Position numbers and translations under genes: made by a program | Shown: in pieces, positions 1 to 64,000 of the stretch | Layout of the letters: each line of letters starts with the position of its first letter | Numbering within the stretch: the stretch's first letter is position 1 | DNA from: Oceanipulchritudo sp. | GTDB lineage: Bacteria; Verrucomicrobiota; Verrucomicrobiia; Opitutales; Oceanipulchritudinaceae | Direction: 5' to 3' | DNA: 64,000 bases | Assembly (NCBI GenBank): GCA_049975345.1 | Contig: JBNGDP010000001.1 | Coordinates: 32,907-96,906, forward strand | Notes under the pieces: model-generated | Told to the model about the DNA's origin: nothing | Databases searched by the model: none | What the model saw: the letters and a program-made list of their open reading frames with translations, nothing else

Positions 1-1208
1 TTTTTTCCCATGGCCGGAAGGATCTCGTCGGTCAGCCCGAGCCGGTAAGCCCCGACAATTTCCGATTCCTCGCGGTTCCAGATGAACAGGTGCCAGTAGT
101 GCGGATCGAAACGGTCAAGATCGGTCGCCTCCCCCGTTCCCTCCCCCACGGCTCGGAAAGTGATCTCCCGCAGGCGGCCGAGTTCCATCAGGATCCGCGG
201 GATGGAAGCGGCCCTGGCCGCATAGACCGCGAAAGGGGGATGCTCCAGAAGGAGCGCCTCCCCCGGAAGGTCTTCCAACTCCGCCGCAAGGGCCGCCGCC
301 GGCTGCGCCCCGACAATTTCCTTCCCGGAATGGGCCCTTCGCAAATCCAAAGTAAAAGTCGTCTTTTCCGCAACTTCCCGGCTCTTCAGGATGTAGGTCC
401 GCAGCCGCAGGAATTCCATCACTTCGTTGTTGCTTGGAAAGTGCTCCAGCCGTTTTGCGCGAATGGGGTTGCCGATACGGACCTCCATGACGCGGTTTCT
501 GGAACGCAGCATTTCGCGGGCCAGCAGAACGGTCCGCATACGCGGATGGAGAAGGCCGGCCAGCTGGAAAAAATTGCTGTTCCGGCCGGCAAAATACATC
601 GGGACCACGGTGGCGCCCGTCCTGCGGATGACCGGAGCCAGGTTTTCCGCCCATGCCGGGTCCGTGACGCTGCGGGAAGCCGGCCTCAGGTGGGAGACCG
701 TGCCGGAGGGAAAGGTGGCGAGCGCATGCCCTTCATGCAGCCAGCGCAGGCTTGCCTTCAAACCCCGGAGATTGGCCCTGGCGGCCTCAACGCCGCCGAA
801 GGGATCCACGAAAAAGCAGCGGCCGCCCATATGGTCGATCCGGTCCAGGAGGAAGTTCACGAGCAGCTTCCCGTCCGGGCGCACCCGGTCGAGGATTGAT
901 CCCATCACCAACCCGTCCACTCCGCCGTAGGGATGATTGGCGACGACGAAGACCGGGCCTTCCGCGGGGATGCGCTCCAGATCCTCCTCCGTCACCCGGT
1001 ATTTGATCCCCAGGACCGCCAGGCCCTGGTCGAAAAACGAGCCTTCCTCCCCGGCGCGCTTCTCCAGCAATTGCCGGTAATTCCCGTTCAGGCTTGCCGT
1101 GTGCAGAAGAGGGTCCAGCAGCTTCTGCAGCAGACGGAGCGGCGTCCGCTGCCACGGCCGCGCCGCGAAATCGCGGAAATCAAGGAGTTCGGTGTCGGAC
1201 CTTGCCAT
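1..1208 (-). CDS. Fused PlsC-type O-acyltransferase + GNAT (OlsB-like) N-acyltransferase, OlsF-like ornithine-lipid synthase; 3' end lies outside the window
   Basis: Manual translation from ATG 1208 stays open to base 1: MARSDTELLDF...VVANHPYGGVDG (HxxxxD)...ATFPSGTVS...ELGRLREITFRAVGEGTGEATDLDRFDPHYWHLFIWN...IVGAYRLG. Absent from the ORF track because there is no stop in the window. Confidence 0.85.
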   Translation of the reverse strand, partial: MARSDTELLDFRDFAARPWQRTPLRLLQKLLDPLLHTASLNGNYRQLLEKRAGEEGSFFDQGLAVLGIKYRVTEEDLERIPAEGPVFVVANHPYGGVDGLVMGSILDRVRPDGKLLVNFLLDRIDHMGGRCFFVDPFGGVEAARANLRGLKASLRWLHEGHALATFPSGTVSHLRPASRSVTDPAWAENLAPVIRRTGATVVPMYFAGRNSNFFQLAGLLHPRMRTVLLAREMLRSRNRVMEVRIGNPIRAKRLEHFPSNNEVMEFLRLRTYILKSREVAEKTTFTLDLRRAHSGKEIVGAQPAAALAAELEDLPGEALLLEHPPFAVYAARAASIPRILMELGRLREITFRAVGEGTGEATDLDRFDPHYWHLFIWNREESEIVGAYRLGLTDEILPAMGK

Positions 1209-1248
1209 GGCGGGGTTTCAGACAAGGGCATAGGCTTGTCGCGGATAC

Positions 1249-1276
1249 AGGCTAGCGCCAGCGAAATCGAAGGCAA
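1249..1276 (-). promoter_or_regulatory. Putative sigma70 promoter for the OlsF-like gene
   Basis: Minus strand TTGCCT-N16-TAGCCT, about 40 nt upstream of ATG 1208. Confidence 0.55.
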
Positions 1277-1311
1277 GCCCAACCGGCCCGGGTTAATTTC
1301 ACGTGACAAGG

Positions 1312-2901
1312 TTACGGTGCCGTGGCGAGCAGCAGCTTGTAGCGGAAGGAGTCGCGAAGCGCCTGCCAGCTGGCCTCGATGATGTTGGGGTTCGCCCCGC
1401 AGGTCCACCAGGTGCTTTCCCCGTCGCCCGAAAGCATGAGCACCTGTACCACCGAATCCGCTCCCAGGCCGGCCTGCAGGATGCGCACCTTGTAATCGAT
1501 CAGCTGGACCGAGCGGAGCTCCGGAAAATGTTCCCCGAAGGCCAGGCGCATGGCATGGTCGAGTGCCCCGACCGGACCGGTTGATTCGGCGACGCTGATC
1601 TTGATATCCGCCTCGTCCTCGACACGGATTTTGACGACGGCCTCGCTGATGTTCTCCTTCTTGTCCCGGACCACCTCCGAGATGGTACGGTAGCTGACGA
1701 GTTTGAAATTGTCCTCATGTCCGTGGAAATGCCGGTGCAGCAGGACCTTGAAACTGGCATCCGCATTTTCGTATTCATACCCCCGGGCCTCGCGCTCCTT
1801 GAGGAGCTTGAGGAATTTCCTCATCTCGGGGGATTTCGGATCGACCTGGATGCCCAGTTGAGCGGCCTTCATGGCGACACTGCTGCCCCCGGCCATGTCG
1901 GAAAGCAGGATGCGCTGCCGGTTGCCGACCTGCTCGGGCCGGATGTGCTCGTAACTGCGCGCCACCTTCTGGGCGGCGTTGGCATGCACCCCTCCCTTGT
2001 GCGCAAAGGCGCTCTTCCCCACGTAGGGGGCCTTCGGGTCGGGTACCCGGTTGGCGAGGTTGTCGATGTGATGCGCCAGCCCGCACAATTTCGCCAAGTT
2101 GTCCTCGGCATGGTGGTGGTATCCCATCTTCAACGAAAGATTGGCCATGATGGTTGTGAGATTGGCATTGCCAATGCGCTCGCCATAACCGTTCTGGGTT
2201 CCCTGGACCATCCGGGCGCCGGCCTCCACGCCGGCCTGGGAAAGCGCAACCCCGAGGCCGCAATCGTCGTGGCAGTGCATGCCCACCTTGACCGGGGCCA
2301 TCTCACGGACCACCGACTCCACAACCCCCTTCAACCAGCTGACCTGCGATCCCCCGTTGGTGTCGCAGAGCACCAGCCAGTCCGCTCCGCCCGCGGCCGC
2401 GGCCCGCAAGGTCCGCATGGCGTATTCCGGATCCTCCTTGTATCCGTCGAAAAAGTGCTCGGCATCGTAGATGACCTCCCGTCCGGAGTCCTTGAGGAAG
2501 CGAACGGAATCCTCGATCATGGCGAGGTTCTCCTCCGCCGTGGTGCGGAGCACCTCCTTGACGTGGAGAAGCCAGGTCTTTCCGAAAATCGTCACCACCG
2601 GGGTTTCCGCCTCCAGCAGGGTCGCCAACTGGGGATCTTGCTCCGCCGGCAAGTGGGCCCGGCGGGTGGATCCGAAGGCGGCGATCCGGGCATGGCGGAA
2701 GGCTACTTTCCTGGCCAGATCGAAAAAGGCCATGTCACGGGGGTTGGAACCCGGCCAGCCGCCCTCGATGTAATCGATCCCAAAGGCATCCAGCTTTTCC
2801 GCGACGAGAATCTTGTCCTCCGCGGAAAAGGAGATCCCCTCCCCCTGCGTTCCATCGCGGAGGGTCGTATCGTAGATGAGTACGGTATCGGCCTCTTTCA
2901 T
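1312..2901 (-). CDS. cimA: Citramalate synthase (LeuA/CimA family)
   Basis: IYDTTLRDGTQGEGISFS, GGWPGSNPRD, YDAEHFFDGY, HCHDDCGL, GYGERIGNANL, AFAHKGGVH; 529 aa with a C-terminal regulatory domain. Confidence 0.92.
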   Translation of the reverse strand: MKEADTVLIYDTTLRDGTQGEGISFSAEDKILVAEKLDAFGIDYIEGGWPGSNPRDMAFFDLARKVAFRHARIAAFGSTRRAHLPAEQDPQLATLLEAETPVVTIFGKTWLLHVKEVLRTTAEENLAMIEDSVRFLKDSGREVIYDAEHFFDGYKEDPEYAMRTLRAAAAGGADWLVLCDTNGGSQVSWLKGVVESVVREMAPVKVGMHCHDDCGLGVALSQAGVEAGARMVQGTQNGYGERIGNANLTTIMANLSLKMGYHHHAEDNLAKLCGLAHHIDNLANRVPDPKAPYVGKSAFAHKGGVHANAAQKVARSYEHIRPEQVGNRQRILLSDMAGGSSVAMKAAQLGIQVDPKSPEMRKFLKLLKEREARGYEYENADASFKVLLHRHFHGHEDNFKLVSYRTISEVVRDKKENISEAVVKIRVEDEADIKISVAESTGPVGALDHAMRLAFGEHFPELRSVQLIDYKVRILQAGLGADSVVQVLMLSGDGESTWWTCGANPNIIEASWQALRDSFRYKLLLATAP

Positions 2902-2950
2902 TCACTTCGGTGTTTGCCCTTTGCACGCTTTGGTCAATTGCAAAATGCCT

Positions 2951-2978
2951 TTGCCTCCGGGCTTCCAGGGCTTATCCT
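2951..2978 (+). promoter_or_regulatory. Putative sigma70 promoter for astB
   Basis: TTGCCT-N16-TATCCT ending 16 nt before ATG 2995. Confidence 0.55.
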
Positions 2979-2994
2979 CTCCCTTTGCAAGCCC

Positions 2995-4344
2995 ATGAAA
3001 TACCATGAAATCAACTTTGACGGCCTTGTCGGACCGACCCACAACTACGCGGGACTCTCCTCGGGAAACATCGCCTCGGTCAGCCATCGTGGCGATATCT
3101 CCAATCCACGGGCCGCGGCTTTGCAGGGCCTTGCCAAGGCCAAGGCGCTGGCTGACCGGGGCTATCCACAGGCCTTGCTGCCTCCGCATGAGCGCCCGTC
3201 GATTCCCGCACTGCGCCAGTGGGGCTTTGACGGAAAGCGCGATGAGGAGGTCCTTGCGGCGGCGGCACGCCTGGCCCCGGACCTGTTGGCCGCCGCTTCC
3301 TCCGCCTCGGCCATGTGGGCTGCCAATGCCTGCACCATGACCCCTTCCCTCGATTCCGGGGACGGGCTTGTTCATTTCACCCCGGCAAACCTCCACTCCA
3401 AGCTGCACCGCAGTCTGGAGCCCCGCTTCACGCAATCCATCCTGCGCGCGGTCTTCGCGGACGAGGACCGCTTCCGGGTCCACGACCCGCTCCCGGGGGG
3501 CGAGGCCATGGCCGACGAGGGAGCGGCCAACCATACCCGGCTGACAAGCGGCCCGGCCGGGCCCGGATTGCACCTCTTCGTGTACGGTCGCGGCGCCCTC
3601 GGAAACCTGCCGGACCGCCCAAGGCGCTTTCCCGCGCGCCAGAGCCGGGAAAGCTCCGAGGCCCTCGCCAGGCGTCACCGGATCGCAGCCCGCCAATGCC
3701 TCTTCATCCAGCAGGCTCCGGAAGCGATTGACGCCGGGGTCTTCCACAACGACGTCATCGCCGTCGGAAGCCAGCAGGTTCTCTTGCTCCACGAAACAGC
3801 CTTTCTGGACCAGAAGCGGACCCTGGAGGAAATCCGGAAGGCCTTCTCCGCCCTCGGCGGGGAACTGCGGGTGATCGAGGTGCCCGCCGGCCGGGTCAGC
3901 CTGAAGGAGGCCGTGGACACCTACCTGTTCAATTCCCAGCTGCTCCCCCTGCCCGGGGGCGGAATGCTCCTCGTCGTCCCCGCGGAATGCGCGGGCAGCC
4001 AGGCGGTCAGCGAGCTGCTCGAGGACTATGTCTCCGATGACTCCAATCCCATCCGTGAAGTGCTGGCCTTTGACCTGCGGGAAAGCATGCGCAATGGCGG
4101 AGGACCTGCCTGCCTGCGCCAGCGTGTGGTCCTCAACACCAATGAAACGCGTCATCTGCGCGGCCGGATCTTCCTGGATGAGGCGCTAAACAAGGATCTG
4201 GAAACATGGGTGAAAAACCATTACCGCGACCATCTCTCGCCGGCGGACCTCGCCGACCCGCGCCTGCTTGAGGAATCCCGCCTCGCCCTGGACGAGTTGA
4301 CGGGCATCCTGCACCTGCCAGCCCTCTACCCGTTCCAGAAATAA
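2995..4344 (+). CDS. astB: N-succinylarginine dihydrolase
   Basis: True start inside ORF 1717..4344: MKYHEINFDGLVGPTHNYAGLSSGN; ASSASAMWAAN, DEGAANHTRL, GVFHNDVIAV, ESMRNGGGPACLR are AstB hallmarks. Confidence 0.92.
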   Translation: MKYHEINFDGLVGPTHNYAGLSSGNIASVSHRGDISNPRAAALQGLAKAKALADRGYPQALLPPHERPSIPALRQWGFDGKRDEEVLAAAARLAPDLLAAASSASAMWAANACTMTPSLDSGDGLVHFTPANLHSKLHRSLEPRFTQSILRAVFADEDRFRVHDPLPGGEAMADEGAANHTRLTSGPAGPGLHLFVYGRGALGNLPDRPRRFPARQSRESSEALARRHRIAARQCLFIQQAPEAIDAGVFHNDVIAVGSQQVLLLHETAFLDQKRTLEEIRKAFSALGGELRVIEVPAGRVSLKEAVDTYLFNSQLLPLPGGGMLLVVPAECAGSQAVSELLEDYVSDDSNPIREVLAFDLRESMRNGGGPACLRQRVVLNTNETRHLRGRIFLDEALNKDLETWVKNHYRDHLSPADLADPRLLEESRLALDELTGILHLPALYPFQK

Positions 4345-4386
4345 AAGCAGCCTTGCCCGCGCGGGGGAGTTCTTCACAGTGGGGAC

Positions 4387-5142
4387 ATGGCCAGTTTGCA
4401 GGATATCGTCCTATTTTCCGACAACCTCACACGCCGGCTCGAGATCGCCGATTTTTCCGGGGCCAACAATGGCCTGCAGCTGGAGAACAACGGCACGGTG
4501 GAAAAAGTCGGGGCCGCCGTGGATGCCGGGATGGTTCCCTTTCAACAGGCCATCAGGGAAGGAGTCGACCTTCTGGTCGTCCACCACGGAATGTTCTGGA
4601 ACACCCCGGCCGCCTACACGGGAGTCCTGTACAGGAAGCTCAAGCTGGCCATGGATCACAATCTCGCCGTCTACAGCAGCCATCTCCCACTCGACGCGCA
4701 TCCGGAGATCGGCAACAACCGCCTCCTGGCCGATGCCCTCGGCCTGGAGCCCGAGGAATGGTTCCTTCCCCACGAGGGCACCCCGATCGCCCTTCTGGCA
4801 AAAGCCCCGGACGGCCGGAACGAGTTGAAAAGCCGCTTGCAACGGGAATTCGGAAAAGCCGTCACCGCGATCGAGTTCGGCACCGAAACCCCATCCCGGG
4901 TCGCCATCCTGACCGGTTCCGGGCGCAGCGCCCTTCCCTGCCTGAAGGCCGCCGGAACCGACACCCTCATAACCGGGGAATTGCGCCAGGAACATTTCAA
5001 CCTCGCCCAGGAGGAGGGCCTCAATCTTTATCTCTGCGGCCACTACGCCACGGAGCGCTACGGGGTCATCGCGCTGGGCAAACGGATCGCAAGCCGCTTC
5101 AGCCTGCCGTTCTCCTTTCTTTCCACGGATTGTCCCCTGTAG
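4387..5142 (+). CDS. Nif3/YbgI-like dinuclear metal-centre hexameric protein
   Basis: NNGLQ, VHHGMFW, YSSHLPLDAHPEIGNN, LITGE, GHYATE motifs. Confidence 0.9.
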   Translation: MASLQDIVLFSDNLTRRLEIADFSGANNGLQLENNGTVEKVGAAVDAGMVPFQQAIREGVDLLVVHHGMFWNTPAAYTGVLYRKLKLAMDHNLAVYSSHLPLDAHPEIGNNRLLADALGLEPEEWFLPHEGTPIALLAKAPDGRNELKSRLQREFGKAVTAIEFGTETPSRVAILTGSGRSALPCLKAAGTDTLITGELRQEHFNLAQEEGLNLYLCGHYATERYGVIALGKRIASRFSLPFSFLSTDCPL

Positions 5143-5162
5143 GACCGGGAATGTTTTTCTCC

Positions 5163-5190
5163 TTGCAAATTCAACGGAGTTGCCCACCTT
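5163..5190 (+). promoter_or_regulatory. Putative sigma70 promoter for rpsO-pnp
   Basis: TTGCAA-N16-CACCTT in the Nif3-rpsO intergenic region. Confidence 0.5.
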
Positions 5191-5196
5191 CACCTC

Positions 5197-5337
5197 TTTT
5201 CCGCGTCGAGAGGTCGGGCGTGAAACCCCTCCTCCGCGGCCATCCCGCAGCTGCGGGACCAGACGGTTGGACTGGCTCCGGCGAGTCCTTCGGCACCTCC
5301 GGTGAGGGGCCCCATGGTCGTGAAACAACTCATATCA
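5197..5337 (+). promoter_or_regulatory. Long structured 5' UTR of rpsO, candidate S15 autoregulatory leader
   Basis: About 140-nt non-coding stretch containing the perfect 16-nt palindrome TCCCGCAGCTGCGGGA (5243-5258). S15 leaders are known in other phyla. Confidence 0.4.
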
Positions 5338-5607
5338 ATGGCTAAGACTCAACTCGACAAAACATCCGTTATCGCGGACTACAAGAACCACGACACCGAC
5401 ACCGGTTCCCCCGATGTCCAGATCGCCCTGCTCACGCAGCGCATCAACCACCTGACCGATCACCTGCGGACCCACCGCAAGGATTTTCACAGCCGTCGCG
5501 GCCTCATCGCCATGACCAGCCGCCGGCGCAAGCTTCTGGATTATGTCAAAAGGCATGACCTGGACCGCTACAAGCAGTTGCTCGAGCGCCTGAAGCTCCG
5601 CCGCTAG
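5338..5607 (+). CDS. rpsO: 30S ribosomal protein S15
   Basis: DTGSPDVQIALLTQRINHLTDHLRTHRKDFHSRRGL...RRKLLDY; ATG 5338. Confidence 0.97.
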   Translation: MAKTQLDKTSVIADYKNHDTDTGSPDVQIALLTQRINHLTDHLRTHRKDFHSRRGLIAMTSRRRKLLDYVKRHDLDRYKQLLERLKLRR

Positions 5608-5649
5608 GCGGCGGGGTTTCATCCGACCGGGCCCTTCACAGTCAATCCC

Positions 5650-5740
5650 GTTCCCCCTCCACAGCTGCATCCAGTAGGAAGTCCGCCTGCCGGGCACCGC
5701 CGGGCAGACGAACTTCCTAGAATCAGCTGGATGGGGGAAC
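5650..5740 (+). promoter_or_regulatory. Long imperfect stem-loop between rpsO and pnp (candidate RNase III processing or PNPase autoregulation site)
   Basis: Nested pairings: GTTCCCCC 5650-57 / GGGGGAAC 5733-40; CAGCTG 5662-67 / 5724-29; TAGGAAGT 5675-82 / ACTTCCTA 5712-19; CTGCC 5687-91 / GGCAG 5703-07. Confidence 0.65.
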
Positions 5741-5793
5741 CCCACCCGGACCGGGTCCTTCAGGCCCCGGCTCCTTCAAGTTAACAACATCCA

Positions 5794-8091
5794 ATGCTGA
5801 AACAGAAACACTCCGTTACCGTTGAGGAATACGGTATCACCATCGAAACCGGCACCCTGGCCAAGCAGGCCAACGGGGCCGCCACCATCCAACTCGGCGA
5901 GACCACGATCTTTGTGGCCGCCACCGCCGCCAACAGCATCCGCGAAGGGCAGGATTTCTTCCCCCTCCAGGTCGACTACCGCGAGAAGTTCCATGCCGCC
6001 GGCCGTATGCCTGGCGGTTTCTTCAAGCGCGAGGGACGCCCCACCGAGAAGGAAATCCTGACCTCGCGCCTGACAGACCGTCCACTGCGGCCGCTCTTCC
6101 CCAAGGGCTTCTTCAATGAGGTCCAGGTGCAGGCCCTCCTCATGACCGCCGACCTCGTCAACGAGCCGGACATCCTCCTCGTCAACGGCGCTTCGGCCGC
6201 CCTGATGTGCTCGGACATTCCCTGGAACGGCCCCGTGGCCTGCATCCGGGTGGGCCTCATTGACGACGAGTTTATCGTGAATCCGACCCATGAGCAGCAA
6301 TACGAGTCGGAACTGGACCTCATTTACGTCGGTAACGAGAAGGAAATGATGATGATCGAGGGATCCGCCGAGGAAGTCCCCGAGGAGAAATTCATCGCCG
6401 CCCTTGAATTCGCCCAGGAGGCCATCCAGCCGATCATCAAGGCGCAGAAGGAACTCGCCGCCCTGGTCGGCAAGGAAAAGAAAACCTTCGAACTGTTTGT
6501 CGTAACCGATGAGAACCTCGCCTTTGCCCGTGGAATCGTCGGGGACCGCATGGCCGAGGCCGTCTTCAAGGATTCCAAGGCCGATCGCCAGGAGGCCGTC
6601 GACGCCCTCAAAAAGGAAGTCGAGGAAAAGATGATCGAACGCGACGGGGAGGAAAACGTTGACCCGAACCAGCTGATGCTCGCCTTTGAGGTCCTCCAGG
6701 AGGAAATTTACCGGGAAAACATCCTCGATGCCGGCAAGCGTGCCGATGGCCGTGGCCCCAAGGACCTGCGTGACATCGAGTGCCAGGTCAACCTCTTTCC
6801 GCGCGTGCACGGTTCGGCCCTTTTCCAGCGCGGGGAAACCCAGGCGATCGTCTTCACGACCCTCGGATCCCGCTCCGACAACCAGGACATGGACGGTCTC
6901 ACGGGTGGACCCCGCGAGAAGAGTTTCCTCCTGCATTACAATTTCCCGAATTATTCCGTCGGGGAAACCGGGCGCATCATGGGTCCGGGCCGCCGTGAAA
7001 TCGGCCATGGTGCCCTCGCCGAGCGGTCCCTGCTTCCGGTGCTGCCCGCCGAGGACGAGTTCCCCTACACCGTTCGCCTGGTCTCCGAGATCATGGAATC
7101 CAACGGCTCCACTTCCATGGCTTCCGTCTGTGGCGGTTGCCTTTCCCTCATGGATGCCGGGGTGCCCATCAGCGGCATGGTCGCCGGGATCTCCACCGGC
7201 CTGGTCAGCCGGTACGGAAAGGATGGAACCTTTGAAAAACACGTCGTCCTCTCCGATATCATCGGGGCCGAGGACCACTTCGGTGACATGGATTTCAAGA
7301 TCTGCGGCACCCGCAAGGGAATCACCGGGTTCCAACTCGACCTGAAAATCCAGGGGCTTCCCCATGAAGTGGCCAAGGAGGCCATTGCCCGCAACCGCGA
7401 CCTGCGCATGCGGATTCTCGACGTCATGTCCGCCACCATCGAAAAGCCGCGGGATGAACTCAGCCCCTACGCACCCCGGATCGAGACCATCATGATCGAT
7501 CCGGAGAAGATCGGCGCCGTTATCGGCCCCGGCGGAAAGACCATCCGGCGCATCTGCGAGGTCTCCGGCGCGGAAATCGACATCAACGAGGACAATTCAG
7601 GCCGCATCGACGTCTACGCCACCAGCGGGCCGTCCATGGAACGGGCCATCGAGGAGATCAAGGCCATCACCGCCGAAATCGAGGAAGGCAAGCTCTACCA
7701 TGGCACCGTCCGCGGCGTGAAGGAATTCGGGGCCTTTGTCGAGTGCCTGCCCGGCAAGGAAGGCCTCGTCCACGTCTCCGAACTGGCGGACTTCCGGGTC
7801 AACCGGGTCGAGGACGTCTGTGCCCTCGGCGACCAGATGTGGGTCAAGTGCGTCGGAATCGATGAAAAGGGACGAGTCCGCCTCAGCCGCACCGCCGCCC
7901 TCGCCGACCGTAACGGCGAGGACGACGAAATCAGCGAAAAGGTTTCCGCCGCAAAGGAAAAGGCAGGTTCCGAGCGTTCGGACCGGCCGGACCGGTCAGA
8001 CCGGCCGGACCGTTCGGACCGTTCGGACCGGCCTCGCCGCCGCCAGGGGGACCGCCGTCGTCCGCCCCGCCGCAGGCGGGACGATGATTGA
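5794..8091 (+). CDS. pnp: Polyribonucleotide nucleotidyltransferase
   Basis: [56 protein letters not shown]; KH and S1 domains; lies downstream of rpsO. Confidence 0.97.
7972..8034 (+). repeat. 9-bp tandem repeat encoding the DR(P/S) tail of PNPase
   Basis: gagcgttcg gaccggccg gaccggtca gaccggccg gaccgttcg gaccgttcg gaccggcct (6 copies plus 1 degenerate). Confidence 0.85.
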
Positions 8092-8211
8092 GTTCCTCAA
8101 AGGGGCGGGCCGATGGACGGAAGCAAATTATTGGCTTTAAAGTTTGCGCCCGCGCCTTATACCTGTAGATTCCAATCCTAGATTTGGATTTCCCTATAAA
8201 CCCACCCACCC

Positions 8212-8257
8212 AAAGCTCGGCCGGTCCCTCCAACAACCCGGCCGGGCTTTCTTATTT
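8212..8257 (+). terminator. Probable intrinsic terminator downstream of pnp
   Basis: AAAGCTCGGCCGG 8212-24 pairs with CCGGCCGGGCTTT 8238-50 (one G-U), followed by CTTATTT. Confidence 0.6.
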
Positions 8258-8302
8258 GGGATAGTTGACCACCGGGTCGGCTTCCCCCACAGTCTTTCCA
8301 GG

Positions 8303-8869
8303 ATGCTGCTCGTCATCGACAATTTCGACTCCTTCACCTACAATCTGGTGCAGTATTTCGGCCAACTGGGGGTGGAACAACGGATCTTCCGCAACAACGA
8401 GATCAGCGGCGCGGAAGCCCTCGCCCTGAAGCCGGACAAGGTCCTGCTCTCCCCGGGTCCCTGCAGCCCCACCGAGGCGGGCAACAGTCTCGCCATCCTC
8501 GAAGCCTTCGCCGGTTCGGCAATCCCCCTCTTCGGGGTCTGCCTGGGCCACCAGTGCATCGGCCAGTTCTTCGGGGGCAAGGTGGTTCGGGCCGACCGCC
8601 TCATGCACGGCAAGACCTCCCGCATCCTGCATTCCGGACAGGGCCTGTTCAAGGACCTGCCATCCCCCTTCGCCGCCACCCGGTACCATTCCCTGATCGT
8701 CCAGCGGTCCTCCCTTCCCGACTGCCTGGAGATCACCGCCGAAACCGAGCAAGGGGAAATTATGGGCCTGCGGCACAGGCAATTTCCCATCCATGGCGTG
8801 CAGTTCCATCCGGAGTCTCTGGCCACGGAAAACGGGCTCCAATTACTGCGGAATTTCCTCGATTTTTAG
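8303..8869 (+). CDS. trpG: Anthranilate/aminodeoxychorismate synthase component II (glutamine amidotransferase)
   Basis: [48 protein letters not shown]. Could equally serve as PabA. Confidence 0.88.
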
Positions 8870-8949
8870 GAGGGAAATAGCTTGCCCTGGAAGGCCCTTT
8901 TCTGGCCTAATGGAGCCCTTCCGGAAATCCGGCCGAGGCCGGATTTTAA

Positions 8950-11466
<2,517 letters not shown>

Positions 11467-11500
11467 AAGGCCCCGCGCAACCCGTACGCGCCACCGCGAA

Positions 11501-13927
<2,427 letters not shown>

Positions 13928-13955
13928 GCCGCCCTTCGCCCCGCCGGGTTTTTCC

Positions 13956-13983
13956 TTTCATTCAGCCAACCCGCCGCTAAACT
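13956..13983 (+). promoter_or_regulatory. Putative sigma70 promoter for trkAH
   Basis: TTTCAT-N16-TAAACT ending 10 nt before ATG 13994. Confidence 0.45.
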
Positions 13984-13993
13984 CCGGGAACAC

Positions 13994-15349
13994 ATGAAAG
14001 TCGTGATTGTTGGTGCCGGCGAAGTCGGCCGCCACCTGAGCCATGTGCTCAGTGATGCCGGCCATGATGTGACCGTCGTGGAACTGGATCCGCGCAGGGC
14101 CTCCGTCATCGACGAGGAGCACAATGTCCGGGTCATCCAGGGGAGCGGCAGCAGCGCGGAGGTCCTCAAGCAGGCCATTGCCGGCCAATGCGACCAGTTC
14201 ATCGCCATGACAAGCAAGGACGAAACGAACCTCATCGCCTGCTCGCTGGCCCGCGTGCTCGGGGCCAAAACGGTGATCAGCCGCATCCATGACCAGACCT
14301 TCACGGACACTTCCCATGTGAATTACCCGCTCCATTTCGGCATCGATATGATGCTCAACCCCGAGGGGCTCTGCGCCGTCGAGCTGGCCAAGTCGATCCG
14401 CAATCCGGCCCGCATCGCGGTGGAGAATTTCGCAAGAGGGCAGATCGAGGCCCAAAGGATCAAGGTCGACGAGGGGGCCCGTCTGCGGGGCAAATCCCTC
14501 CGGGAAATCAAGCTTCATCCGGAAGTCCGCTTCGGCTTCTACCAGCGCGGGGAGGAACAGGATATTCCCTCGGCGGACACGGTGCTCGAGGCGGGGGACA
14601 CGGTGACGGTGTTCGGCCCTCCCGCGGAACTCTACAAACTGCGCTCCAAGCTGGACCCGCACGCCATCGGGAGCGGGGTCCGGGTCGTCATCTTCGGGGG
14701 CAGCGAAACGGCGGTGGCCCTGGTGCGGCTCCTCAACAATCCCCGCTTCAAGGTCCGCGTCATCGAGCGGGACGAGGAAAAATGCCGCCGCCTGGCCGAG
14801 CGGTTCCCCCAGGTCACCTTCATCAACGGCGACGGCACTTCCCTGCGCCTTCTCGAGGAGGAACATATCGGAAACGCGGATTTCTTTGTCGCCTCGACCA
14901 GCGATGATGAACGCAACGTCATGACCAGTATCCAGGCGGCCAAACTCGGGGCCAGCCATGTCCAGACAGTCATCAACAAGAGCGATTACGAGGAGATCCT
15001 CTACAACCTGAAATCCGCCCTCGAGATCGAGACCATCGTCGCACCCCGACTTGTCACGGCCAACGAAGTCCTCCGGTACCTGTCCGAAGCCCCGTACGTC
15101 GAATTGTTCAGCTTCCCGAAACAAACGGCCCGGATCCTTGAGATCCAGGTTTCCCTCGACAGTCCTTGTGCCGGCAAAACGCTGAAGGAGATTGCCTGGC
15201 CCAAGCACGCCGTGGTCGCGGCCCTTCTGCACAAGTTCCAGGCCAAGGTGCCCGGCGCCGACGACCGGATCCTCGCCGGCGACCGCGTTGTCGTCATCAC
15301 CCGGGAGGAAAACATCGGGGATCTCCTGAAATTGCTGCACCCCTCCTGA
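13994..15349 (+). CDS. trkA: Trk potassium transporter NAD-binding subunit
   Basis: MKVVIVGAGEVG; two RCK N/C repeats; 451 aa; adjacent to trkH. Confidence 0.93.
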   Translation: MKVVIVGAGEVGRHLSHVLSDAGHDVTVVELDPRRASVIDEEHNVRVIQGSGSSAEVLKQAIAGQCDQFIAMTSKDETNLIACSLARVLGAKTVISRIHDQTFTDTSHVNYPLHFGIDMMLNPEGLCAVELAKSIRNPARIAVENFARGQIEAQRIKVDEGARLRGKSLREIKLHPEVRFGFYQRGEEQDIPSADTVLEAGDTVTVFGPPAELYKLRSKLDPHAIGSGVRVVIFGGSETAVALVRLLNNPRFKVRVIERDEEKCRRLAERFPQVTFINGDGTSLRLLEEEHIGNADFFVASTSDDERNVMTSIQAAKLGASHVQTVINKSDYEEILYNLKSALEIETIVAPRLVTANEVLRYLSEAPYVELFSFPKQTARILEIQVSLDSPCAGKTLKEIAWPKHAVVAALLHKFQAKVPGADDRILAGDRVVVITREENIGDLLKLLHPS

Positions 15350-15383
15350 CCAGCCCTCCAGAGAGTCACCCCCGACGGAGCTC

Positions 15384-16856
15384 ATGAACTACGCCATCCT
15401 CTTCAAACTGCAAAGCGTGATCCTGGGGGCCATTACGGTGGCCTTCGCGGCTTCCCTTGGACTGGCGTTCGTTTATGATCATGAAACCACTTCGGACCTC
15501 TCCGTCGTCGGATTTTCCATCAGCTTCCTGGTGGCGGCCTGCCTTTCGCTGGGATGTTTCGTCCTTGGAAAAACCGGAGACAACACCCTTTTCCGCAAGG
15601 AGGCGCTTGCCACGATCGGCTGCGGATGGTTGGTGGCCAGCCTGGTCGGGGCCCTCCCCTACTTTCTCATCCTGCCGGAAGTTTCCTACGTCGAGGCCTT
15701 TTTCGAATCCGCTTCCGGGCTGACCACCACCGGGGCGTCGGTCCTCAGCGACCTTGAATCCCTTCCCCGCAGCCTCCATTTCTGGCGGGCCCTGAGCCAG
15801 TGGATGGGCGGCCTCGGGGTGGTCGTTTTCTTCGTCGCGGTCCTCTCCTTCCTCGGGGCGGGTGCCAAGGTCCTCTTTTCCCGGGAATCCTCGGCCCAGG
15901 CCGCCGACCTCAATACCTCCCGGGTCCAGGAGGGGGTGTTCCGCCTCGTCAAGGTGTACCTGGGCCTGTCCCTGCTTTGTACCTTCGTCTACTGGATGTG
16001 CGGCCTTTCCTGGTTCGAGTCGGTCGTCCACATGTTCACCACCCTCAGCACCGGCGGTTTCAGCACCCGTTCCGCAAGCATCGCTGATTTCGGCAATCCG
16101 GCCCTGGAATGGGCCGTCATCTTCTTCATGACCACCGGGGGGACCAGCTTTCTCCTCATCATTGAAGCCCTGTCCCGTAAATGGCGGGCAATCCGGACCT
16201 CCACCGAACTGAAGGCCTACTTCGGGCTGCTGGCCGGCTTCAGCCTCCTTGTCACCGCCTTTATCCTGATTGACCAACGGGAAGTGCACCCCCTTGCCGC
16301 CCTCCGCATGGCCGCCTTCCAGGTGGTTTCCATCATGACCACCACCGGTTTTGTGACTGCTGATTTTGACCTGTGGCTGCCCGTGACCCACATCATGCTC
16401 CTCGGACTCATGTTCATCGGGGGTTGTTCCGGATCCACCGCGGGAGGAGCCAAGGTCATCCGTTTTATCGTCGCCCTCAAGGTTTCCGCCCAGCAGGTGG
16501 AAAAAGCGTATCGCTCCCGCGTTGTCCGGCCCCTCGAGGTCAATGGGAAAAGCCTCTCTCCCGTGGAGGCCGAAACCATCATGTTCTACCTTGTCCTCCT
16601 CTGCCTCGTCGTGTTTTCCGCCACCCTGCTGATCGCCCTCTTCGAGCCATCCATGAGCTTTCCGGGAATTGTCTCGACCATGGCGGCATGCCTCTTCAAC
16701 ATCGGGCCGGGGCTGGCGGAAATCGGCCCCACCCGCAACTTTGCCGGCCTGCATTCCCATACCCAGTTGTTCCTTTCCCTCCTCATGATCATGGGACGGC
16801 TTGAACTGTTCGCTGTTCTGGTCCTTTTTGCCCCTTCGCTTTGGAAACGCTTTTGA
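15384..16856 (+). CDS. trkH: Trk potassium uptake membrane protein
   Basis: FFESASGLTTTGAS, QWMGGLG, STGGFS, TTTGF, IGGCSGSTAGGAK, NIGPGL, MIMGRLE. Confidence 0.95.
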   Translation: MNYAILFKLQSVILGAITVAFAASLGLAFVYDHETTSDLSVVGFSISFLVAACLSLGCFVLGKTGDNTLFRKEALATIGCGWLVASLVGALPYFLILPEVSYVEAFFESASGLTTTGASVLSDLESLPRSLHFWRALSQWMGGLGVVVFFVAVLSFLGAGAKVLFSRESSAQAADLNTSRVQEGVFRLVKVYLGLSLLCTFVYWMCGLSWFESVVHMFTTLSTGGFSTRSASIADFGNPALEWAVIFFMTTGGTSFLLIIEALSRKWRAIRTSTELKAYFGLLAGFSLLVTAFILIDQREVHPLAALRMAAFQVVSIMTTTGFVTADFDLWLPVTHIMLLGLMFIGGCSGSTAGGAKVIRFIVALKVSAQQVEKAYRSRVVRPLEVNGKSLSPVEAETIMFYLVLLCLVVFSATLLIALFEPSMSFPGIVSTMAACLFNIGPGLAEIGPTRNFAGLHSHTQLFLSLLMIMGRLELFAVLVLFAPSLWKRF

Positions 16857-16916
16857 CCCACGCCCACCGTATGCAAAACTTCCGAACAGTTTTCCCTCTC
16901 CAAACGTCCTAACCCC

Positions 16917-17939
16917 ATGAAGCTGCCACCGGAAACCAGCATCGTCGCCGATTCCCTCTGCAAACGTTTTGGGCGGACGGAGGCCATCCGGGATCTTTCC
17001 TTTACGGTAAAGCATGGCGAAATTGTCGGTTTTCTCGGACCGAACGGTGCCGGAAAAAGCACCACCCTGCGCATCCTGACGGGGGTCCTGCCGGCAACTT
17101 CCGGCCGTTTGTGGGTATGCGGGAAGGCCGTGCCTTGGCACCCCGCGGAAATCCGGAACCGGATCGGCTACATGCCCGAGAGCAATCCCCTGCCGGAAGA
17201 CATGCGGGTGGTCGAGTACCTGCGCTTCAGGGCCCGGATAAAGGGGATTCCCCGGAACAGGCGGAAGGCCCGTATCGAGCAGGCCATGGAAGTGTGCGAG
17301 CTGCACCGGAAAGCGCGCCGGCGGATCATCGGGACCCTGTCGAAAGGATTCCGGCAGCGGGTGGGGATCGCCGACGCGATCCTGGCCGCCCCGAGCATCA
17401 CCATCCTGGATGAGCCGACCATTGGCCTGGATCCGCATCAGGTGATCGCCATCCGCCGTCTTCTGGACAATCTGCGTGGCCAGACCACGGTCATCTTCTC
17501 CAGCCACATCCTCTCGGAAGTGGAAATCTCCTGCGACCGCATTCTCATCCTGAACCAGGGAACACTCGTCGCGGCCGGGACGGCAGCCGAGCTGCGGCGG
17601 GAATTTCTGCCGGGCTGTCATTTCCGCGTGGAAGTGGCCGGAGAGACGGACCGCCTCGGGGAGGAAATGCGTCGCCTCGGGGAGGACTGGTCCGTCGAGA
17701 TCCATCCGCAACCGGACGGGGAATTCCGGGAAATCTCCCTCATCAACCGCACGAACGGGGCCGACGGGGAACAGGTCCTGAGGGAGCTGTTCCAGGAAAA
17801 GAACCTCCGGATACGATCCTTTCATCGCATCCAGCCCAGCCTGGAAGACATTTTCCTGACCGCCACCCGGCGAAGCTGGGAACTTTCCCAGGACGACCTT
17901 GCCGCAGTGGCACCCACCCGGAAAGCAACGAGAAAATGA
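16917..17939 (+). CDS. ABC-2 type transporter ATP-binding protein (GldA-like)
   Basis: Walker A GPNGAGKST, signature LSKGFRQR, ILDEPT, SSH. Confidence 0.9.
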   Translation: MKLPPETSIVADSLCKRFGRTEAIRDLSFTVKHGEIVGFLGPNGAGKSTTLRILTGVLPATSGRLWVCGKAVPWHPAEIRNRIGYMPESNPLPEDMRVVEYLRFRARIKGIPRNRRKARIEQAMEVCELHRKARRRIIGTLSKGFRQRVGIADAILAAPSITILDEPTIGLDPHQVIAIRRLLDNLRGQTTVIFSSHILSEVEISCDRILILNQGTLVAAGTAAELRREFLPGCHFRVEVAGETDRLGEEMRRLGEDWSVEIHPQPDGEFREISLINRTNGADGEQVLRELFQEKNLRIRSFHRIQPSLEDIFLTATRRSWELSQDDLAAVAPTRKATRK

Positions 17940-18700
17940 CCCAGATCCTGCGTCTTACCCTTCATGAGCTGAAGAGCCTGTTTTACGCCCCGAGCACCTA
18001 CATCGCCATGGTCCTCTCCCTGCTCATGATGGGGTTCTTTTATTTCATGACCCTGCTGACGGTAAGCGCCGAGGAACAGGACCAGTTGCCCCCCACGCTC
18101 TTTTTCAGTCTTTTCTGGGTTCCGGTCCTGCTCATTGTCCCGATGCTCACCATGCGCAGTTTCGCCGAGGAACGCCGCCTCGGGACCATCGAGACCCTGC
18201 TGACAGCCCCCGTCAACCCCTCCCAGCTTGTTGTTTCCAAATTCCTCGCAGCCTACTGCTTTTATGTTCTGGTGTGGGGTCTTTCCATCGCTTTCCCGGC
18301 CATTACCTCCTTTTCCCTCCAGCAACCGGAGTTGCACGCGCGCCTCTTCCATGGAGGGGCCATGACCGGCGGGTTCCTCTTCATCGCCCTCTCCGGCTGC
18401 CTCTTCGTCTCCATCGGGATCTTCACCAGCAGCCTGACGCGCAGCCAGTTGGTCGCCGGCATGCTTTCCTTCAGCATCCTCTTCATGCTCATTGTCGGAA
18501 TCGCGGCCATCCACATGCTTCAGCAGGAATTGAGCACCGGCACGCTCCTCTCCGACACGGTTCTCGACTACTTCCAGATTTTCGATCACTTTGACGATTT
18601 CAGCCGGGGCCTCGTGGACACCCGGCCCTTCGCCTATTACCTTTCCGGAACCGTGGCCATCCTTGGTCTTGCCGTCCTTGTCCTCGAAACCAAACGATGA
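17936..18700 (+). CDS. ABC-2 permease (GldF-like)
   Basis: Six TM segments; TMRSFAEERRLGTIETLLTAPV; overlaps both neighbours by 4 bp. Confidence 0.88.
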   Translation: MTQILRLTLHELKSLFYAPSTYIAMVLSLLMMGFFYFMTLLTVSAEEQDQLPPTLFFSLFWVPVLLIVPMLTMRSFAEERRLGTIETLLTAPVNPSQLVVSKFLAAYCFYVLVWGLSIAFPAITSFSLQQPELHARLFHGGAMTGGFLFIALSGCLFVSIGIFTSSLTRSQLVAGMLSFSILFMLIVGIAAIHMLQQELSTGTLLSDTVLDYFQIFDHFDDFSRGLVDTRPFAYYLSGTVAILGLAVLVLETKR

Positions 18701-20181
18701 TCAAGATGTCCAAGTGGGAATCCTACCAGTTCGCAAACCGCCTGAAGTTCCTCAACAACTGCCTGCAGGTGCTGCTCATTTTCTCGCTGATTTTCGGCCT
18801 CAACTATCTGGCCATGCATCAGTTTCACCGCTTCGACCTGACGGAAAACCACCGTTACGCCCTCTCCCCGGAAACCCGGGCCTATATCCAGGAGCTCCCC
18901 GGCCCGATCCGGATCATCGTCACCATTCCCGGCGATTCCCCCCGGCAGGAGGAACAGGTCCTGTACCGCTATGTCAGCCAGCTCCTTCAGGAATACGTCT
19001 ACCAAAGCCGCAGGTCGGGACGCTTTCTCATCGAGGTTGAATACGTCGACATCTACAAGGACCTGGTTCGGGCGGATTTCCTCGCGCGCACCCACGGGCT
19101 CGACCAGCCGGATTCCCTTCTTGTCCTTTCCGGCGAGCGCCAGCGGCTGATCCGGGCCGATGAACTCCTCTCCTTCGCGAACCTGCGGCCGGTGACCTTC
19201 AACGGGGAATCCACTCTCACCTCGGCCATCATGGAGGTGACCCAGGAACAGTCCCCGAAAATCTACTTCCTCCAGGGCCATCAGGAGGTGGAACCCTCCG
19301 ATCCCTCGCCCCAGTTCGGTCTTTCCCATGTCACAAGGGAACTGCAGCTGCGCAATTTCACCATCGCCCGGCTGGATCTCACCAGTATCCCCGAAGTGCC
19401 CGGGGATGCTTCCGCCCTCGTCATCGCGGATCCCAAAGGCCCCCTCCTGACCTCCGAACTCGACAAGATCCGCAGCTACCTCTCCGACCGCGCCGGCCGC
19501 GTCCTGATCTGGGTGCGCCCGGGCGTGGAGACCGGCCTCCATCCCCTCATCGCCGAATGGGGGATCCGCCTCTCCGACCAGGTCGTCATAGAGCCCGATC
19601 CCGGATTCCGCGAAGCCAAGGGCACCCTCCTGGTCCGCAACTTCGGCGAACACCCCATCACCGAATCCCTCATCGAAAACAAGACCTTCCTCCTCTCGGG
19701 GTGGGTCCGCCCGGTCTTCCCGGTGCCCCCGCAGCCGGCGGATGAACGCCTCAGCTTCATCCCCCTTTTCGCCACCTCCCCCGAAAGCTGGGCGGAATCC
19801 TCCTACCAGACCGGCGCCGTCCCCTCCTTTGATCCCGGGGCCGATTTCAAGGGACCCGTCCCCATCGCCATCGCCGCCGAACGCAAGGCCTCCAGCCAGC
19901 TCGGGATCCGCGTCCCGGGCGGCCGGATCGTCGTCTTCGGGTCCGCCGATCTCTTCGCCAACCAGAACATCGCCTCCCTCGGAAATGTGAACCTCTTCTT
20001 CAATACCCTCAACTGGATGCTGGACCGGGACCGCTTTCTCATCATCCCACCGCGCCCGGTGGACTCCTACAAGCTCGCCCTCAGCCGGGACCAACTCCAG
20101 CAACTCGGCCTCCTCTTCCTCATCGTCCCGGGATCCGTCGCCGTGATGGGCCTGCTCGTTCACTGGATCCGCATCTCCTGA
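18697..20181 (+). CDS. GldG-like ABC auxiliary component
   Basis: N-terminal TM, RFDLTENHRYALSPET, IYFLQGHQE, RIVVFGSADLFAN, NVNLFFNTLNWM, C-terminal TM. Confidence 0.82.
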   Translation: MIKMSKWESYQFANRLKFLNNCLQVLLIFSLIFGLNYLAMHQFHRFDLTENHRYALSPETRAYIQELPGPIRIIVTIPGDSPRQEEQVLYRYVSQLLQEYVYQSRRSGRFLIEVEYVDIYKDLVRADFLARTHGLDQPDSLLVLSGERQRLIRADELLSFANLRPVTFNGESTLTSAIMEVTQEQSPKIYFLQGHQEVEPSDPSPQFGLSHVTRELQLRNFTIARLDLTSIPEVPGDASALVIADPKGPLLTSELDKIRSYLSDRAGRVLIWVRPGVETGLHPLIAEWGIRLSDQVVIEPDPGFREAKGTLLVRNFGEHPITESLIENKTFLLSGWVRPVFPVPPQPADERLSFIPLFATSPESWAESSYQTGAVPSFDPGADFKGPVPIAIAAERKASSQLGIRVPGGRIVVFGSADLFANQNIASLGNVNLFFNTLNWMLDRDRFLIIPPRPVDSYKLALSRDQLQQLGLLFLIVPGSVAVMGLLVHWIRIS

Positions 20182-21500
20182 TTTCCCGCCATGCGCTTCA
20201 AACTGACCATCCTCCTCCTTACCCTGAATGTCGCCCTCTTCGGCCTCATCTTCTACATCGACAAGGTCCGCAGCACCCGCAGCCTCTACGATTCCGATAC
20301 CCGCCTCATCCTCGATCCCCTTTTCCTCCAGGGTCTCGATAAAATCGAGATCGCCAGCTCCAACAGCGATATCCGCTGGGAATTCGATAAAGAGGGCGCT
20401 CAAACCTGGCTTGTCCGCTCCCCCATTCACTGGAAAGCCAATCCCTACGCCATCCAGCAGCTCCTCTTTCAACTCAAAACCCTCGCCTGGGAGTCCCGCT
20501 TCCCTGTCAGCCAGCTTCCCCAGGCCGGCCAGTCCCTCGAATCCTACGACCTCGAAGCTCCGCCGCTGCGCATCACTCTCCATAACGGCGCTTCCTCCCT
20601 CCCTCTCCAGCTCGGGGCCCCCACCGAAATCGGCAACCGCCTCTACATGATGTCACCGGATGGTGAATATATATTGGTGATTTCCCGTGGGCTACTGGAA
20701 ATCCTGCAGCGGGAGATGGAATCCTTTCTGGACAAGCGGATCTTCGGTCTGGGGATCGAGGAGAGCCGCGTGATCCAGATCCAGGACCGGTCGGCGAGCA
20801 ACGTACGGGTGCGGCTGGAGCGGGGCCGGGAAGGGTGGCGATTCATCTCCCCGATTGAAGCGCCGGGAGACACGGAACGGGTGGAGGCGATGATTCGGGA
20901 GTGGCAGGGAATGGAAGTGGAATGGGCGGAGGAGAGGCCGGTCTTGGATCCGGGCCTGGAAGGGAATGCGATCCGGTTGACCTTTGAAGGGCTGAACGAG
21001 CGGGAGACGCTGATCCTTGCCCCGACGGCGCTGGAAGGGGAGACCTTCCACCTGGCGAAGCGGGAGGCCTACGGGGCGGTCTTCAAGGTCGGGGCGGAGC
21101 ATGTGGAGCGGTTGCAGAACGCCCAGGAGGAGCTTCGGGAAAAGCGGATTCTGCATCAGCACGCAGCGGACTGGACCAGTTTGAAGATTGAATTCGGGGA
21201 ATTGAGCACGACGCTACAGCAGCTGGAAAGCGGTGAATGGCAGGTTCTGTACACGAGTCCGGGCGAAGGGCTGAGGACCCTGCCTGCGGATTCGAAGGCG
21301 ATCGAGGAGGTGCGGACCCTGGTCCGGACGATGGAGGCGGTCCGCTTTGTCAGCGACGCCCCCTCGGAGAACGATCTGATCCGCTACGGTCTGGACCAGC
21401 CGCAGCGGAGGATCAGCCTGCGAAAGGCATCGGGGGCCGGCATCGAGTTGCGGATCGGGGGAGTGAGTTCCGAGGGCGAGGGAACCCTTCTGTACGGGAC
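19100..21500. other. Strand-composition flip no. 1 (C-rich to G-rich on + strand), centre about 20650-20680
   Basis: Hand counts: 20581-20640 29 C/12 G; 20881-20940 6 C/32 G. Arm limits are approximate. Confidence 0.85.
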
Positions 21501-22107
21501 AACGACCGAGTCGGCATCCGTATTCCTGTTGCGCCCCCATATTCTTGCCGGATTGCCGCTGGATCCGCTGCATTACCGGGAACGAACCATTTTCTCCCTG
21601 CCCGATCCGGCCGGGTTGGCGGATATCCGGCTGCTTGAAAGGGCCTCTGGGGCGGACCTGCTTTCCGGTGAGGTTCCCCCGGAAGCGGGTACCCTTGCCT
21701 CCATCCGGGAAACGCTTTCGGCGTACCTACACGCCGTGGAAGTGGAAAGTTACCTGGACAGCTTTTTCAGCGATCCCCTGAGGGCCGGGGGCGACCGATT
21801 GATCGAGTGGCCCTGGCTGCTCGAGGCCGATGTCACCCATTCCCAGGCTTCCACAACCGCGGAGGGAACGGAACAAAAGGTTCGTTTCCACATCTCCCGC
21901 CGCCTCGGAGGAACAACCCAGTATATCGGGGATCCTGCTTCGGGTCTGGTTGGCAAATTGCCTGTGGATATCATCGAGTGCCTTGATCCTTTGCTGGTGC
22001 GCTTCCCGGAGAACCCCGGCCCGCCGCCGGAGACCGGGGAACCCGCTTCCGCAACGGAGCCGGAAAAGGGGGAACAAGCCGTCATTGAATCCAACCCGGC
22101 CCCCTAG
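20191..22107 (+). CDS. DUF4340 domain-containing protein (repeated domains)
   Basis: N-terminal anchor; repeated YDL/YGLDQPQRRISL and LQLGAPT/LRIGGVS patterns; usual position after a GldG-like gene. Confidence 0.7.
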   Translation: MRFKLTILLLTLNVALFGLIFYIDKVRSTRSLYDSDTRLILDPLFLQGLDKIEIASSNSDIRWEFDKEGAQTWLVRSPIHWKANPYAIQQLLFQLKTLAWESRFPVSQLPQAGQSLESYDLEAPPLRITLHNGASSLPLQLGAPTEIGNRLYMMSPDGEYILVISRGLLEILQREMESFLDKRIFGLGIEESRVIQIQDRSASNVRVRLERGREGWRFISPIEAPGDTERVEAMIREWQGMEVEWAEERPVLDPGLEGNAIRLTFEGLNERETLILAPTALEGETFHLAKREAYGAVFKVGAEHVERLQNAQEELREKRILHQHAADWTSLKIEFGELSTTLQQLESGEWQVLYTSPGEGLRTLPADSKAIEEVRTLVRTMEAVRFVSDAPSENDLIRYGLDQPQRRISLRKASGAGIELRIGGVSSEGEGTLLYGTTTESASVFLLRPHILAGLPLDPLHYRERTIFSLPDPAGLADIRLLERASGADLLSGEVPPEAGTLASIRETLSAYLHAVEVESYLDSFFSDPLRAGGDRLIEWPWLLEADVTHSQASTTAEGTEQKVRFHISRRLGGTTQYIGDPASGLVGKLPVDIIECLDPLLVRFPENPGPPPETGEPASATEPEKGEQAVIESNPAP

Positions 22108-22113
22108 GAGTAC

Positions 22114-24816
22114 ATGCGTCCGCTCTTCCATTTCCGGAAAATTGCATGGAAGGGGGGCAGTTTCTTCTGCCACTGCCTGAATCTCGTTCTCGCCGCCCTG
22201 GCAATCGGACAGGGCGGCATGCTGGTCCTGAATCTTGTGCAACGGGAAATTCCCCTGCCCGACCGCTTGGCTAATTGGGCCCTCAACGAACTGGGGCCCG
22301 GCGGATTCCGTGCCAGCTGGTCCAGTGTTGTCTTCGACCTGCGGGGAGGGCTGCTCCTGGATGACTTCGTCCTTCAGGATGGCGGGACCGATGAAATCAT
22401 TCTCACCGCCCGGCAAACCCGGATGCAATGGGATCCCTTCAACCTTCTCGTCGCCGGAATCCCCCCTTTTTCCGAGGTCGAGGCCCGCATGGTCCGGATC
22501 TACATGCCCGCCAGCATTTCCCCCAGCGGTCTCAACGAACCCGCCCTCTTCGTCCAGAATGCGGAACTGAAGGAGGAGGAGGGACGTCTCCTGCTCTCCT
22601 CCCTTTCCGTCCAGACGGGGGGCCTCGAGCTTTTCATCAGCGGGTCCGCTCCCCTCGACCTTTTGATCGGAACGAAGCCTGCCACGGATGGAGTCAACCG
22701 GATTACCCTCTTGCAGAAACTCAACCAGCTGCCGCCCGACCTCCATGCCAGCGCCCTCGTCGAATGGGAAATGTCACCGGCACGAGAACACCAGTTTGTC
22801 ATCGAGGGAATCATCCCGCAATATCACTTCAGCGGAGCCGCTTTCCATGAATTGACCGGCAATGCCCGCCTCCTGCTTTCCCCCGGCGCCGCCCGTTTGG
22901 TCAACCTGCAACTGGACGGACGGATCGGGTCCCTGCCGGACTTCCCCGCTCTCCCCGCGTCCGTCAAAACCTTCATTTCCCATCCCGTCCCTTTCCACCT
23001 CCGGGCCGACGGCCCCCTCCAAAACTGGGGCTCTTTCAGCTTGCCGACAAGCGTGCGCCTGAGCCTCTATCCGCGTTCCCCCGCCCTCCCCGTCGACCAG
23101 CTGCATCTCGCCACCAACCTCTGGAACCCCTCCAACCCCGTGTTCTGGATCGCTTCCAGCCCCCGCCTTTTCGCCGCCGGAACCGCCCGCTTTCTGCCCG
23201 ATGCCCCGGGACCCCTTCCCCTCTCCCTCGCCTTTCGCGCCTCCCTGCCCAACCCTTCCCTCGTCCATTTTTTCAAGGGACCCCCGGTCGATTTCCGGCT
23301 CGAGAACCTTCAGGCCCGCCTTCTCCGCATTGAGGCCGCTTTCGATCCCCTTTCCCGGACCCTCGCCGGTTCCCTCCTCTGCGATTCCCTTCTTGTCGCT
23401 CATACCCCTTTCGCCCACCTGCACTCCCCCTTTTCCCTCCAGCCCCACTCCCTTTCCTTCCACCCCATCCGCGCCACAAAGGCCCATGATGAGTTCGCCT
23501 CCGGTTCCTATTTCCATCACCTCCCCTCCTCCCGCTTCTCCCTCCATGCCATTGGGCAGGTCTTCCCCGCCTCCCTCGATTCCCTCCTCGGTCAATGGTG
23601 GCCCAGCATCTTCGCCGATATCCAAACCCCCGCCCCCATCCCGGCAGATGTCACCGTTTGGGGACTCTGGCGGGAGGAAAACTCCCTGCAAAGCATGACG
23701 CGGGCATGGGGGCGCGGGGCGCGTTACCGGGGCGTGGAGGTACCGGAGCTGGAGGTACGGGTCCGCAGCAATGGGGAGTGGGCCTTTGTGGAGAAGCTGG
23801 AAGCGCGTTTCGGGGAGGGGAGCATACGGGGGCAGGTTGCGCTGCGGTCCAATCTGGAGGACAGCGAACCGTACCGTGCGGTGATCATCGACATGACGAG
23901 TGACGGGCCCTGGGAGGCCGTGGTGGGGGCGAGCGGCCTGGACGGACTGGGGCAGCTGGCTTTTACGGGGCGACCTCGTGCAGGGGCGAAAGGGACGGTC
24001 TGGCAGGACGCGGGCAATGGATTTGACAAGGAGGCGGTGGCGGATCTGGCGTTCAACCTGACGCAGGGGGAGGGAACCTGCACGTGGCAAGGCCTGACGA
24101 TGGAGGGGCTTTCCGCCACGGGCCAGGCCGTGGGTTCCTCGCTGGAGGTGAAGCGTCTGAGCGGACGGTTTGCGGAAGGCGTCTTCACCGGGGGCATGCG
24201 GGTGGAGGACTGGGAAAGGGAAGGGATGCGGCGGAAGGAATTTCAATTCCAGCTCTTTGACGCGCAGTACGGCGAGGCCATGCGTCAATTGACGGGGCTT
24301 CTGGAGGATCCCGAAGCGGTGCGGGAATCGCTGTTGGGCGGAGCGGACAGGGGCCGTCTGGACACCTCGATCCGGATGGCCACGGGTGGGGCCGTGGGAA
24401 AGGCTGTGGGGGAAGGGTGGGTCTGGCTGCGGGATGCGCAGGTGGGGGAGATCCACCTGCTTGGAGGGCTTTCCCGTTTTCTTGACCGGATGGGGCTTGA
24501 TTTCAGCAGTCTGGACCTGAACGCGGCAACCCTGGAATGGAAGCTGGCGGAGGGCATCCTGAGCATAGAGAAGGGGTTGGTAACCGGTCCGGCGCTCGCG
24601 ATGGAACTTTCAGGATTCGCGGACCTTGCGAGCAAAAACCTGGCCCTTGGGGCGGAAGTCACGCTCTTCAGCGGATTCATGGGCAAACTGCTCTCCCCGG
24701 TGAGCGAAACCCTGAACTTCGACCTGACGGGACCGCTGGACCAGCCAAGCTGGCAGGTGCGCCTGAGGCCATTGCGCTGGTTCCAGAACCGCCTGAACAG
24801 GGTCCCCATGCCCTGA
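22114..24816 (+). CDS. AsmA-like family protein (AsmA_2-type C-terminal region)
   Basis: 900 aa, single N-terminal TM, beta-rich; C-terminus LEWKLAEGILSIEKGLVTGPALAMELSGFADL...FDLTGPLDQPSW is typical of AsmA-like ends. Confidence 0.65.
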   Translation: MRPLFHFRKIAWKGGSFFCHCLNLVLAALAIGQGGMLVLNLVQREIPLPDRLANWALNELGPGGFRASWSSVVFDLRGGLLLDDFVLQDGGTDEIILTARQTRMQWDPFNLLVAGIPPFSEVEARMVRIYMPASISPSGLNEPALFVQNAELKEEEGRLLLSSLSVQTGGLELFISGSAPLDLLIGTKPATDGVNRITLLQKLNQLPPDLHASALVEWEMSPAREHQFVIEGIIPQYHFSGAAFHELTGNARLLLSPGAARLVNLQLDGRIGSLPDFPALPASVKTFISHPVPFHLRADGPLQNWGSFSLPTSVRLSLYPRSPALPVDQLHLATNLWNPSNPVFWIASSPRLFAAGTARFLPDAPGPLPLSLAFRASLPNPSLVHFFKGPPVDFRLENLQARLLRIEAAFDPLSRTLAGSLLCDSLLVAHTPFAHLHSPFSLQPHSLSFHPIRATKAHDEFASGSYFHHLPSSRFSLHAIGQVFPASLDSLLGQWWPSIFADIQTPAPIPADVTVWGLWREENSLQSMTRAWGRGARYRGVEVPELEVRVRSNGEWAFVEKLEARFGEGSIRGQVALRSNLEDSEPYRAVIIDMTSDGPWEAVVGASGLDGLGQLAFTGRPRAGAKGTVWQDAGNGFDKEAVADLAFNLTQGEGTCTWQGLTMEGLSATGQAVGSSLEVKRLSGRFAEGVFTGGMRVEDWEREGMRRKEFQFQLFDAQYGEAMRQLTGLLEDPEAVRESLLGGADRGRLDTSIRMATGGAVGKAVGEGWVWLRDAQVGEIHLLGGLSRFLDRMGLDFSSLDLNAATLEWKLAEGILSIEKGLVTGPALAMELSGFADLASKNLALGAEVTLFSGFMGKLLSPVSETLNFDLTGPLDQPSWQVRLRPLRWFQNRLNRVPMP

Positions 24817-25100
24817 GAAAAGGCGGGCCTTCAGTGGAAGCGGATTTCAATTGCCCTCGGCGGACAAAAGTTATCAGACTGCCCGCCACAATGGAATCAA
24901 CAGAGGAGGAGAGCCTTGGAAATCAAAGAGATTAAAGCGATTGTCGACCTCATGAAGCGGTCGGGACTGACGGAGTTCCAGCTGGAAGAGAAGGATTTCA
25001 AGCTGAAGATCTGCCGGAAGAGCGATGAAGTGCAGACCATTTACCAGGCGGCGACGCCGGCGCCGTTTCCGGTGACACCGCCGCCGGTCCCCACGGCGTC
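22900..25100. other. Strand-composition flip no. 2 (C-rich to G-rich on + strand), centre about 23645-23690
   Basis: Hand counts: 23401-23460 34 C/3 G; 23701-23760 13 C/33 G. Arm limits are approximate. Confidence 0.9.
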
Positions 25101-25383
25101 CGCCCGGAACACCCCTTCGCCGATGGAGGAAAATGCCGTGGAAGACAACGGCACCTACATCCGTTCCCCCATGGTGGGAACCTTCTACACCGCCCCCTCC
25201 CCGGAAAGTCCGCCCTTTGTCACCGCCGGCGACCCGGTAACCGAGGAAACGGTCGTGTGCATTGTTGAAGCAATGAAGGTGATGAACGAAATCAAGGCGG
25301 AAATGAAGGGGAAGATTGCCGAGGTTCTGGTGGAAAACGGGGACAGTGTCGAGTACGGGCAGCCCCTTTTCCGCATCCAGTGA
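24916..25383 (+). CDS. accB: Acetyl-CoA carboxylase biotin carboxyl carrier protein
   Basis: TTG start; [10 protein letters not shown]; biotinylation motif EAMKVMNE. Confidence 0.96.
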
Positions 25384-25408
25384 CGCTCCGGGGTTCACAG
25401 GCGCTGAC

Positions 25409-26788
25409 ATGATGAAAAAAATCCTCATTGCCAACCGGGGGGAAATCGCCCTTCGCATCATCCGGGCCTGCCGGGAGCTCGGGATCCAGACGGTGGCCGT
25501 TTATTCGGAAGCGGACGAGCAGTCCCTGCACGTGCAACTGGCCGACGGGGCCATCTGCATCGGTCCCCCGGCCAGCACGGAATCGTACCTTCGCGCGGAG
25601 CGCATCATTGCCGCCGCGGAAATCGCGGACGTGGACGCCATTCATCCGGGGTATGGGTTTTTATCGGAGGATCCGGACTTCGCGGAGCAGTGCGAGGAGT
25701 GCAAGATCAAGTTCATCGGGCCCCGCTCCTCCTCCATCCGCATGATGGGGGACAAAGCCACCGCCCGGGCGACGGTCAAGGAGGCGGGGGTGCCGACGGT
25801 TCCCGGCAGCGAAGGTGTGGTGCGGGATGCGGAAGAGGCCCTCCACATCGCCGAAAAGATCGGCTTCCCGGTCATCATCAAGGCCGTCGCCGGCGGCGGC
25901 GGACGCGGCATGCGTCTCGCGCACAATGCCATGGCCTTCAAACGGGAGTTTTCCGCGGCCGGCAACGAGGCGGAAAAAGCCTTCGGCAACGGGGACGTCT
26001 ATATAGAGAAGTTCATCGAGGAGCCCCGCCACATCGAATTCCAGATCCTTGCCGACGAGCACGGCAATGTCGTGCATCTCGGGGAACGCGACTGTTCCAT
26101 CCAGCGGCGTCACCAGAAAGTGGTGGAGGAGTCCCCTTCCCCCTTCATGACCCCCGAGCTGCGCGAAGCGATGGGGGAGGCGGCCGTCAAGGCGGCCCGC
26201 GCCTGTGGCTACGCGAACGCCGGGACCATTGAATTCCTGGTGGATAAGAACCGGAATTTCTATTTCATTGAAATGAACACCCGCATCCAGGTCGAGCACC
26301 CGGTTACCGAGGAAGTGACGGGCATCGACCTCATCAAGGAACAGTTCCGCATCGCCGGCGGCGAGGAATTGAGGTTGGCGCAGGAGGACGTGCAGCTGAA
26401 CGGGCACGCCATCGAAGTGCGGATCTGCGCGGAGAACCCCTCCATGAACTTCGCTCCCAGTCCGGGTGAAATCAGTCTCTACTTCCCCCCGGGCGGGCAC
26501 GGCGTCCGCGTGGACAGCCACATCTACGGCGGGTACACCGTTCCCAAGTATTATGACAGCATGATTGCCAAGGTGATCACCGTGGGCCGCGACCGCGACC
26601 TTGCCCTCGCTCGCATGAACCGGGCCCTGAGCGAATACCTCATCCGCGGTATTTTCACAAACATCGGGTTTTCCCGTTCGATTATCAACGATCCGGAATT
26701 CGTCCGGGGGAATTTCACAACCCGCTTTATCGAGGAATTCATGCAGCGAACACCGAAAACGCTTTTCGAAAGCAAAATTCATCCCTAA
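25409..26788 (+). CDS. accC: Biotin carboxylase
   Basis: [59 protein letters not shown]. Confidence 0.97.
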
Positions 26789-26791
26789 ACT
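26764..26791 (+). promoter_or_regulatory. Possible internal sigma70 promoter for the Asp23 genes
   Basis: TTTCGA-N16-TAAACT overlapping the accC 3' end. Confidence 0.35.
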
Positions 26792-26823
26792 GGTTTCCAG
26801 GAACAAAAGAACCGCCGAGACCC

Positions 26824-27255
26824 ATGGAAGACGAAAACAGAACCGAACACTTTGAGGGCCTTGAACCGATCCAGGAGGATTCCGGACTGGGCAGCATCAG
26901 CATCAACAACGAGGTGGTGGCCAACATTGTCGCCATGGCGGCCCGGGAAGTCCCCGGTGTGGTCTCCCTCGCCAGCGGCAGCATCAAGGATGACATCGCC
27001 GGTCTCTTTGGCAGCCGCCGGGAAAGCGGGTCTTCCGTGGCCATTCGGGAGGAGGCGGACGGCTCCTACCACATCAGTGTGAAATTGATCCTCAGCTTCG
27101 GCGTGCAACTGGCCAAGGTCGCCCAAAGCGTCCAGGTCGCCGTGCGTGACCGGGTTGAAAACATGACCAACAAGGAAGTTTCCAAGGTGAACATCATTGT
27201 GGACGGCGTTCGCCAGGAAGAAACCGAACCAGGCCGGGAGACCTCGGAAGTGTGA
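26824..27255 (+). CDS. Asp23/Gls24 family protein (YqhY-like)
   Basis: LGSISINNEVVANIVAMAAREVPGV...VQVAVRDRVENMT...VNIIVDGV. Confidence 0.9.
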   Translation: MEDENRTEHFEGLEPIQEDSGLGSISINNEVVANIVAMAAREVPGVVSLASGSIKDDIAGLFGSRRESGSSVAIREEADGSYHISVKLILSFGVQLAKVAQSVQVAVRDRVENMTNKEVSKVNIIVDGVRQEETEPGRETSEV

Positions 27256-27284
27256 ACAATCCCGGCTGAAACCCTACCAGAAAA

Positions 27285-27827
27285 ATGTCATTCGACACCC
27301 TCAACCAGGCTCTGAAGCACCTGCTGGAACCGCCGTACCTCTATTTTGCCGCGGTGGCGGTCGTGCTGCTGGTGGCGCTCTACATCGCCTACACCTGCCG
27401 CAGGGCCAACCAGGGCATTGTGCCCTTCAAGACCCAGGGAGGGAGCATTGAAATCGCCCCCCACACCCTGCGCGGGGTGATCCAGCAGGCCGCCAACAGC
27501 ATTGAAGGGGTGGAAAGGGCGTCCTGTCGCCATTTCATGAAGGGGCGCAATCTCGGGGTGAAGGTCGCCATTCACCTGCGTGCCAACAGCCGCCTCAAGG
27601 ATGTCGAGGCACGCATCAAACGGTGCATCCAGGCGACCCTGTACGAGCAGTTCGGCATGGAAAATGTCGACCCGATCCATATCCGGGTCACCCGCATGAT
27701 CGGGGATCCCGTGGCTGTCACCTCGATGAGGAAACGGGAAGAGGATGCCGAAATCCAATCCATGACGGGCCTGGAAGACGATGATTCCGGGGATGAGCGG
27801 CCCTACGCCGACGAGACCCGGATTTGA
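27285..27827 (+). CDS. Membrane-anchored Asp23-fold protein (AmaP-like)
   Basis: One N-terminal TM, then GGSIEIAPHTLRGVIQQAANSIEGV...IQATLYEQFG...IHIRV, resembling the Asp23 fold. Confidence 0.55.
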   Translation: MSFDTLNQALKHLLEPPYLYFAAVAVVLLVALYIAYTCRRANQGIVPFKTQGGSIEIAPHTLRGVIQQAANSIEGVERASCRHFMKGRNLGVKVAIHLRANSRLKDVEARIKRCIQATLYEQFGMENVDPIHIRVTRMIGDPVAVTSMRKREEDAEIQSMTGLEDDDSGDERPYADETRI

Positions 27828-27856
27828 CCAGGTTTCCCTTCGCCCCGGTGCGGAAG

Positions 27857-28507
27857 ATGAGTCAACAACCTGTACGGACGGGCTTTTACGGCATACTCGA
27901 CACGGGATACGTGGACGACAACGAGTGGGAATACAAGGCCGAGGGGCTTCTGGCGGGAGGCGCCTGTCTGCTGCAGATCCGGGCCAAGGGGCACCCCCTG
28001 GACCGGATCTGCGAGTTGACGGAACGCATCCTGCCGGCCGTCGCGAAGCATGCCGTCCCGCTCATCATCAACGACCACCTGCAGGTGGCCCTGGAATTCC
28101 CGGGGACCGGGCTTCACCTCGGGCAGGAGGACGGGGATATCCGTGCGGCCCGCGAGAAACTGGGTCCCGGACGTGTTCTCGGACTTTCCACCCATTCCCT
28201 CGAACAGGCCCGGATGGCCATCGAGGCCGCGGATATCCTTTCCTATTTCGCGGTGGGACCGGTCTTCCCCACCGGAACCAAGCCGGCCTACACGCCGGTG
28301 GGAACCGACCTGGTGCGCCGGGTCGCCGACCTCGCCCCGCCCCTCCCCTTTTTCTGCATCGGGGGAATCAACCGGCTGAATGTCGATGAGGTGATTGCCG
28401 CCGGGGCACGCGGGATCGTGGCCGTTTCCGACCCGCTCCAGGACAGCGACACCGAATCGGCCACCCGATTCTACGTTGAGCGCCTGGCCACCCCGGGGGA
28501 CGCTTGA
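27857..28507 (+). CDS. thiE: Thiamine-phosphate synthase
   Basis: LQIRAK, LIINDH, HLGQED, GLSTHS, VGPVFPTGTK, IGGIN. Confidence 0.93.
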   Translation: MSQQPVRTGFYGILDTGYVDDNEWEYKAEGLLAGGACLLQIRAKGHPLDRICELTERILPAVAKHAVPLIINDHLQVALEFPGTGLHLGQEDGDIRAAREKLGPGRVLGLSTHSLEQARMAIEAADILSYFAVGPVFPTGTKPAYTPVGTDLVRRVADLAPPLPFFCIGGINRLNVDEVIAAGARGIVAVSDPLQDSDTESATRFYVERLATPGDA

Positions 28508-28554
28508 CAAGCGGGCATGGCCGGCGTTCTGTTGTCCGTCCCATTCTGGTACCC

Positions 28555-29037
28555 ATGGAAGGTGGTAAAAAGGTCATCACAGTCGTCTGCACCGGCAATG
28601 TCTGCCGCAGCCCGATGGCGGAATTTCTTCTCCGCCACGCCCTCCGCAACGAGCCCGAGCCCCTCTCTTCCTGCAAGGTGATCTCCGCGGGGGTTTCGGC
28701 CTTTCCCGGGGATCCACCCTCCCGGAACGCGGTCGAGGCCATGCGGAAAGTGAAGATCGACCTGCAGGACCACCGCAGCCGGCCGCTGACCGACCAGCTT
28801 CTGGATATATCGGACCTCATCCTCACCATGACCAGCAGCCACCAGGAGATCATCCGCCTCCAGAATCCGGATCTGCGAACCCCCGTTTACCGCTTCCGGG
28901 AATGGATGGATTCCGGAACCAGGGAAGTACCGGACCCCTTCGGCGGTTCGCTGGATGTTTACCTGGAAACCCGCGACAGCCTGGCCGAGGCCATTCCCTC
29001 GGTCCTCCACTTCCTTAGAACACAGTTCACGAAATGA
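28555..29037 (+). CDS. Low-molecular-weight protein phosphatase (YwlE/Wzb family)
   Basis: P-loop VCTGNVCRSPMAE; general acid motif EVPDPFGG. Confidence 0.9.
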   Translation: MEGGKKVITVVCTGNVCRSPMAEFLLRHALRNEPEPLSSCKVISAGVSAFPGDPPSRNAVEAMRKVKIDLQDHRSRPLTDQLLDISDLILTMTSSHQEIIRLQNPDLRTPVYRFREWMDSGTREVPDPFGGSLDVYLETRDSLAEAIPSVLHFLRTQFTK

Positions 29038-29492
29038 AAGTTAGCATTGGATTTGATCATGGCGCCATCGGCCTGCGGGAGGCGGTGCTGCGAAGCTTGG
29101 AGGAGGCCGGCCACGAAGTGACCGACCACGGGACCGATTCCAGCGAATCGGTCGACTACCCGGACTACGCGCGCGATGTCACCGCCGACATTGTCGAGGG
29201 CCGCGCGGAGGCCGGCATCCTCTGCTGCACGACCGGAATCGGGATGTCCATGGCCGCAAACAAGGTGAAGGGCATCCGCGCCGCCCTGGTCCGCTACGAG
29301 GACGAGGCCGCGCTCACCCGCCAGCACAACGACGCCAACGTCCTCTGCATGGGGGCCCTGCACACCACGCCCCACGAGGCGGCCCGCCTCGTCAAGGCGT
29401 TCCTTGAAAACACCTTCACCGGGGCCGATCATCCGCGCCATTCCCGCCGGGTCGGAAAATTCATGGAATGGGAAAATACCTCCTGCCTGTGA
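29034..29492 (+). CDS. rpiB: Ribose-5-phosphate isomerase B
   Basis: GFDHGA, SVDYPDYA, CTTGIGMSMAANKVKGIRAA, RQHNDANVL, RHSRRV. Confidence 0.95.
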   Translation: MKVSIGFDHGAIGLREAVLRSLEEAGHEVTDHGTDSSESVDYPDYARDVTADIVEGRAEAGILCCTTGIGMSMAANKVKGIRAALVRYEDEAALTRQHNDANVLCMGALHTTPHEAARLVKAFLENTFTGADHPRHSRRVGKFMEWENTSCL

Positions 29493-29499
29493 TCGCCAC

Positions 29500-29527
29500 T
29501 TGACCCCTCCCGCACTCTGGCCAACTT
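29500..29527 (+). promoter_or_regulatory. Putative sigma70 promoter giving a near-leaderless glyA mRNA
   Basis: TTGACC-N16-CAACTT ending 7 nt before ATG 29535. Confidence 0.5.
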
Positions 29528-29534
29528 GACTGAC

Positions 29535-30812
29535 ATGAGCACCACCGATAGCGCACCCGCCCAGCTGAATTCCGCCCCGGCAAGGGAACTGGACCCCGAG
29601 CTCTACGCCGCCGTCGAAGGGGAACGCGAACGACAGCAAAGCCACATCGAGCTGATCGCTTCCGAGAATTTCACCCTTCCGGCCGTCATGGAGCTGACCG
29701 GCAGCGTCCTCACCAACAAATACGCCGAGGGCTATCCGGGCAAGCGCTACTACGGCGGCTGCCAGTGTGTCGACGTGGCCGAACAACTGGCCATCGACCG
29801 CGCCAAGGAACTGTTCGGGGCCGAATACGCCAACGTCCAGCCGCACGCCGGCAGCCAGGCCAACTTCGGCGTTTACACCGCCATCCTCGAACCGGGGGAC
29901 AAGATCCTCACCATGAACCTCTCCGACGGCGGCCACCTCACCCACGGCAGTCCGGTCAACTTCTCCGGCAAGTTGTATTCCGTGGTCCACTACGGGGTGG
30001 ATCCCGAAACCGGCCGGATCGACTACGATGCCCTCGCCGAACAGGCCGGGAGGGAAAAACCGAAAATGATCACCGTCGGCGCCTCCGCCTATCCGAGGAT
30101 CATCGATTTCGAGCGGATGGCCGCCATCGCCCATGAGGTCGGCGCGACCATTCTCGCGGACATCGCCCATATCGCCGGCCTTGTCGCAGCCGGGGAGCAT
30201 CCGAGCCCGGTGCCGTTCTGTGATTTCGTCACCACGACGACGCACAAGACCCTGCGCGGGCCCCGCGGCGGGCTCATCCTGGCCAGGGAGAAATATGCCA
30301 AACAGCTCAATTCCGCCATATTCCCGGGCGGGCAGGGCGGTCCGCTGATGCATGTGATCGCCGCCAAGGCGCTCTGCTTCAGGGAGGCGATGAAGCCCGA
30401 ATTCAAAACCTACCAGCAACAGGTGCGCCGGAACGCCGCCGCGATGGCCGAAACCTTCAACAGCCTCGGATACAAGCTGACCAGCGGGGGCACCGACAAC
30501 CACCTGATGCTCATCGACCTCCGCAAGAGCCATCCGGACCTCACCGGCAAGGCGGCACAGGTCGCCCTCGACAAGGCCCATATCACGACCAACCGCAACA
30601 CCGTGCCCGGCGAGACGCGCAGCCCCTTCCAGACCAGCGGGCTGCGTATCGGCACCCCCGCCTGCACCAGCCGCGGCATGGTGGAGGAGGATTTCCGCCG
30701 GATCGCCAAGGCGATCGACCGCGTCCTCGGCAATATCGAGGATCCGGCGGCCATCGGAGAGGCACGCGAAGTCGCCCTGGAGCTTTGCCGGGCGCACCCC
30801 TTGCCCTATTGA
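29535..30812 (+). CDS. glyA: Serine hydroxymethyltransferase
   Basis: [31 protein letters not shown]-like [28 protein letters not shown]. Confidence 0.97.
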
Positions 30813-31516
30813 TCTTGGAAAGGCTGGACCCATGCACCGAGGAAGCGCTCATCGCGCACCTGCTGCAGTTTGTGACGCCGGAAAAGCGGGCCCGGATGGC
30901 CGGGGTTATCGGGAAACGGACCTGTTTCCTGCGGGTCGTCCTGGAGGATGTCTTCCAGCCCCACAATGCCAGCGCGGTCATGCGCTCCTGTGAATGCTTT
31001 GGCATCCAGCATCTGCATGTCATCGAGAACCGGTATGCCTACACCCTGAACCGCGAGGTTGCCATGGGATCCTCCAACTGGATCCACCTGCACCGGCACA
31101 ACCGCAAGGACGCCGACAATACCGCCGACTGCCTCCGCGAATTAAGGAAAGAAGGATACCGCATTGTCGCCACAAGCCTGGATTCCTCCTCGATTCCCAT
31201 CCGGGACCTGAAGCTGGACAGCCCGCTCGCCCTCTGGTTCGGCACCGAAGAGGAGGGATTGAGCGAAACCGTCCTGCGGGAGGCTGACGCCCATGTCCAC
31301 ATCCCCATGTTCGGCTTCACCCAGAGTTTCAACATCTCCGTCAGCGCCGCCATCTGCCTGCATGAGCTCCGGCACCGCCTGGAATCAACCGGCTCGGATC
31401 CCGGACTGACCCCCGCGGAGATCCGCGCCGTCTACCGCCTCTGGCTGCGAAAATCGCTAAAAAATGGTGAAATCCTCGAGAGAACCTTTCTCCAGTCCCG
31501 CCAGCAGGATGTTTGA
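30809..31516 (+). CDS. TrmH/SpoU family RNA methyltransferase
   Basis: [47 protein letters not shown]; probable TTG start overlapping the glyA stop. Confidence 0.88.
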
Positions 31517-31579
31517 CAAGCCAAAGCGCTGTTTTGTCTTGCTGATTGGGCCAGAGTTTCCAGCATGACCTGAACCGGC

Positions 31580-32389
31580 ATGGGAGAAGAATATTTCATT
31601 CGCGGACCAGAGGAGGAGACCGCACGGGGTCCCTACGGAATCGATGAACTGCTGACCCTCGCGGAAGCGGGGCAGATCACGCCCGATCATTACTACTTTG
31701 ATCCGCGGATGGAAAGCTGGGCCCTCATCCATTCCAACGAACCGCTCAAGGAAAAGATTTTTCCCGAAAAGAAGAAGTTGAGCCTGCGCAAGAAGACCGA
31801 TGAGGAAGTCGTATCCCTCAACCGGGAGGATGTGGATACCGAACCGGTCAAGGTGGAGGAAATGCTGGCCGCGGCGGAAGGCCATACCGACGAGACGAAG
31901 CATGTCCGGACCAAGCGCCTCTGGCAGGAACGCACGGCCACCGTCTCCGTCCCCACCCTGGGTATGATGCTCCTGATCTCCGCCCTTTCGGTCCTGTATC
32001 CCAGCTGGGCCATCGTGGACGGCATCATCAATGACAAGGAGGGGGCCTGGCAGCTTCTGTTCCAGCAACCGGTCGTCCTCCTCGGGTCCCTTGACCTCAT
32101 CATGGGCGTGTTCCTTTTCCTGAACGCCACCGAGATTTTCCCCCTGATCCGCTTCCGCGCCATGCTGGGCGCCGGTTTCTTCTCGATCGTGTACCTTTCC
32201 CATTTTCTTGTCGGGGACCCCCAGGGCCTGTGGCTCTGCCTGGCCAATCTCGCCTTCGGCATCGGCCTGTACGTGTGTACCCTGACCCTGAACTTCACCC
32301 TGATGGCCAGCTCCGCCGCAATCGGCATCGCCGGCGCCCTCGGCATCGCCTGGTACAGCAATCTGGTGCCGCTGCTGTTCAATTCCTGA
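31580..32389 (+). CDS. GYF_2 (DUF4339) domain membrane protein
   Basis: N-terminal YFIR...ARGPYGIDELLTLAEAGQITPDHY...MESW, followed by about 5 TM helices. Confidence 0.65.
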   Translation: MGEEYFIRGPEEETARGPYGIDELLTLAEAGQITPDHYYFDPRMESWALIHSNEPLKEKIFPEKKKLSLRKKTDEEVVSLNREDVDTEPVKVEEMLAAAEGHTDETKHVRTKRLWQERTATVSVPTLGMMLLISALSVLYPSWAIVDGIINDKEGAWQLLFQQPVVLLGSLDLIMGVFLFLNATEIFPLIRFRAMLGAGFFSIVYLSHFLVGDPQGLWLCLANLAFGIGLYVCTLTLNFTLMASSAAIGIAGALGIAWYSNLVPLLFNS

Positions 32390-32408
32390 TTCACCCCGGC
32401 GCAGCGAA

Positions 32409-33875
32409 ATGGCCCCCGCGCCAAACAAGCCCCGAACGGACTCCCCGAAAAGCCGACGACAGCGGTTGAGGGAATTCCTCAGCAGGGGGATCTGGGAAGC
32501 CGGCCTTGGCGAGGAAACCAGCCTGAAGGGACAATGGGTCGCCTTTCTGCGGATCCTTTCCATTTCCTGGAGGGGACTGCTCGAAAACAGGCTCTTCAGC
32601 CGTGCCGCGGCATTGAGTTACTCCTCCCTCATCGCCCTTGGCCCGCTGGTGGCCATCGTGGTCTTCCTTTCGAGTTCCTTTGTGCGCACGGACGCGGAAA
32701 CACAGGTAAAACGGGCCCTGCTGTTTGTCGCGCCCTCCCTGCAGGAATTGATCACCCTGGAGGAGGTCCCGGGAGCCGGATCCGAGGAGGAGCGGATGGC
32801 CACCGCCCTCGACACCCTGATTTCCCAGATCGTCGAGGGAGCCCGGGAACTGTTGAGCCAGATCAACACGGCCGGCTCCAAGACTTTCGGGGCGATGGGG
32901 TTCCTCATCCTGATCTGGGTCGTGATCCAGTTACTGACCTCGATCGAGACCACCCTCAACCAGATCTGGGGCGTTCACCAGGGCAGGCCCTGGAGCCAGC
33001 GCATTGTCTTCTACTGGACCTTTGTCAGCCTGGGGGCCCTGCTCGGGTTGGGTTCCACCGCCCTGTTTTCCGCGTCGAATATCGCCGGCATGTTCGACTG
33101 GGTGCCCTTTGGCAGCGACATGAGCACAATGCTGCTCAACATCTCCCCACTTCTTTCCTTCTTCATGCTGGTCGTCCTGCTGGCCCTCTTCTACCGCTTC
33201 TTCCCCAACACCAGCGTGCGCCTGAAGCCGGCCTTCATCGGCAGCCTTCTCACCGCCAGCCTCCTGTTCCTGAACAATTATCTCAGCATCCTCTACGTTC
33301 ACCGGGTCATTTCCTTCCAGAGCCTTTACGGATCCGTGGGCATCATCCCGGTCCTCATGATCGGCCTGTACTTCTTCTGGGTCCTGATCCTTCTCGGCGG
33401 GCAGCTTACCTACGCCGTACAGAATGTCGACTTCCTTGCCAACCAGGCCGCCTGGGACCGCATCAGCCCGGGTGCCCGTGAGCTGCTGACCCTCTCCGCC
33501 TTTCTCCAGATCGCCCGCCGTTTCCATGCCTGTGAACCGGCTCCCACCATGAACGAGCTCAGCACCCGACTGCATGTTCCCGTCAACCTCGTCAATGAGG
33601 CCCTGCAGGTGCTGGAGGAACTCGACTGGATCACCCGGATCACCATCGAGGAAAGGCGCAGCGAATCCGAAAGTGTCGGCTTCCGCCCGGCCCGGCCGCT
33701 GGAGACCTACACCCTCTCGCGCTTCCGATCAGCGGTGGAGGAAACCGGCGACTCCACCATCCGGGCCAATCTCCAGCAAACCGATCCCCTTCTGGAAAAA
33801 TACCGCAAGGCGGCCCTGTGGCATGAGGAGGATTCCTTTTGCCAGACCCCGCTCGAGACGCTCCTGCAGGAGTGA
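32409..33875 (+). CDS. YihY/BrkB family inner-membrane protein with C-terminal winged-helix (Rrf2-like) domain
   Basis: RAAALSYSSLIALGP, IETTLNQIWGV, LYRFFPN, SLYGSVGIIPVLMIGLYFFWVLILLGGQL; soluble C-terminal tail. Confidence 0.88.
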   Translation: MAPAPNKPRTDSPKSRRQRLREFLSRGIWEAGLGEETSLKGQWVAFLRILSISWRGLLENRLFSRAAALSYSSLIALGPLVAIVVFLSSSFVRTDAETQVKRALLFVAPSLQELITLEEVPGAGSEEERMATALDTLISQIVEGARELLSQINTAGSKTFGAMGFLILIWVVIQLLTSIETTLNQIWGVHQGRPWSQRIVFYWTFVSLGALLGLGSTALFSASNIAGMFDWVPFGSDMSTMLLNISPLLSFFMLVVLLALFYRFFPNTSVRLKPAFIGSLLTASLLFLNNYLSILYVHRVISFQSLYGSVGIIPVLMIGLYFFWVLILLGGQLTYAVQNVDFLANQAAWDRISPGARELLTLSAFLQIARRFHACEPAPTMNELSTRLHVPVNLVNEALQVLEELDWITRITIEERRSESESVGFRPARPLETYTLSRFRSAVEETGDSTIRANLQQTDPLLEKYRKAALWHEEDSFCQTPLETLLQE

Positions 33876-33895
33876 AAGCCCTTTGCCGCGCAACC

Positions 33896-33923
33896 TTGAC
33901 AGGTCGTGCCGTCCCCCTAGCAT
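33896..33923 (+). promoter_or_regulatory. Putative sigma70 promoter for the SurA/PpiD-like gene
   Basis: TTGACA-N16-TAGCAT. Confidence 0.65.
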
Positions 33924-33947
33924 CGCCGGTTTTAATCCATCACCCGT

Positions 33948-35624
33948 ATGATTACCTGGTTACAGAATTTCTTTCTCAAGCACAACAAGTGGCTCTTCGG
34001 GGGCCTGCTGATCGTGATCATCGTGACCTTCGTCCTGACGATTGGTCCGCAGAGTTTCTTCGGCAGCAGCGGGGGCCAGCAGCGCCGGGCGCTGAACTAT
34101 TACGGCTACGACCTGAGTTCGGAATCGGACCAGCGGGCGATGGCCTTCACCGCGGAAATCAGCGCCATCCTGCACCCGGAGCTGCAGCTGCGGCGGGAAC
34201 AGTTGATGGACTACGCCTATCTCCGGGTGGCGGCCCTGGGCATCGCCAACCAGATCGGGGTTCCCCAGCCGACAAGGGAGGAGTTGGGTGATTACGTGGA
34301 AACGCTCATGATTTTCGCCAACCCGCAAACCGGGGAATTTTCCGCCGAATCCTACAACCGGATGATGGAGGCCCTGAAGAGCAACGCCCGCTTTGACGAG
34401 GAATCCATCGGGATGGTCATGCGCGAGGACTACCGCATCCAGAAGGTGCGCGACGCCCTGGCTGGTCCGGGCTACATGCTCCCCTTCGAGTTGAAGCAGG
34501 ATTACCTGAACCAGCAGACCGACTACACCGTGGTGCTGGCGGATTTCAGCTACGGGAGTTTCAACCCGGAAATCCCGGTCGAGGAGGATGACCTGCTCCA
34601 GTATTTCAACGAAAACCCCGCCCGTTATGAGATCGCGGAGACCCTTTCAGTGACCGCCCTGCTTTTCAAGGGGGAGAGTTATCTCAATGAAGTGCCGGCG
34701 CCGGCGGAGGCGGACCTGGAGGCCTGGTTCGCCCGCAACAAGGCGAAGTATGAGGCCAACCGGGAAAAGCCGGAAGGCGCGGAGGGGGAAGAGGCGGAGC
34801 TGCCGGAGCTGACCCTGGCCGATATCCGGGAACAGGTTGCCGCCGAGTGGAGGGAAGCGGAAGCGCGGAAGCTGGCGGCCAGGAAAGGGGAGCAGTTCAG
34901 CGTCCGCCTGTGGCAGGAGGGAATCCAGCTGGATTCCCCCGAATACCAGGCCCTGCTCGGGGAATTCCATGTCAAGAGCCGGGACCTCCCCCCTTATTCC
35001 CGCGATCAGCCGCCCGCCCAACCGGATGTGCCGGCCCAGTTGCTTGATTCCATGTGGGTCTACGCCACCAATCCCAATCGCTACTTCTCCGATATCACAC
35101 AAATTCCCGAGGGAGCCGTCATCCTGGTGAAACACGGCCTCACCGAGGCACGCATGCCGGAATTCGGGGAGGTCCGTGAACAGGTTGTCCAGGACTACAA
35201 GCTGGCGGAGAAACGGCGCCTCTTCGCCGAAAAAGGAAAGGAACTGCGCGAAACGATCCGCACCCGTCTCGAATCGCAATCCTTCAATGAGATCGCCGCT
35301 TCACTCGGCCTGGAGGTGCGGGATCCGCAATCCTTCAAAGGCGATGCCGTACCCCCTGAGCTCCGCAACTCAACGGTCTGGGACCAGGCGCGCTACCTTG
35401 AAACCGGTGGGCTCTCGCGAATGGTCATCCGGGACGATACCGGGACCTTCGCCTATCTGCAGGACAAATCGGTTCCCGAGATCGATAGCGAATCGGAGGA
35501 GTTCAAGGAGTTTGTCGCCCAGCGTACCGGATCGTTCAGCGCCGCTCTGGGATGGGCCCGCCTGCGGGAAATCACGGATACCAGCCTCAGCTCCCTGATG
35601 GGCCCGGCAGTGGCCCGGGAATAA
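33948..35624 (+). CDS. PpiD/SurA N-terminal-domain periplasmic chaperone
   Basis: MITWLQNFFLKHNKWLFGGLLIVIIVTFVL anchor typical of PpiD; helical body; degenerate rotamase_2 region. Confidence 0.7.
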   Translation: MITWLQNFFLKHNKWLFGGLLIVIIVTFVLTIGPQSFFGSSGGQQRRALNYYGYDLSSESDQRAMAFTAEISAILHPELQLRREQLMDYAYLRVAALGIANQIGVPQPTREELGDYVETLMIFANPQTGEFSAESYNRMMEALKSNARFDEESIGMVMREDYRIQKVRDALAGPGYMLPFELKQDYLNQQTDYTVVLADFSYGSFNPEIPVEEDDLLQYFNENPARYEIAETLSVTALLFKGESYLNEVPAPAEADLEAWFARNKAKYEANREKPEGAEGEEAELPELTLADIREQVAAEWREAEARKLAARKGEQFSVRLWQEGIQLDSPEYQALLGEFHVKSRDLPPYSRDQPPAQPDVPAQLLDSMWVYATNPNRYFSDITQIPEGAVILVKHGLTEARMPEFGEVREQVVQDYKLAEKRRLFAEKGKELRETIRTRLESQSFNEIAASLGLEVRDPQSFKGDAVPPELRNSTVWDQARYLETGGLSRMVIRDDTGTFAYLQDKSVPEIDSESEEFKEFVAQRTGSFSAALGWARLREITDTSLSSLMGPAVARE

Positions 35625-35633
35625 CCGGTCAGT

Positions 35634-36521
35634 TCAGGGCACCACCCGGTCCACCGGGATCTGGTGCCGGAACCAGGATCGCTGTTTGCGCATGAGCTGG
35701 TTGGTGTGGGTGTAGATCGCCTCCTCCAGGTCAGCCTCGGGAAGTTTGCCGTCCAGGAAGGCGAGAACCTCGCGGTAACCGATGGCACGGCAGGCGCTGG
35801 AATTGCGTTCAAACCCGCGGGCCCGGAGGGCGCGCACCTCGTCGACCAGGCCGGATTCCAGCATCCTGCGGACGCGGCGCCGGTTTCGTTCCCGCAGTTC
35901 GCCCGGCGGGCGCTCAATGAGCCGGACCTCCTTGGTCCAGTCCGGAAGGGGCACCGGCAGGGAAAGGAATTCCTCACGCAAGGCGCGCCAGGACCTGCCC
36001 GAGGCCCGGCAGCGGATCAACGCCTTCTCCACCCGCCGCGGATTGCGCAGGTCGAGTCCCTCGAAGGTCTCCCCCTCCGGATTCAATTCGCGCAGGGCCG
36101 CGACCAGGCCCTCCAACCCGCAGGCACGGCGAAGATCCGCCACTTCCCCGCCCAGCCCGGCGGGGATTTCCATCCCGTCGACCACCGGATGGAAGAAACT
36201 CCGCAGGTAAAATCCGCTTCCGCCGGCGACGATCACGGTTTTCCCGAGGGCGCGCTGCCCCTCGAGGATTCCGTCCCGGTAGCGGATGTAGCGGGAAACG
36301 GAATACGGCTCATCGGGTTCGGCCAGGTCGATTCCGAAGTGCGGAACCCGGGCCTGCTCCTCCCTTGTCGGCTTGGCTGTGCCGATATCCATCCCGCGGT
36401 AGACGCACAGGCTGTCGCAGCTGAGGATCACGGCCCCGCTCCTCTCCGCTTCAGCCAAGGCCGCTTCCGTCTTGCCGCAGGCGGTCGGTCCAACTAGGAA
36501 GATCAGATGCCCGTCTTTCAT
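35634..36521 (-). CDS. miaA: tRNA dimethylallyltransferase
   Basis: GPTACGKT, DSLCVYRGMDIGTAKP, GGSGFY, AIGYRE, RKQRSWFR. Confidence 0.95.
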   Translation of the reverse strand: MKDGHLIFLVGPTACGKTEAALAEAERSGAVILSCDSLCVYRGMDIGTAKPTREEQARVPHFGIDLAEPDEPYSVSRYIRYRDGILEGQRALGKTVIVAGGSGFYLRSFFHPVVDGMEIPAGLGGEVADLRRACGLEGLVAALRELNPEGETFEGLDLRNPRRVEKALIRCRASGRSWRALREEFLSLPVPLPDWTKEVRLIERPPGELRERNRRRVRRMLESGLVDEVRALRARGFERNSSACRAIGYREVLAFLDGKLPEADLEEAIYTHTNQLMRKQRSWFRHQIPVDRVVP

Positions 36522-36531
36522 CGTATCGTGA

Positions 36532-36581
36532 CCAAACTGTAACCGCCCGGTCACAGTTTGGACAGAATTTCCTGCTAATCT
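36532..36581 (+). promoter_or_regulatory. Pho-box-like direct repeats within a 30-bp dyad, plus an extended -10
   Basis: CTGTAAC(36537)-N4-CGGTCAC(36548)-N4-TGGACAG(36559, weak), then TGcTAATCT (36573-81). Dyad CCAAACTGT 36532-40 / ACAGTTTGG 36553-61. Confidence 0.55.
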
Positions 36582-36640
36582 TCAATCCATGCAATGCCGA
36601 TTGCAAGTGCGGATCCCAACCGGAACGTCGACTGAACGCT

Positions 36641-37783
36641 TTGAATTTCACACTGGTCACTGAAACCTTTCCGCCTGAAATCAACGGCGTCTCCATGACG
36701 CTGGGCCGTCTGGTCGACGGTCTCCGGTCCCGCGGCATCCGCGTGACGGTGATCGCCCCCCGGCGCCGCGACCGGGAGGAGGCCCAGGGAGGCCACACCC
36801 TGGTCCAGGTCAGGGGCCTGCCGATCCCCCGCTACCCGGAGCTGCGCTTTGGCCTTCCCTGCGCGCACCGGCTCAGGCGGCTCTGGAACCTGGATCCGCC
36901 GGATATCGTCCATGTCGCGACCGAGGGCCCGCTGGGCTGGAGCGCCCTTCGCGCCGCCCGCGCGCGGGGATTGCCCGTGGTCTCCAGTTTCCATACCAAC
37001 TTCCACAGTTATGGCAGCCACTACGGGTACGGATTCCTCCGCAAGCCCGTACTGAAGTGGTTGCGCCACTGCCACAACCGCACCCGCCTGACCTTCGCCC
37101 CCTCGGGGGACCTGATCCGGACCCTTGAGAGGGACGGCTTTGCCAACCTGCGCCTGTTTGCCCGGGGAGTGGACCTCGCCCTGTTCGGTCCCCATCGCCG
37201 CGATGAGGCCCTGCGGGGCTCGTGGGGAGCGCAGGCGGACACCCCGGTCGCCCTCCATGTGGGCCGCCTGGCCGGCGAGAAGAACCTCGAGCTGGTGGTG
37301 CGGGCATGGCAGCGCATGCGGGACCGCCTGCAGGACCTGAAACTGGTGCTGGTGGGGGACGGACCGGAACGGAGGCGTATCGAAAAGGCTTTTCCGGAGG
37401 TCATTTTCGCCGGGATGCAGCGCGGGGAGGCCCTTGCCGCCCATTACGCCAGCGCCGACTGCTTCCTCTTCGCCAGTGTCACGGAGACCTTCGGGAACGT
37501 GGTCACGGAAGCCATGGCCAGCGGGCTTCCCGTTCTGGCCTACGATTACGCCGCCCCGGGACGCTTCATCAAGTCCGGCACCAACGGAATGCTCGCCGAC
37601 TACAACGACTCCCGCGCCTTCATTGACCAGGCCATGGTCCTTGCCGGAAACCGCCAGGAATGGACCTCAATCGGATCAGCCGCCCGGGAAACCATGCGCC
37701 CGCACTCGTGGGACGCCATCATCGACCAGTATCTCAAAGAACTCCACTCGCTTCCGGAAATCCAAACCCTCCGTTCCACATGA
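36641..37783 (+). CDS. GT4 family glycosyltransferase (diacylglycerol glycosyltransferase-like)
   Basis: TTG start; VTETFPPEINGVS, HVATEGPLG, HVGRLAGEKN, TETFGNVVTEAMASGLPV. Confidence 0.88.
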   Translation: MNFTLVTETFPPEINGVSMTLGRLVDGLRSRGIRVTVIAPRRRDREEAQGGHTLVQVRGLPIPRYPELRFGLPCAHRLRRLWNLDPPDIVHVATEGPLGWSALRAARARGLPVVSSFHTNFHSYGSHYGYGFLRKPVLKWLRHCHNRTRLTFAPSGDLIRTLERDGFANLRLFARGVDLALFGPHRRDEALRGSWGAQADTPVALHVGRLAGEKNLELVVRAWQRMRDRLQDLKLVLVGDGPERRRIEKAFPEVIFAGMQRGEALAAHYASADCFLFASVTETFGNVVTEAMASGLPVLAYDYAAPGRFIKSGTNGMLADYNDSRAFIDQAMVLAGNRQEWTSIGSAARETMRPHSWDAIIDQYLKELHSLPEIQTLRST

Positions 37784-38652
37784 TCATGAAAATGCCGAAA
37801 AAACCCGTCCTCCGGTTCAAGACCCTGATCCTCTCGGATGTGCACCTCGGCGCACCCGACTGCCAGGTGGACAAGGTCAACCACCTGCTCAAGTACAGCG
37901 AATGCGATAGGCTGATCCTCAACGGCGACATCATCGACGGCTGGTCCCTCGGTCGCCGGGGGGGGTGGCAGCGGAAGCACACCCGCTTCATTCGCCTCGT
38001 GCTCAAGAAAATCGACAAGCGCAAGACGGAGGTCATCTACCTGCGGGGAAACCATGACGATATCCTCGACCGCTTCCTTCCGCTCCGCTTCGGCGGACTC
38101 AAGGTCGTCGACCGCTTCATCCATGAATCCGAACGCGGCCGCTACCTCGTCATCCATGGGGATGCCTTCGATGCGGTGACCCAGAACTCGAAACTCCTCG
38201 CCATCCTCGGGGACATCGGCTACCAGAGCCTGCTCCGGATCAACCGCCTCTACAACCGCTATCGCAGCTGGCGGGGCAAGGAATACTTCTCCCTCTCCAA
38301 GGCCATCAAGGCCCGGACAAAGTCCGTCGTCAACTACATCAGCCGCTTTGAGGACCAGATCGAGAATTTCACCCGTAAACACAACTGCACGGGCTTTATC
38401 TGCGGACATATCCATACCCCGGAAGACAAGTTCATCGGCGACATCCACTACCTCAATTCGGGAGACTGGATCGAGTCCAACACCGCCCTTGTCGAACACA
38501 TGGACGGGCGTTTCGAGATCCTCGGGTACGAGGAGTTCTGCCAGCGCCTGGAAAGCGTCCGTGCTCAGGCGAAGGAACGGCCGCAACCGCAACTCGACCG
38601 AGCGTTGGGGTTGCGGATCTCAAACCCCTTGCCGGTGAGTCCGTCATCGTAG
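37780..38652 (+). CDS. plcP: Metallophosphoesterase of the PlcP phospholipase C / UDP-2,3-diacylglucosamine hydrolase-like family
   Basis: LSDVHLG, LNGDIIDGW, YLRGNHD, VIHGDAFD, LGDIGY, CGHIH, YLNSGDWIESNTALVEH; ATGA overlap with the GT4 gene. Confidence 0.75.
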   Translation: MIMKMPKKPVLRFKTLILSDVHLGAPDCQVDKVNHLLKYSECDRLILNGDIIDGWSLGRRGGWQRKHTRFIRLVLKKIDKRKTEVIYLRGNHDDILDRFLPLRFGGLKVVDRFIHESERGRYLVIHGDAFDAVTQNSKLLAILGDIGYQSLLRINRLYNRYRSWRGKEYFSLSKAIKARTKSVVNYISRFEDQIENFTRKHNCTGFICGHIHTPEDKFIGDIHYLNSGDWIESNTALVEHMDGRFEILGYEEFCQRLESVRAQAKERPQPQLDRALGLRISNPLPVSPSS

Positions 38653-38882
38653 TCGATCTCGGAGCCATCCAGCAACGCCTGGCTTTTCCTGTCCACAAGG
38701 TAATCCAATCCATCCTGGCTGAACGGTTCATCCCCCTTGGAAGGCTCCGCGAACTCCATGGCGTATTCCATCCCGGAACACCCACCCGACTTGATGGAAA
38801 TCCGCAGCAGCTGGCCCGGGCCGGCCCGTTCCCGCGCCAGATCCCGCACTGCCTGAATGGCTCTTTGTGTAAGGGTAATCAT
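38565..38882 (-). CDS. A-type Fe-S cluster carrier (IscA/ErpA/HesB)
   Basis: GGCSGMEY, LDGSEIDY, NPNARSSCGCGRSF. Confidence 0.93.
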   Translation of the reverse strand: MITLTQRAIQAVRDLARERAGPGQLLRISIKSGGCSGMEYAMEFAEPSKGDEPFSQDGLDYLVDRKSQALLDGSEIDYDDGLTGKGFEIRNPNARSSCGCGRSFA

Positions 38883-38892
38883 GCCATCCGCA

Positions 38893-38920
38893 GGGGTACG
38901 CGGATCCAGGAAAGTGTCAA
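38893..38920 (-). promoter_or_regulatory. Putative sigma70 promoter for the IscA-like gene
   Basis: Minus strand TTGACA-N16-TACCCC. Confidence 0.45.
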
Positions 38921-39014
38921 TCGCGGGCGTCGGTTTTTGGCCCTGAAGCAAAAATCGTGCTCATTTTGGAAACTACTCTTGCAACCGCCCCCCTTGATCG
39001 CTCAGAAGTGTGGC

Positions 39015-40019
39015 GTGCGCCCAGTAAAGATATTTTCCGGCCAGGTAATCTATGAGCTGCTCCGCCCGATCGCCCAGGGGGGGATGGGGTGTGTCTACGA
39101 GGCCCTCCAGGAGGGAACCGAAGGTTTCAAGAAGCGGGTCGCGATCAAGATCATCCGGCAGGAGTACTCGAGCCTGCCCCAGTTCCGGAAAAATTTCATC
39201 GGGGAGGCCCGCCTGGTGGCCGACCTGATCCACGCCAACATCGTCCAGACCTACCATCTCGGCCATGCGAACCGGCAATACTACATGGTGATGGAGTACG
39301 TGCACGGGGTGAACCTGGAGCAGTTTGAGCTTCAGCACAGGGCCCTCAGGCAGGAAATCCCCTGCGAACTGGCGGCCTTTGTGATCTCACGCATTACGCG
39401 GGCCCTCGCCTACGCGCACATCCATCGAAGCCCCGAGGGCAAGCCGCTCGGTATCGTCCACCGGGATGTCAGCCCGAAAAACATCATGCTTTCCTATGCC
39501 GGGGATGTGAAACTGACCGACTTCGGCATCGCGAAGGCCTTCAACCTCATGTACAGCAAGGAGGGGGAGATCATTGCCGGACGAAGCGATTACCTCTCCC
39601 CGGAACAGGCCCGGCTTGAGGTCACCGATCCACGCGCCGACCTGTTTTCCTGCGGCGTCGTCCTCGCGGAGATGATCCTCGGATACAATCCCTTCCTCGC
39701 TGATACCGCGGAGGGCTCCCGCGACAATATCTGCCGGATGGAACTGCCCGAATTCCTCGAAATGCGTCCCGATGCGGGCGGCCCCCTCGTGAAAATCCTG
39801 CACCGCGCGCTGGAGCGGGACCGCGACAAGCGCTATCAACGGGCCGTCGACCTGATGGTGGACCTTGAAAGGGACCTGTATTCCAAGGGATACGGACCGA
39901 CCAACGAAAAGCTGGCCTCCTACCTGCGAGGCCTTTACAAGAACGGGCAGGCATACGAGGACGACCTCTCCGAGCAACCGGTCAGCTTCGCCCTGAATCC
40001 CGATCACTCCAAAAAGTAG
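39015..40019 (+). CDS. Hanks-type Ser/Thr protein kinase, cytoplasmic, kinase domain only
   Basis: IAQGGMGCVY, VAIK, HRDVSPKN, DFGIAKA, YLSPEQ, DLFSCG; no TM segment; GTG start uncertain. Confidence 0.92.
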   Translation: MRPVKIFSGQVIYELLRPIAQGGMGCVYEALQEGTEGFKKRVAIKIIRQEYSSLPQFRKNFIGEARLVADLIHANIVQTYHLGHANRQYYMVMEYVHGVNLEQFELQHRALRQEIPCELAAFVISRITRALAYAHIHRSPEGKPLGIVHRDVSPKNIMLSYAGDVKLTDFGIAKAFNLMYSKEGEIIAGRSDYLSPEQARLEVTDPRADLFSCGVVLAEMILGYNPFLADTAEGSRDNICRMELPEFLEMRPDAGGPLVKILHRALERDRDKRYQRAVDLMVDLERDLYSKGYGPTNEKLASYLRGLYKNGQAYEDDLSEQPVSFALNPDHSKK

Positions 40020-40033
40020 GTTAGGTCAGGGGC

Positions 40034-41545
40034 ATGCCCAGGCAGGGGTTCCAGCAGGTTCAGAAGCAGACCCAGGCAATGGTCCTGGCGCCGCAGCTCC
40101 GGCAGTCCCTGAAAATCCTGCAGGTGCCGGCCATGGAGCTCCGGACCGCCATCCTGGAGGAGCTCCAGGCCAACCCGACACTGGAAGAGCTCCCCTACGA
40201 GGAAATTTCCATCGAGGTGGACGGGAATATATCCACCCATTCAAAGGACGGGGAGGATTCGCCGGCAAGCGACGAACCGGACCACACGGACGAGAGCCCG
40301 CCCGAAGCGGCCAGCGAATCCGGTGAACGGCTGGATTTTTCGGATGAATACAAGGTCCTGGACCGCATGGGGGAAGACTGGCAGGGCTACCTCCACGAGG
40401 AAGCCGGAGAGATTCCCTACACCACGGAGGATGCCCGCAAACGGCAGCATTTCTTTGACTCCCTGACCACCGATCCGTCCTTTCAGGAGGACCTGCTGGA
40501 GCAGGCCCGGCTCATCGAGGAGGATCCCAGGGTGGTGGAGGCCCTGGAGTATGTTCTCGGGAGTATGGATGACAACGGATTCCTGACTTCCTCGCCACAG
40601 GACCTCTCCCTGATGTCGCAACTGCCCCTGGCCAAGATCCAGAAGGCGGTCGAGCTGCTCCAGGGGCTCGATCCGCCGGGACTGGGCGCCCGCGACACCC
40701 GGGAGTGCCTGCTTCTCCAACTCAAGCGACTGGGCAGGGAGGACAGCCTTGCGGCAAGGATTATCCGGAAGCAATGGAAGCAGCTTTTGCGGCGCCGGAT
40801 ACCGGAGATCGCCCGGGCCTTGCGGGCAAAGCCGGTGGAAGTGGAGGAAGCGATCAAGGAAATCGGGAACCTGGATCCGGCCCCCGCGCGGCGCTTTGCC
40901 GGGGACAACAACCAGGTCGTCGAGGCCGATGTGACCGTTGAAAAGGACGAGGAGGGGGAATGGCAGGTCATTCTCAACAACGAGTACATCCCGCGGCTGC
41001 GGATCAGCCCCGATTACAAGGAGATCCTCGCCAAGGGCCGCGTGCAGGGGAAGGACAGGGAGTACCTCCAGAACATGTTCCGCAGCGGGCGCTTTCTCAT
41101 CAATGCGATCGAGCAGCGGCAACAGACGATCGAGCGGATCACGCGCAAGCTGCTGGAGTTCCAGTCCGGATTCTTTGAAAAGGGCCGGGCCCAGCTGCGG
41201 CCGTTGACGATGAACCAGGTGGCGGAAAGCGTGGGCGTGCACGAGACCACCGTGTCCCGTGCCATCGCCAACAAGTATATCCGCACCCCGCACGGCCTTT
41301 TTGAAATGAAGTTCTTCTTTACCCCCGGCTATCACGGGGCGGACGGACGGGAGGTGTCCAACAAGTCGATCAAGGACCGCATCGCCCGGATCATTGAGAA
41401 CGAGTCGCCGCGCAAACCGCTCAGCGACCAGAAGATTGTCGGAATTCTCCAGTCTGAGGGAATCACCATTGCCCGCCGCACGGTGGCGAAATACCGGGAA
41501 GAGCTGGGCATTCTTCCCACCAACCTGAGGCGCCAGTATGGCTGA
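40034..41545 (+). CDS. rpoN: RNA polymerase sigma-54 factor
   Basis: Gln/Leu-rich region I (LAPQLRQSLKILQ), HETTVSRA, RpoN box ARRTVAKYRE. Confidence 0.97.
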   Translation: MPRQGFQQVQKQTQAMVLAPQLRQSLKILQVPAMELRTAILEELQANPTLEELPYEEISIEVDGNISTHSKDGEDSPASDEPDHTDESPPEAASESGERLDFSDEYKVLDRMGEDWQGYLHEEAGEIPYTTEDARKRQHFFDSLTTDPSFQEDLLEQARLIEEDPRVVEALEYVLGSMDDNGFLTSSPQDLSLMSQLPLAKIQKAVELLQGLDPPGLGARDTRECLLLQLKRLGREDSLAARIIRKQWKQLLRRRIPEIARALRAKPVEVEEAIKEIGNLDPAPARRFAGDNNQVVEADVTVEKDEEGEWQVILNNEYIPRLRISPDYKEILAKGRVQGKDREYLQNMFRSGRFLINAIEQRQQTIERITRKLLEFQSGFFEKGRAQLRPLTMNQVAESVGVHETTVSRAIANKYIRTPHGLFEMKFFFTPGYHGADGREVSNKSIKDRIARIIENESPRKPLSDQKIVGILQSEGITIARRTVAKYREELGILPTNLRRQYG

Positions 41546-42194
41546 TAGCATCGGCAACGGGAACTGGCTCCTGATCGATGCGGCCGGGCCGCTTTCCGTG
41601 TTTGGACTGGTCGGCAAGGACGGGTGGCGGGATTGCATGACCCGAAAGGGCGATTTGATCGAGAATCTCCAACCGGTGCTGGAGGAGCTCCTGGCGCGCA
41701 ACGGTACGGAACTGGCGGACCTGGACGGTTGCCTGTACGCGACAGGGCCCGGTTCCACCCTTGGATTGCGCCTCTCGGCGATGTTCCTGCGAACGCTGAT
41801 GGCCCTCCCCCCCCTGGAACACTGGAAATGCCTCCAGTATCATAACCTGTCGCTTGCTCTTGCCGGAGGGTGCCGGGCACAGGCCGGGGTGGCCCCGTGG
41901 CGGCGTGACCGGGTCCACCTCACTTCCATCGAACCGGGCCCCCCGCTCTCCTTTACCCAAGGGAACCTGTCCCCGAAGGAGGCCGCCGAACGGGCCTTGC
42001 CCGGATTCCTCCTGGGCCGGAGACCGGCCACCGCCGGACCCGGTATCGACTGGCAACCCTACCCGCATGAACACATACCCGAACGGCTTCTGCAGTTCCC
42101 CGAATTGCTGCAAAAGGCGCCGGGCCCCACCCCATACACCGCGGAGGATCCGGAATTTGCCCGCTGGACTCCCCGGCGGCATGCCGCCAAATGA
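41538..42194 (+). CDS. tsaB: Divergent TsaB/YeaZ-like t6A biosynthesis protein
   Basis: LLIDAA...LQPVLEELL...DLDG...ATGPGSTLGLRLS (cf. GPGSFTGxR). Confidence 0.6.
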   Translation: MADSIGNGNWLLIDAAGPLSVFGLVGKDGWRDCMTRKGDLIENLQPVLEELLARNGTELADLDGCLYATGPGSTLGLRLSAMFLRTLMALPPLEHWKCLQYHNLSLALAGGCRAQAGVAPWRRDRVHLTSIEPGPPLSFTQGNLSPKEAAERALPGFLLGRRPATAGPGIDWQPYPHEHIPERLLQFPELLQKAPGPTPYTAEDPEFARWTPRRHAAK

Positions 42195-43339
42195 GCCGCT
42201 CCCCGGACAAGCTGCGCTCCTGGGCCACCATCAATCTGGGTGCGCTTGAGCGAAACCTGAAGTCGATCCGCACGGCCCTGCCCGCATACCTGCGCTACAT
42301 TTCCGTGGTCAAGGCCAACGCCTACGGCCACGGCCTTGCGCCGGTGGTGACACGCCTCATGCGCTCGGAGGCCGATGCCTTCGCCGTGGCCAACCTCGAG
42401 GAGGCCGCCCGCCTCCAGGAAATCGGCACCGGGTGGCCCGTCCTTGTCCTCAGCGTGCTGCTACCCAGTGAATACGCGGAGGCCGCCCGGATGGGGGTGA
42501 TGCCGGTGGTCTCTTCCATCGATGAAATCCGCGGTTTCGGGGAGGCCGCCGCCGCCGCGGGCCGCCGCCTTGGCATTCACCTGAAAGTGGATACCGGCAT
42601 GGGCCGCCTCGGCGTCTGGCACTCCGAGGCGAACGGCCTGCTGGAGGAAATCGGGAATTGGCCGGCCCTGCGACTGGAGGGCATCTGCACCCACTTCTCC
42701 TCCGCCGATTCCGATCCGGAATTCACGCAGCTGCAGCGTCGCCGATTCCTCCGCTGCCTGGAAAAAATCCCGCAAGGGCGGCAAGGCAGCCTGCTCATCC
42801 ATGCCGACAACAGCGCCGGAATCGAGTCGTTCCCGGCCGGAGGTCCCTTTAACGCGGCCCGGGTCGGCCTGCTCCAGTTCGGGGTCCGTCCCAAGCCGGG
42901 TTCCCTGCTGGAACAGACGCTGACCGAGCCCGTGCTTTCCTTTCACACGCGGGTCGGCCTCCTCAAGAACCTTCCCGCGGGAACCCCTGTTTCGTATGGG
43001 CAGACCCACCGCCTGCGGCGCGCCTCCCGGATCGCAATCCTGACGGCCGGGTATGCGGACGGTCTTTCCACCGCCCTGAGCAACCGGGGGAAGGTCATCC
43101 TGCAGGATTCCCTGTGCCCCATTGTCGGGCGCGTCACCATGGACCAGACCCTGGTTGATGTGACCGACCTGCCGGTTCCCGCGCAAGTCGGCGACGTGGC
43201 CACCTTCATCGGCAATTCCGCGACAGCGGCCATCTCCGCTTCCCGCTTCGCCGAATGGTCCGGCCAGATTGAATGGGAGGTTTTCTGTTCCCTCTCCGCG
43301 CGGACCCAGCGGATCTACCGCACCGACAGCGCGGTTTGA
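42191..43339 (+). CDS. alr: Alanine racemase
   Basis: PLP-lysine motif VVKANAYGHG, HLKVDTGMGRLG, THFSSAD, VSYG, GYADG, VGRVTMDQ. Confidence 0.96.
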   Translation: MSRSPDKLRSWATINLGALERNLKSIRTALPAYLRYISVVKANAYGHGLAPVVTRLMRSEADAFAVANLEEAARLQEIGTGWPVLVLSVLLPSEYAEAARMGVMPVVSSIDEIRGFGEAAAAAGRRLGIHLKVDTGMGRLGVWHSEANGLLEEIGNWPALRLEGICTHFSSADSDPEFTQLQRRRFLRCLEKIPQGRQGSLLIHADNSAGIESFPAGGPFNAARVGLLQFGVRPKPGSLLEQTLTEPVLSFHTRVGLLKNLPAGTPVSYGQTHRLRRASRIAILTAGYADGLSTALSNRGKVILQDSLCPIVGRVTMDQTLVDVTDLPVPAQVGDVATFIGNSATAAISASRFAEWSGQIEWEVFCSLSARTQRIYRTDSAV

Positions 43340-43394
43340 AAGGAATTCCGGAAAAGGGATTGCCTCCGCAGGACTCGGGCTTTCCCATTCCGGA

Positions 43395-43850
43395 ATGCCG
43401 AAAGTCGATCTGGACCTCGTCAAACATATCCTTACCCGGAACGAAATCGATATCCGGCGGGTAAACGCCATCATCGAGGATCTCGAGCAGGAGTTGAAAA
43501 TCCAGAAGGAGGAGAATCCGCCCGCCCCGCGTGTGCCGAAACAGTTCGCCATCCTGGTTTCCGACCCGGAGGGTGTCCTGCCGAAGGCGGACCTCACCGG
43601 CTGGGTCCTCCAGATGCCCGAGGAAGATTCGCCGATGATCCTCGAAGGCCAGGTCCACAAGGCGGCCTACGATTTCAACCAGACCCCGAAAGGCCGCCGG
43701 ATGCCGGTGCAAAGCATCGGGGAAGCCTGTGAGTCCGTCCCCGCCCGCATTTTCAAGGAACACCAGGTCTGGGTGAAAACAAAGGAGCCTGTCCTCGTCC
43801 TGCGCACCAACAACCAGATCCCCATGGAACCCGTCGACTCAGGTATCTGA
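43395..43850 (+). CDS. Hypothetical protein (151 aa, soluble)
   Basis: Typical codon usage from ATG 43395; N-terminal helical/coiled segment; no family recognised. Confidence 0.7.
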   Translation: MPKVDLDLVKHILTRNEIDIRRVNAIIEDLEQELKIQKEENPPAPRVPKQFAILVSDPEGVLPKADLTGWVLQMPEEDSPMILEGQVHKAAYDFNQTPKGRRMPVQSIGEACESVPARIFKEHQVWVKTKEPVLVLRTNNQIPMEPVDSGI

Positions 43851-45083
43851 GGGTCTTTTCCACCGCAGGACCATGGCGCTGCCGGCGAGATAGCCGGTGG
43901 CCCAGGCCATGTTGAGATGGGGTCCTCCCGGTAATCCGAGGATGTCGAGGATCTCCCCGGCATGGAAAATTCCCGGTGTGGCGAGCGACTCTCCGGTTTC
44001 CCGGTTGACGCCCTCTGTGCGCACCCCGCCGGCCCAGGCGCGCTCGCCGGCGGGCAAGCCCATTCCGGCAATGGTCAACGGGTCCCCCTTCAGGCGCTGG
44101 ACGAGAGCCTGCAGCTTTTTTGCCTTCAGCCGCGGCCACGCAAGATCGGCATCCACGCGGGCGGATTCCAGGAAATAATCCCACTGCCGCTGGTTGAAAT
44201 GAAAAAGTGGATCCTCCCCGACGGGACGGCGGGAGCCGCGCCGGGTTCGTGAATCCAATTCGGAGCGGACCGCCGCCACGCTGAACTCCGGCAGCCAGTC
44301 CACTTCCAGCCGGAACCGGTACCGCATCTGGAGCCAGGTCTCGCAAAGCCGGGCGCTGAGGGCGGAGACCGCATCCCCCTCCAGTCCGCGGGCGGACACC
44401 TGAAGCAGGCCGGTGGCGGTCTCCCCCGTCTTGACACATCGGATCCCCGCTTCGCGGGCCATGGGGCCCAGCCGCTCCCCCGTCTTCGGGGAAGCAAGCC
44501 GCAACCGGGCATACCCGGCAAAGGGGGCTTCGACTTCAACCCCCCATTCACGGGCCAGTTTCATTCCGTGGTTGCGTTCCCCGCCGGTTGCCAGGAGCAG
44601 GCAGGAGGCTTCGAGGGCTTCCCCCGCCCGACTCCACACCCGGAACCCCCCACCCGGCCGGGCGGAAACCGCTTCAACGGCATATCCGAGCCGGACCTGG
44701 ACACCGGCTTCCTCCAGCAACCGGACAAGGGTGGCACGTGTTTCTTTTCCCCCGCTCGCCCGGAAGGTTCCGTTGTTCTCCAACTCGAGACATAAGCCGG
44801 CGGAGGCCAGCCAGGCGAGGCACTCGCTCCCGGGCCATTGCCGCAGAATCCCGGACATCATGCCCGCGCCGCGCACGTAGGCCGGTTCGCCGCCTTCACC
44901 GCTCTCCTGGACGGATCCCAGAACAACGGCCTGCTTGCCCATCCGGTCAAGCCAGGCCGCCAGACGGTCCTCCTTCTCCACAAGGAGGATTTCAGCCGCG
45001 GGATCCTGCCGGGCGGCCCAGAAGGCGGCCGTCACGCCGGCCAACCCGCCGCCAATGACAAGGCATTTTTGTGAATCAGGCAT
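43839..45083 (-). CDS. HI0933/YhiN/BaiN-like flavoprotein, degenerate
   Basis: VIGGGLAG Rossmann motif, LLLATGG, AGGV, GIFHAGEILDILGLPGG...AWATG; the usual SGGGRCN motif is not visible. Confidence 0.75.
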   Translation of the reverse strand: MPDSQKCLVIGGGLAGVTAAFWAARQDPAAEILLVEKEDRLAAWLDRMGKQAVVLGSVQESGEGGEPAYVRGAGMMSGILRQWPGSECLAWLASAGLCLELENNGTFRASGGKETRATLVRLLEEAGVQVRLGYAVEAVSARPGGGFRVWSRAGEALEASCLLLATGGERNHGMKLAREWGVEVEAPFAGYARLRLASPKTGERLGPMAREAGIRCVKTGETATGLLQVSARGLEGDAVSALSARLCETWLQMRYRFRLEVDWLPEFSVAAVRSELDSRTRRGSRRPVGEDPLFHFNQRQWDYFLESARVDADLAWPRLKAKKLQALVQRLKGDPLTIAGMGLPAGERAWAGGVRTEGVNRETGESLATPGIFHAGEILDILGLPGGPHLNMAWATGYLAGSAMVLRWKRPSDT

Positions 45084-45127
45084 TTACAATGAAACATTTC
45101 TGACTATCTCTACTTCTCTCTGTCACA

Positions 45128-45526
45128 ATGCAACCTGTCACGTTCAAAGAAGCTGTCTGCAGGCTCTATCATTTGAAGGATGCCCATTATCAGGTTTTTG
45201 TCCTGCGAAGGTCCCTCTTCAAGCGCGTTCGCCTGGTCCGTCCGCTGGTGCAATTCTTCCACCCGGATTTTCTTTTCAATGAATTGCGGTTGATCGAGAA
45301 AATCGCCAGGGCCCACAATCTGCGCGAAGTGCAGGAGGAGGTCGATTTTTACCAGCACAAGTATGTGGTGAACTTCTTCCTGAAGGACGCCCTGCGCTTC
45401 CGGCTCTCGGGAATGCGGCTGATGAGCCTCGCCAACAAGGCCTTCCAGCATGCCGCCAACAAACAGCCGGAGGTTGCTAAACCCGGCCCGATCCGGATCA
45501 GCAATCAGAAGCCGGTCAGCCCGTAG
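45128..45526 (+). CDS. Hypothetical basic protein (132 aa)
   Basis: Fills the gap between two minus-strand genes; plausible helical protein; no family recognised. Confidence 0.65.
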
Positions 45527-46956
45527 GTGTCGATCCGCTTGCGCAGCGTTGCGCGGGTGATTCCAAGGAGAGCGCTGGCCTTGACCTGGTTGCCCTCTGT
45601 TTCCTTCAGTGCCCGCAGCGTGATCTCCTTTTCCACTGCCTGCAACAGGTGCGTGTCCACCCGGTCCCTCATCCGGGCATAGACACTGTCCAGAAGCTGG
45701 TCCAGGGAAGGGGCCGAACCGGTCTTTTCCACCACCTCGAAGGGGACCGGCGTGCATTTGTCCTGAACGGCATCAAGAATCTCCTGCGGCAGGTCCTTTT
45801 TCAGGATCGTTTCCCCCTGGGCCACCACGACCGACCGCTGAATCGTATTCTCAAGCTCGCGCACGTTTCCCGGCCAATTGTACTGACAAAGGACCTCCAG
45901 CGCCTCCCGGGAGACGCGGCGGGCGCCGGCTCGCCGCTCCTTGATCAGCCGCTGCAGCATGAAGTCAACCAGTTCGGGAATATCGGACAAGCGGTCGCGC
46001 AGGCTCGGAAGGCGGATCCGCATGACATTGAGCCGGTAATAAAGATCCTCGCGGAATTCCTTCCTGCGGACCATGGTCTCCAGGTCCCGGTTGGTCGCGG
46101 CGATGAGGCGGACATCCACCTTGACCGTCTTCTCGCTGCCGACCCTCTGGATCTCCCCGTCCTGCAGGGCGCGGAGGATCTTCGTCTGGGTGGGCAGGGC
46201 CATGTCGCCGATCTCGTCAAGGAAAAGGGTTCCCCCGTCGCACAGTTCAAATTTCCCCAGCCGTTGCTGGGTCGCGCCGGTGAAGCTTCCCTTTTCATGG
46301 CCGAACAATTCCGATTCAATCAGGTTGTCCGGAATGGCGGCGCAATTGACCGCCATGAAGGGGTTGCCGGAGCGGAAGCTGTGCTGGTGGATGCAACGGG
46401 CCACCAGTTCCTTGCCGGTCCCGCTTTCACCGGTCACCATCACCGTCACGTTGCTGGTGGCCACCTGTCCGATGGCCTTGAACACCCCCTGCATTGCCTC
46501 GGATGAGCCGACAATCCCCTCCTTGTAGTCATCGCTGTCCAGCAACGGTTCATAGGAAGACTTGGAACGGGACAGGTCCCGGTGGGATTGAATCGCCTTC
46601 TCCGTGAGCTCCAGGACTTTTTTCAAGTCGAACGGCTTGATGATGTAATCGAAGGCGCCGAATTTCATGGCCTCGATGGCGGTCTGGGTGGTCCCGAAGG
46701 CGGTCATGAGGATGACCATGGATTCCGGGGCGGTGCTTCTCAGGTGCTGGAGGGTTTCCAGCCCGTTCATCCCTTCCATCCGGTTGTCGAGGAAAATGAC
46801 TTCGAAGACCTCCTTGCCGGCAAGTTCAATCCCTTTCTCCCCGCTCGAAGCCTCCTGAACCTCGTATCCCCTGGACGACAGGACGCGGTTCAGGGAATAA
46901 CGAATCTCATCGTCATCATCGATCACGAGAATTCTCCCGCTCTTGCTCTCCGCCAT
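45505..46956 (-). CDS. Sigma54-dependent response regulator (NtrC/Fis family)
   Basis: Receiver ([18 protein letters not shown]), [38 protein letters not shown]-terminal [22 protein letters not shown]. Confidence 0.95.
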
Positions 46957-47011
46957 GATGCGGAATTGGAGATTGCCGGAGCGGACGGGTCAAGCCAAGT
47001 TGATCCGCCGC

Positions 47012-47977
47012 CTACTCCGGCTGCGGGACCGTCTCGGTGATGTGGGAAAGGACCCCTTCCACGCGGCGCCGTTCCTCAAGGGGGTCGCTGCCGTGCGCGG
47101 TCGATTTGAGCCGGTGGCCGCATATGGGCACGAGCATCGCCCGCACGTCCGCGGGCAACACGAATTCCCGCCCGTGGAACAACGCCCGCGCCTGGCTTGC
47201 CGCCTTCAGGGCAAGGGCCCCGCGCGGACTGATCCCGCATTGGAAAGTGCTCTCGCTGCGGGTCGCGGCTATCAGCAGAAGAAGGTATTCCAGAACGGAT
47301 CTTTCGACAAAGACTCCGCCCACGCGTTCCTGCCAGCCGACCACCTCGCGAAGGGAAACCACGGGATCCTGTTCAATCTGGTCGTAGTGGCGGAAACCCG
47401 CATCCAGGATCTCCAACTCGTCCTCGTGGGAAGGATATCCCATTTCCAGCCGCATGAAAAAGCGGTCCATCTGGCTGTCCGGCAAGGGAAAGGTTCCCTC
47501 GAAATCCACGGGGTTCTGCGTGGCAAAGACCATGAACGGTTTTCCGATCTCGTGCGTCTTTCCGTCTATGGAAACACGGCCGCGGTCCATCGCCTCCAGA
47601 AGGGCGCTTTGTGTTTTCGGCGTGGTCCGGTTGATTTCGTCCGCCAGGATGAAACTGGCAAAAACCGGTCCGGGCTTGAACTCGAAGTCCCGCAGCTTCT
47701 CGTTGTAGACCGACACTCCGAGAACATCCGCCGGCAGGAGGTCGCTCGTGAACTGGATGCGCTGGAAACTCCCGTCCAACGCGCGGGCCAGGGCATAGGC
47801 AAGGGTCGTCTTGCCCATTCCGGGAAGATCCTCGATCAGAAGATGTCCACCGCCAAGAAGGCAAATCAGCACCTTCTCGATCACATCGCCCTTGCCGCGG
47901 ATGACCGACTCCATCCGCGCCCTCAGCGCATCCAGGGCGGTATGGATCTCCGCGGTCTTGCCCTCCTCCGTGTTCAT
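47012..47977 (-). CDS. MoxR family AAA+ ATPase
   Basis: [60 protein letters not shown]. Confidence 0.95.
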
Positions 47978-47980
47978 CTG

Positions 47981-48009
47981 AAAAAAATCCCCCTCGGGGG
48001 AGGGGGATT
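47981..48009 (-). terminator. Intrinsic terminator after the RHH/H1-like gene
   Basis: AATCCCCCT 47986-94 / AGGGGGATT 48001-09 stem, with a U-tract on the minus strand (A run 47981-87). Confidence 0.7.
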
Positions 48010-48044
48010 GTCGCAATTAATCAATGGGATAACAACCCAAGTGT

Positions 48045-48887
48045 TTACTTTTTCTTGCCAGCGCGCTTTTTCTTCGCGGCCTTTTTGACAACCTTCTTGG
48101 CGGCTTTCTTGGCCGGCTTGCGGGCTGTCTTTTTCTTCGCCGCCTTTTTGGCAACCTTCTTCTTGGCGGCCTTCTTCACGGCCTTTTTCTTGGCCGGCTT
48201 TTTCGCCACCTTCTTCTTGGCCACCTTCTTGGCAGCCTTCTTGGCAGCCTTCTTGGCCACCTTCTTCTTGGCCTTGCGGGCCACGGTCTTGCGAGCGGCC
48301 TTCTTCTTGGCGGCCTTCTTGGCGGCCTTCTTCACGGCCGGCTTTTTCGCCACCTTCTTCTTGGCGGCCTTCTTCACGGCCGGCTTTTTCGCCACCTTCC
48401 TCTTGGCGGCCTTTTTCACGACCTTTTTCCTGGCCGGCTTACGGGCCGCCTTCTTGGCAACCTTCTTTTTCGCCGCCTTTTTCGGGGCAGCTTTCTTGAC
48501 CGCCTTGCGAGCGCGCTTGGCAGCCGCCTTCTCGGCGGGTTTGGCTTTTTTTGAAGCTAACGCCATTTTCAGTTCCTTTTGTACGGTTTTTTTCGATGTG
48601 GATTCCATCAGGGATTCCAACGCCATCCGAATCAGGTGAGCCATGCTCACCTGTTCGGACTTGGAGATTTTTTCCAATGACCCACGTTTGTCGTCCGCCA
48701 ATCGAACGGAGAGTTGGCGGCGTTCGCCTCCCGCTTTGCGGGCGGTCTTCTTGTAATCGAACTGGTCGATCGCGTAGTCGATGAGTTTCGAGAAGGAAAC
48801 GCCCCCGAGATTTTTGCGGAGCTTTTCGAGACTGGACGCCAGATCGGCATCAATCTCGAAACTCAGTGGTGTAGTTTTTGATTTCAT
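48045..48887 (-). CDS. Tandem ribbon-helix-helix-like N-terminus fused to a histone-H1-like Lys/Ala-rich tail; candidate nucleoid-associated protein
   Basis: ATG 48887 with AAGGGAG SD. Two strand-helix-helix patterns (TPLSFEIDADLASSLEKL...SFSKLIDYAI; QLSVRLADDKRGSLEKIS...SMAHLIRMAL), then about 170 aa of KKAA/KKVAKK/KKPA repeats. Confidence 0.8.
   Translation of the reverse strand: MKSKTTPLSFEIDADLASSLEKLRKNLGGVSFSKLIDYAIDQFDYKKTARKAGGERRQLSVRLADDKRGSLEKISKSEQVSMAHLIRMALESLMESTSKKTVQKELKMALASKKAKPAEKAAAKRARKAVKKAAPKKAAKKKVAKKAARKPARKKVVKKAAKRKVAKKPAVKKAAKKKVAKKPAVKKAAKKAAKKKAARKTVARKAKKKVAKKAAKKAAKKVAKKKVAKKPAKKKAVKKAAKKKVAKKAAKKKTARKPAKKAAKKVVKKAAKKKRAGKKK
48321..48420. repeat. 42-bp tandem repeat in the H1-like tail
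   Basis: GGCGGCCTTCTTCACGGCCGGCTTTTTCGCCACCTTCTTCTT at 48321-62, a near-identical copy at 48363-404, and a partial third copy from 48405. Confidence 0.85.
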
Positions 48888-48928
48888 CTGCACTCCCTTG
48901 TATTGGATTCAGAATACCCGGATACAAA

Positions 48929-48956
48929 CGTTTACAATGTCTTTATGAAAATTCAA
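48929..48956 (-). promoter_or_regulatory. Putative sigma70 promoter for the RHH/H1-like gene, in an AT-rich tract
   Basis: Minus strand TTGAAT-N16-TAAACG. Confidence 0.4.
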
Positions 48957-49071
48957 CAAAAAAAGTATTGATTAATTCGTGTGCATCCATCTAACGCAAA
49001 CCGAACGTGGTTGTCCCCGGGAAGGACAGCGTCTTTTGCGCCATGAGAAATCACTACAACGAGTGGCGTCC

Positions 49072-49884
49072 TCAGGGGAGAAGGGAAAAGGAATCGACGA
49101 CGAGCTTGAGGCTTTCTCGCGTCGGACGAAGCTCCCAGTTGATCTCGTTGAACATCCATTCCCCGGCGAACTTGCCGAACCCGCCGACACGCACCCGTTT
49201 CACGAGGTTTCCGTCGAAGTCGAAAAGGGAGGCCTTGAGAAGGGCGGCGTAATCCTCGTCGACCGTCACCACCACCTTTGACGGGAACGCCTCTTTCTCC
49301 GGATTGAAAAGGGCGAAGCGATGGGCGGGCCTGCCGAGGTGACGTTCGGGCCCGAGATAGACGCGCCGTTCCCAATGCAGGTACGGCATGAGAAGATCCT
49401 GCCAGGTCACGGGAAGAAGATCCATGAAGGGTTCATGCAACTGCTCCGTGGAGAGCCGTTCCATCACGCGATTCCCGGCATCATCTTCCGCAGGAAGGAA
49501 AACCCCCTCCGGAAGGACAACGGATTCCCTGACGATGGGCCGGCCGTTGATCGGCTTGAGCGTTATGGTGGAACGTTCCCCCGCAAAGGACCAGTTTCCA
49601 TCGAGATGAAAACCATAGGACTCGGAGGACCGGTCGGGGGGGCGGTGGACCAGGGTTCCCGACAAGGCAAACCGTCCCACTTCGCGTCCGAGAAGAAAAG
49701 CGTGCCAGACGCGTTCGCCGTCCTCCTCACTCAGGACGGAGGGATCCTCCCGGTTCGGGGCCTCCCTGAATTTGAACTGCGCGTGACTGGCGTTGGAGGA
49801 AAGAAGAAGGAGCAGAAACGGGAGGACAAATGAAAACAGCCCGCCCCGGAGCAAGCGGGACGGACTGTTGCGGAAATTCATCAA
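49072..49884 (-). CDS. Outer-membrane lipoprotein-sorting (LolA-like) protein
   Basis: Signal peptide (LLLLLSSNASHA); C-terminal LLKASLFDFDGNLVKRV...GEWM pattern; exact start uncertain. Confidence 0.62.
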   Translation of the reverse strand: MMNFRNSPSRLLRGGLFSFVLPFLLLLLSSNASHAQFKFREAPNREDPSVLSEEDGERVWHAFLLGREVGRFALSGTLVHRPPDRSSESYGFHLDGNWSFAGERSTITLKPINGRPIVRESVVLPEGVFLPAEDDAGNRVMERLSTEQLHEPFMDLLPVTWQDLLMPYLHWERRVYLGPERHLGRPAHRFALFNPEKEAFPSKVVVTVDEDYAALLKASLFDFDGNLVKRVRVGGFGKFAGEWMFNEINWELRPTRESLKLVVDSFSLLP

Positions 49885-49911
49885 TGGGGAAGGTCGGGGG
49901 AGACCCGGTAA

Positions 49912-50310
49912 TCAGGGGGCGGGCACAACCGGTTCCTCTTCCAGGGGCGCGGCGTCCTCCGCGGCCTCGGATGGAACATCACCGGTGGAGGGAGCCGGTT
50001 CGGCTGCCTGGGCCGCGACGGGAATGTCGGGAAGGTCCGCCTCGGTGGTATCACCGGAAAAACGCCCCCGGCTCATGTAGAGGAGATAGAGGAGGAGGGA
50101 AATGATGAAGAAGGCGAAAGCCGACCACTTGGTGGCGCGGGTCAGGACATTCGTGGTTTCCGCACCGAAGGCGGATTCGGTGACGCCTCCGCCAAAGGCC
50201 GAACCCATGCCGGAATTCGTGTTCGCCCGCTGCATGAGGATCACCAGCACCATGAAGAGGCTGATGATAATCAGGACAAAGGTCAGAAGGGAGATGAGGA
50301 TATTGATCAT
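49912..50310 (-). CDS. secG: Preprotein translocase subunit SecG
   Basis: LVILMQ...SGMGSAFGGG...FGAETTNVLTRAT; two TM segments. Confidence 0.93.
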   Translation of the reverse strand: MINILISLLTFVLIIISLFMVLVILMQRANTNSGMGSAFGGGVTESAFGAETTNVLTRATKWSAFAFFIISLLLYLLYMSRGRFSGDTTEADLPDIPVAAQAAEPAPSTGDVPSEAAEDAAPLEEEPVVPAP

Positions 50311-50404
50311 TGGGTGTTCCTCTGATTGGAAAAACCGCTTACGCTGGCGGTAGCCGTTTCAAGTTTCAAGTAAATTCTCCACCGGCCCCCGGCCCCCTTG
50401 CGGC

Positions 50405-51457
50405 CTAGTGGAGGCCCATTTTCTCCATGATGCGCTGCAAGTCATCGTTGCCGTAGTACTCAATGATGATCCGGCCCTTTTTCGGCGTGTGTTTCAGCAC
50501 GACGCGGGTGCTGAAGGTTGAGGAAAGCTGTTTCTGAAGATCGTTGATGGCCACTTCCTCGTCCGCGGGAACCGGGGATCGCGATTTGCCGGGCCGCTCG
50601 GCCCGTGACTTGAGGCGCTCAACCTGGCGTTCGAGGTCCCGAACGCTCCATCCCCGCTCGATGGACTCGCGTGCGAGCAGGAGGCGGTTTTCGGGATTCT
50701 CCAGTCCGAGGAGCACCTTGGCATGACCAACGGAGACAAGCCCCTTGATGAGGTAGCCCTGGATCTCGCGGGCCAGCTGCAGGAGGCGCAGGGCATTGGC
50801 CACGGAGGCACGGCTGCGCCCGACCCGTTCAGCGGCCTGCTCCTGGGTGAGGTCGAAGTCCTTCATGAGGCTGGCGTACCCCATGGCCTCCTCGATGGGG
50901 TTCAGGTCTTCGCGCTGCAGGTTCTCGATGAGGGAGAGGACGGCGCTGGAGGATTCGGAGGCCTCGATCACCCGGGCCGGAATCTGTTTCAACTTCAGGC
51001 TCTGACAGGCGCGCCAGCGACGCTCGCCGGCCACCAGCTCGAACTTGTCCTCCCGCTTGCGCACCACAACCGGCTGCAGCAGTCCCTCGGACCGGATGCT
51101 GTCGGCAAGCTCCTTGAGGCTGTCCTCGGGGAATTCCCTCCTTGGCTGGTGCGGATTGGGGATGATGCGGTTGACCGCAATCTCATACAGCCCGAGGGCC
51201 GTCTCCCGCGGTTCCGCATCCTCCTTGCCCGGAAAGGGGATCGTTCCTTCCGGAAGGGTCGCGCCCGCCGATGCCGGTTGTTTCGGATCGGCCTTGGTTT
51301 TGCGCGCCGGGGCCGCCTTCTTCCTTGAATTGCTTTTCTTTTTGGCGGTTTTGCCCGGGCTTTTCGCGGTTTTTTTTCCGCCGGACGAGGGCTGCGGGGA
51401 GACGCCCCCGCTGATCAGTGAGCCCAGTCCTCTTCCCAATCCTGTCTTCTTGGTCAT
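50405..51457 (-). CDS. parB: ParB/Spo0J chromosome partitioning protein with a basic N-terminal insertion
   Basis: GLGRGLGSLI, PNPHQPRREF, LLQPVVVR, GERRWRA, ENLQREDLNPIEEA, VGRSRASVANALRLL. Confidence 0.94.
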   Translation of the reverse strand: MTKKTGLGRGLGSLISGGVSPQPSSGGKKTAKSPGKTAKKKSNSRKKAAPARKTKADPKQPASAGATLPEGTIPFPGKEDAEPRETALGLYEIAVNRIIPNPHQPRREFPEDSLKELADSIRSEGLLQPVVVRKREDKFELVAGERRWRACQSLKLKQIPARVIEASESSSAVLSLIENLQREDLNPIEEAMGYASLMKDFDLTQEQAAERVGRSRASVANALRLLQLAREIQGYLIKGLVSVGHAKVLLGLENPENRLLLARESIERGWSVRDLERQVERLKSRAERPGKSRSPVPADEEVAINDLQKQLSSTFSTRVVLKHTPKKGRIIIEYYGNDDLQRIMEKMGLH

Positions 51458-51461
51458 GTCG

Positions 51462-52070
51462 TTAATTTTTCAAGGGGATAAACAACTCCTGTCCCGGATA
51501 AATGATATCCGAGGAAAGCCGGTTCGCATTGCGGATCCAATCCACCTTTGACCCGAGCTGCCGGGCGATGCGCGCCAGGGTATCGCCGCTTTTCACCGTG
51601 TAGGTCGTACCCGTGCGGGGATAATCATCACTGAAGACGATCACCTGCTCCAGCTGCGGCTGCCCTTCAATGGCCTTGGAGAGTGCGCTGATGGCTTTCT
51701 GGGTCTGCTCGGCGAGCGCCTCGATCTCCTTCGAAACCTCGTTCACGAGGGTTTGCCGGCTTTGCTGGTTGACCGACTGGATCCGGTTTTCAAATTCCCG
51801 CAGCACCCCGTTCAGCTGTTCGATGCTCACGGAGTCGCTGGTTCCTCCGGCCAGCTGCTCCTGGACCCATTGCCGGGTTTCCCGGTTTTCCCGGCGGAGG
51901 GCTTCCACCTCGAGACGAAGGGACCGGATGACCTGGTCGAGGCGGTCGACATCGCTGCGGAGATTGGCCAACTGGACATTGACCGGCGACATCTGGGCCT
52001 GCACGGGAACGGCAAGAAGGCCGATGCCCCCGGCCAGGAGCATCAGGAGTCGAAAAGGTCTGCGGTTCAT
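51462..52070 (-). CDS. Secreted coiled-coil protein with C-terminal LysM domain
   Basis: Signal peptide (LLAVPVQA), heptad coiled coil, YTVKSGDTLARIA...IRNANRLSSDIIYPGQELFIP. Confidence 0.88.
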   Translation of the reverse strand: MNRRPFRLLMLLAGGIGLLAVPVQAQMSPVNVQLANLRSDVDRLDQVIRSLRLEVEALRRENRETRQWVQEQLAGGTSDSVSIEQLNGVLREFENRIQSVNQQSRQTLVNEVSKEIEALAEQTQKAISALSKAIEGQPQLEQVIVFSDDYPRTGTTYTVKSGDTLARIARQLGSKVDWIRNANRLSSDIIYPGQELFIPLKN

Positions 52071-52134
52071 AAGAAGGGGTATTGTCAAAAATACGGGGAG
52101 GGTCAACGACCTAAAAGGGGTCGGCCTGTGAATT

Positions 52135-53127
52135 TCATTGCCTTCGGAAGGGAAAGGGGCGCCCGGATTCAAGCGGCCTCATTTCGCGACTCTCCAGAAG
52201 GGAACCCTCGGGAATGGAAAAGCCGCGCAGAAAGTCATCGGCAGCCATCGGCCTGCCTCCCGGACGCTGCAGGGTGATCAGGTGCAGCGCCCCCACGCCG
52301 CAGGCGATGCAGGCACGGCCCGCGGTCGAGATGAAGAAATGTCCGGGAGGGCCGGGGGAAACACCCTCCTCCACGGCCCCGGCCTCCAGAACACGGATTT
52401 CGGTGTCATGGAAGGGAAAACGGGTTCCCGGCCATGGCTGGAAGGCCCTCACACGGTTGGCTAACCCCCTTGCCGGGGCATTGAAATCAAGGTGGCAATC
52501 CTCCTTGTCGATGATGCGGCAGTACGTCACCTCCGTCTCGTCCTGCTCGACAAAGCGCAGGGTTGCCCCGGCCAGGCCCCGGAGGCCCCGTTCAACGAGG
52601 GGAACGCTGGCCCGCGCCAGTTTGTCATGAACCGTGAGGGAAGTGTCCTCCGGACAGACGGGGATCGTCTCCCTGTCGCAAACCGGTCCCGCGTCCAGCT
52701 TGGGAATGATGCGCATCAGGCTGATGCCGGTTTCCGCGAGCCCGAGCGCCACGGCGGTGTGGATCGGGGAAGGACCCCGAAGGCGGGGCAAGAGGGAGGC
52801 GTGAAGGTTCAGTACGCCAAGCGGCGGTTGTTCAAGGAAGCTCTTCGGAAGAATCTGCCCGTAAGCCATGACCAGGACATGGTCGATGGCCTTGCGCGCC
52901 AGGTACTCCACCTCCTGCGGACCGCACTTGAGCGGCTGGTGAACCGGCAGGCCGTGCTCCAGCGCCCATTGCTTGACGGCGTTCGGCCGGAGGTGCATTC
53001 CCCTTCCGCTTGGCCGGTCCGGCTGGGTGAATACCGATTCCAGCTCGAATCCCGCCGGGTTCCCTTCCAGAAGGGCATCCAGCAAGGGAAGGGCGATCGG
53101 ATCGGATCCCATGAAGACCAGCTTCAC
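52135..53127 (-). CDS. fmt: Methionyl-tRNA formyltransferase
   Basis: VFMGSDP, VFTQPDRPSGRG, VMAYGQILP, NLHASLLPRLRGPSPI, LDAGP. Confidence 0.95.
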   Translation of the reverse strand: MKLVFMGSDPIALPLLDALLEGNPAGFELESVFTQPDRPSGRGMHLRPNAVKQWALEHGLPVHQPLKCGPQEVEYLARKAIDHVLVMAYGQILPKSFLEQPPLGVLNLHASLLPRLRGPSPIHTAVALGLAETGISLMRIIPKLDAGPVCDRETIPVCPEDTSLTVHDKLARASVPLVERGLRGLAGATLRFVEQDETEVTYCRIIDKEDCHLDFNAPARGLANRVRAFQPWPGTRFPFHDTEIRVLEAGAVEEGVSPGPPGHFFISTAGRACIACGVGALHLITLQRPGGRPMAADDFLRGFSIPEGSLLESREMRPLESGRPFPFRRQ

Positions 53128-54530
53128 CGCCTGGATCCTTTCTTCCGCACCTCCGCGTAGCGCTTTTCCTTTCCCTTCAACTCAAAGCGAACCGGGCAGC
53201 CTTCCAGACGGAAATCCCGGATCAGTCCGTTCTGCAGGTACCGTCGGTAGCTGTCGTCCAGCTTGGTGGCACGGTTGCAGAAAATGCGGAAGACGAAGGG
53301 GCGGTTGCCGGTCTGCACCGTGTAATAGGCCTTGAAACGCTTGTTGTCGAGGTATCGGGGCTGGCGCTTCTCGAACAGCGAATGCACCAGGTTGTTCAGC
53401 TTCGGGGTCGGCAGGCGGCGCCCCGATTTCTCCCATAGGGTGCGGGCCACCTTGAGGACGCGGTCCATCGCGAACCCGCGCAATGCCGACACAAAAAGCA
53501 CGGGGCTGTCGGGCAGGAAAAAGATCTCCTCGAGAGCCTTGCCGGCATAGGCTTTCCGGAACTCGGCGATGTTCCCGTACCCCTCCGGATGTTTGGCCCG
53601 GAACTGGTCGATGGCCTGGTCCCATTTGTTGACGATCAAAGCGACGCTTTTGCCGGCCTCGATGATTTCCCCGGCAAGGGCCTTGTCCTGCCGCGTGACC
53701 CCCGATTCCGCGTCAATCACAAGGAAGACGATGTCCGAACGCTCGATGGCGTCGCGGGTCCGGACCGTGCTGAAATATTCGATCGAGTGGCTCACCCGCT
53801 TGCGGCGGCGCAATCCGGCGGTGTCCACCAGGCGGAAAGGAAGGACCCCCCCGTCCGGGGCCTCGAAATCCAGGTCCAGCATGACGCTGTCCCGCGTCGT
53901 TCCCGGCACCTCGCTGACCACGAGGCGCTCATCCTTCAGGAGAAAATTGCAGAGGCTCGATTTCCCCACGTTGGGCCTCCCCACGAAGGCCAGATGGATG
54001 CGGTGCGCCTCCTCCTCCTGCGCCTCCTCCCCGGGGGGCGGGCCGATCCGCTCCTCGATGGCCGATTCCAGCGAACGGGCGTTGTATCCATGCTCGGCGG
54101 AAACGGGAACGGGGTCGCCGAAGCCGAGGTTCTCAAACTCGACCACCCGGTCCTCGAGTCCCTCGTGGTCGATCTTGTTGACGACCAGGACAACCTTCTT
54201 GCCGCTCGCGCGCAGCTTTTCCGCAATCGTCTGGTCAAGCGCGGTCAGGCCCTCGCGCCCGTCCACGATGAAACAGATCAGCTCGGAGGCCTCCACGGCC
54301 AGCCATACCTGGGCCTCCGCCGCGGCGATCAGCTTCTCGTGGTCCATGTCCGCGACCAGCCCGATCCCGCCGGTGTCCATGAGCGTGTAGTGGCGGTTCA
54401 CTACAGTGGAGTTGACATCCCTGGTGACGCCCGCCTGGTCGTGGACGATGGCCAGACGGCGGCCGGCCAGGCGGTTGTAAAGACGGCTCTTGCCGACATT
54501 GGGCCTGCCCACAAGGGCGACGGTTGCCAT
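53124..54530 (-). CDS. der: Ribosome biogenesis GTPase Der/EngA
   Basis: Two G domains (GRPNVGKS twice, DTGG, DTAGLRR, NKID/NKWD); start at 54530 or 54539. Confidence 0.96.
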   Translation of the reverse strand: MATVALVGRPNVGKSRLYNRLAGRRLAIVHDQAGVTRDVNSTVVNRHYTLMDTGGIGLVADMDHEKLIAAAEAQVWLAVEASELICFIVDGREGLTALDQTIAEKLRASGKKVVLVVNKIDHEGLEDRVVEFENLGFGDPVPVSAEHGYNARSLESAIEERIGPPPGEEAQEEEAHRIHLAFVGRPNVGKSSLCNFLLKDERLVVSEVPGTTRDSVMLDLDFEAPDGGVLPFRLVDTAGLRRRKRVSHSIEYFSTVRTRDAIERSDIVFLVIDAESGVTRQDKALAGEIIEAGKSVALIVNKWDQAIDQFRAKHPEGYGNIAEFRKAYAGKALEEIFFLPDSPVLFVSALRGFAMDRVLKVARTLWEKSGRRLPTPKLNNLVHSLFEKRQPRYLDNKRFKAYYTVQTGNRPFVFRIFCNRATKLDDSYRRYLQNGLIRDFRLEGCPVRFELKGKEKRYAEVRKKGSRR

Positions 54531-54548
54531 GGTCCTCATCGCGATTCC

Positions 54549-55712
54549 TCACAGGCTGTCGATAAAACGCTGCATCCGGTCGCAGGCCTCCTCGATGCGG
54601 GCGTAGCGGGTCGAGAAACTGGCGCGGACGAATTCCGTGCCGTCGCGCCCGAAGGCGGTCCCCGGCACCACCGCGACCTTTCCCTCCCGCAGCAGCCGGG
54701 TGGCGAAGGTCCTGCCGTCCAGGCCCACCGGCGTGACATCCGGAAAGGTGTAGAAGGTGGCCTGGGGAAGGTGGCAGGTGAGACCCATTTGCCGGAAACG
54801 GCGCACCAGGAAATCCCGCCGCCGCTGATAGGACTCCCGCATCGAGGCCACGGCCTCATCCGAGTTGCGCAAGGCCTCGATGCCCGCCTCCTGGACGAAG
54901 ATGGGCACGCTCATGACCGCGTACTGGTGCACCTTCATCATGGCCTCGATGATCTCGTGCGGCGCGCAGGCGTACCCGATCCGGAATCCGGTCATCGCAA
55001 AGGCCTTGGAAACCCCGTGCAGGAACACGGTCCGGTCGCGCATGCCGGGGAAGGAGGCGATGCTGACATGTTCGCCGTCGTAGGTCAGTTCCGCGTAAAT
55101 CTCGTCGCTCAGGACAATGAGATCCTTTTCCACGGCGAAGTCCGCGATCTTGCGCAGGCGTTCCCGCTCCACCACGCCACCGGTGGGGTTGGTCGGGAAA
55201 TTGAGGATCAGCAGCTTGCAACCGGGTTCCCAGGCGGCCTCGAGATCGCCCGCGCGCAGGGCGAAGGCGTCCTTCGCGTGCGTCGCCACCGGAAGGGGGA
55301 TGCCGCCGGCCAGTTGGACGCTCGGGGAATAACTTACGTAACAGGGCTCATGATAGAGCACCTTGTCCCCCGGGTTCACGAGGGCGCGGATCGCCGTGTC
55401 CATGGTCTCCGAGACCCCGATCCCGACCAGGCATTCCTTGTGCGGATCGTAGGAAAGGCCGAAGACCCGCCCGACATATTCCACCACCGCCCGGCGGAAA
55501 GCGTACAGGCCCAGATTGTCCGTGTAACTGGTCTTCCCCTTCTCAAGGGAATAAATGGCCGCCTCCCGGATATTCCACGGAGTGATGAAATCCGGCTCCC
55601 CGATCCCCAGGGAAATCGCCTCCGGCATCTGCTGCACCAGGGCGAAGAAATCCCGGATTCCGGAACGCTTCAGCTCGCGGACATGCCGCGCGATATAGTT
55701 TTCGTAGTTCAT
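54549..55712 (-). CDS. PLP-dependent class I/II aminotransferase (YugH/PatA-like)
   Basis: SGIRDFF, LGIGEPDF, NFPTNPTG, SDEIYAEL, GVSKAFAMTGFRIGY. Confidence 0.92.
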   Translation of the reverse strand: MNYENYIARHVRELKRSGIRDFFALVQQMPEAISLGIGEPDFITPWNIREAAIYSLEKGKTSYTDNLGLYAFRRAVVEYVGRVFGLSYDPHKECLVGIGVSETMDTAIRALVNPGDKVLYHEPCYVSYSPSVQLAGGIPLPVATHAKDAFALRAGDLEAAWEPGCKLLILNFPTNPTGGVVERERLRKIADFAVEKDLIVLSDEIYAELTYDGEHVSIASFPGMRDRTVFLHGVSKAFAMTGFRIGYACAPHEIIEAMMKVHQYAVMSVPIFVQEAGIEALRNSDEAVASMRESYQRRRDFLVRRFRQMGLTCHLPQATFYTFPDVTPVGLDGRTFATRLLREGKVAVVPGTAFGRDGTEFVRASFSTRYARIEEACDRMQRFIDSL

Positions 55713-55764
55713 GTTCTGGACGAGGGACGAGGACAAGGGACTTCCCACCCTTGTCCCTCGTCCG

Positions 55765-56250
55765 TCAAGGACTGACCGCCGGTTTCTCCACCTCCTCGGG
55801 GTCGCTGTTGATCATGAAGCCGTCGATCTTGTAGCAACGGAGCATGAACCGGGTGGCCGTCGACTGGACCGGTCCCAGGGTGGCCAGCTTTTCCGAGACA
55901 AAGGTGGCCACGGAGAGGAGGTTCTTCCCGCGGACAATCACCAGCAGGTCATAGCCCCCGCTCATCAGGTAGCAGGTCACGACCTGGTCGAAACGGGCGA
56001 TGCGCTCGGCGATCCGGTTGAAGCCTCCCTCCCGCTCGGGAACGATCGAGACCTCGATCAGGGCATGGACCTCGTTCTCGGCAACGGCCCCGGGATTGAT
56101 CACGGGCCGCCAGCCCAGCAGCATCTGCTCCTCCTCCAGCTTGGCCAGAGTGGCCTCGATCTCCTTCTCGCTGACACCCAGCACGGAGGCCATCGCTTCA
56201 GTCCGCACCGCTTCACCCTCAAGGAGCAGTTTCAAAACATCTTTGATCAT
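55765..56250 (-). CDS. Lrp/AsnC family regulator (YugG-like)
   Basis: N-terminal HTH; EREGGFNRIAERIARF...YLMSGGYDL...FVSEKL...STATRF...VSP C-terminus. Confidence 0.9.
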   Translation of the reverse strand: MIKDVLKLLLEGEAVRTEAMASVLGVSEKEIEATLAKLEEEQMLLGWRPVINPGAVAENEVHALIEVSIVPEREGGFNRIAERIARFDQVVTCYLMSGGYDLLVIVRGKNLLSVATFVSEKLATLGPVQSTATRFMLRCYKIDGFMINSDPEEVEKPAVSP

Positions 56251-56348
56251 GACCCGGCACTATGGGCATTCCCCGCTTCGCATGCACGTATTTTTTTTCG
56301 ATGGGTGGATCTTGCCAGTCCCGGCGGCCGGCCCCATTGAATAGGGCG

Positions 56349-57347
56349 ATGTCTCCTTCCATCCCCAGGGAAACCGATGCGCGGATCTCGGCCGCCTTGC
56401 ACCGCCGCCTTGAAGCGGGCTCGGACTTCCTGTACCTCGACCGCTACATTGAATGCGTCCTTTATGACCCGGAAGCGGGGTACTACCGCCGGGCGCGGGA
56501 ACGGGTCGGGTACCGTGCCGGGACCGATTTCTACACCGCCTCCAGCCTCGGGGAGGTTTTTTCGCACCTGGTCCTCGCCTCCGTGCGCTCCCTCTGCCCC
56601 GCTCCCTTGCGCGATCACGCTTTCGTGGAGGCCGGTCCGGAGTCGGAAACCGGCATCCTTGGAGGCATTCCGGAATCCCCTTTCCGGGAACACCGGATGA
56701 TCCTCCCGGGAGAAACCATCGAGATCCCGGACAAGGCGGTGTTCTTTTCCAATGAACTGTTCGACGCCCAGCCCTTCCGGCGTTTCATCCGCTCCGGCGG
56801 GGCATGGTCGGAGATCGGGGTCCGTCTGCGGGATACCACCCTGCAACCCGTTGCTCTTCGCCCGAGAGAGCCCTTCCCTTCCCTTCCCGGGAATCTGCCC
56901 GATGGCTACACCATCGACTGGCCCTCCGGCGCGCACGCCCTGCTCGAACAAATCTGCCGGCCCGATTGGAAAGGGCTCTTCCTCGCCTTCGACTACGGAC
57001 TGGGCCGGGAAACCGTCTTCCGCGAACGCCCCGAAGGCACAGGCCGGACCTACGCCGGGCACACCATGGGAATTGACTTCCTTCAGGATGCCGGACAGCG
57101 GGACATCACCTGCCACATGATCTGGGAGGAAATGGAGGAGATCCTGCGCCGCCATCGGTTCACCCGCATTTCCCTCGAATGGCAGGAATCCTTCTTCATG
57201 CATCATGCCCGGCCGGTCATTCGCGAAATCCTCGAGGCCGCCCCCGCGGGCTTTTCCCCCGCGAAACAAACCTTGATGGAGCTGCTGCATCCCGATAACA
57301 TGGGACACAAGTTCCAGGTCCTGAGTGCGATTCGCGGGATTGGCTAA
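56349..57347 (+). CDS. SAM-dependent methyltransferase, MidA/NDUFAF7 family
   Basis: LYDPEAGYY, DFYTASS, FSNELFDAQP, FDYG, DITCH, MGHKFQVL. Confidence 0.88.
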   Translation: MSPSIPRETDARISAALHRRLEAGSDFLYLDRYIECVLYDPEAGYYRRARERVGYRAGTDFYTASSLGEVFSHLVLASVRSLCPAPLRDHAFVEAGPESETGILGGIPESPFREHRMILPGETIEIPDKAVFFSNELFDAQPFRRFIRSGGAWSEIGVRLRDTTLQPVALRPREPFPSLPGNLPDGYTIDWPSGAHALLEQICRPDWKGLFLAFDYGLGRETVFRERPEGTGRTYAGHTMGIDFLQDAGQRDITCHMIWEEMEEILRRHRFTRISLEWQESFFMHHARPVIREILEAAPAGFSPAKQTLMELLHPDNMGHKFQVLSAIRGIG

Positions 57348-57354
57348 AAAAAAC

Positions 57355-57382
57355 TTGCCATCGCGGGTCGTCGACCTACCTT
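57355..57382 (+). promoter_or_regulatory. Putative sigma70 promoter for rpmB
   Basis: TTGCCA-N16-TACCTT; CAGGAG SD downstream. Confidence 0.6.
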
Positions 57383-57410
57383 GAGCCGCTTTTCCACAGG
57401 AGATCATACC

Positions 57411-57641
57411 ATGGCACGCATTTGTTCAGTCACCGGTAAACGCCGGACCACCGGCAGCAAGATCCACCGCAAGGGCCTCACCAAGAAGAGCGGCGGCATC
57501 GGCACCCACATCGCCAAGATCACCAAGCGCACCTTCAAGCCCAACGTGCAGCGCGTCCGCGTTCGCATGCCCAACGGGCAGGTCAAGCGCGTCTGGGTTT
57601 CCGCCAAGGCCCTCAAGGCCGGCCTCGTCGAAAAGGCCTGA
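57411..57641 (+). CDS. rpmB: 50S ribosomal protein L28
   Basis: MARICSVTGK...TKRTFKPNVQRVR...RVWVSAKALK. Confidence 0.96.
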   Translation: MARICSVTGKRRTTGSKIHRKGLTKKSGGIGTHIAKITKRTFKPNVQRVRVRMPNGQVKRVWVSAKALKAGLVEKA

Positions 57642-57666
57642 GCGCGGCTTCCAGCCTTTTGATGCC

Positions 57667-57700
57667 AAACCGGCCGCTTCCCCCGCTGCCGGTTTTTTAT
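57667..57700 (+). terminator. Intrinsic terminator after rpmB (possibly bidirectional)
   Basis: AAACCGGC 57667-74 / GCCGGTTT 57687-94, followed by a T run. Confidence 0.7.
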
Positions 57701-57722
57701 TTCCCGGGCCCGATTGCTCGGT

Positions 57723-58484
57723 TCAGATCGAGGGATCGAACCACTGCAGCGTTTCACCAAGTCGGGCCACTTCGCCGATAATGACCACCGCGGGCGCCCC
57801 CAGGCCCGCTTCCTTCACCCGCCAGGCAATGTCAGCGAGGGTCCCCCGCACCGATTTCTGCCGGGGTGTCGTTCCCCACTCCACCACGCTGGCCGGCGTC
57901 CCCGCCGCGCGCCCTCCGTCAACCAACCTCCGGCAAATCTCCTCCAGCCGCCCCATCGACATGTACAGCACCAGCGTCGCCCCGCTGCGCGCGTGCGCCT
58001 CCCAGTCCACCATGCTCTCCCCCTTGTCCGGTTGCTCGTGCCCGGATATGAACGTCACCGCGCTGCTCCATTCCCGGTGGGTCAACGGGATCCCGCAGTA
58101 GGCCGCGCATCCGAGCGCCGCCGTCACCGCCGGTACCACTTCATACCGGATCCCCGCCCGCCGCAGCGCCTCCGCCTCCTCCCCGCCCCGGCCGAATATG
58201 AACGGGTCCCCGCCCTTCAGACGCACCACCCGCCGACCCCTCCCTGCCAGCGCGATCAATAACTCCACGATCTTCTCCTGAACGATGCTGTGAAAGCCCG
58301 AACGCTTCCCCACATAGTGCAGCTCACACCCCTCCTTCACCCAGCCCTTCATCCGCTCGTCCACCAGGTAGTCGTACACAAGATCGTCACACTTCCCGAT
58401 CAGCTCCCGCCCTTTCACCGTGATCAGGTCCGGATCCCCCGGACCCGCCCCCACCAGATAGACTGCTCCCTGCGCCTCCTTCAT
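57723..58484 (-). CDS. cobA: Uroporphyrinogen-III C-methyltransferase (SUMT/CysG-A)
   Basis: [55 protein letters not shown]. Confidence 0.95.
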
Positions 58485-58593
58485 CGCCTCCCCCTATTCC
58501 CTACCCCCACTCCCGCCTGCCTGTCGATGCCCCTTTTATGGATTTTTGCTTGTCAAAACAAAGTTAATCAATAGTTCATTACCTAATATTGTC

Positions 58594-59316
58594 ATGATTA
58601 CGGGAAAAACAAGGGAAAAAAGGACTGTGGCGGGCTGGCTGGAGGGGCTGGGGGCGGAAGAGCGTGTGGCGTGGGCTCTGGAGCGGTACGGGGAAAGGCT
58701 GGCGCTGTCGACGAGTTTCGGGGGGCAATCGGCGGTGATGCTGCATCTGGTGACGCGGCTGAGGAGGGACATCCCGGTGATATTCGTGGACACGGGATAT
58801 TTGTTTGCGGAGACGTACCGGTATGCGGAGGAGATGCGGGAGCGGTTATCGCTGAACCTGAAGGTGGTGACCCCCTTGTGGAGTGCGGCGCGGCAGGAGG
58901 CGGTGCACGGGAGGCGCTGGGAGCAGGGGCTGGAGGGGCTGGAAGGCTACAACCGGGACAACAAGGTGGAGCCGATGAACCGGGCGCTGAAGGAACTGGG
59001 GGCGGAAGCCTGGCTGAGCGGGCTGCGGAGGAGCCAGTCCCGGTCGCGGGCGGAGTTACCGGTGGTGCAGAAGCAGAACCGGACGGTGAAGATCCACCCC
59101 ATTGTGGACTGGACGGAGAAGCAGGCCTACGCGTACATGCGGGAACACGGGCTCCCGTTCCACCCGCTCTGGGAAAAGGGGTATGTCAGCATCGGGGACT
59201 GGCACAGCACGAGGCCCCTCGCGGAGGGGATGAGCGAGGAGGAAACCCGCTTCGGTGGTCTGAAGCGGGAATGCGGGCTGCACGAAGGCAGCGGACAGGC
59301 CGACTGGCAGATCTGA
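58594..59316 (+). CDS. cysH: Phosphoadenylyl-sulfate (PAPS) reductase
   Basis: [28 protein letters not shown] (no CC pair), SGLRR, PIVDW, GYVSIGD, ECGLH. Confidence 0.93.
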
Positions 59317-59337
59317 GGGGGGGTGGGACCGGTCGGA

Positions 59338-61850
<2,513 letters not shown>

Positions 61851-62009
61851 GCTGTTTACTTTACTGGATGAGGCGGCGATGCAAACAAATTGGTCGCTGG
61901 AGCTCGCTAAATTCAGTGTTTACAGGATGCTATGCGCAACCTATCCCAGAAAGAAAAATGGAGGACCCACTCCGGTGTACCTTCCCTGTAACGTCTTAAA
62001 TCACAACTG

Positions 62010-62852
62010 ATGCCAACCACCAACCTGAAGGAAGAGGAACTGCGCGAATCCCTGAAGCGCTGTCCGGAACGGGCCATTGAAGCAGCGATCCAGTTCAACC
62101 AGACGCGCGATCCTGAACTTGTACCCACGATTGTGATGGGAATCATCGAGCGGTTTGTCGAACCGGAAGTCCGTCCCCTGTTGCGGGAGGAGAAGGACCA
62201 GACCCGCCTGCTGGAGGACCTCGGGATCGATTCCCTCCTGATGGTGGAGATCGTCATCCTGGTCGAGGAGACCCTCGGGATCCAAATCGAGAACGAGGAA
62301 TTACGCAACCTCCGCAGCATCGGGGATATCAAGGGATATCTCGACGCGAAAATCAAGGGGCTGCCGGTCCCCTCGAACCGGAATGTCATGAAGTTCGAGG
62401 AAGTGGCCGCGGTCATGCCCCACCAGCCGCCTTTCCTCTTCCTGCAGGAAGCCCGCATCAACGGCACCACCGCCGAGGGAAGCTACCACATTTCGGGCGA
62501 CGAACCCTTCCTTGAAGGCCACTTCAAGGAAAATCCCGTTTTTCCGGCCTCGCTCATGCTGGAGGCCCTCGGCCAACTGGCCGTTCTCCTGATGCTCAAG
62601 TCCGGGGATCCCGCCTTCGGGGGCCGTGTCAGGCCCGATTCCATCTATTTTGTCTCCTGTGACGGAGTCCGCTGCCACAAGATGTGCAAGCCGGAAGAGG
62701 TCCTCCAGCTCAAGGTCAGCCTGAAGAAGGTTCATGCCCCGCTGGCCCAGTTCGAGGGGTTGATCTTCAGCCATGGAACCAAGGTGGCCAAGGCCGAGGA
62801 AATCTCGCTGACCTTTGAGCTGGCGGAAGAGGAACCCACCCCCGCCAATTGA
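62010..62852 (+). CDS. Fusion of an N-terminally extended acyl carrier protein and a FabZ-like hotdog dehydratase
   Basis: ACP motif DLGIDSLLMVEI (Ser75), then MPHQPPFLFL and GHFKENPVFPASLMLEALGQ, in one uninterrupted frame. Confidence 0.85.
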   Translation: MPTTNLKEEELRESLKRCPERAIEAAIQFNQTRDPELVPTIVMGIIERFVEPEVRPLLREEKDQTRLLEDLGIDSLLMVEIVILVEETLGIQIENEELRNLRSIGDIKGYLDAKIKGLPVPSNRNVMKFEEVAAVMPHQPPFLFLQEARINGTTAEGSYHISGDEPFLEGHFKENPVFPASLMLEALGQLAVLLMLKSGDPAFGGRVRPDSIYFVSCDGVRCHKMCKPEEVLQLKVSLKKVHAPLAQFEGLIFSHGTKVAKAEEISLTFELAEEEPTPAN

Positions 62853-62880
62853 ACAAGTCCGGTCCGGACCCCATTCCCGC

Positions 62881-64000
62881 ATGCGATCTGTTGTCATTAC
62901 CGGTATCGGCCTGGTTACCTGCCTGGGCCAGGAAAAGGCCGAGGTTGGCGGCAAATTGCGGGCGATGCGGCACGGATTCGTCCGATATCCGCCTTTCTTG
63001 AAGGACGAGAAAATCCCCATCAGCGTGGCGGCGCCGCTTCCGGGATTCGATACCTCCTCCAAGGACCCGGAAGACTGGTCCTTCCCCGAGGGCATCCATT
63101 TCCGCCTCGAACAACTGCGGGGCCTGAGCCCGAACGCGCTGTACGCCCACTTCGCCCTGCGCAACGCCGCCCGGGATGCCGGTCTGGAGCTGGAGGCCCT
63201 CTCGGACGAGAGGACCGGATTGTACACGGCTTCCTCCGGTTCGGCGGCCATGACCTGGTTTCATCTCGACCGCATGAAACGGGTCGGGCCCCTGCGCTGC
63301 CCTCCCATGGGCATCGTCGCCTCGATCGCGGGAACGCTCAACTTCAACCTCGCCGCGGCCTACCGCATCCGTGGGTCCACTGCCGGTTTCGTTTCCGCGT
63401 GCGCCTCCAGCGGCCATGCCATGGGCTTTGCCTTTGATGAAATCGCACTCGGGCGACAGGACCGGATGGTCGTCGTCGGGGCGGAGGATTTCACGGAGGA
63501 AACCATCGTTCCCTTCTCCGGCATGCGCGTCCTTTCCCTCAATCCCGATCCGGACTCCGCTTCCCGCCCCTTCGACCGCAACCGGGACGGATTCGTCGGC
63601 ACCGGCGGGGCCGTCTGCCTGCTCCTGGAAGCCGGGGAAATTGCCGAAAAGCGCGGTGCGCCGGTCCACGCCCGTCTTGCCGGCTGGGGACAGGCGACCG
63701 ACGGATACCACGTGGCCGCCTCGCATCCGGACGGTGAGGGGCTTGCCCGGGCCATGCGCCTGGCCCTGCGGAGCGCCGGTTGGGAGCCGGGAGCGGTCGA
63801 TTATGTGAACGCGCACGCCACCTCCACCCAGGCCGGGGACGTTTCCGAGTGCCGGGCCCTCAAGAGCATGTTCACGGGCAACCGCCAGCCGGCGATCAGC
63901 AGCACCAAGGCCCTGACCGGGCACGCCCTGTCCCTTTCCAGCATCATGGAGGCGGCGTTCTGCCTGCTGGCCATGGACCAGGGATTTATCCCCGGCAGCG
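62881..64000 (+). CDS. Beta-ketoacyl-ACP synthase (FabB/FabF-type); 3' end lies outside the window
   Basis: Manual translation MRSVVITGIGLVTCLG...FVSACASSGHA (Cys174)...SRPFDRNRDGFV...VNAHATST...STKALTGH. Absent from the ORF track. Confidence 0.92.
   Translation, partial: MRSVVITGIGLVTCLGQEKAEVGGKLRAMRHGFVRYPPFLKDEKIPISVAAPLPGFDTSSKDPEDWSFPEGIHFRLEQLRGLSPNALYAHFALRNAARDAGLELEALSDERTGLYTASSGSAAMTWFHLDRMKRVGPLRCPPMGIVASIAGTLNFNLAAAYRIRGSTAGFVSACASSGHAMGFAFDEIALGRQDRMVVVGAEDFTEETIVPFSGMRVLSLNPDPDSASRPFDRNRDGFVGTGGAVCLLLEAGEIAEKRGAPVHARLAGWGQATDGYHVAASHPDGEGLARAMRLALRSAGWEPGAVDYVNAHATSTQAGDVSECRALKSMFTGNRQPAISSTKALTGHALSLSSIMEAAFCLLAMDQGFIPGS

Follow-up and report, generated by a model that had tools for sequence, protein, structure and literature searches.

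A mid-gene strand-composition flip suggests a possible new strand-specific exchange of C for G, not a replication origin

The silent positions of an intact DUF4340 gene change from almost all C to mostly G within about 15-50 bases, and similar walls recur throughout the genome as a sawtooth of strict polarity. Such a pattern is better read as the mark of a strand-specific process, not yet described, that puts C for G than as that of a replication origin. The gene lies in a 64,000-nucleotide stretch of DNA, the whole of which is referred to here as the window, and the genome, that of a marine verrucomicrobium referred to here as a member of the Puniceicoccaceae, is a 233-contig MAG of 4.06 Mb. 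The original prediction had likened the switch to a miniature replication origin or a bidirectional unwinding site, and the latter wording is close to the reading that we favour, tentatively, in which the wall would be a two-way start of a polar process: an asymmetry of C:G to G:C mutation that is anchored at start sites and polar outward from them, probably tied to transcription with poor coupling to translation.

The switch within the DUF4340 gene

The cluster containing the gene, together with the arms and wall of the first flip, comprises the following features:

16917-17939, + strand: GldA-like ABC ATPase, upstream in the DUF4340 cluster
17936-18700, + strand: GldF-like permease, upstream in the DUF4340 cluster
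18697-20181, + strand: GldG-like ABC_transp_aux protein, upstream in the DUF4340 cluster
20191-22107, + strand: DUF4340 gene, 638 aa, intact and colinear with its orthologues
17936-20650, + strand: left arm of flip no. 1, top strand C-rich and G-poor
20643-20658, no strand: wall of flip no. 1, four-fold C to G, placed by maximum-likelihood change-point
20660-21700, + strand: right arm of flip no. 1, top strand G-rich, four-fold skew +0.7

The base counts that had first drawn attention to the switch (29 C and 12 G at 20581-20640, 6 C and 32 G at 20881-20940) were identical on recounting, and the flip stands at four-fold degenerate sites, which pass from 7 G and 65 C in DUF4340 codons 1-157 (skew -0.81) to 51 G and 13 C in codons 158-300 (skew +0.59; Fisher p = 1.5e-17). 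Raw GC skew in 200-nt windows likewise moves from -0.43 (20400-20599) to +0.40 (20800-20999). The 2-lnL support interval of the change-point is 20640-20691, and the minimum of raw cumulative skew falls at window 20657. To the left, the arm covers the GldF-like and GldG-like genes as well as DUF4340 codons 1-153, with a bias that grows toward the wall (four-fold skew -0.3 to -1.0); to the right, the arm fades to about 0 near DUF4340 codon 500. Gene orientation, dismissed as a cause from the outset, is indeed rejected, as is a wrong choice of coding strand: the coding strand is the + strand, on which a Pfam DUF4340 match (residues 73-243) spans the flip, and no match was obtained for the 648-aa antisense ORF.

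The asymmetry is a pure exchange of C for G. At four-fold sites the log-odds of C:G differ by 2.07 between the two arms, an 8-fold change in odds, as against -0.05 for C:T at NNY sites and 0.18 for A:G at NNR sites, and a transition-dominated spectrum, with an excess of C to T or of A to G, is accordingly absent from the arms. At the two-fold sites the C fraction is 0.700 versus 0.710 (NNY) and the G fraction 0.704 versus 0.741 (NNR), and at four-fold sites the fractions of A and T are unchanged. Because the exchange is purely one of C for G, its effect is mainly visible at four-fold sites. Skew at first and second codon positions moves by about 0.1 in the same direction as at four-fold sites; this weaker effect has shifted amino-acid composition, and nucleotide-level pressure therefore visibly shapes the proteins. 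A signal confined to C for G fits a transversion-specific pressure better than selection on the base content of RNA.

Three sequence elements lie on or beside the wall:

20649-20658, + strand: 10-mer GATGTCACCG on the wall, which also sits on flip no. 2
20653-20666, + strand: short inverted repeat TCACC-GGAT-GGTGA with a 5-bp stem, listed as a weak terminator-like site
20666-20675, no strand: perfect palindrome AATATATATT, with TATATT (-10-like) on both strands

The inverted repeat and the palindrome are both present as originally described, and a 17-mer at the repeat, TGTCACCGGATGGTGAA, is identical in the closest relative, L037. The palindrome occurs once in the window against 0.07 expected and is unique in the 4.06-Mb genome; the codons that it was said to force are rare here (ATA 3.9% of Ile, TTG 9.8% and CTA 1.2% of Leu). 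As a sufficient cause of the flip it was rejected, since other alternating-AT runs in the genome have no consistent flip. Similarly, GATGTCACCG has three copies in the window against 0.22 expected, and was rejected as a shared flip motif on account of 21 other genomic copies without a flip. The TATATT of AATATATATT, readable on both strands, is the only promoter-like element at the wall, and AATATATATT may act as a promoter. A consensus scan of 20400-20900 for a sigma-70 promoter (-35/-10 hexamers with 16-18 nt spacing) found none, which counts against the start-site reading, as do the lack of an AT-rich element at flip no. 2 and the inconsistent behaviour of other alternating-AT runs. A terminator scan at the wall returned TCACCGGATGGTGA, with a stem of 5 bp, and ATATATATTG after it; this weak stem lacks a clean U run in its tail and stands within an ORF, where read-through would be needed. 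RNA folding across the wall was no better than in shuffles (z = -0.6), with inverted matches that are short and compositional only, and no known RNA family was found at E <= 1 in 17000-26000.

Comparison with relatives shows, at the level of aligned codons, that wall position is conserved. The original prediction had asked whether orthologues flip at the same codon, and both mid-gene walls recur at matching codons in L037 (65% identity) and, more weakly, in CK1056 and two other species; for polarising substitutions, no relative above 66% amino-acid identity was found. The same-codon step is thus seen in independent assemblies, including that of the cultured isolate Oceanipulchritudo coccoides CK1056 (GCA_010500615.1), which has a 1.19-Mb contig. 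A TAnnnT word at the EYIL codons is present in all four step-bearing orthologues of the codon alignment, the window gene included, and in one of five stepless ones; in L037, TATGTT lies a few codons upstream of the EYIL codons. Counted over total nucleotides, the step is nearly universal in the genus and includes species that lack it at four-fold sites. Each of the two mid-gene walls coincides with the block of its gene that is best conserved in both peptide and nucleotide sequence. Neither the loss of the skew at four-fold sites nor different phylogenetic origins of the two halves, both named earlier as possible refutations, was seen: the skew persists at these sites, and relatives rank alike in all four gene segments.

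Polarity and extent of the sawtooth

Two further flips were located in the window:

23637-23700, no strand: flip no. 2, inside the 900-aa gene 22114-24816, best split 23667-23673
58484-58546, no strand: flip no. 3, in the divergent cobA/cysH promoter gap

At flip no. 2 four-fold sites pass from 9 G and 77 C to 60 G and 19 C (160 codons per side), and no AT-rich element is found there. The arms of flip no. 3 carry on into oppositely oriented neighbour genes. Flips no. 1 and no. 2, which are 3 kb apart, are the only walls deep inside genes, and among within-gene steps genome-wide they stand clear of all others (delta 1.45 and 1.46). The next such step (1.28) is found 416 nt from the start, probably miscalled, of its gene, and the remainder reach at most 1.07 and are of both signs.

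Genome-wide, sharp four-fold walls number 79 from C to G and two in reverse, and raw-skew steps number 33 up and none down. Shuffling four-fold bases within genes yields 14.8 up-steps and 2.3 down-steps, and a null based on orientation only yields 0.9 and 0.6, respectively. Average profiles over the 79 walls and over the junction types uphold the origin-like polarity noted at the outset, in that on either side of the centre the strand leading away from it in the 5' to 3' sense is rich in G, and they show decay within 1-2 kb. The arms measure about 1-3 kb, the effect, with a mean reach of about 1 kb, fading in the window after as much as about 3 kb, and the far side of each tooth is gradual, with no block edge.

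Most walls lie at promoter-bearing junctions between genes or transcription units. At co-directional junctions the reset is from -0.15 to -0.11 for gaps of 10 nt or less and from -0.26 to -0.01 for gaps exceeding 150 nt; the reset thus scales with the size of the intergenic gap. The first genes flanking divergent gaps begin at +0.04 and +0.08, and the transcription-unit profile declines from near 0 at the start and reaches its plateau, -0.18, within about 1.5 kb. Convergent 3' ends sit at the plateau (-0.18 and -0.21), whereas those that precede a promoter gap have more C (-0.26), so that the upstream arm belongs to the gap. Where genes point to the centre of divergent walls, the outward strand has a skew of +0.53 at 800-1200 nt and +0.31 at 1200-1600 nt versus +0.18 expected, and the arms are independent of local gene orientation.

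At the centres, where the original prediction had proposed motif discovery, TTGACA, ATTAAT and ATAAAA-type words are enriched, all of them generic promoter-type words, and no specific shared motif emerged. Genes for tRNA have an up-step of 0.40, and intragenic AT islands are weakly enriched in up-steps (3.9% versus 1.2% above 0.5, p = 0.002). The two arms across co-directional junctions are uncorrelated (r = 0.01). Amplitude does not track expected expression, EF-Tu and glycolytic genes being ordinary (-0.05 to -0.33), and translational selection for C-ending codons was rejected on the same ground. These two observations count against the start-site reading, as does the absence of transitions. 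G-richness peaks in regulators, toxin-antitoxin modules and cys genes, and accessory-type regions, contig C9 for example, have the strongest sawtooth.

Candidate origins of the asymmetry

A start-anchored, outward mutational process is proposed because most walls lie in promoter-bearing gaps. It gains indirect support from the scaling of the reset with gap size and from the promoter-type words at the walls, and the strict polarity, the transcription-unit profile, the strand-based arms and the up-steps at tRNA genes and AT islands also speak for it. We infer that the polar process is transcription and that the mechanism is mutational. The process would begin where transcription starts, travel outward in both directions and leave G in place of C through an asymmetry of damage, repair or synthesis; its probable target would be the non-template strand wherever transcripts are poorly coupled to translation, as with those of regulator genes and with antisense or untranslated RNAs. 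At 20643-20658 the wall would then mark an intragenic two-way start, with an internal sense start and an antisense start at or beside AATATATATT, and this start point would be held at the same codon in related species. Transcription-associated asymmetries known so far consist mostly of transitions, and we know of no established strand-asymmetric C:G to G:C mutation pathway in bacteria. In the literature searched, no bacterial description of such a pattern was found.

The outward polarity and the unique AT palindrome at the wall are what a miniature origin, or another bidirectional start of DNA synthesis, has in its favour, and sawtooth shapes do resemble the skew domains between eukaryotic origins. 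A bacterial origin, like the wall, turns the top strand from C-rich to G-rich. It is however a single site, or one of very few, per replicon, with Mb-scale arms, DnaA boxes and a coupling of G with T, none of which applies to some 80 walls in 4 Mb that have kb-scale arms and lie mostly at gene junctions. No DnaA-box cluster accompanies the wall: 17000-26000 contains only two one-mismatch TTATCCACA words (at 21963 and 23787), neither of them at the wall. In addition, flip no. 2 lacks an AT-rich core, the replication-like component of skew per contig is just +/-0.02-0.10, and the G-with-T coupling of classical replicative skew is missing, so that the origin put forward originally is not borne out and appears extremely improbable. 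Still less credible is an assembly chimera or a recent mosaic import of opposite codon dialects, notwithstanding the 233 contigs of the MAG and the location of the wall in a conserved block that might let assemblers or recombination switch. The reading frame is unbroken and colinear, relatives rank identically across segments, the same-codon step recurs in independent assemblies including that of a cultured isolate, the far side of the tooth is gradual rather than a block edge, and joins would not be expected to produce a strict genome-wide polarity. The suggestion that the protein drives the flip, a conserved change from P/L/S/T-rich to G/E/R/V-rich sequence dragging silent sites with it via context or via avoided intra-strand G:C pairing, draws on the finding that first- and second-position skew flips too (-0.21 to +0.22, percentiles 0.3 and 94; -0.38 to +0.28 at flip no. 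2) and on the total-nucleotide step shared by nearly all species of the genus, even those lacking the four-fold step. It is nonetheless very unlikely: genome-wide, first/second-position and four-fold skew are related by r = 0.036 and a slope of 0.09, a prediction from amino-acid family and the next base gives -0.11 on either side of the wall, folding across the wall resembles that of shuffles, and the shared extremes are equally readable as nucleotide pressure reshaping the protein.

Two further explanations are both unlikely. Were heteroduplex tracts to extend from recombination or gene-conversion hot spots, that is from fixed points and with the fixed polarity of 3'-end invasion, the transferred strand would gain C because C.C mismatches escape MutS and G.G mismatches are corrected; C.C is poorly recognised by MutS, as studies in E. 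coli and of pneumococcal Hex have established. Such a blind spot in mismatch repair would account for C-for-G exchange without a transition signal, and the polarity that it predicts, in which the strand with its 3' end toward the centre gains C, is that of the observed arms; moreover, the mid-gene walls sit on the most conserved blocks, where exchange between diverged DNA would resolve, and the sawtooth peaks in accessory-type regions such as contig C9. Against this stand the lack of a common Chi-like word at the walls, where only generic promoter-type words are found, and of any mosaic signal, the ranking of relatives being equal in four segments; the link to promoter gaps and the dependence on gap size are left unaccounted for, and recombination starting at the walls has no support. 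Selection on RNA, which we consider slightly less likely, would keep the 5' parts of units G-rich and C-poor and the stretches before the next promoter C-rich and G-poor, whether for Rho loading (rut, C>G), for promoter insulation or for an elongation speed set by CTP. The gradient does track transcription units rather than single genes, and the most G-rich genes are of weakly translated types (regulators, toxin-antitoxin). A recognisable intrinsic terminator is found in only about 13% of units, so that Rho may dominate termination, and the left arm, being C-rich and G-poor, fits the composition of a Rho utilisation region. An opposing 5' and 3' GC skew in fungi has been discussed as a CTP ramp (PMC3315797). 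Yet the two-fold sites do not follow the rut-type composition of the left arm, although selection on C or G content should move them; the 3' ends of units that have a predicted terminator are no poorer in C (-0.26 versus -0.21), and compensation for absent intrinsic terminators was rejected for want of any such effect; convergent 3' ends have no extra C; the arms run on into antisense-oriented neighbours; and a wall in the middle of an ORF has no obvious role in termination.

Significance and relation to known systems

Local strand asymmetries serve to locate origins and start sites and to infer DNA damage and repair in vivo, and a bacterial sawtooth with strict polarity, kb-scale arms, pure C-for-G exchange and a silent-site amplitude of +/-0.6-0.8 would be a new mutational or conversion footprint. 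More speculatively, and with some doubt, Puniceicoccaceae and perhaps other PVC members may possess an undescribed DNA process that works outward from promoter-like points, converts C:G to G:C on one strand, and replaces almost all silent C over a kilobase while reshaping proteins; the two mid-gene walls would then be genus-conserved intragenic two-way starts, each with a long antisense arm over ABC-transporter genes. Should the walls mark start sites, skew at silent positions could by itself serve to map the promoters of uncultured relatives, whether intragenic, antisense or other, and in the genus itself the cultured isolate O. coccoides CK1056 makes the cause directly testable. The sawtooth also yields long false antisense ORFs and distorts predictions of codon usage, horizontal transfer and origins.

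Several described systems resemble the sawtooth in part. Among these are the bidirectional asymmetries at vertebrate transcription start sites and CpG islands, which have been read as a by-product of transcription or as the result of replication or recombination starting there (Polak & Arndt; PMC2817419, PMC2927911). These asymmetries, and promoters with GC skew and R-loops, share with the walls a sign flip at a start point, putative in the case of the walls, an outward course on both sides, a G-rich non-template strand and decay over about 1-2 kb; they are, however, eukaryotic and transition-dominated with coupled GC and TA skews, whereas here a bacterium displays pure C for G at four-fold amplitudes of +/-0.6-0.8, with two walls within ORFs. 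In unicellular fungi, opposite GC skews mark gene 5' and 3' ends (McLean & Tirosh 2011, PMC3315797), and there too a gene- or transcript-polar gradient without an AT-skew gradient affects the composition of protein ends and correlates weakly with expression, but its sign is opposite (C-rich 5', G-rich 3'), its amplitude is far smaller and mid-gene walls are not described. GRINS, defined by duplication of over 500 bp within a locus or genome at above 80% identity and by GC and TA skews that are correlated with each other (G+T versus C+A) (2021, PMC8256042), provide another case of intense, abrupt skews in bacterial ORFs that recode proteins without breaking them, and gene conversion is suspected for them. 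Their TA skew is correlated with GC skew; here the GC skew is intense and the TA component absent. Duplication of the GRINS kind was itself rejected, since a blastn search of 17900-24900 against the whole genome finds only itself, the region being single-copy. Codon and nucleotide usage reportedly also follow gradients along E. coli genes, as Hooper and Berg are said to have described in 2000. Like the sawtooth, these gradients make third-position usage vary with distance from the gene start; they are weak and act at the level of the gene, whereas the sawtooth described here is organised by unit, has sharp walls and involves a near-complete replacement of C by G.

The switch within the DUF4340 gene

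Within the DUF4340 gene (20191-22107, +), the composition switch named in the original prediction (flip no. 1) is reproduced down to its base counts, with 29 C/12 G at 20581-20640 and 6 C/32 G at 20881-20940, and raw GC skew passes from -0.43 to +0.40 across ~20650 in 200-nt windows. The flip persists at four-fold degenerate sites, where codons 1-157 carry G7 and C65 and codons 158-300 carry G51 and C13 (Fisher p = 1.5e-17); beyond codon 300, four-fold skew (G versus C at these sites) fades to +0.34 and then to +0.04. Gene orientation is no explanation, as had been argued: the + strand is coding, and a Pfam DUF4340 match at residues 73-243 bridges the flip. The ORF directly upstream encodes a GldG-like ABC_transp_aux protein. 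Opposite these two genes lies an antisense ORF of 648 aa (18637-20583, -), without a family match, which exists because the + strand uses C-ending codons near-exclusively and which could be miscalled as a gene.

Maximum likelihood places the change-point, or wall, between 20643 and 20658 (support interval 20640-20691). This is on or just before the inverted repeat and the palindrome on which the switch had been seated:

20653-66: inverted repeat TCACC-GGAT-GGTGA
20666-75: palindrome AATATATATT, single copy in the 4.06-Mb genome

The palindrome does force rare codons, namely ATA (3.9% of Ile), TTG (9.8% of Leu) and CTA (1.2% of Leu). A scan of 20400-20900 for the sigma-70 consensus found no such promoter at the wall, and the promoter/terminator scan lists just one site there, a weak hairpin with an AT run behind it. 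A known RNA family was rejected at flip no. 1 for want of a match, as was a special RNA fold at the wall on folding tests.

Two further flips in the window share this polarity:

~23650 (wall 23637-23700): flip no. 2, inside the next gene (22114-24816, +)
~58500: flip no. 3, in the divergent cobA/cysH gap

At flip no. 2, four-fold sites pass from G9:C77 to G60:C19 within a gene whose 900-aa product has neither a Pfam nor an NCBIfam match. In the left arm (an arm being the skewed stretch on one side of a wall), first and second codon positions are more C-skewed than in any other 450-nt coding chunk of the genome, suggesting that the protein itself has been reshaped. The G-ending arm extends into accB and accC; accB (biotin carboxyl carrier protein) occupies the gap 24816-25316 (+) and was overlooked by our gene caller. 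At flip no. 3 (57381-61503), cobA and cysH are both G-ending (coding skew +0.77 and +0.79); the left arm runs through cobA, on the minus strand, into a plus-strand gene (coding -0.86), and the right arm crosses cysH and reaches a minus-strand gene at its 3' end (coding -0.60).

One polarity, and arms that follow the DNA strand

Across the 233 contigs of the source genome, raw skew steps >0.5 (400-nt half-windows) comprise 33 from C-rich to G-rich and 0 in reverse. Four-fold steps >1.0 (60 sites per side) comprise 79 up and 2 down on our own gene map, a simple prediction of 2,886 genes with 86% coding; transcription units and terminators, like the gene calls, are simple predictions of this kind. 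Shuffling four-fold bases within genes yields 14.8 up and 2.3 down, and keeping gene orientation alone yields 0.9 and 0.6. The flips thus obey one polarity rule, C-rich to G-rich. Averaged over the 79 walls in successive 250-nt bins, skew is -0.62, -0.43, -0.30 and -0.18 in the left arm and +0.58, +0.51, +0.39, +0.28 and +0.18 in the right.

Walls sit at co-directional (36/79), divergent (18/79) and convergent (18/79) junctions, with 7/79 within called genes. Those at convergent junctions form the tail of a shifted unimodal distribution (mean +0.37), a result of the general C-preference of the coding strand; step distributions of the co-directional and divergent classes are heavy-tailed. Across co-directional junctions the reset rises with gap length, from -0.15 to -0.11 at gaps <=10 nt and from -0.26 to -0.01 at gaps >150 nt, and first genes at divergent gaps begin at +0.04 and +0.08. 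In transcription units, taken as co-directional runs whose gaps are <=40 nt, four-fold skew begins at ~0, reaches a plateau of -0.18 by ~1.5 kb and ends at -0.24. Convergent 3' ends stand at plateau level (-0.18 and -0.21) while C-richness is greater (-0.26) at 3' ends that precede a promoter-bearing gap, which argues that the C-rich arm belongs to the downstream gap rather than to the end of the unit.

ATTAAT, ATAAAA and TTGACA-type words are enriched at walls, and the word search there found no longer common motif. The G-richest genes stand first at divergent gaps and comprise those for LacI, ArsR and Rrf2-type regulators, PIN toxin-antitoxin modules, cysK and cobA/cysH; EF-Tu, GAPDH, PGK and TPI have ordinary skew. 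Around 35 tRNA genes, read on the tRNA-sense strand, four-fold skew rises from -0.29 over the upstream 500 nt to +0.11 over the downstream 500 nt (mean up-step 0.40). Outside the window, contig C9 at ~21-58 kb, where signal-peptide proteins and LacI-type regulators are frequent, forms a dense sawtooth in which nearly every gene or unit runs from ~+0.7 to ~-0.8; skew stays flat in housekeeping regions, for instance on contig C30 (EF-Tu, glycolysis).

The arms go with the DNA strand rather than with the gene. Outward-strand skew in centre-facing genes at the 18 divergent walls is +0.53 (800-1200 nt) and +0.31 (1200-1600 nt) where +0.18 is expected, and their excess matches that of genes facing away (+0.14 vs -0.18). 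The exchange is purely of C for G: from one 700-nt arm to the other at the 79 walls, four-fold sites pass from C 0.63/G 0.22 to C 0.22/G 0.63 (C:G log-odds shift 2.07), with A and T constant at 0.07-0.08. Between arms, no shift is seen at two-fold sites (NNY C/(C+T) 0.700 vs 0.710; NNR G/(G+A) 0.704 vs 0.741), although selection on the C/G content of RNA should move them, which favors a transversion-specific bias of mutation, repair or conversion. First- and second-position GC skew moves by ~0.1 in the same direction as at four-fold sites, the arms lying at percentiles 0.3 and 94 for flip no. 1 and 0.0 and 98 for flip no. 2, with P/L/S/H codons on one side and G/V/E/R/W codons on the other. 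A transversion-specific C-for-G bias explains this changed amino-acid composition.

Mid-gene walls in relatives

In the within-gene scan, flips no. 1 and no. 2 (delta 1.45 and 1.46) are well separated from all others; the third-largest step (1.28) falls 416 nt into a gene with a probably miscalled start, and the remainder are <=1.07 and of both signs. The source organism belongs to the Puniceicoccaceae (Opitutales, Verrucomicrobiota), within the genus to which Oceanipulchritudo belongs. Relatives were compared at one syntenic locus, with orthologues 46-66% identical. Both walls recur at the same codons, a check the original prediction had called for, in the closest relative (L037, 65%), whose four-fold bins read -0.2, -0.2, -0.0, then +0.4, +0.5 in the DUF4340 gene and -0.7, -0.3, then +0.5, +0.2, +0.8 in the 900-aa gene. 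The cultured isolate O. coccoides CK1056 (L038, identical to L008) has weaker but discernible walls, two more species (L002/L030 and L009/L024) have them as well, and none were seen at this locus in L003-L007. In a congener (L010, genome G007), the whole DUF4340 orthologue and its flanks are extremely C-ending (four-fold skew -0.4 to -1.0) and the step at the shared codon is weak, indicating that the strength of the bias differs greatly between species.

Both mid-gene walls fall where the peptide is strongly conserved, in the blocks LYMMSPDGEYILV and DVTVWGLW, and one 10-mer lies exactly on both in different reading frames:

20649-20658, 23647-23656 and 29175-29184 (+): 10-mer GATGTCACCG, 3 in the window vs 0.22 expected

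Its 21 other genomic copies, including that at 29175-29184, show no flip, and its presence on both walls is therefore treated as unexplained. In a small sample from the codon alignment, TAnnnT in AT-rich context at the EYIL codons occurs in 4/4 step-bearing orthologues (the window gene included) and 1/5 stepless ones; L037, outside that alignment, has TATGTT a few codons upstream.

Candidate processes

The pattern suggests a polar process that would start at points usually in promoter gaps and run outward both ways for ~1 kb, putting G for C on the outward-running strand. Transcription would be the obvious polar, kb-scale, promoter-anchored candidate, and both arms would come from two-way promoters. 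Amplitude is not in line with expected expression and peaks at regulator genes, with antisense arms probably a further peak; a variant with translation-uncoupled transcription is accordingly favored. Exposed non-template strand or R-loops during poorly translation-coupled transcription may be the substrate, possibly self-reinforcing as G-rich RNA forms stabler hybrids. APOBEC/UNG/REV1-type mutation spectra are found in eukaryotes, and by analogy damage to exposed cytosine, followed by abasic-site bypass inserting C, would be a chemically plausible C-to-G route. In the left arm of flip no. 1, the GldF-like and GldG-like genes would then bear a long antisense footprint. Such a start-anchored, translation-uncoupled process, with the wall at 20643-20658 as a putative intragenic two-way start point, is our tentative preference, at somewhat below an even chance.

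Recombination tracts combined with mismatch repair that is blind to C.C would account for both signature and polarity but leave the link to gaps unaccounted for, and we consider them unlikely. Selection at the RNA level, for instance for Rho loading or a CTP ramp, is a little less likely again, weakened by the silent two-fold sites and by the terminator test. Protein-driven composition appears improbable; amino-acid family with next-base context does not reproduce flip no. 1, giving an expected skew of -0.11 on both sides. The miniature replication origin originally proposed does not survive, since walls are too many and lie at gene junctions, no DnaA-box cluster or G-with-T coupling was found, and replication-like skew is small (+/-0.02-0.10 per contig); origin-like DNA synthesis is thus very improbable. 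Least probable is a chimera or mosaic, rejected on the step at the same codon in relatives and on an amino-acid identity ranking of relatives that is equal in all four gene segments, contrary to separate origins of the gene halves.

GRINS, by the definition used for comparison duplicated and TA-skewed (PMC8256042), are likewise rejected, the region here being single-copy and without a TA component. In the literature searched, no bacterial, transcription-unit-scale, C-for-G-only sawtooth was found described, which, coverage being incomplete, is weak evidence. Start-site-anchored strand asymmetries are known in vertebrates (PMC2817419, PMC2927911), and fungi display a 5'/3' GC-skew pattern (PMC3315797) whose sign is opposite to that of the present sawtooth.

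Follow-up and report, generated by a model that had tools for sequence, protein, structure and literature searches.

When strand asymmetry is seen locally in a bacterial genome, it is as a rule ascribed to replication acting on whole replichores, with a small term added by gene orientation. Around bidirectional eukaryotic CpG-island promoters, with their R-loop-prone 5' ends, the GC skew changes sign sharply where initiation occurs, G enrichment of the non-template strand extends ~1-2 kb downstream, the upstream side mirrors it where transcription is divergent, and the signal decays gradually (Ginno et al. 2013, PMC3787257; PMC4617957). Bidirectional promoters are widespread in bacteria (PMC12825309, PMC10268837). 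Rho, in turn, requires a C>G skew of the transcript together with YC dimers, and its utilisation (rut) sites are 'C>G bubbles' of ~60-80 nt in untranslated RNA (PMC6144790). Finally, codon usage depends on position within genes (PMC4069614), and the cheaper C/U are preferred in transcripts (PMC4844684).

The locus described here lies in a window of 64 kb (the whole stretch of 64,000 nucleotides that was analysed) from the 4.06-Mb genome, G000, of an uncultured Opitutales-type bacterium. Within one conserved gene of this window, for a predicted membrane protein, the coding strand turns abruptly from C-rich to G-rich. In this switch, flip 2, the relative usage of G and C genuinely reverses at the nucleotide level about a single anchoring site in the gene; it is a rare mid-gene case in a class of ~100 switches otherwise found at gene starts. 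It resembles the CpG-island promoter skew in all the respects named above; however, the setting is bacterial, the skew is much stronger (up to ±0.8 at four-fold sites), the switch lies inside translated genes and alters their residues, and both the initiation site and the R-loop are putative here. With the strand asymmetry of replication (ori/ter) it shares an origin-type polarity, independence of gene orientation and visibility at silent sites, and in one congener (G007) the same pure G/C signature is seen at replichore scale. An ori/ter switch, though, occurs once or twice per replicon and bounds domains of hundreds of kb, whereas here dozens of sites, three of them in 64 kb, reach 1-3 kb and are tied to gene boundaries. 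The left arm of the switch is, like a Rho 'C>G bubble', a C-rich, G-poor and pyrimidine-rich transcript, although a very long one, and the right arm is the opposite; but 1-3 kb of translated gene are involved, with a putative role, and the likeness extends to composition (C 0.68 at four-fold sites, ~71% pyrimidine) and the presence of Rho. Positional codon usage and cheap C/U account for the genome baseline (C3 > G3, T > A) and for a mild 5'->3' gradient that resets at start codons. From neither would one expect a reset within a gene, positive skews of +0.6 to +0.8 or a surplus of C immediately ahead of the reset; where such gradients are of small amplitude and reset at start codons, the reset of the four-fold-site skew here falls on codon 510 of the 900, with a change from -0.66 to +0.46 (300 codons per side), or ~1.1 units in one gene.

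Table 1. Coordinates of the flips and of the features associated with them (window positions, except for C96).
Feature	Position	Strand	Basis or remark
'AsmA-like' gene holding flip 2, intact, 900 codons	22114..24816	+	ORF, orthologues, AlphaFold model
Left arm of flip 2, C- and T-rich coding strand	22400..23645	+	Skew profiles
Transition zone of flip 2	23627..23718		Refined change point, codon alignment of 12 congeners
9-mer ATGTCACCG	23648..23656	+	Also at flip 1 (20650-20658) and C96 (~10484)
Right arm of flip 2, G-rich coding strand	23645..25100	+	Skew profiles
DUF4340 gene with flip 1 (centre ~20643)	20191..22107	+	Pfam DUF4340 match spans flip
Flip 3, at divergent cobA/cysH-type gene pair	57723..59316 (centre ~58500-58545)		Jump 0.87
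Third mid-gene flip	G000 C96, ~10484		Skew profile

An earlier note on this DNA had given the base counts across flip 2 as 34C/3G at 23401-23460 and 13C/33G at 23701-23760, and counting by hand returned exactly these figures. In 300-nt windows the GC skew goes from -0.45/-0.52 over 23250-23699 to +0.36 over 23700-23999, with the refined change point at ~23642. The gene contains the most negative and most C-rich of the 18,724 coding-strand windows of 300 nt in the genome. The centre falls on the codons of a conserved motif, P-A-D-V-T-V-W-G (D512 at 23647-23649, G517 at 23662-23664), in which D512, V513, V515, W516 and G517 are invariant columns of the 12-congener codon alignment, and a 19-nt imperfect inverted repeat (23627-45 / 23700-18) spans the change point. 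Not one of 500 within-gene synonymous shuffles, a control that the note had proposed, matched the observed jump (0.87 versus ~0.53 ± 0.06), which exceeds them by 5.8 SD. The change points also agree with the note in placing flip 2 at 3.0 kb from flip 1 and in giving flips 1, 2 and 3 the same polarity.

The gene that holds flip 2 is, judging from its reading frame and its orthologues, real and unbroken across the flip, and both peptides quoted in the note, the P/S/L/F/H-rich and the G/E/R/V/W-rich one, are found in its 900-aa ORF. Orthologues in 11 genomes of the same genus are colinear over residues 1-895, at 33-44% identity and with no stops. A wrong gene call or an antisense gene was rejected as the source of the pattern, as Pfam backs genes on the + strand and none of the long ORFs on the - strand, and the orthologues are colinear. 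AsmA-like, TamB and YhdP lipid-transfer proteins combine an N-terminal membrane anchor with a long continuous beta groove and match a family profile; the AlphaFold model (pLDDT 74) predicts a transmembrane helix at residues 5-42 followed by beta strands as far as residue 883. The sole Pfam match is a faint one to YhdP (E = 0.22), and Foldseek matches the model to LptD, ApoB and TamB with TM scores that are low (0.1-0.25).

The left arm falls to a GC skew of -0.52 and an AT skew of -0.42 at its lowest; its four-fold sites hold C at 0.68 and G at 0.15 (binned four-fold skew -0.3 to -0.93), and the pyrimidine share of its transcript given above is a hand estimate from the skews. The right arm (GC skew +0.27 to +0.37; G 0.58 and C 0.22 at four-fold sites) takes in the 3' half of the gene, a 99-nt spacer and the initial 60-75 codons of accB, where a four-fold skew of +0.49 to +0.62 bears out the claim that G-ending codons persist into that gene. 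The flip is two-armed, as had been proposed, and the arms of such switches cross gene boundaries and disregard the reading frame. At flip 1 the arms extend left to ~17850 and right to ~21700, and the observed jump of 0.69 compares with 0.33 ± 0.06 after synonymous shuffling. Flip 3 represents the common version of this switch, which lies between genes; at the 5' end, each gene of its pair has a four-fold skew of +0.6 to +0.8.

Across the genome, 113 GC3 jumps of at least 0.7 point upward and 10 downward, and among whole-sequence jumps that reach 0.6 the tally is 21 upward and none downward; upward jumps in the 4.06 Mb amount to 44 in the whole sequence and 113 in GC3. With gene coordinates outside the window taken from our own crude gene caller, 109 of the 113 upward GC3 jumps are no farther than 300 nt from a gene boundary, in most cases where a transcription unit begins, and three flips only are truly mid-gene. 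Strong G3-rich 5' ends are found in 10.5% of the genes with a divergent upstream neighbour versus 1.3% of tightly coupled (operon) genes, an eight-fold difference. Transcription-unit starts therefore seem to be the usual anchor, and by our own gene calls they coincide with the centres of the class as a whole. The suggestion of the earlier note that an undescribed system may be at work, as something separate, gains no support from this survey, in which the same kind of switch recurs at ~100 sites, nearly always at gene boundaries and with an excess of divergent neighbours.

The switches have a common shape, in which the strands running outward 5'->3' are G-rich and slightly purine-rich for ~1-3 kb, with a sharp edge at the centre and a gradual outward decay; strongly G3-rich windows are located in the initial 100-300 codons of genes. 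The extreme class is two-armed, in that upstream 3' ends stand at -0.40 versus ~-0.19 and divergent partners at +0.20 versus ~0. Genes with the top G-rich 5' ends are largely presumably weakly expressed ones, for example five LacI-type regulators, priA and hrpB, and highly expressed genes (ribosomal proteins, rpoBC, groEL) are C3-rich. A 5'->3' rise in C-ending codons was found in 78% of genes and resets at every gene start, even within the ribosomal-protein operon.

In base composition the switch amounts to G traded for C, with a slight purine/pyrimidine component. Genome-wide, T drops and A holds as G rises, A and T are flat along genes, and A+T at four-fold sites is lower in both extremes of skew; all eight codon families and every neighbour context show the same shift. 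Such uniformity is compatible in equal measure with selection on bulk composition and with mutation. The switches do not carry the signature of deamination (G+T versus C+A on the non-template strand): a hand calculation with C-to-T deamination fits the right arm, but the genome-wide fall of T with the rise of G contradicts it, and the purine/pyrimidine-like behaviour of A and T likewise speaks against deamination of an exposed strand.

In the congeners G004, G005, G008, G007 and possibly G009 the flip 2 codons carry a four-fold flip too, though a weaker one, and since these are identical codons, the force is anchored to the site, as the note had claimed. Protein identity to the first four is just 37-44%, which means that substitutions at silent sites have reached saturation and that the force has to be still at work. 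Over 12 species, which as congeners are not independent data points, the silent jump at flip 2 tracks the amino-acid-implied jump there with a rho of 0.86 and the flip 1 jump with a rho of 0.83, which again points to a site-anchored force acting on nucleotides. Distant Opitutales orthologues have no consistent flip. Scans of genome contigs and metagenomes with the flip 2 protein yielded no close relative for polarising substitutions, the nearest protein being 47% identical.

Of the readings considered, the best, though a tentative one, is that an asymmetry radiates from an intragenic, promoter-like initiation site. Because switch centres normally lie at transcription-unit starts, especially divergent promoters, the mid-gene centres may be read as two-way initiation sites within genes. 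The most probable cause would be a substitution bias that differs between the strands and accompanies divergent transcription, or the opening of the strands, outward of the centre; it would trade G for C on the displaced strand, possibly reinforced as G-rich, C-poor transcripts escape Rho. This bias would be superimposed on a weaker compositional boundary in the protein that is already common to the genus, and the two together would move silent sites and weakly constrained residues. That a start site occupies the flip 2 centre, and that mutation rather than selection is at work, is what we infer from the pattern. Several observations run against this reading: A and T behave in a purine/pyrimidine-like way, the shift is as uniform as selection would make it, the G-rich 5' ends are largely in presumably weakly expressed genes, the skew at the C96 flip does not decay simply from its centre, and promoters were not matched. 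Consensus scans gave no sigma-70-like promoter at the centres and no sigma-54-like site near them, and the loose pattern TTGNNN-N15-18-TANNNT is absent at all three flips.

Selection on transcripts in relation to Rho, the main rival, would account for many of the same features, but is considered unlikely. It would keep the first ~1 kb after a transcription-unit start 'Rho-proof' and the RNA upstream Rho-sensitive, and would count most where a gene is poorly translated, or where RNA begins mid-gene and stays untranslated until the next start codon. Rho requires a C>G skew with YC dimers (PMC6144790); the skew seen here is of purine/pyrimidine type and uniform over codon families, and two homologues of Rho are encoded in the genome. 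First genes of transcription units, and genes that are presumably weakly translated (LacI-type regulators), have more than their share of G-rich 5' ends; the pattern is gene-specific and conserved between species, the 5' four-fold skew of orthologues correlating at r = 0.33-0.55. The right arms of flips 1 and 2 cover most of the distance to the next start codon (1.47 and 1.27 kb), and the loss of A+T from four-fold sites in both extremes is what stronger selection predicts. Such selection, however, offers no evident gain from keeping the sense message extremely rich in C for 1-3 kb within a translated gene, as in the left arms, whose antisense RNA would moreover be Rho-resistant. It would need hundreds of sites of tiny effect and yet be strong enough to alter residues of a conserved protein, the C96 flip has no downstream gene in the sense direction, and both the start site and the terminator are hypothetical.

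A bolder reading, which we rate as rather improbable, is an undescribed strand-specific process, self-reinforcing or enzymatic, that would act from discrete sites in this Opitutales genus and rewrite each strand outward over ~1-3 kb, trading G for C, varying between species and in G000 strong enough to remodel conserved proteins. As a runaway loop, weak bidirectional initiation would yield G-rich transcripts that escape Rho, leading to more and longer transcription and a deeper bias; alternatively, nick-initiated repair synthesis with a C-to-G bias might be responsible.

Still more doubtful is a site-anchored process on DNA unrelated to transcription, the kind of reading that the earlier note had proposed, in which repair synthesis initiated at a nick or break, local replication restart or R-loop-primed synthesis would proceed outward with G/C-biased errors. 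The polarity is indeed origin-like, with G-rich outward 5'->3' strands, the rises are sharp and the declines gradual with almost no sharp downward jumps, and the arms pay no heed to reading frame or gene boundary. The replication-type skew of G007 (±0.28 at four-fold sites) is a pure G/C trade, and a DNA-level asymmetry in the clade thus bears the same signature. Furthermore, GATGTCACCG / ATGTCACCG is present at flips 1 and 2 and at C96, the 9-mer ATGTCACCG being common to all three mid-gene centres. A process blind to transcription would not, on the other hand, predict 109 of 113 centres at gene boundaries with divergent promoters preferred, and the centres, at least 44 in number with three within 64 kb, are not replication origins. 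As an anchor the shared motif was rejected: among the 57 copies of ATGTCACCG that were scored, a jump of 0.4 or more is seen at two, and the 54 scored copies other than those at the three mid-gene centres, one of them in the same gene, are free of a flip, so the 9-mer is not sufficient. The palindrome TCACC-N4-GGTGA fared no better, with a flip at one of its three copies. An unbiased scan of all 4-, 6- and 8-mers inside genes found no anchor, just the effect of each word's own base content (mean jump at most 0.036), and neither an abundant k-mer nor a palindrome has a flip in excess of that effect; motif anchoring of the HIP1 type does not apply here.

Least probable of all, and largely refuted as the sole cause of flip 2, is that no site-anchored process exists and that a variable P/S/L/F/H-rich middle region simply meets a conserved G/E/R/V/W-rich C-terminal one under ordinary positional codon usage. 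About 60% of the jump (~0.52 ± 0.06 of 0.87) outlasts synonymous shuffling and is therefore carried by the amino-acid sequence, the remainder being position-dependent codon choice. The amino-acid-implied jump in congeners is 0.04-0.31 at the same column, and roughly half of the amino-acid part is common to the genus. The centre falls on the most conserved motif, right after a short, low-confidence helical break at residues 481-509 of the model, and the rise in C-ending codons along most genes is in line with the known positional codon usage (PMC4069614). A boundary in the protein does not, though, explain why four-fold sites move by so much within one gene or why amino-acid and silent jumps co-vary across species. 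Both halves of the modelled protein have the same beta-strand fold and orthologues from other genera have no amino-acid jump, and thus protein structure alone is insufficient for the flip. Four-fold skew is, in addition, nearly uncorrelated genome-wide with position-1 and position-2 skew (r = -0.09 and 0.13), which indicates that codon choice is not simply following residue composition. That the flip reshapes the protein was borne out by comparison with congeners, the G000 protein being raised in P, A, H, F and S on the left and in G, E, W, A and V on the right (z up to ~3).

Other candidates were rejected: an RNA element or giant hairpin (no Rfam match in the window; inverted repeats scattered, not nested around the centre), a replication origin or inversion (too many sites; gene order kept in 11 congeners), mosaic import by recombination (which predicts sharp edges of both signs, seen upward only), 'coherent skew' selection, in which silent sites follow residues and mRNA folds less (correlations just the two given above), and an assembly artefact (site density independent of contig size; flips common to congeners).

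The two-armed, kilobase-scale switches of this genome thus occupy discrete sites, recur at the same codons across species with saturated silent sites and are strong enough to change the composition of a conserved protein. Should mutation be their cause, the sites would report naturally on a process of G/C transversion that is strongly strand-biased and linked to initiation sites; should it be selection, sensitivity to a termination factor would shape codon choice, and even protein sequence, over kilobases. Either cause would open a sequence-only route to active initiation sites, intragenic ones included, in uncultured bacteria. Such regions can also mislead analyses of codon usage, horizontal transfer and gene calling, because long antisense 'shadow' ORFs arise in the arms.

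Direct base counts in the window returned exactly the figures given in the earlier note for an abrupt change in the AsmA-like gene from a C-rich to a G-rich coding strand (34 C and 3 G in 23401-23460; 13 C and 33 G in 23701-23760), and both peptides quoted there are present in the 900-residue open reading frame. In 300-nt windows the GC skew of this flip 2 stays at −0.45 to −0.52 until 23699 and is +0.36 starting at 23700, and the AT skew lies between −0.2 and −0.42 to its left and near 0 to its right. The left, C-rich arm contains the most negative coding-strand 300-nt window of the source genome (−0.52; n = 18,724, mean −0.015, SD 0.10). Flip 1 indeed lies 3.0 kb upstream, and flips 1, 2 and 3 share one polarity, all being upward, from C-rich to G-rich on the plus strand. 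When synonymous codons were shuffled within the gene (500 replicates) as a control for flips 1 and 2, the jump at the same position went from 0.87 to 0.52 ± 0.06 at flip 2, with none of the 500 shuffles attaining 0.87, and from 0.69 to 0.28 ± 0.06 at flip 1. Since 0.52 of 0.87 is kept, about 60% of flip 2 resides in the amino-acid sequence and the remainder in position-dependent codon choice. Four-fold degenerate sites carry C at 0.68 and G at 0.15 in the left arm, and G at 0.58 and C at 0.22 in the right arm, a skew going from −0.66 to +0.46 (300 codons on each side).

Coordinates of the flips and of associated features (window positions unless a contig, C, of the source genome or of congener G007 is named)
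Feature	Location	Strand	Detail
Flip 1, change point	~20643		in DUF4340 gene
Flip 2, refined change point	~23642		in AsmA-like gene
Flip 3	~58500		at divergent cobA/cysH-type pair
Third mid-gene upward jump	C96:10483-10542		
GT4-type glycosyltransferase gene	C96:10204-11385	−	flip at about codon 300 of 394
AsmA-like open reading frame	22114-24816	+	
Antisense open reading frame	18637-20583	−	648 aa
Antisense open reading frame	22774-24456	−	560 aa
9-mer ATGTCACCG	20650-20658		flip 1
9-mer ATGTCACCG	23648-23656		flip 2
9-mer ATGTCACCG	C96, ~10484-10492		third mid-gene flip
AT palindrome AATATATATT	20666-20675		flip 1 centre
Sulphur-assimilation or related genes with G-ending 5′ ends	C114:702-2405; C15:25071-25979; C17:11228-12196; C8:5181-8870; 57723-59316		
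Rho homologue	C11:30841-32916	−	692 aa
Rho homologue	C27:14380-15513	+	378 aa
Replichore-type skew	G007:C121:1-260000		

Comparison of the locus among relatives shows that the host gene is real: its orthologues in 11 same-genus genomes are colinear over residues 1-895, 33-44% identical and stop-free, the order gldA-like, gldF, gldG, DUF4340, AsmA-like is kept at all 11 congener loci, and accB and accC come next wherever the contig extends far enough. The nearest relative found for the protein is 47% identical. Pfam matches back the plus-strand genes upstream, the DUF4340 match covering flip 1. The two long antisense frames, which are rich in G, E and D, are without Pfam support and are shadow frames, which the NNC periodicity of codons in the C-rich arms keeps free of stops; such frames could be mistaken for genes in annotation. 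An AlphaFold model (9 sequences, pLDDT 74) predicts a transmembrane helix (residues 5-42) and, from there as far as residue 883, beta strands throughout. With a weak Pfam match to YhdP (E = 0.22) and Foldseek matches to LptD, ApoB and TamB at TM scores of 0.1-0.25, the AsmA-like identity is plausible only, on weak profile and fold evidence. The source assembly, in which the window is C1:32907-96906, comprises 4.06 Mb in 233 contigs with 61% G+C; judged by AccC, its closest named relatives are Puniceicoccales/Opitutales metagenome-assembled genomes, several of which bear names that indicate a saline or soda lake origin.

Projection of the four-fold sites of 12 species onto the protein coordinates of the source genome revealed weaker upward jumps at the same two codon positions in five congeners: G004 (0.63 at flip 1, 0.47 at flip 2), G005 (0.49, 0.51), G008 (0.81, 0.32), G007 (0.36, 0.29, on a very negative baseline) and, marginally, G009 (0.30, 0.22). 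The remaining congeners of the set had no four-fold jump at flip 2, and more distant Opitutales orthologues no consistent flip. Because silent sites are saturated at 37-44% protein identity, the shared silent pattern implies an ongoing site-anchored force that differs in strength between lineages. In the set of 12 species, the size of the silent jump at flip 2 follows both the amino-acid-implied jump (Spearman 0.86; 0.81 minus the source genome) and the silent jump at flip 1 (0.83; 0.78), correlations whose P values overstate the evidence, the species being related and the comparisons phylogenetically non-independent. The amino-acid-implied jump at the DVTVWG column, for which residues were scored by genome-average codon content, is 0.38-0.49 in the source genome, 0.04-0.31 in the 11 congeners and close to 0 in seven orthologues outside the genus. 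Relative to congeners, the source protein is enriched in P, A, H, F and S to the left of flip 2, and to the right is enriched in G, E, A, W and V and depleted in H, S, P and I, with z reaching about 3. These shifts bear out the reshaping of the protein claimed in the earlier note, but the compositional boundary partly predates the source genome. With both halves predicted as beta strand, fold class does not account for the shift.

Beyond the window, genes were called with a crude custom caller (2,713 genes, 84% of the source genome). Whole-sequence jumps of at least 0.5 numbered 44 upward versus 7 downward, and those of at least 0.6 numbered 21 versus 0. When synonymous codons were shuffled in all genes, the 44 jumps of at least 0.5 dropped by half, to about 21. 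Third codon positions gave 113 upward and 10 downward jumps of 0.7 or more, with all four gene-orientation contexts represented; a gene boundary lay within 300 nt of 109 of the 113 (random 60%) and within 60 nt of 84 (random 13%). One of the four apparent mid-gene exceptions, on C116, was rejected as a start-codon miscall at a divergent promoter, and the truly mid-gene upward jumps are three, flips 1 and 2 and that on C96. In the last, the C-rich arm runs over a convergent gene boundary into the adjoining plus-strand gene.

Part of the up/down asymmetry is trivial, arising from C3 preference and a within-gene gradient. The source genome prefers C over G at third positions (four-fold C 0.47, G 0.38), and four-fold skew runs along its genes from about 0 at the 5′ end to −0.25 at the 3′ end (C 0.38 to 0.52, G 0.42 to 0.31, A and T flat). 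The gradient, seen in 78% of genes above 300 codons and restarting at every start codon, the ribosomal-protein operon on C56 included, is ordinary position-dependent codon usage, of a known kind (PMC4069614); C/U preference in transcripts is likewise known (PMC4844684). Since C3 preference rises along genes, a convergent boundary by default produces an upward jump. What is not trivial is a subset of windows strongly rich in G3 (222 of 10,015, with four-fold skew above 0.45), almost confined to the first 100-300 codons of genes. Such windows are present in 10.5% of genes whose upstream neighbour is divergent, in 3.6% of co-directional genes with a gap above 100 nt, and in 1.3% where the gap is at most 20 nt. 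In this extreme class the far side of the centre is also shifted, since both upstream co-directional 3′ ends (mean skew −0.40 versus the usual −0.19 or so) and divergent partners (+0.20 versus about 0) are displaced. Jump-site density is independent of contig size. Orthologues correlate with the source genome in 5′ four-fold skew (r = 0.55 in G005, 0.35 in G007 and 0.33 in congener G001) and in within-gene gradient (0.35, 0.24 and 0.27, the last not significant), and lower-amplitude versions of the genome-wide features occur in the sampled congeners and in other families.

It is established that a site-anchored, two-armed force acts at the nucleotide level, as the earlier note proposed, that it is conserved in place and variable in strength between species, and that the usual home of the flip 2 class is the transcription-unit start. 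The nearest described parallel is the GC skew that flanks bidirectional promoters of eukaryotes (PMC3787257), and such promoters are common in bacteria too (PMC12825309, PMC10268837). Because of this usual home and the promoter-skew parallel, flip 2 may tentatively be read as an intragenic initiation-type site from which strand asymmetry would radiate outward, a reading to which we give somewhat less than even weight.

The asymmetry itself possibly originates in mutation, consistent with the remodelled residues, with mirror-image left arms of no evident use and with the identical signature of the very strong replichore-type skew in G007, where four-fold skew is about ±0.28 and almost purely G/C (coding skew +0.03 for plus-strand and −0.52 for minus-strand genes, A/T component nearly nil). 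A selective origin is also possible, in which G-rich transcripts would be Rho-proof beside Rho-sensitive C-rich ones (PMC6144790); in its favour are the purine/pyrimidine character of the skew, its sameness in every context, the loss of A+T in both extremes and the gene classes involved. The shift trades G for C uniformly in all eight four-fold codon families and whichever base follows, and codon positions 1 and 2 move a little the same way. With rising G, T drops from 0.095 to 0.053 and A is steady; with rising C, A drops from 0.071 to 0.036, so the skew is of purine/pyrimidine type; four-fold A+T is lower in both extremes. A cytosine deamination signature (G+T versus C+A) is contradicted by the fall of T with A steady as G rises. 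The most G-rich 5′ ends include, as named from sequence, five LacI-type regulators, a response regulator, priA and hrpB, and the sulphur-assimilation or related cysI, cysH, cysD, cysK, cobA and metH; highly expressed genes are C3-rich. The cobA orthologue in G007 is strongly G3-rich (+0.62 versus a genome median of −0.23). Two Rho homologues are encoded, each with an ATPase domain and a Rho RNA-binding domain match below the Pfam cut-off, the larger with a charged N-terminal extension of about 260 residues (K-, R-, G- and E-rich) and the other compact. A transcription-independent repair or synthesis process at the centres is improbable; such a process would not predict that the flips are tied to gene starts. 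For flip 2, where silent sites jump as well, a cause at the protein level alone is largely excluded.

A TGTCAA/TTGACA hexamer lies close to many intergenic centres (10 cases against 1.1 expected). No sigma-70-like site, sigma-54-like site, Rfam family or nested inverted repeat was found at the mid-gene centres, and an unbiased k-mer scan of the source genome gave no anchoring motif. Flips 1 and 2 are centred on the peptide motifs most conserved in their respective proteins, GAPTEIGNRLYMMSPDGEY and PADVTVWG. All three mid-gene flips carry the 9-mer ATGTCACCG followed by NNNGGNNA in the same orientation, and at flip 1 the 9-mer belongs to TCACC-GGAT-GGTGA, a perfect palindrome. None of the 54 further genome copies of the 9-mer that were scored has a flip, and its presence at the three is either coincidence or a piece of a larger signal that escaped detection. 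Exactly on the flip 1 centre lies AATATATATT, a perfect AT palindrome in the rare codons GAA TAT ATA TTG; in a codon alignment by eye, a TANNNT hexamer, absent from most non-flippers, occupies this spot in congeners that flip at flip 1.

What the first reader, a model, noticed from the sequence alone, without database searches (positions are those of the whole stretch)
48045..48887. Double ribbon-helix-helix domain fused to a histone-H1-like tail: candidate new nucleoid protein
Seen: two tandem beta-helix-helix units (about residues 5-95) precede about 170 aa of Lys/Ala/Val/Pro repeats, with its own promoter, strong SD and terminator. Known: RHH domains dimerise to read specific DNA; H1-like tails (chlamydial Hc1/Hc2, AlgP, BpH1) compact DNA non-specifically. 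Inference: a single-chain pseudo-dimeric RHH could target compaction to specific sites, which is relevant to the condensed nucleoids reported in PVC bacteria. I do not recall this fusion being characterised.
Basis: partly seen in the sequence, partly recalled or inferred. Interest (0 to 1): 0.75.

Follow-up and report, generated by a model that had tools for sequence, protein, structure and literature searches.

The report
Double RHH protein with polylysine tail
This gene of a marine Opitutales bacterium encodes a DNA-binding protein made of two fused ribbon-helix-helix units and a 169-residue lysine/alanine tail; its family is found across one bacterial order and has not been studied, so a role as a nucleoid-packing protein is possible but untested.

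Summary
Window 48045-48887 (-) encodes a 280-aa protein. Residues 7-97 fold as a single-chain pseudo-dimeric ribbon-helix-helix (RHH) domain. The AF2 model has pLDDT 84, and its best PDB matches are the three F-plasmid TraY chains. Residues 112-280 form a tail of 47% Lys and 31% Ala, with net charge +88.

The gene has a strong Shine-Dalgarno sequence, a genus-conserved AT-rich upstream block and a strong terminator. It is a single-copy chromosomal gene found in 54 of 63 Opitutales genomes searched. No full-length match was found in 238 other Verrucomicrobiota genomes.

Tail length runs from about 5 to 263 residues. One clade (f19; named family members include Opitutaceae) has almost no tail. 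The gene has no toxin, relaxase or ParA partner.

Most likely it is a monomeric, site-reading DNA-binding protein, probably autoregulatory, because CAATAC/GTATTG repeats flank its promoter. The polycationic tail would add non-specific DNA affinity or bridging. Bulk nucleoid compaction remains untested. Relevance to the whole PVC group is not supported.

This scan met the same family three times before on other DNA. It is a new variant of known kinds (TraY/AvtR-type fold; HupB/Hc2/AlgP-type tails; the RHH nucleoid protein CdbA).

The parts
48045..48887 (-). CDS of the double-RHH/polylysine-tail protein (280 aa plus TAA stop)
   Evidence: Orthologues with the same frame and start context.
48759..48869 (-). 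RHH unit 1 (residues 7-43): strand PLSFEI, helix A, G-x-x-S-x-S turn, helix B
   Evidence: Pfam RHH_1 stretch 8-36. AF2 gives E8-13 H14-26 H32-42. P7, F10, G28 and A39 are invariant.
48597..48722 (-). RHH unit 2 (residues 56-97): strand RQLSVRL, helix A, helix B; the most conserved part of the family
   Evidence: AF2 gives E56-61 H65-78 H82-97. Q58, S60, V61, R62, S81, R87 and A89 are invariant in 44 sequences. Weak CopG-family PDB matches.
48546..48590 (-). Third helix (residues 100-114) joining the domain to the tail; conserved only among close relatives
48048..48554 (-). Polycationic Lys/Ala/Val/Pro tail (residues 112-280), built from degenerate 12-54-nt DNA repeats, including a 42-nt unit at 96% identity x2.5
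   Evidence: Composition. Tandem repeats. AF2: residues 133-193 have pLDDT <50, and 194-279 form a long helix of pLDDT 53-90.
48893..48899 (-). Shine-Dalgarno AAGGGAG, 5 nt before the ATG
   Evidence: Read. Conserved in the genus.
48893..48921 (-). Genus-conserved block CCGGGTATTCTGAATCCAATACAAGGGAG, holding GTATTC and an inverted CAATAC 12 bp apart; candidate operator or 5'UTR element
   Evidence: Alignment A4. Unique in the genome. Substitutions in relatives are not compensatory for the 5-bp hairpin, and the fold z-score is only -2.0.
48931..48971 (-). Genus-conserved AT-rich promoter-like block: TCAATAC-T7-GTTGAATTTT, a variable spacer, then TTGTAAA. Proposed -35 TTGAAT and an extended -10-like TGTAAACGT.
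   Evidence: Invariant columns in A4. Not detected by the consensus scan. No TSS data.
47979..48009 (-). Intrinsic terminator (10-bp stem, 4-nt loop, T7), 36 nt after the stop. Its T-run ends 3 nt before the ATG of the downstream MoxR gene.
   Evidence: sequence

Best explanation
The gene encodes a monomeric DNA-binding protein specific to the order Opitutales.

N-terminal domain. Its 100 N-terminal residues are an internally duplicated RHH that folds as a complete 'RHH dimer' in one chain, like F-plasmid TraY and archaeal-virus AvtR. The two-stranded ribbon should lie in the major groove. It offers two different faces: unit 1 gives P7/S9/E11 and unit 2 gives Q58/S60/R62, the same pattern as Arc Q9/N11/R13. 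It would therefore read an asymmetric site without needing to dimerise.

Tail. The C-terminal tail of 169 residues and about +88 charge is disordered or helical. It would add non-specific electrostatic contacts to DNA. This raises affinity and lets one molecule hold a second DNA segment or neighbouring DNA, as shown for the Lys/Ala/Pro tails of mycobacterial Hlp/HupB and Ku.

Most likely role. The protein is an architectural regulator that binds its own promoter (CAATAC/GTATTG-type repeats) and an unknown set of further sites. In tail-bearing lineages it would have nucleoid-associated properties.

Shown here: the gene, the fold, the internal duplication, the tail, the phyletic pattern, the stand-alone chromosomal context and the conserved upstream block. 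Inferred: DNA binding, the residues that read DNA, autoregulation and bridging.
For: Fold: AF2 pLDDT 84.4, pTM 0.75. Foldseek PDB top 11 hits are chains E, F and G of the relaxosome entries 9f0x-9f12, which hold three TraY molecules: prob 0.99-1.0, TM 0.57-0.70. TraY is described as a single-chain RHH binding the major groove through beta1/beta2 (PMC12117103). BFVD top hits are tandem-RHH proteins of Sulfolobales viruses, TM about 0.7.

Sequence: Pfam RHH_1 with two stretches. PHROG 876 'transcriptional repressor', E=5e-8 over residues 4-103. The two halves are homologous.

Conservation is concentrated on the ribbon and on the helix-B N-caps: Q58, S60, V61, R62, S81, R87; P7, F10, G28.

Distribution: one copy in this 98%-complete genome. 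Found in 11 of 12 genomes of the genus and 20 of 24 of the family, and in 54 of 63 of the order.

The tail is kept in at least 7 family-level lineages. It lies on both sides of the midpoint root.

The upstream block is conserved in the genus. CAATAC/GTATTG is the most enriched hexamer in 38 orthologue upstream regions: 15 observed against 4.6 expected, z=5.1. Its density is 4.6 per kb there against 0.35 per kb elsewhere in the same loci.

Precedents: the RHH nucleoid protein CdbA (PMC7156744), and lysine-rich tails that modulate unrelated DNA-binding proteins (PMC3553676).
Against: The hexamer enrichment rests largely on two clades whose upstream regions are alike by descent. In clade f18 it also overlaps a TTGACA-like -35 element. 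The conserved upstream elements occur nowhere else in the genome, so no regulon is visible.

The N-domain uses rare, AT-rich codons (lowest 5% of long ORFs), while the tail uses preferred ones (92nd percentile). This gives no clear sign of an abundant protein.

Clade f19 (named family members include Opitutaceae) has lost nearly the whole tail.

The acidic E11/D on the DNA-facing side of unit 1 is unusual for a ribbon that reads DNA.
Confidence: 0.6

Rival explanations
1. Bulk nucleoid protein. The protein is abundant and coats or condenses the chromosome like chlamydial Hc1/Hc2 or eukaryotic H1. The RHH domain nucleates compaction at preferred sites.
For: A tail of 169 aa with +88 charge is by far the longest in the genome. 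Precomputed Pfam HC2 (PF07382) hits appear on several homologues. The tail is retained in most Opitutales families and is probably ancestral. The gene has a strong SD, a T-tract upstream of the -35 region and a strong terminator. CdbA shows that an RHH protein can be an essential nucleoid protein.
Against: Tail-less orthologues exist in a whole family-level clade, f19. Two normal HU genes are present. The tail alone matches no family in my own scans. N-domain codon usage is in the lowest 5%. There are no abundance data. In the phylum searched, full-length matches came only from one order.
Confidence: 0.2
2. Ordinary CopG/Arc-type autorepressor. The low-complexity tail is a largely neutral repeat expansion with no separate role.
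For: Databases annotate the family as CopG-type. It matches a PHROG repressor family. Repeated hexamers flank the promoter. Tail length varies from 45 to 224 aa even within the genus, and DNA repeats are 96% identical, which points to recent slippage. K-rich extensions also sit on RpoD, ParB and a DksA-like protein in this genome, suggesting a general lineage habit.
Against: A neutral expansion would not keep about 50% Lys, almost no acidic residues and preferred codons over at least 7 family-level lineages. Comparable tails measurably change DNA binding in Ku and Hlp.
Confidence: 0.15
3. Accessory protein of a mobile element or a partner system: a TraY-like relaxosome factor, a ParG/omega-like centromere binder, or a type II antitoxin.
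For: The closest solved structure is TraY. ParB lies two genes away in this genus and in Ruficoccus. RHH domains are common in antitoxins and in partition proteins (established knowledge).
Against: The neighbours are housekeeping genes: Der, Fmt, LysM, ParB, SecG, a LolA-like gene, MoxR, or an aspartate aminotransferase. No relaxase, toxin or adjacent ParA is present. ParB linkage is absent in other families. The gene is single-copy and inherited vertically across the order. No Pfam TraY hit and no PADLOC hit.
Confidence: 0.03

Closest known systems
F-plasmid TraY (PDB 9f0x-9f12, chains E/F/G)
   Same: One polypeptide carries two RHH repeats that fold as a whole RHH dimer, and it binds DNA as a monomer. 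It is the best structural match (TM 0.6-0.7, rmsd 2.3 A over 93 columns). TraY occupies two direct subsites and one inverted subsite. Here direct and inverted GTAT-type hexamers flank the promoter.
   Different: Sequence identity is 14-18%, and Pfam TraY is not matched. TraY is a plasmid relaxosome accessory factor next to a relaxase. This gene is chromosomal, order-wide and stand-alone, and it carries a 169-aa polycationic tail that TraY lacks.
AvtR and other tandem-RHH regulators of archaeal viruses (PDB 4hv0; BFVD hits), and phage repressor family PHROG 876
   Same: Single-chain double RHH of about 100 residues. There is a sequence-level match to PHROG 876 over residues 4-103 (E=5e-8).
   Different: Those are viral proteins without a basic tail. 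This one is a cellular core gene.
Mycobacterial Hlp/HupB (MDP1) and Ku; chlamydial Hc2; Pseudomonas AlgP; actinobacterial TopA
   Same: A folded DNA-binding module carries a Lys/Ala/Pro low-complexity tail that modulates DNA binding, end apposition or processivity (PMC3553676; PMC7398561, abstract). The composition resembles the H1 C-terminal domain.
   Different: The folded module there is HU, Ku or topoisomerase, or absent altogether (Hc2, AlgP). None is an RHH. The resemblance of the tails is compositional, not homologous.
Myxococcus xanthus CdbA
   Same: [quoted passage not shown]
   Different: CdbA has a single RHH per chain and so must oligomerise. It binds c-di-GMP and has no polylysine tail. 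No sequence relationship was detected here.
Pseudomonas AmrZ (AlgZ) plus AlgP at the algD promoter (from my own knowledge; both are named in PMC4064291, listed)
   Same: An Arc-type RHH regulator and an H1-like KPAA-repeat protein act on the same promoter. Here both kinds of module sit in one chain.
   Different: There they are two separate proteins, and AmrZ is a conventional dimer or tetramer.

Membership tests
Ribbon-helix-helix (Arc/MetJ/CopG) superfamily | beta-alpha-alpha unit detectable by sequence profile | tested here: met
   Pfam RHH_1 scores 24.7 bits against a cut-off of 20.5, in two stretches. RHH_3 scores 19.8 bits, below its cut-off of 21.6. Weak CopG-family PDB hits to both units.
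Ribbon-helix-helix (Arc/MetJ/CopG) superfamily | Two strands pair into an antiparallel ribbon flanked by four helices | tested here: met
   The AF2 model shows E8-13 and E56-61 as the only two strands of a monomer, plus four helices, with core pLDDT above 90. This is a prediction, not a solved structure.
Ribbon-helix-helix (Arc/MetJ/CopG) superfamily | Sequence-specific DNA binding through the ribbon | not testable with these tools
   Only indirect evidence: invariant Q58/S60/R62 and repeated hexamers upstream.
Single-chain (tandem) RHH proteins of TraY/AvtR type | Both RHH repeats lie in one polypeptide and form the dimer-like fold within the chain | tested here: met
   Foldseek matches to TraY chains have prob 1.0. 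The halves are homologous. A 12-residue linker spans residues 44-55.
TraY family (Pfam TraY; relaxosome accessory) | Sequence membership, and a location beside a relaxase and oriT on a conjugative element | tested here: not met
   No Pfam TraY hit at E<=10. Neighbours are housekeeping genes.
Histone H1-like bacterial proteins (Hc1/Hc2, AlgP, BpH1) | Sequence homology to HC2 or linker-histone families | tested here: inconclusive
   The tail alone gives no Pfam or PDB hit. Precomputed PF07382 hits are listed for some homologues. Low-complexity matches of this kind are not evidence of homology.
Histone H1-like bacterial proteins (Hc1/Hc2, AlgP, BpH1) | Lys/Ala/Pro-rich polycationic composition | tested here: met
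   K 47%, A 31%, P 4%, net charge +88 over 169 aa.
Nucleoid-associated protein (functional class) | High abundance, genome-wide binding and an effect on DNA compaction | not testable with these tools
Codon usage is ambiguous.
Type II antitoxin with RHH domain | An adjacent, co-oriented toxin gene | tested here: not met
   No toxin gene is present on either side in any locus examined. NCBIfam BrnA hit has E=0.046, far below its cut-off.

The most novel reading that the evidence does not exclude
In tail-bearing Opitutales, this protein is a major chromatin component of a kind not yet described. It would be a monomeric, asymmetric-site-reading RHH that nucleates H1-like coating or bridging of the chromosome through an evolvable polylysine tail. 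Tail length would be tuned by lineage, for example long in marine or saline families and lost in the f19 (Opitutaceae-like) clade.
Probability: 0.15. Interest if true: 0.75.

Novelty: new variant of a known kind. Interest (0 to 1): 0.45.

Why it matters
Little is known experimentally about nucleoid proteins or transcription factors in Verrucomicrobiota.

This family is a conserved, single-copy, order-wide DNA-binding protein. Cultured hosts exist: named hits include Ruficoccus amylovorans, Nibricoccus and Lentimonas.

It joins two known devices in one chain: a pseudo-dimeric RHH and an H1-like tail. It also offers a natural experiment, because orthologues carry tails from about 5 to 263 residues. 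That range lets one ask what a polylysine tail adds to a site-specific DNA binder.

If the protein proves abundant, it would add a new fold to the list of bacterial chromatin proteins. If not, it is still a clean model for monomeric RHH recognition of asymmetric sites.

It does not bear on PVC-wide nucleoid condensation, because within the phylum searched full-length matches came only from Opitutales.

Tried and rejected
1. Sigma-70 consensus scan of 47500-49500 found no promoter. I fell back on conservation among orthologues.
2. Genome-wide search for the conserved upstream elements, for GTATTC-N6-CAATAC and for palindromic variants found no further convincing sites, so no regulon could be proposed.
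3. An RNA element in the 5'UTR is not supported. There was no Rfam hit above gathering score, the fold z-score was -2.0, and substitutions in relatives are non-compensatory.
4. Codon adaptation as a proxy for expression gave opposite answers for the domain and the tail, so it is inconclusive. EF-Tu was not found in the assembly by motif.
5. A split gene in the short-tailed clade was rejected. No separate K-rich ORF follows the short forms; the next gene is an aspartate aminotransferase.
6. Functional linkage to ParB was rejected. That synteny holds only in this family and in Ruficoccus.
7. The + strand ORF 48055-48639 (F/L/A-rich) is the mirror image of the Lys/Ala repeats and not a gene.
8. 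P0136 (5796 aa, 21 stretches) in the representative search is a spurious match to a repetitive adhesin-like protein.
10. The look-up of encoding contigs found no record for P0080.
As a result there is no RNA-seq, no DnaA/oriC placement and no extended synteny for complete genomes.

Full report
OBSERVATION

The minus strand of window 48045-48887 holds a 280-codon ORF. It starts at an ATG that follows AAGGGAG by 5 nt and ends in TAA (sequence). A 10-bp G+C-rich hairpin with a T7 run follows 36 nt after the stop, at 48009-47986. The F/L/A-rich ORF on the opposite strand (48055-48639) is only the mirror image of the Lys/Ala repeats.

Pfam finds RHH_1 above its cut-off in two stretches, with RHH_3 just below its cut-off. 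NCBIfam gives nothing meaningful.

The tail (residues 112-280) is 47% Lys, 31% Ala, 9.5% Val, 5% Arg and 4% Pro, with a single acidic residue. Its net charge is +88 and the whole protein has pI 11.2. At the DNA level the tail is a patchwork of 12-54-nt repeats, including a 42-nt unit repeated 2.5 times at 96% identity.

A scan of all six frames of the 4.06-Mb assembly found only six ORFs with a Lys-rich low-complexity stretch. This one is by far the longest. The others are N-terminal extensions of RpoD, ParB and a DksA-like protein, a 144-aa protein, and the C-terminus of a dehydrogenase.

FOLD

An AF2 model of residues 1-116, built with a 44-sequence alignment, has pLDDT 84.4 and pTM 0.75. 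Its topology is beta(8-13)-alpha-alpha, a 12-residue linker, beta(56-61)-alpha-alpha, and a further helix at 100-114. These are the only two strands in a monomer model, so they must pair with each other. That makes an intrachain RHH 'dimer'.

Foldseek against the PDB puts chains E, F and G of the F-plasmid relaxosome entries 9f0x-9f12 in the first eleven places (prob 0.99-1.0, TM 0.57-0.70, best rmsd 2.3 A over 93 columns). AvtR (4hv0) and DndE follow. The relaxosome paper says the complex holds three TraY molecules. [quoted passage not shown]

Against predicted viral structures, the best matches are tandem-RHH proteins of Sulfolobales viruses, with TM about 0.7. At sequence level, PHROG 876 ('transcriptional repressor') matches residues 4-103 with E=5e-8.

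Profiles of the two halves align in register (hhalign E=4.4e-5, 36% identity), so the domain arose by internal duplication. In that register, unit 2 offers Q58/S60/R62 on the outward face of the ribbon. This is the pattern of Arc Q9/N11/R13 (my own knowledge). Unit 1 offers P7/S9(T)/E11(D). Q58, S60, V61, R62, S81, R87, A89, P7, F10 and A39 are invariant in 44 diverse members. An invariant but asymmetric ribbon predicts an asymmetric DNA site (inference).

A full-length model keeps the domain, with core pLDDT above 90. Residues 133-193 are disordered (pLDDT below 50), and residues 194-279 form one long helix of middling confidence. The tail alone matches no Pfam family and no PDB chain. Its likeness to H1, Hc2 or AlgP is therefore compositional.

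DISTRIBUTION

Record titles of close loci name Oceanipulchritudo, Puniceicoccaceae and Opitutales. The genome (98.4% complete) has one copy. Among relatives, the N-domain was found in 11 of 12 genomes of the genus and 20 of 24 of the family.

A profile search of 301 Verrucomicrobiota genomes gave full-length matches in 54 of 63 genomes of the order. The 238 genomes outside the order gave none; four of them had weak hits covering a single unit only.

The 5.8-billion-protein collection holds at least 804 members in the length range searched. They are named only 'CopG family transcriptional regulator' or 'Arc/MetJ-type RHH'. Cultured Ruficoccus amylovorans, Nibricoccus and Lentimonas are among the named hits. 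An exhaustive phmmer run over 1.84 billion cluster representatives found only 142 hits. Nearly all have the whole double RHH at the N-terminus of a 100-260-aa protein. The family is small and narrowly distributed.

TAIL EVOLUTION

Across orthologues the tail runs from about 5 to 263 residues, always about 40-60% Lys+Arg. Within the genus alone it varies from 45 to 224 residues.

In a maximum-likelihood tree of the N-domains, the short forms (102-126 aa) fall in one well-supported clade (98/96). This is family f19; Opitutaceae and Nibricoccus are among the named family members. Long tails occur on both sides of the midpoint root. A long tail is thus most simply ancestral and was shortened once, although the true root is unknown.

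No separate Lys-rich gene follows the short forms.

CONTEXT

In the window the order on the minus strand is Der, Fmt, a LysM protein, ParB, SecG, a LolA/TP_0789-like periplasmic protein, this gene, MoxR ATPase and an NtrC-type regulator. This order holds across the genus. Ruficoccus keeps it as far as this gene, followed there by an aminotransferase.

Further away, SecG and the LolA-like gene usually remain upstream. An aspartate aminotransferase is the commonest downstream neighbour. ParB is no longer linked.

No toxin, relaxase or adjacent ParA appears in any locus, and PADLOC gives nothing. The genome also has two HU genes of ordinary size.

REGULATORY REGION

The consensus scan finds no sigma-70 promoter. 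However, an alignment of 11 genus orthologues shows three nearly invariant blocks in an otherwise free spacer:
- TCAATAC-T7-GTTG(A/T)ATTT (48948-48971)
- TTGTAAA (48931-48937)
- CCGAGTATTCTGAATCCAATACAAGGGAG (48893-48921)

A plausible reading is a T-tract, a -35 TTGAAT, a 17-nt spacer, an extended -10-like TGTAAACGT, and a 5'UTR of about 40 nt (inference; no TSS data).

CAATAC occurs at -83 and -18, and its near-inverse GTATTC at -30. These blocks are unique in the genome.

I then took 38 orthologue upstream regions, using only one from this genus. In them CAATAC/GTATTG is the most enriched hexamer against dinucleotide shuffles (15 against 4.6, z=5.1). Over all 46 orthologue upstream regions (nine from this genus), its density is 4.6 per kb, against 0.35 per kb elsewhere in the same loci. 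The signal comes mainly from two clades, plus about three further lineages. In clade f18 it overlaps a TTGACA-like element. It is therefore suggestive of a conserved operator half-site, not proof.

An RNA structure in the leader is not supported.

EXPRESSION

Codon usage is contradictory. The N-domain lies in the lowest 5% of long ORFs on a scale built from EF-G, DnaK, RpoB/C, AtpD and IF-2. The tail lies in the 92nd percentile.

INTERPRETATION

I commit to a monomeric, site-reading RHH DNA-binding protein whose polycationic tail adds non-specific DNA contacts (confidence 0.6). Autoregulation is the most likely specific function, with nucleoid-associated behaviour in tail-bearing lineages.

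Precedents exist for each element:
- single-chain RHH: TraY and AvtR
- an RHH nucleoid protein: CdbA (PMC7156744)

The combination has not been described in the literature searched.

Site-targeted compaction is untested, and relevance to PVC nucleoids in general is contradicted by the order-restricted distribution.

EARLIER NOTES OF THIS SCAN

The same family was noted and followed up three times on other genomes (e1-2187704, e1-2170017, e1-5139733). Those notes reached the same verdicts: an unstudied Opitutales family, TraY as the closest fold, a tail of 11-274 residues, and possible autorepression through GTATC-type sites.

I reached the fold, the distribution and the tail range independently here. 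I tested the operator idea only partly. In this genus the conserved repeats are CAATAC and GTATTC; GTATCC occurs once, in this genome only.

NOVELTY AND SCORE

This is a new variant of known kinds, already met repeatedly by this scan. It is real, conserved and experimentally tractable, but its function is unproven. Interest 0.45.

Noticed in passing
window 47975-48009 (-): The T-run of the terminator ends 3 nt before the ATG of the downstream MoxR ATPase gene (47977). The descending stem (GAGGGGGA) is the only SD-like sequence for that gene. MoxR may therefore be expressed by read-through, with its ribosome-binding site masked when the hairpin forms. The pairing of this gene with MoxR is conserved in the genus.
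   Followed up: no
window about 49040-49060 (-), just after the stop of the LolA-like gene: A further block, TGTAGTGATT(n)TTCATG, is conserved in 9 of 11 genus orthologues about 150 nt upstream of the start codon. The genome search found only distant look-alikes, each with three mismatches. Its function is unknown.
   Followed up: partly
genome contigs C91, C64, C12, C14, and window 50405-51457 (ParB): Shorter Lys/Ala-rich extensions (48-90 aa) sit on the N-termini of RpoD, a DksA/TraR-type zinc-finger protein, ParB and a 144-aa protein. One also sits on the C-terminus of a short-chain dehydrogenase. Polycationic extensions on DNA- and RNA-polymerase-associated proteins may be a habit of this lineage.
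   Followed up: partly
protein P0173 (377 aa, metagenomic): A relative carries two complete double-RHH modules in tandem, and possibly a third degenerate one, in a single chain, followed by a short basic stretch.
   Followed up: no
window 48552-48887 compared with 48048-48551: Codon usage differs sharply inside one gene. The RHH domain uses AAA, GAA, GCG and TTG (lowest 5% of long ORFs). The tail uses AAG and GCC (92nd percentile).
   Followed up: partly
window 49072-49884 (-): A 270-aa secreted LolA/TP_0789-like protein lies between SecG and this gene across much of the order. No functional link to a DNA-binding protein is apparent.
   Followed up: partly
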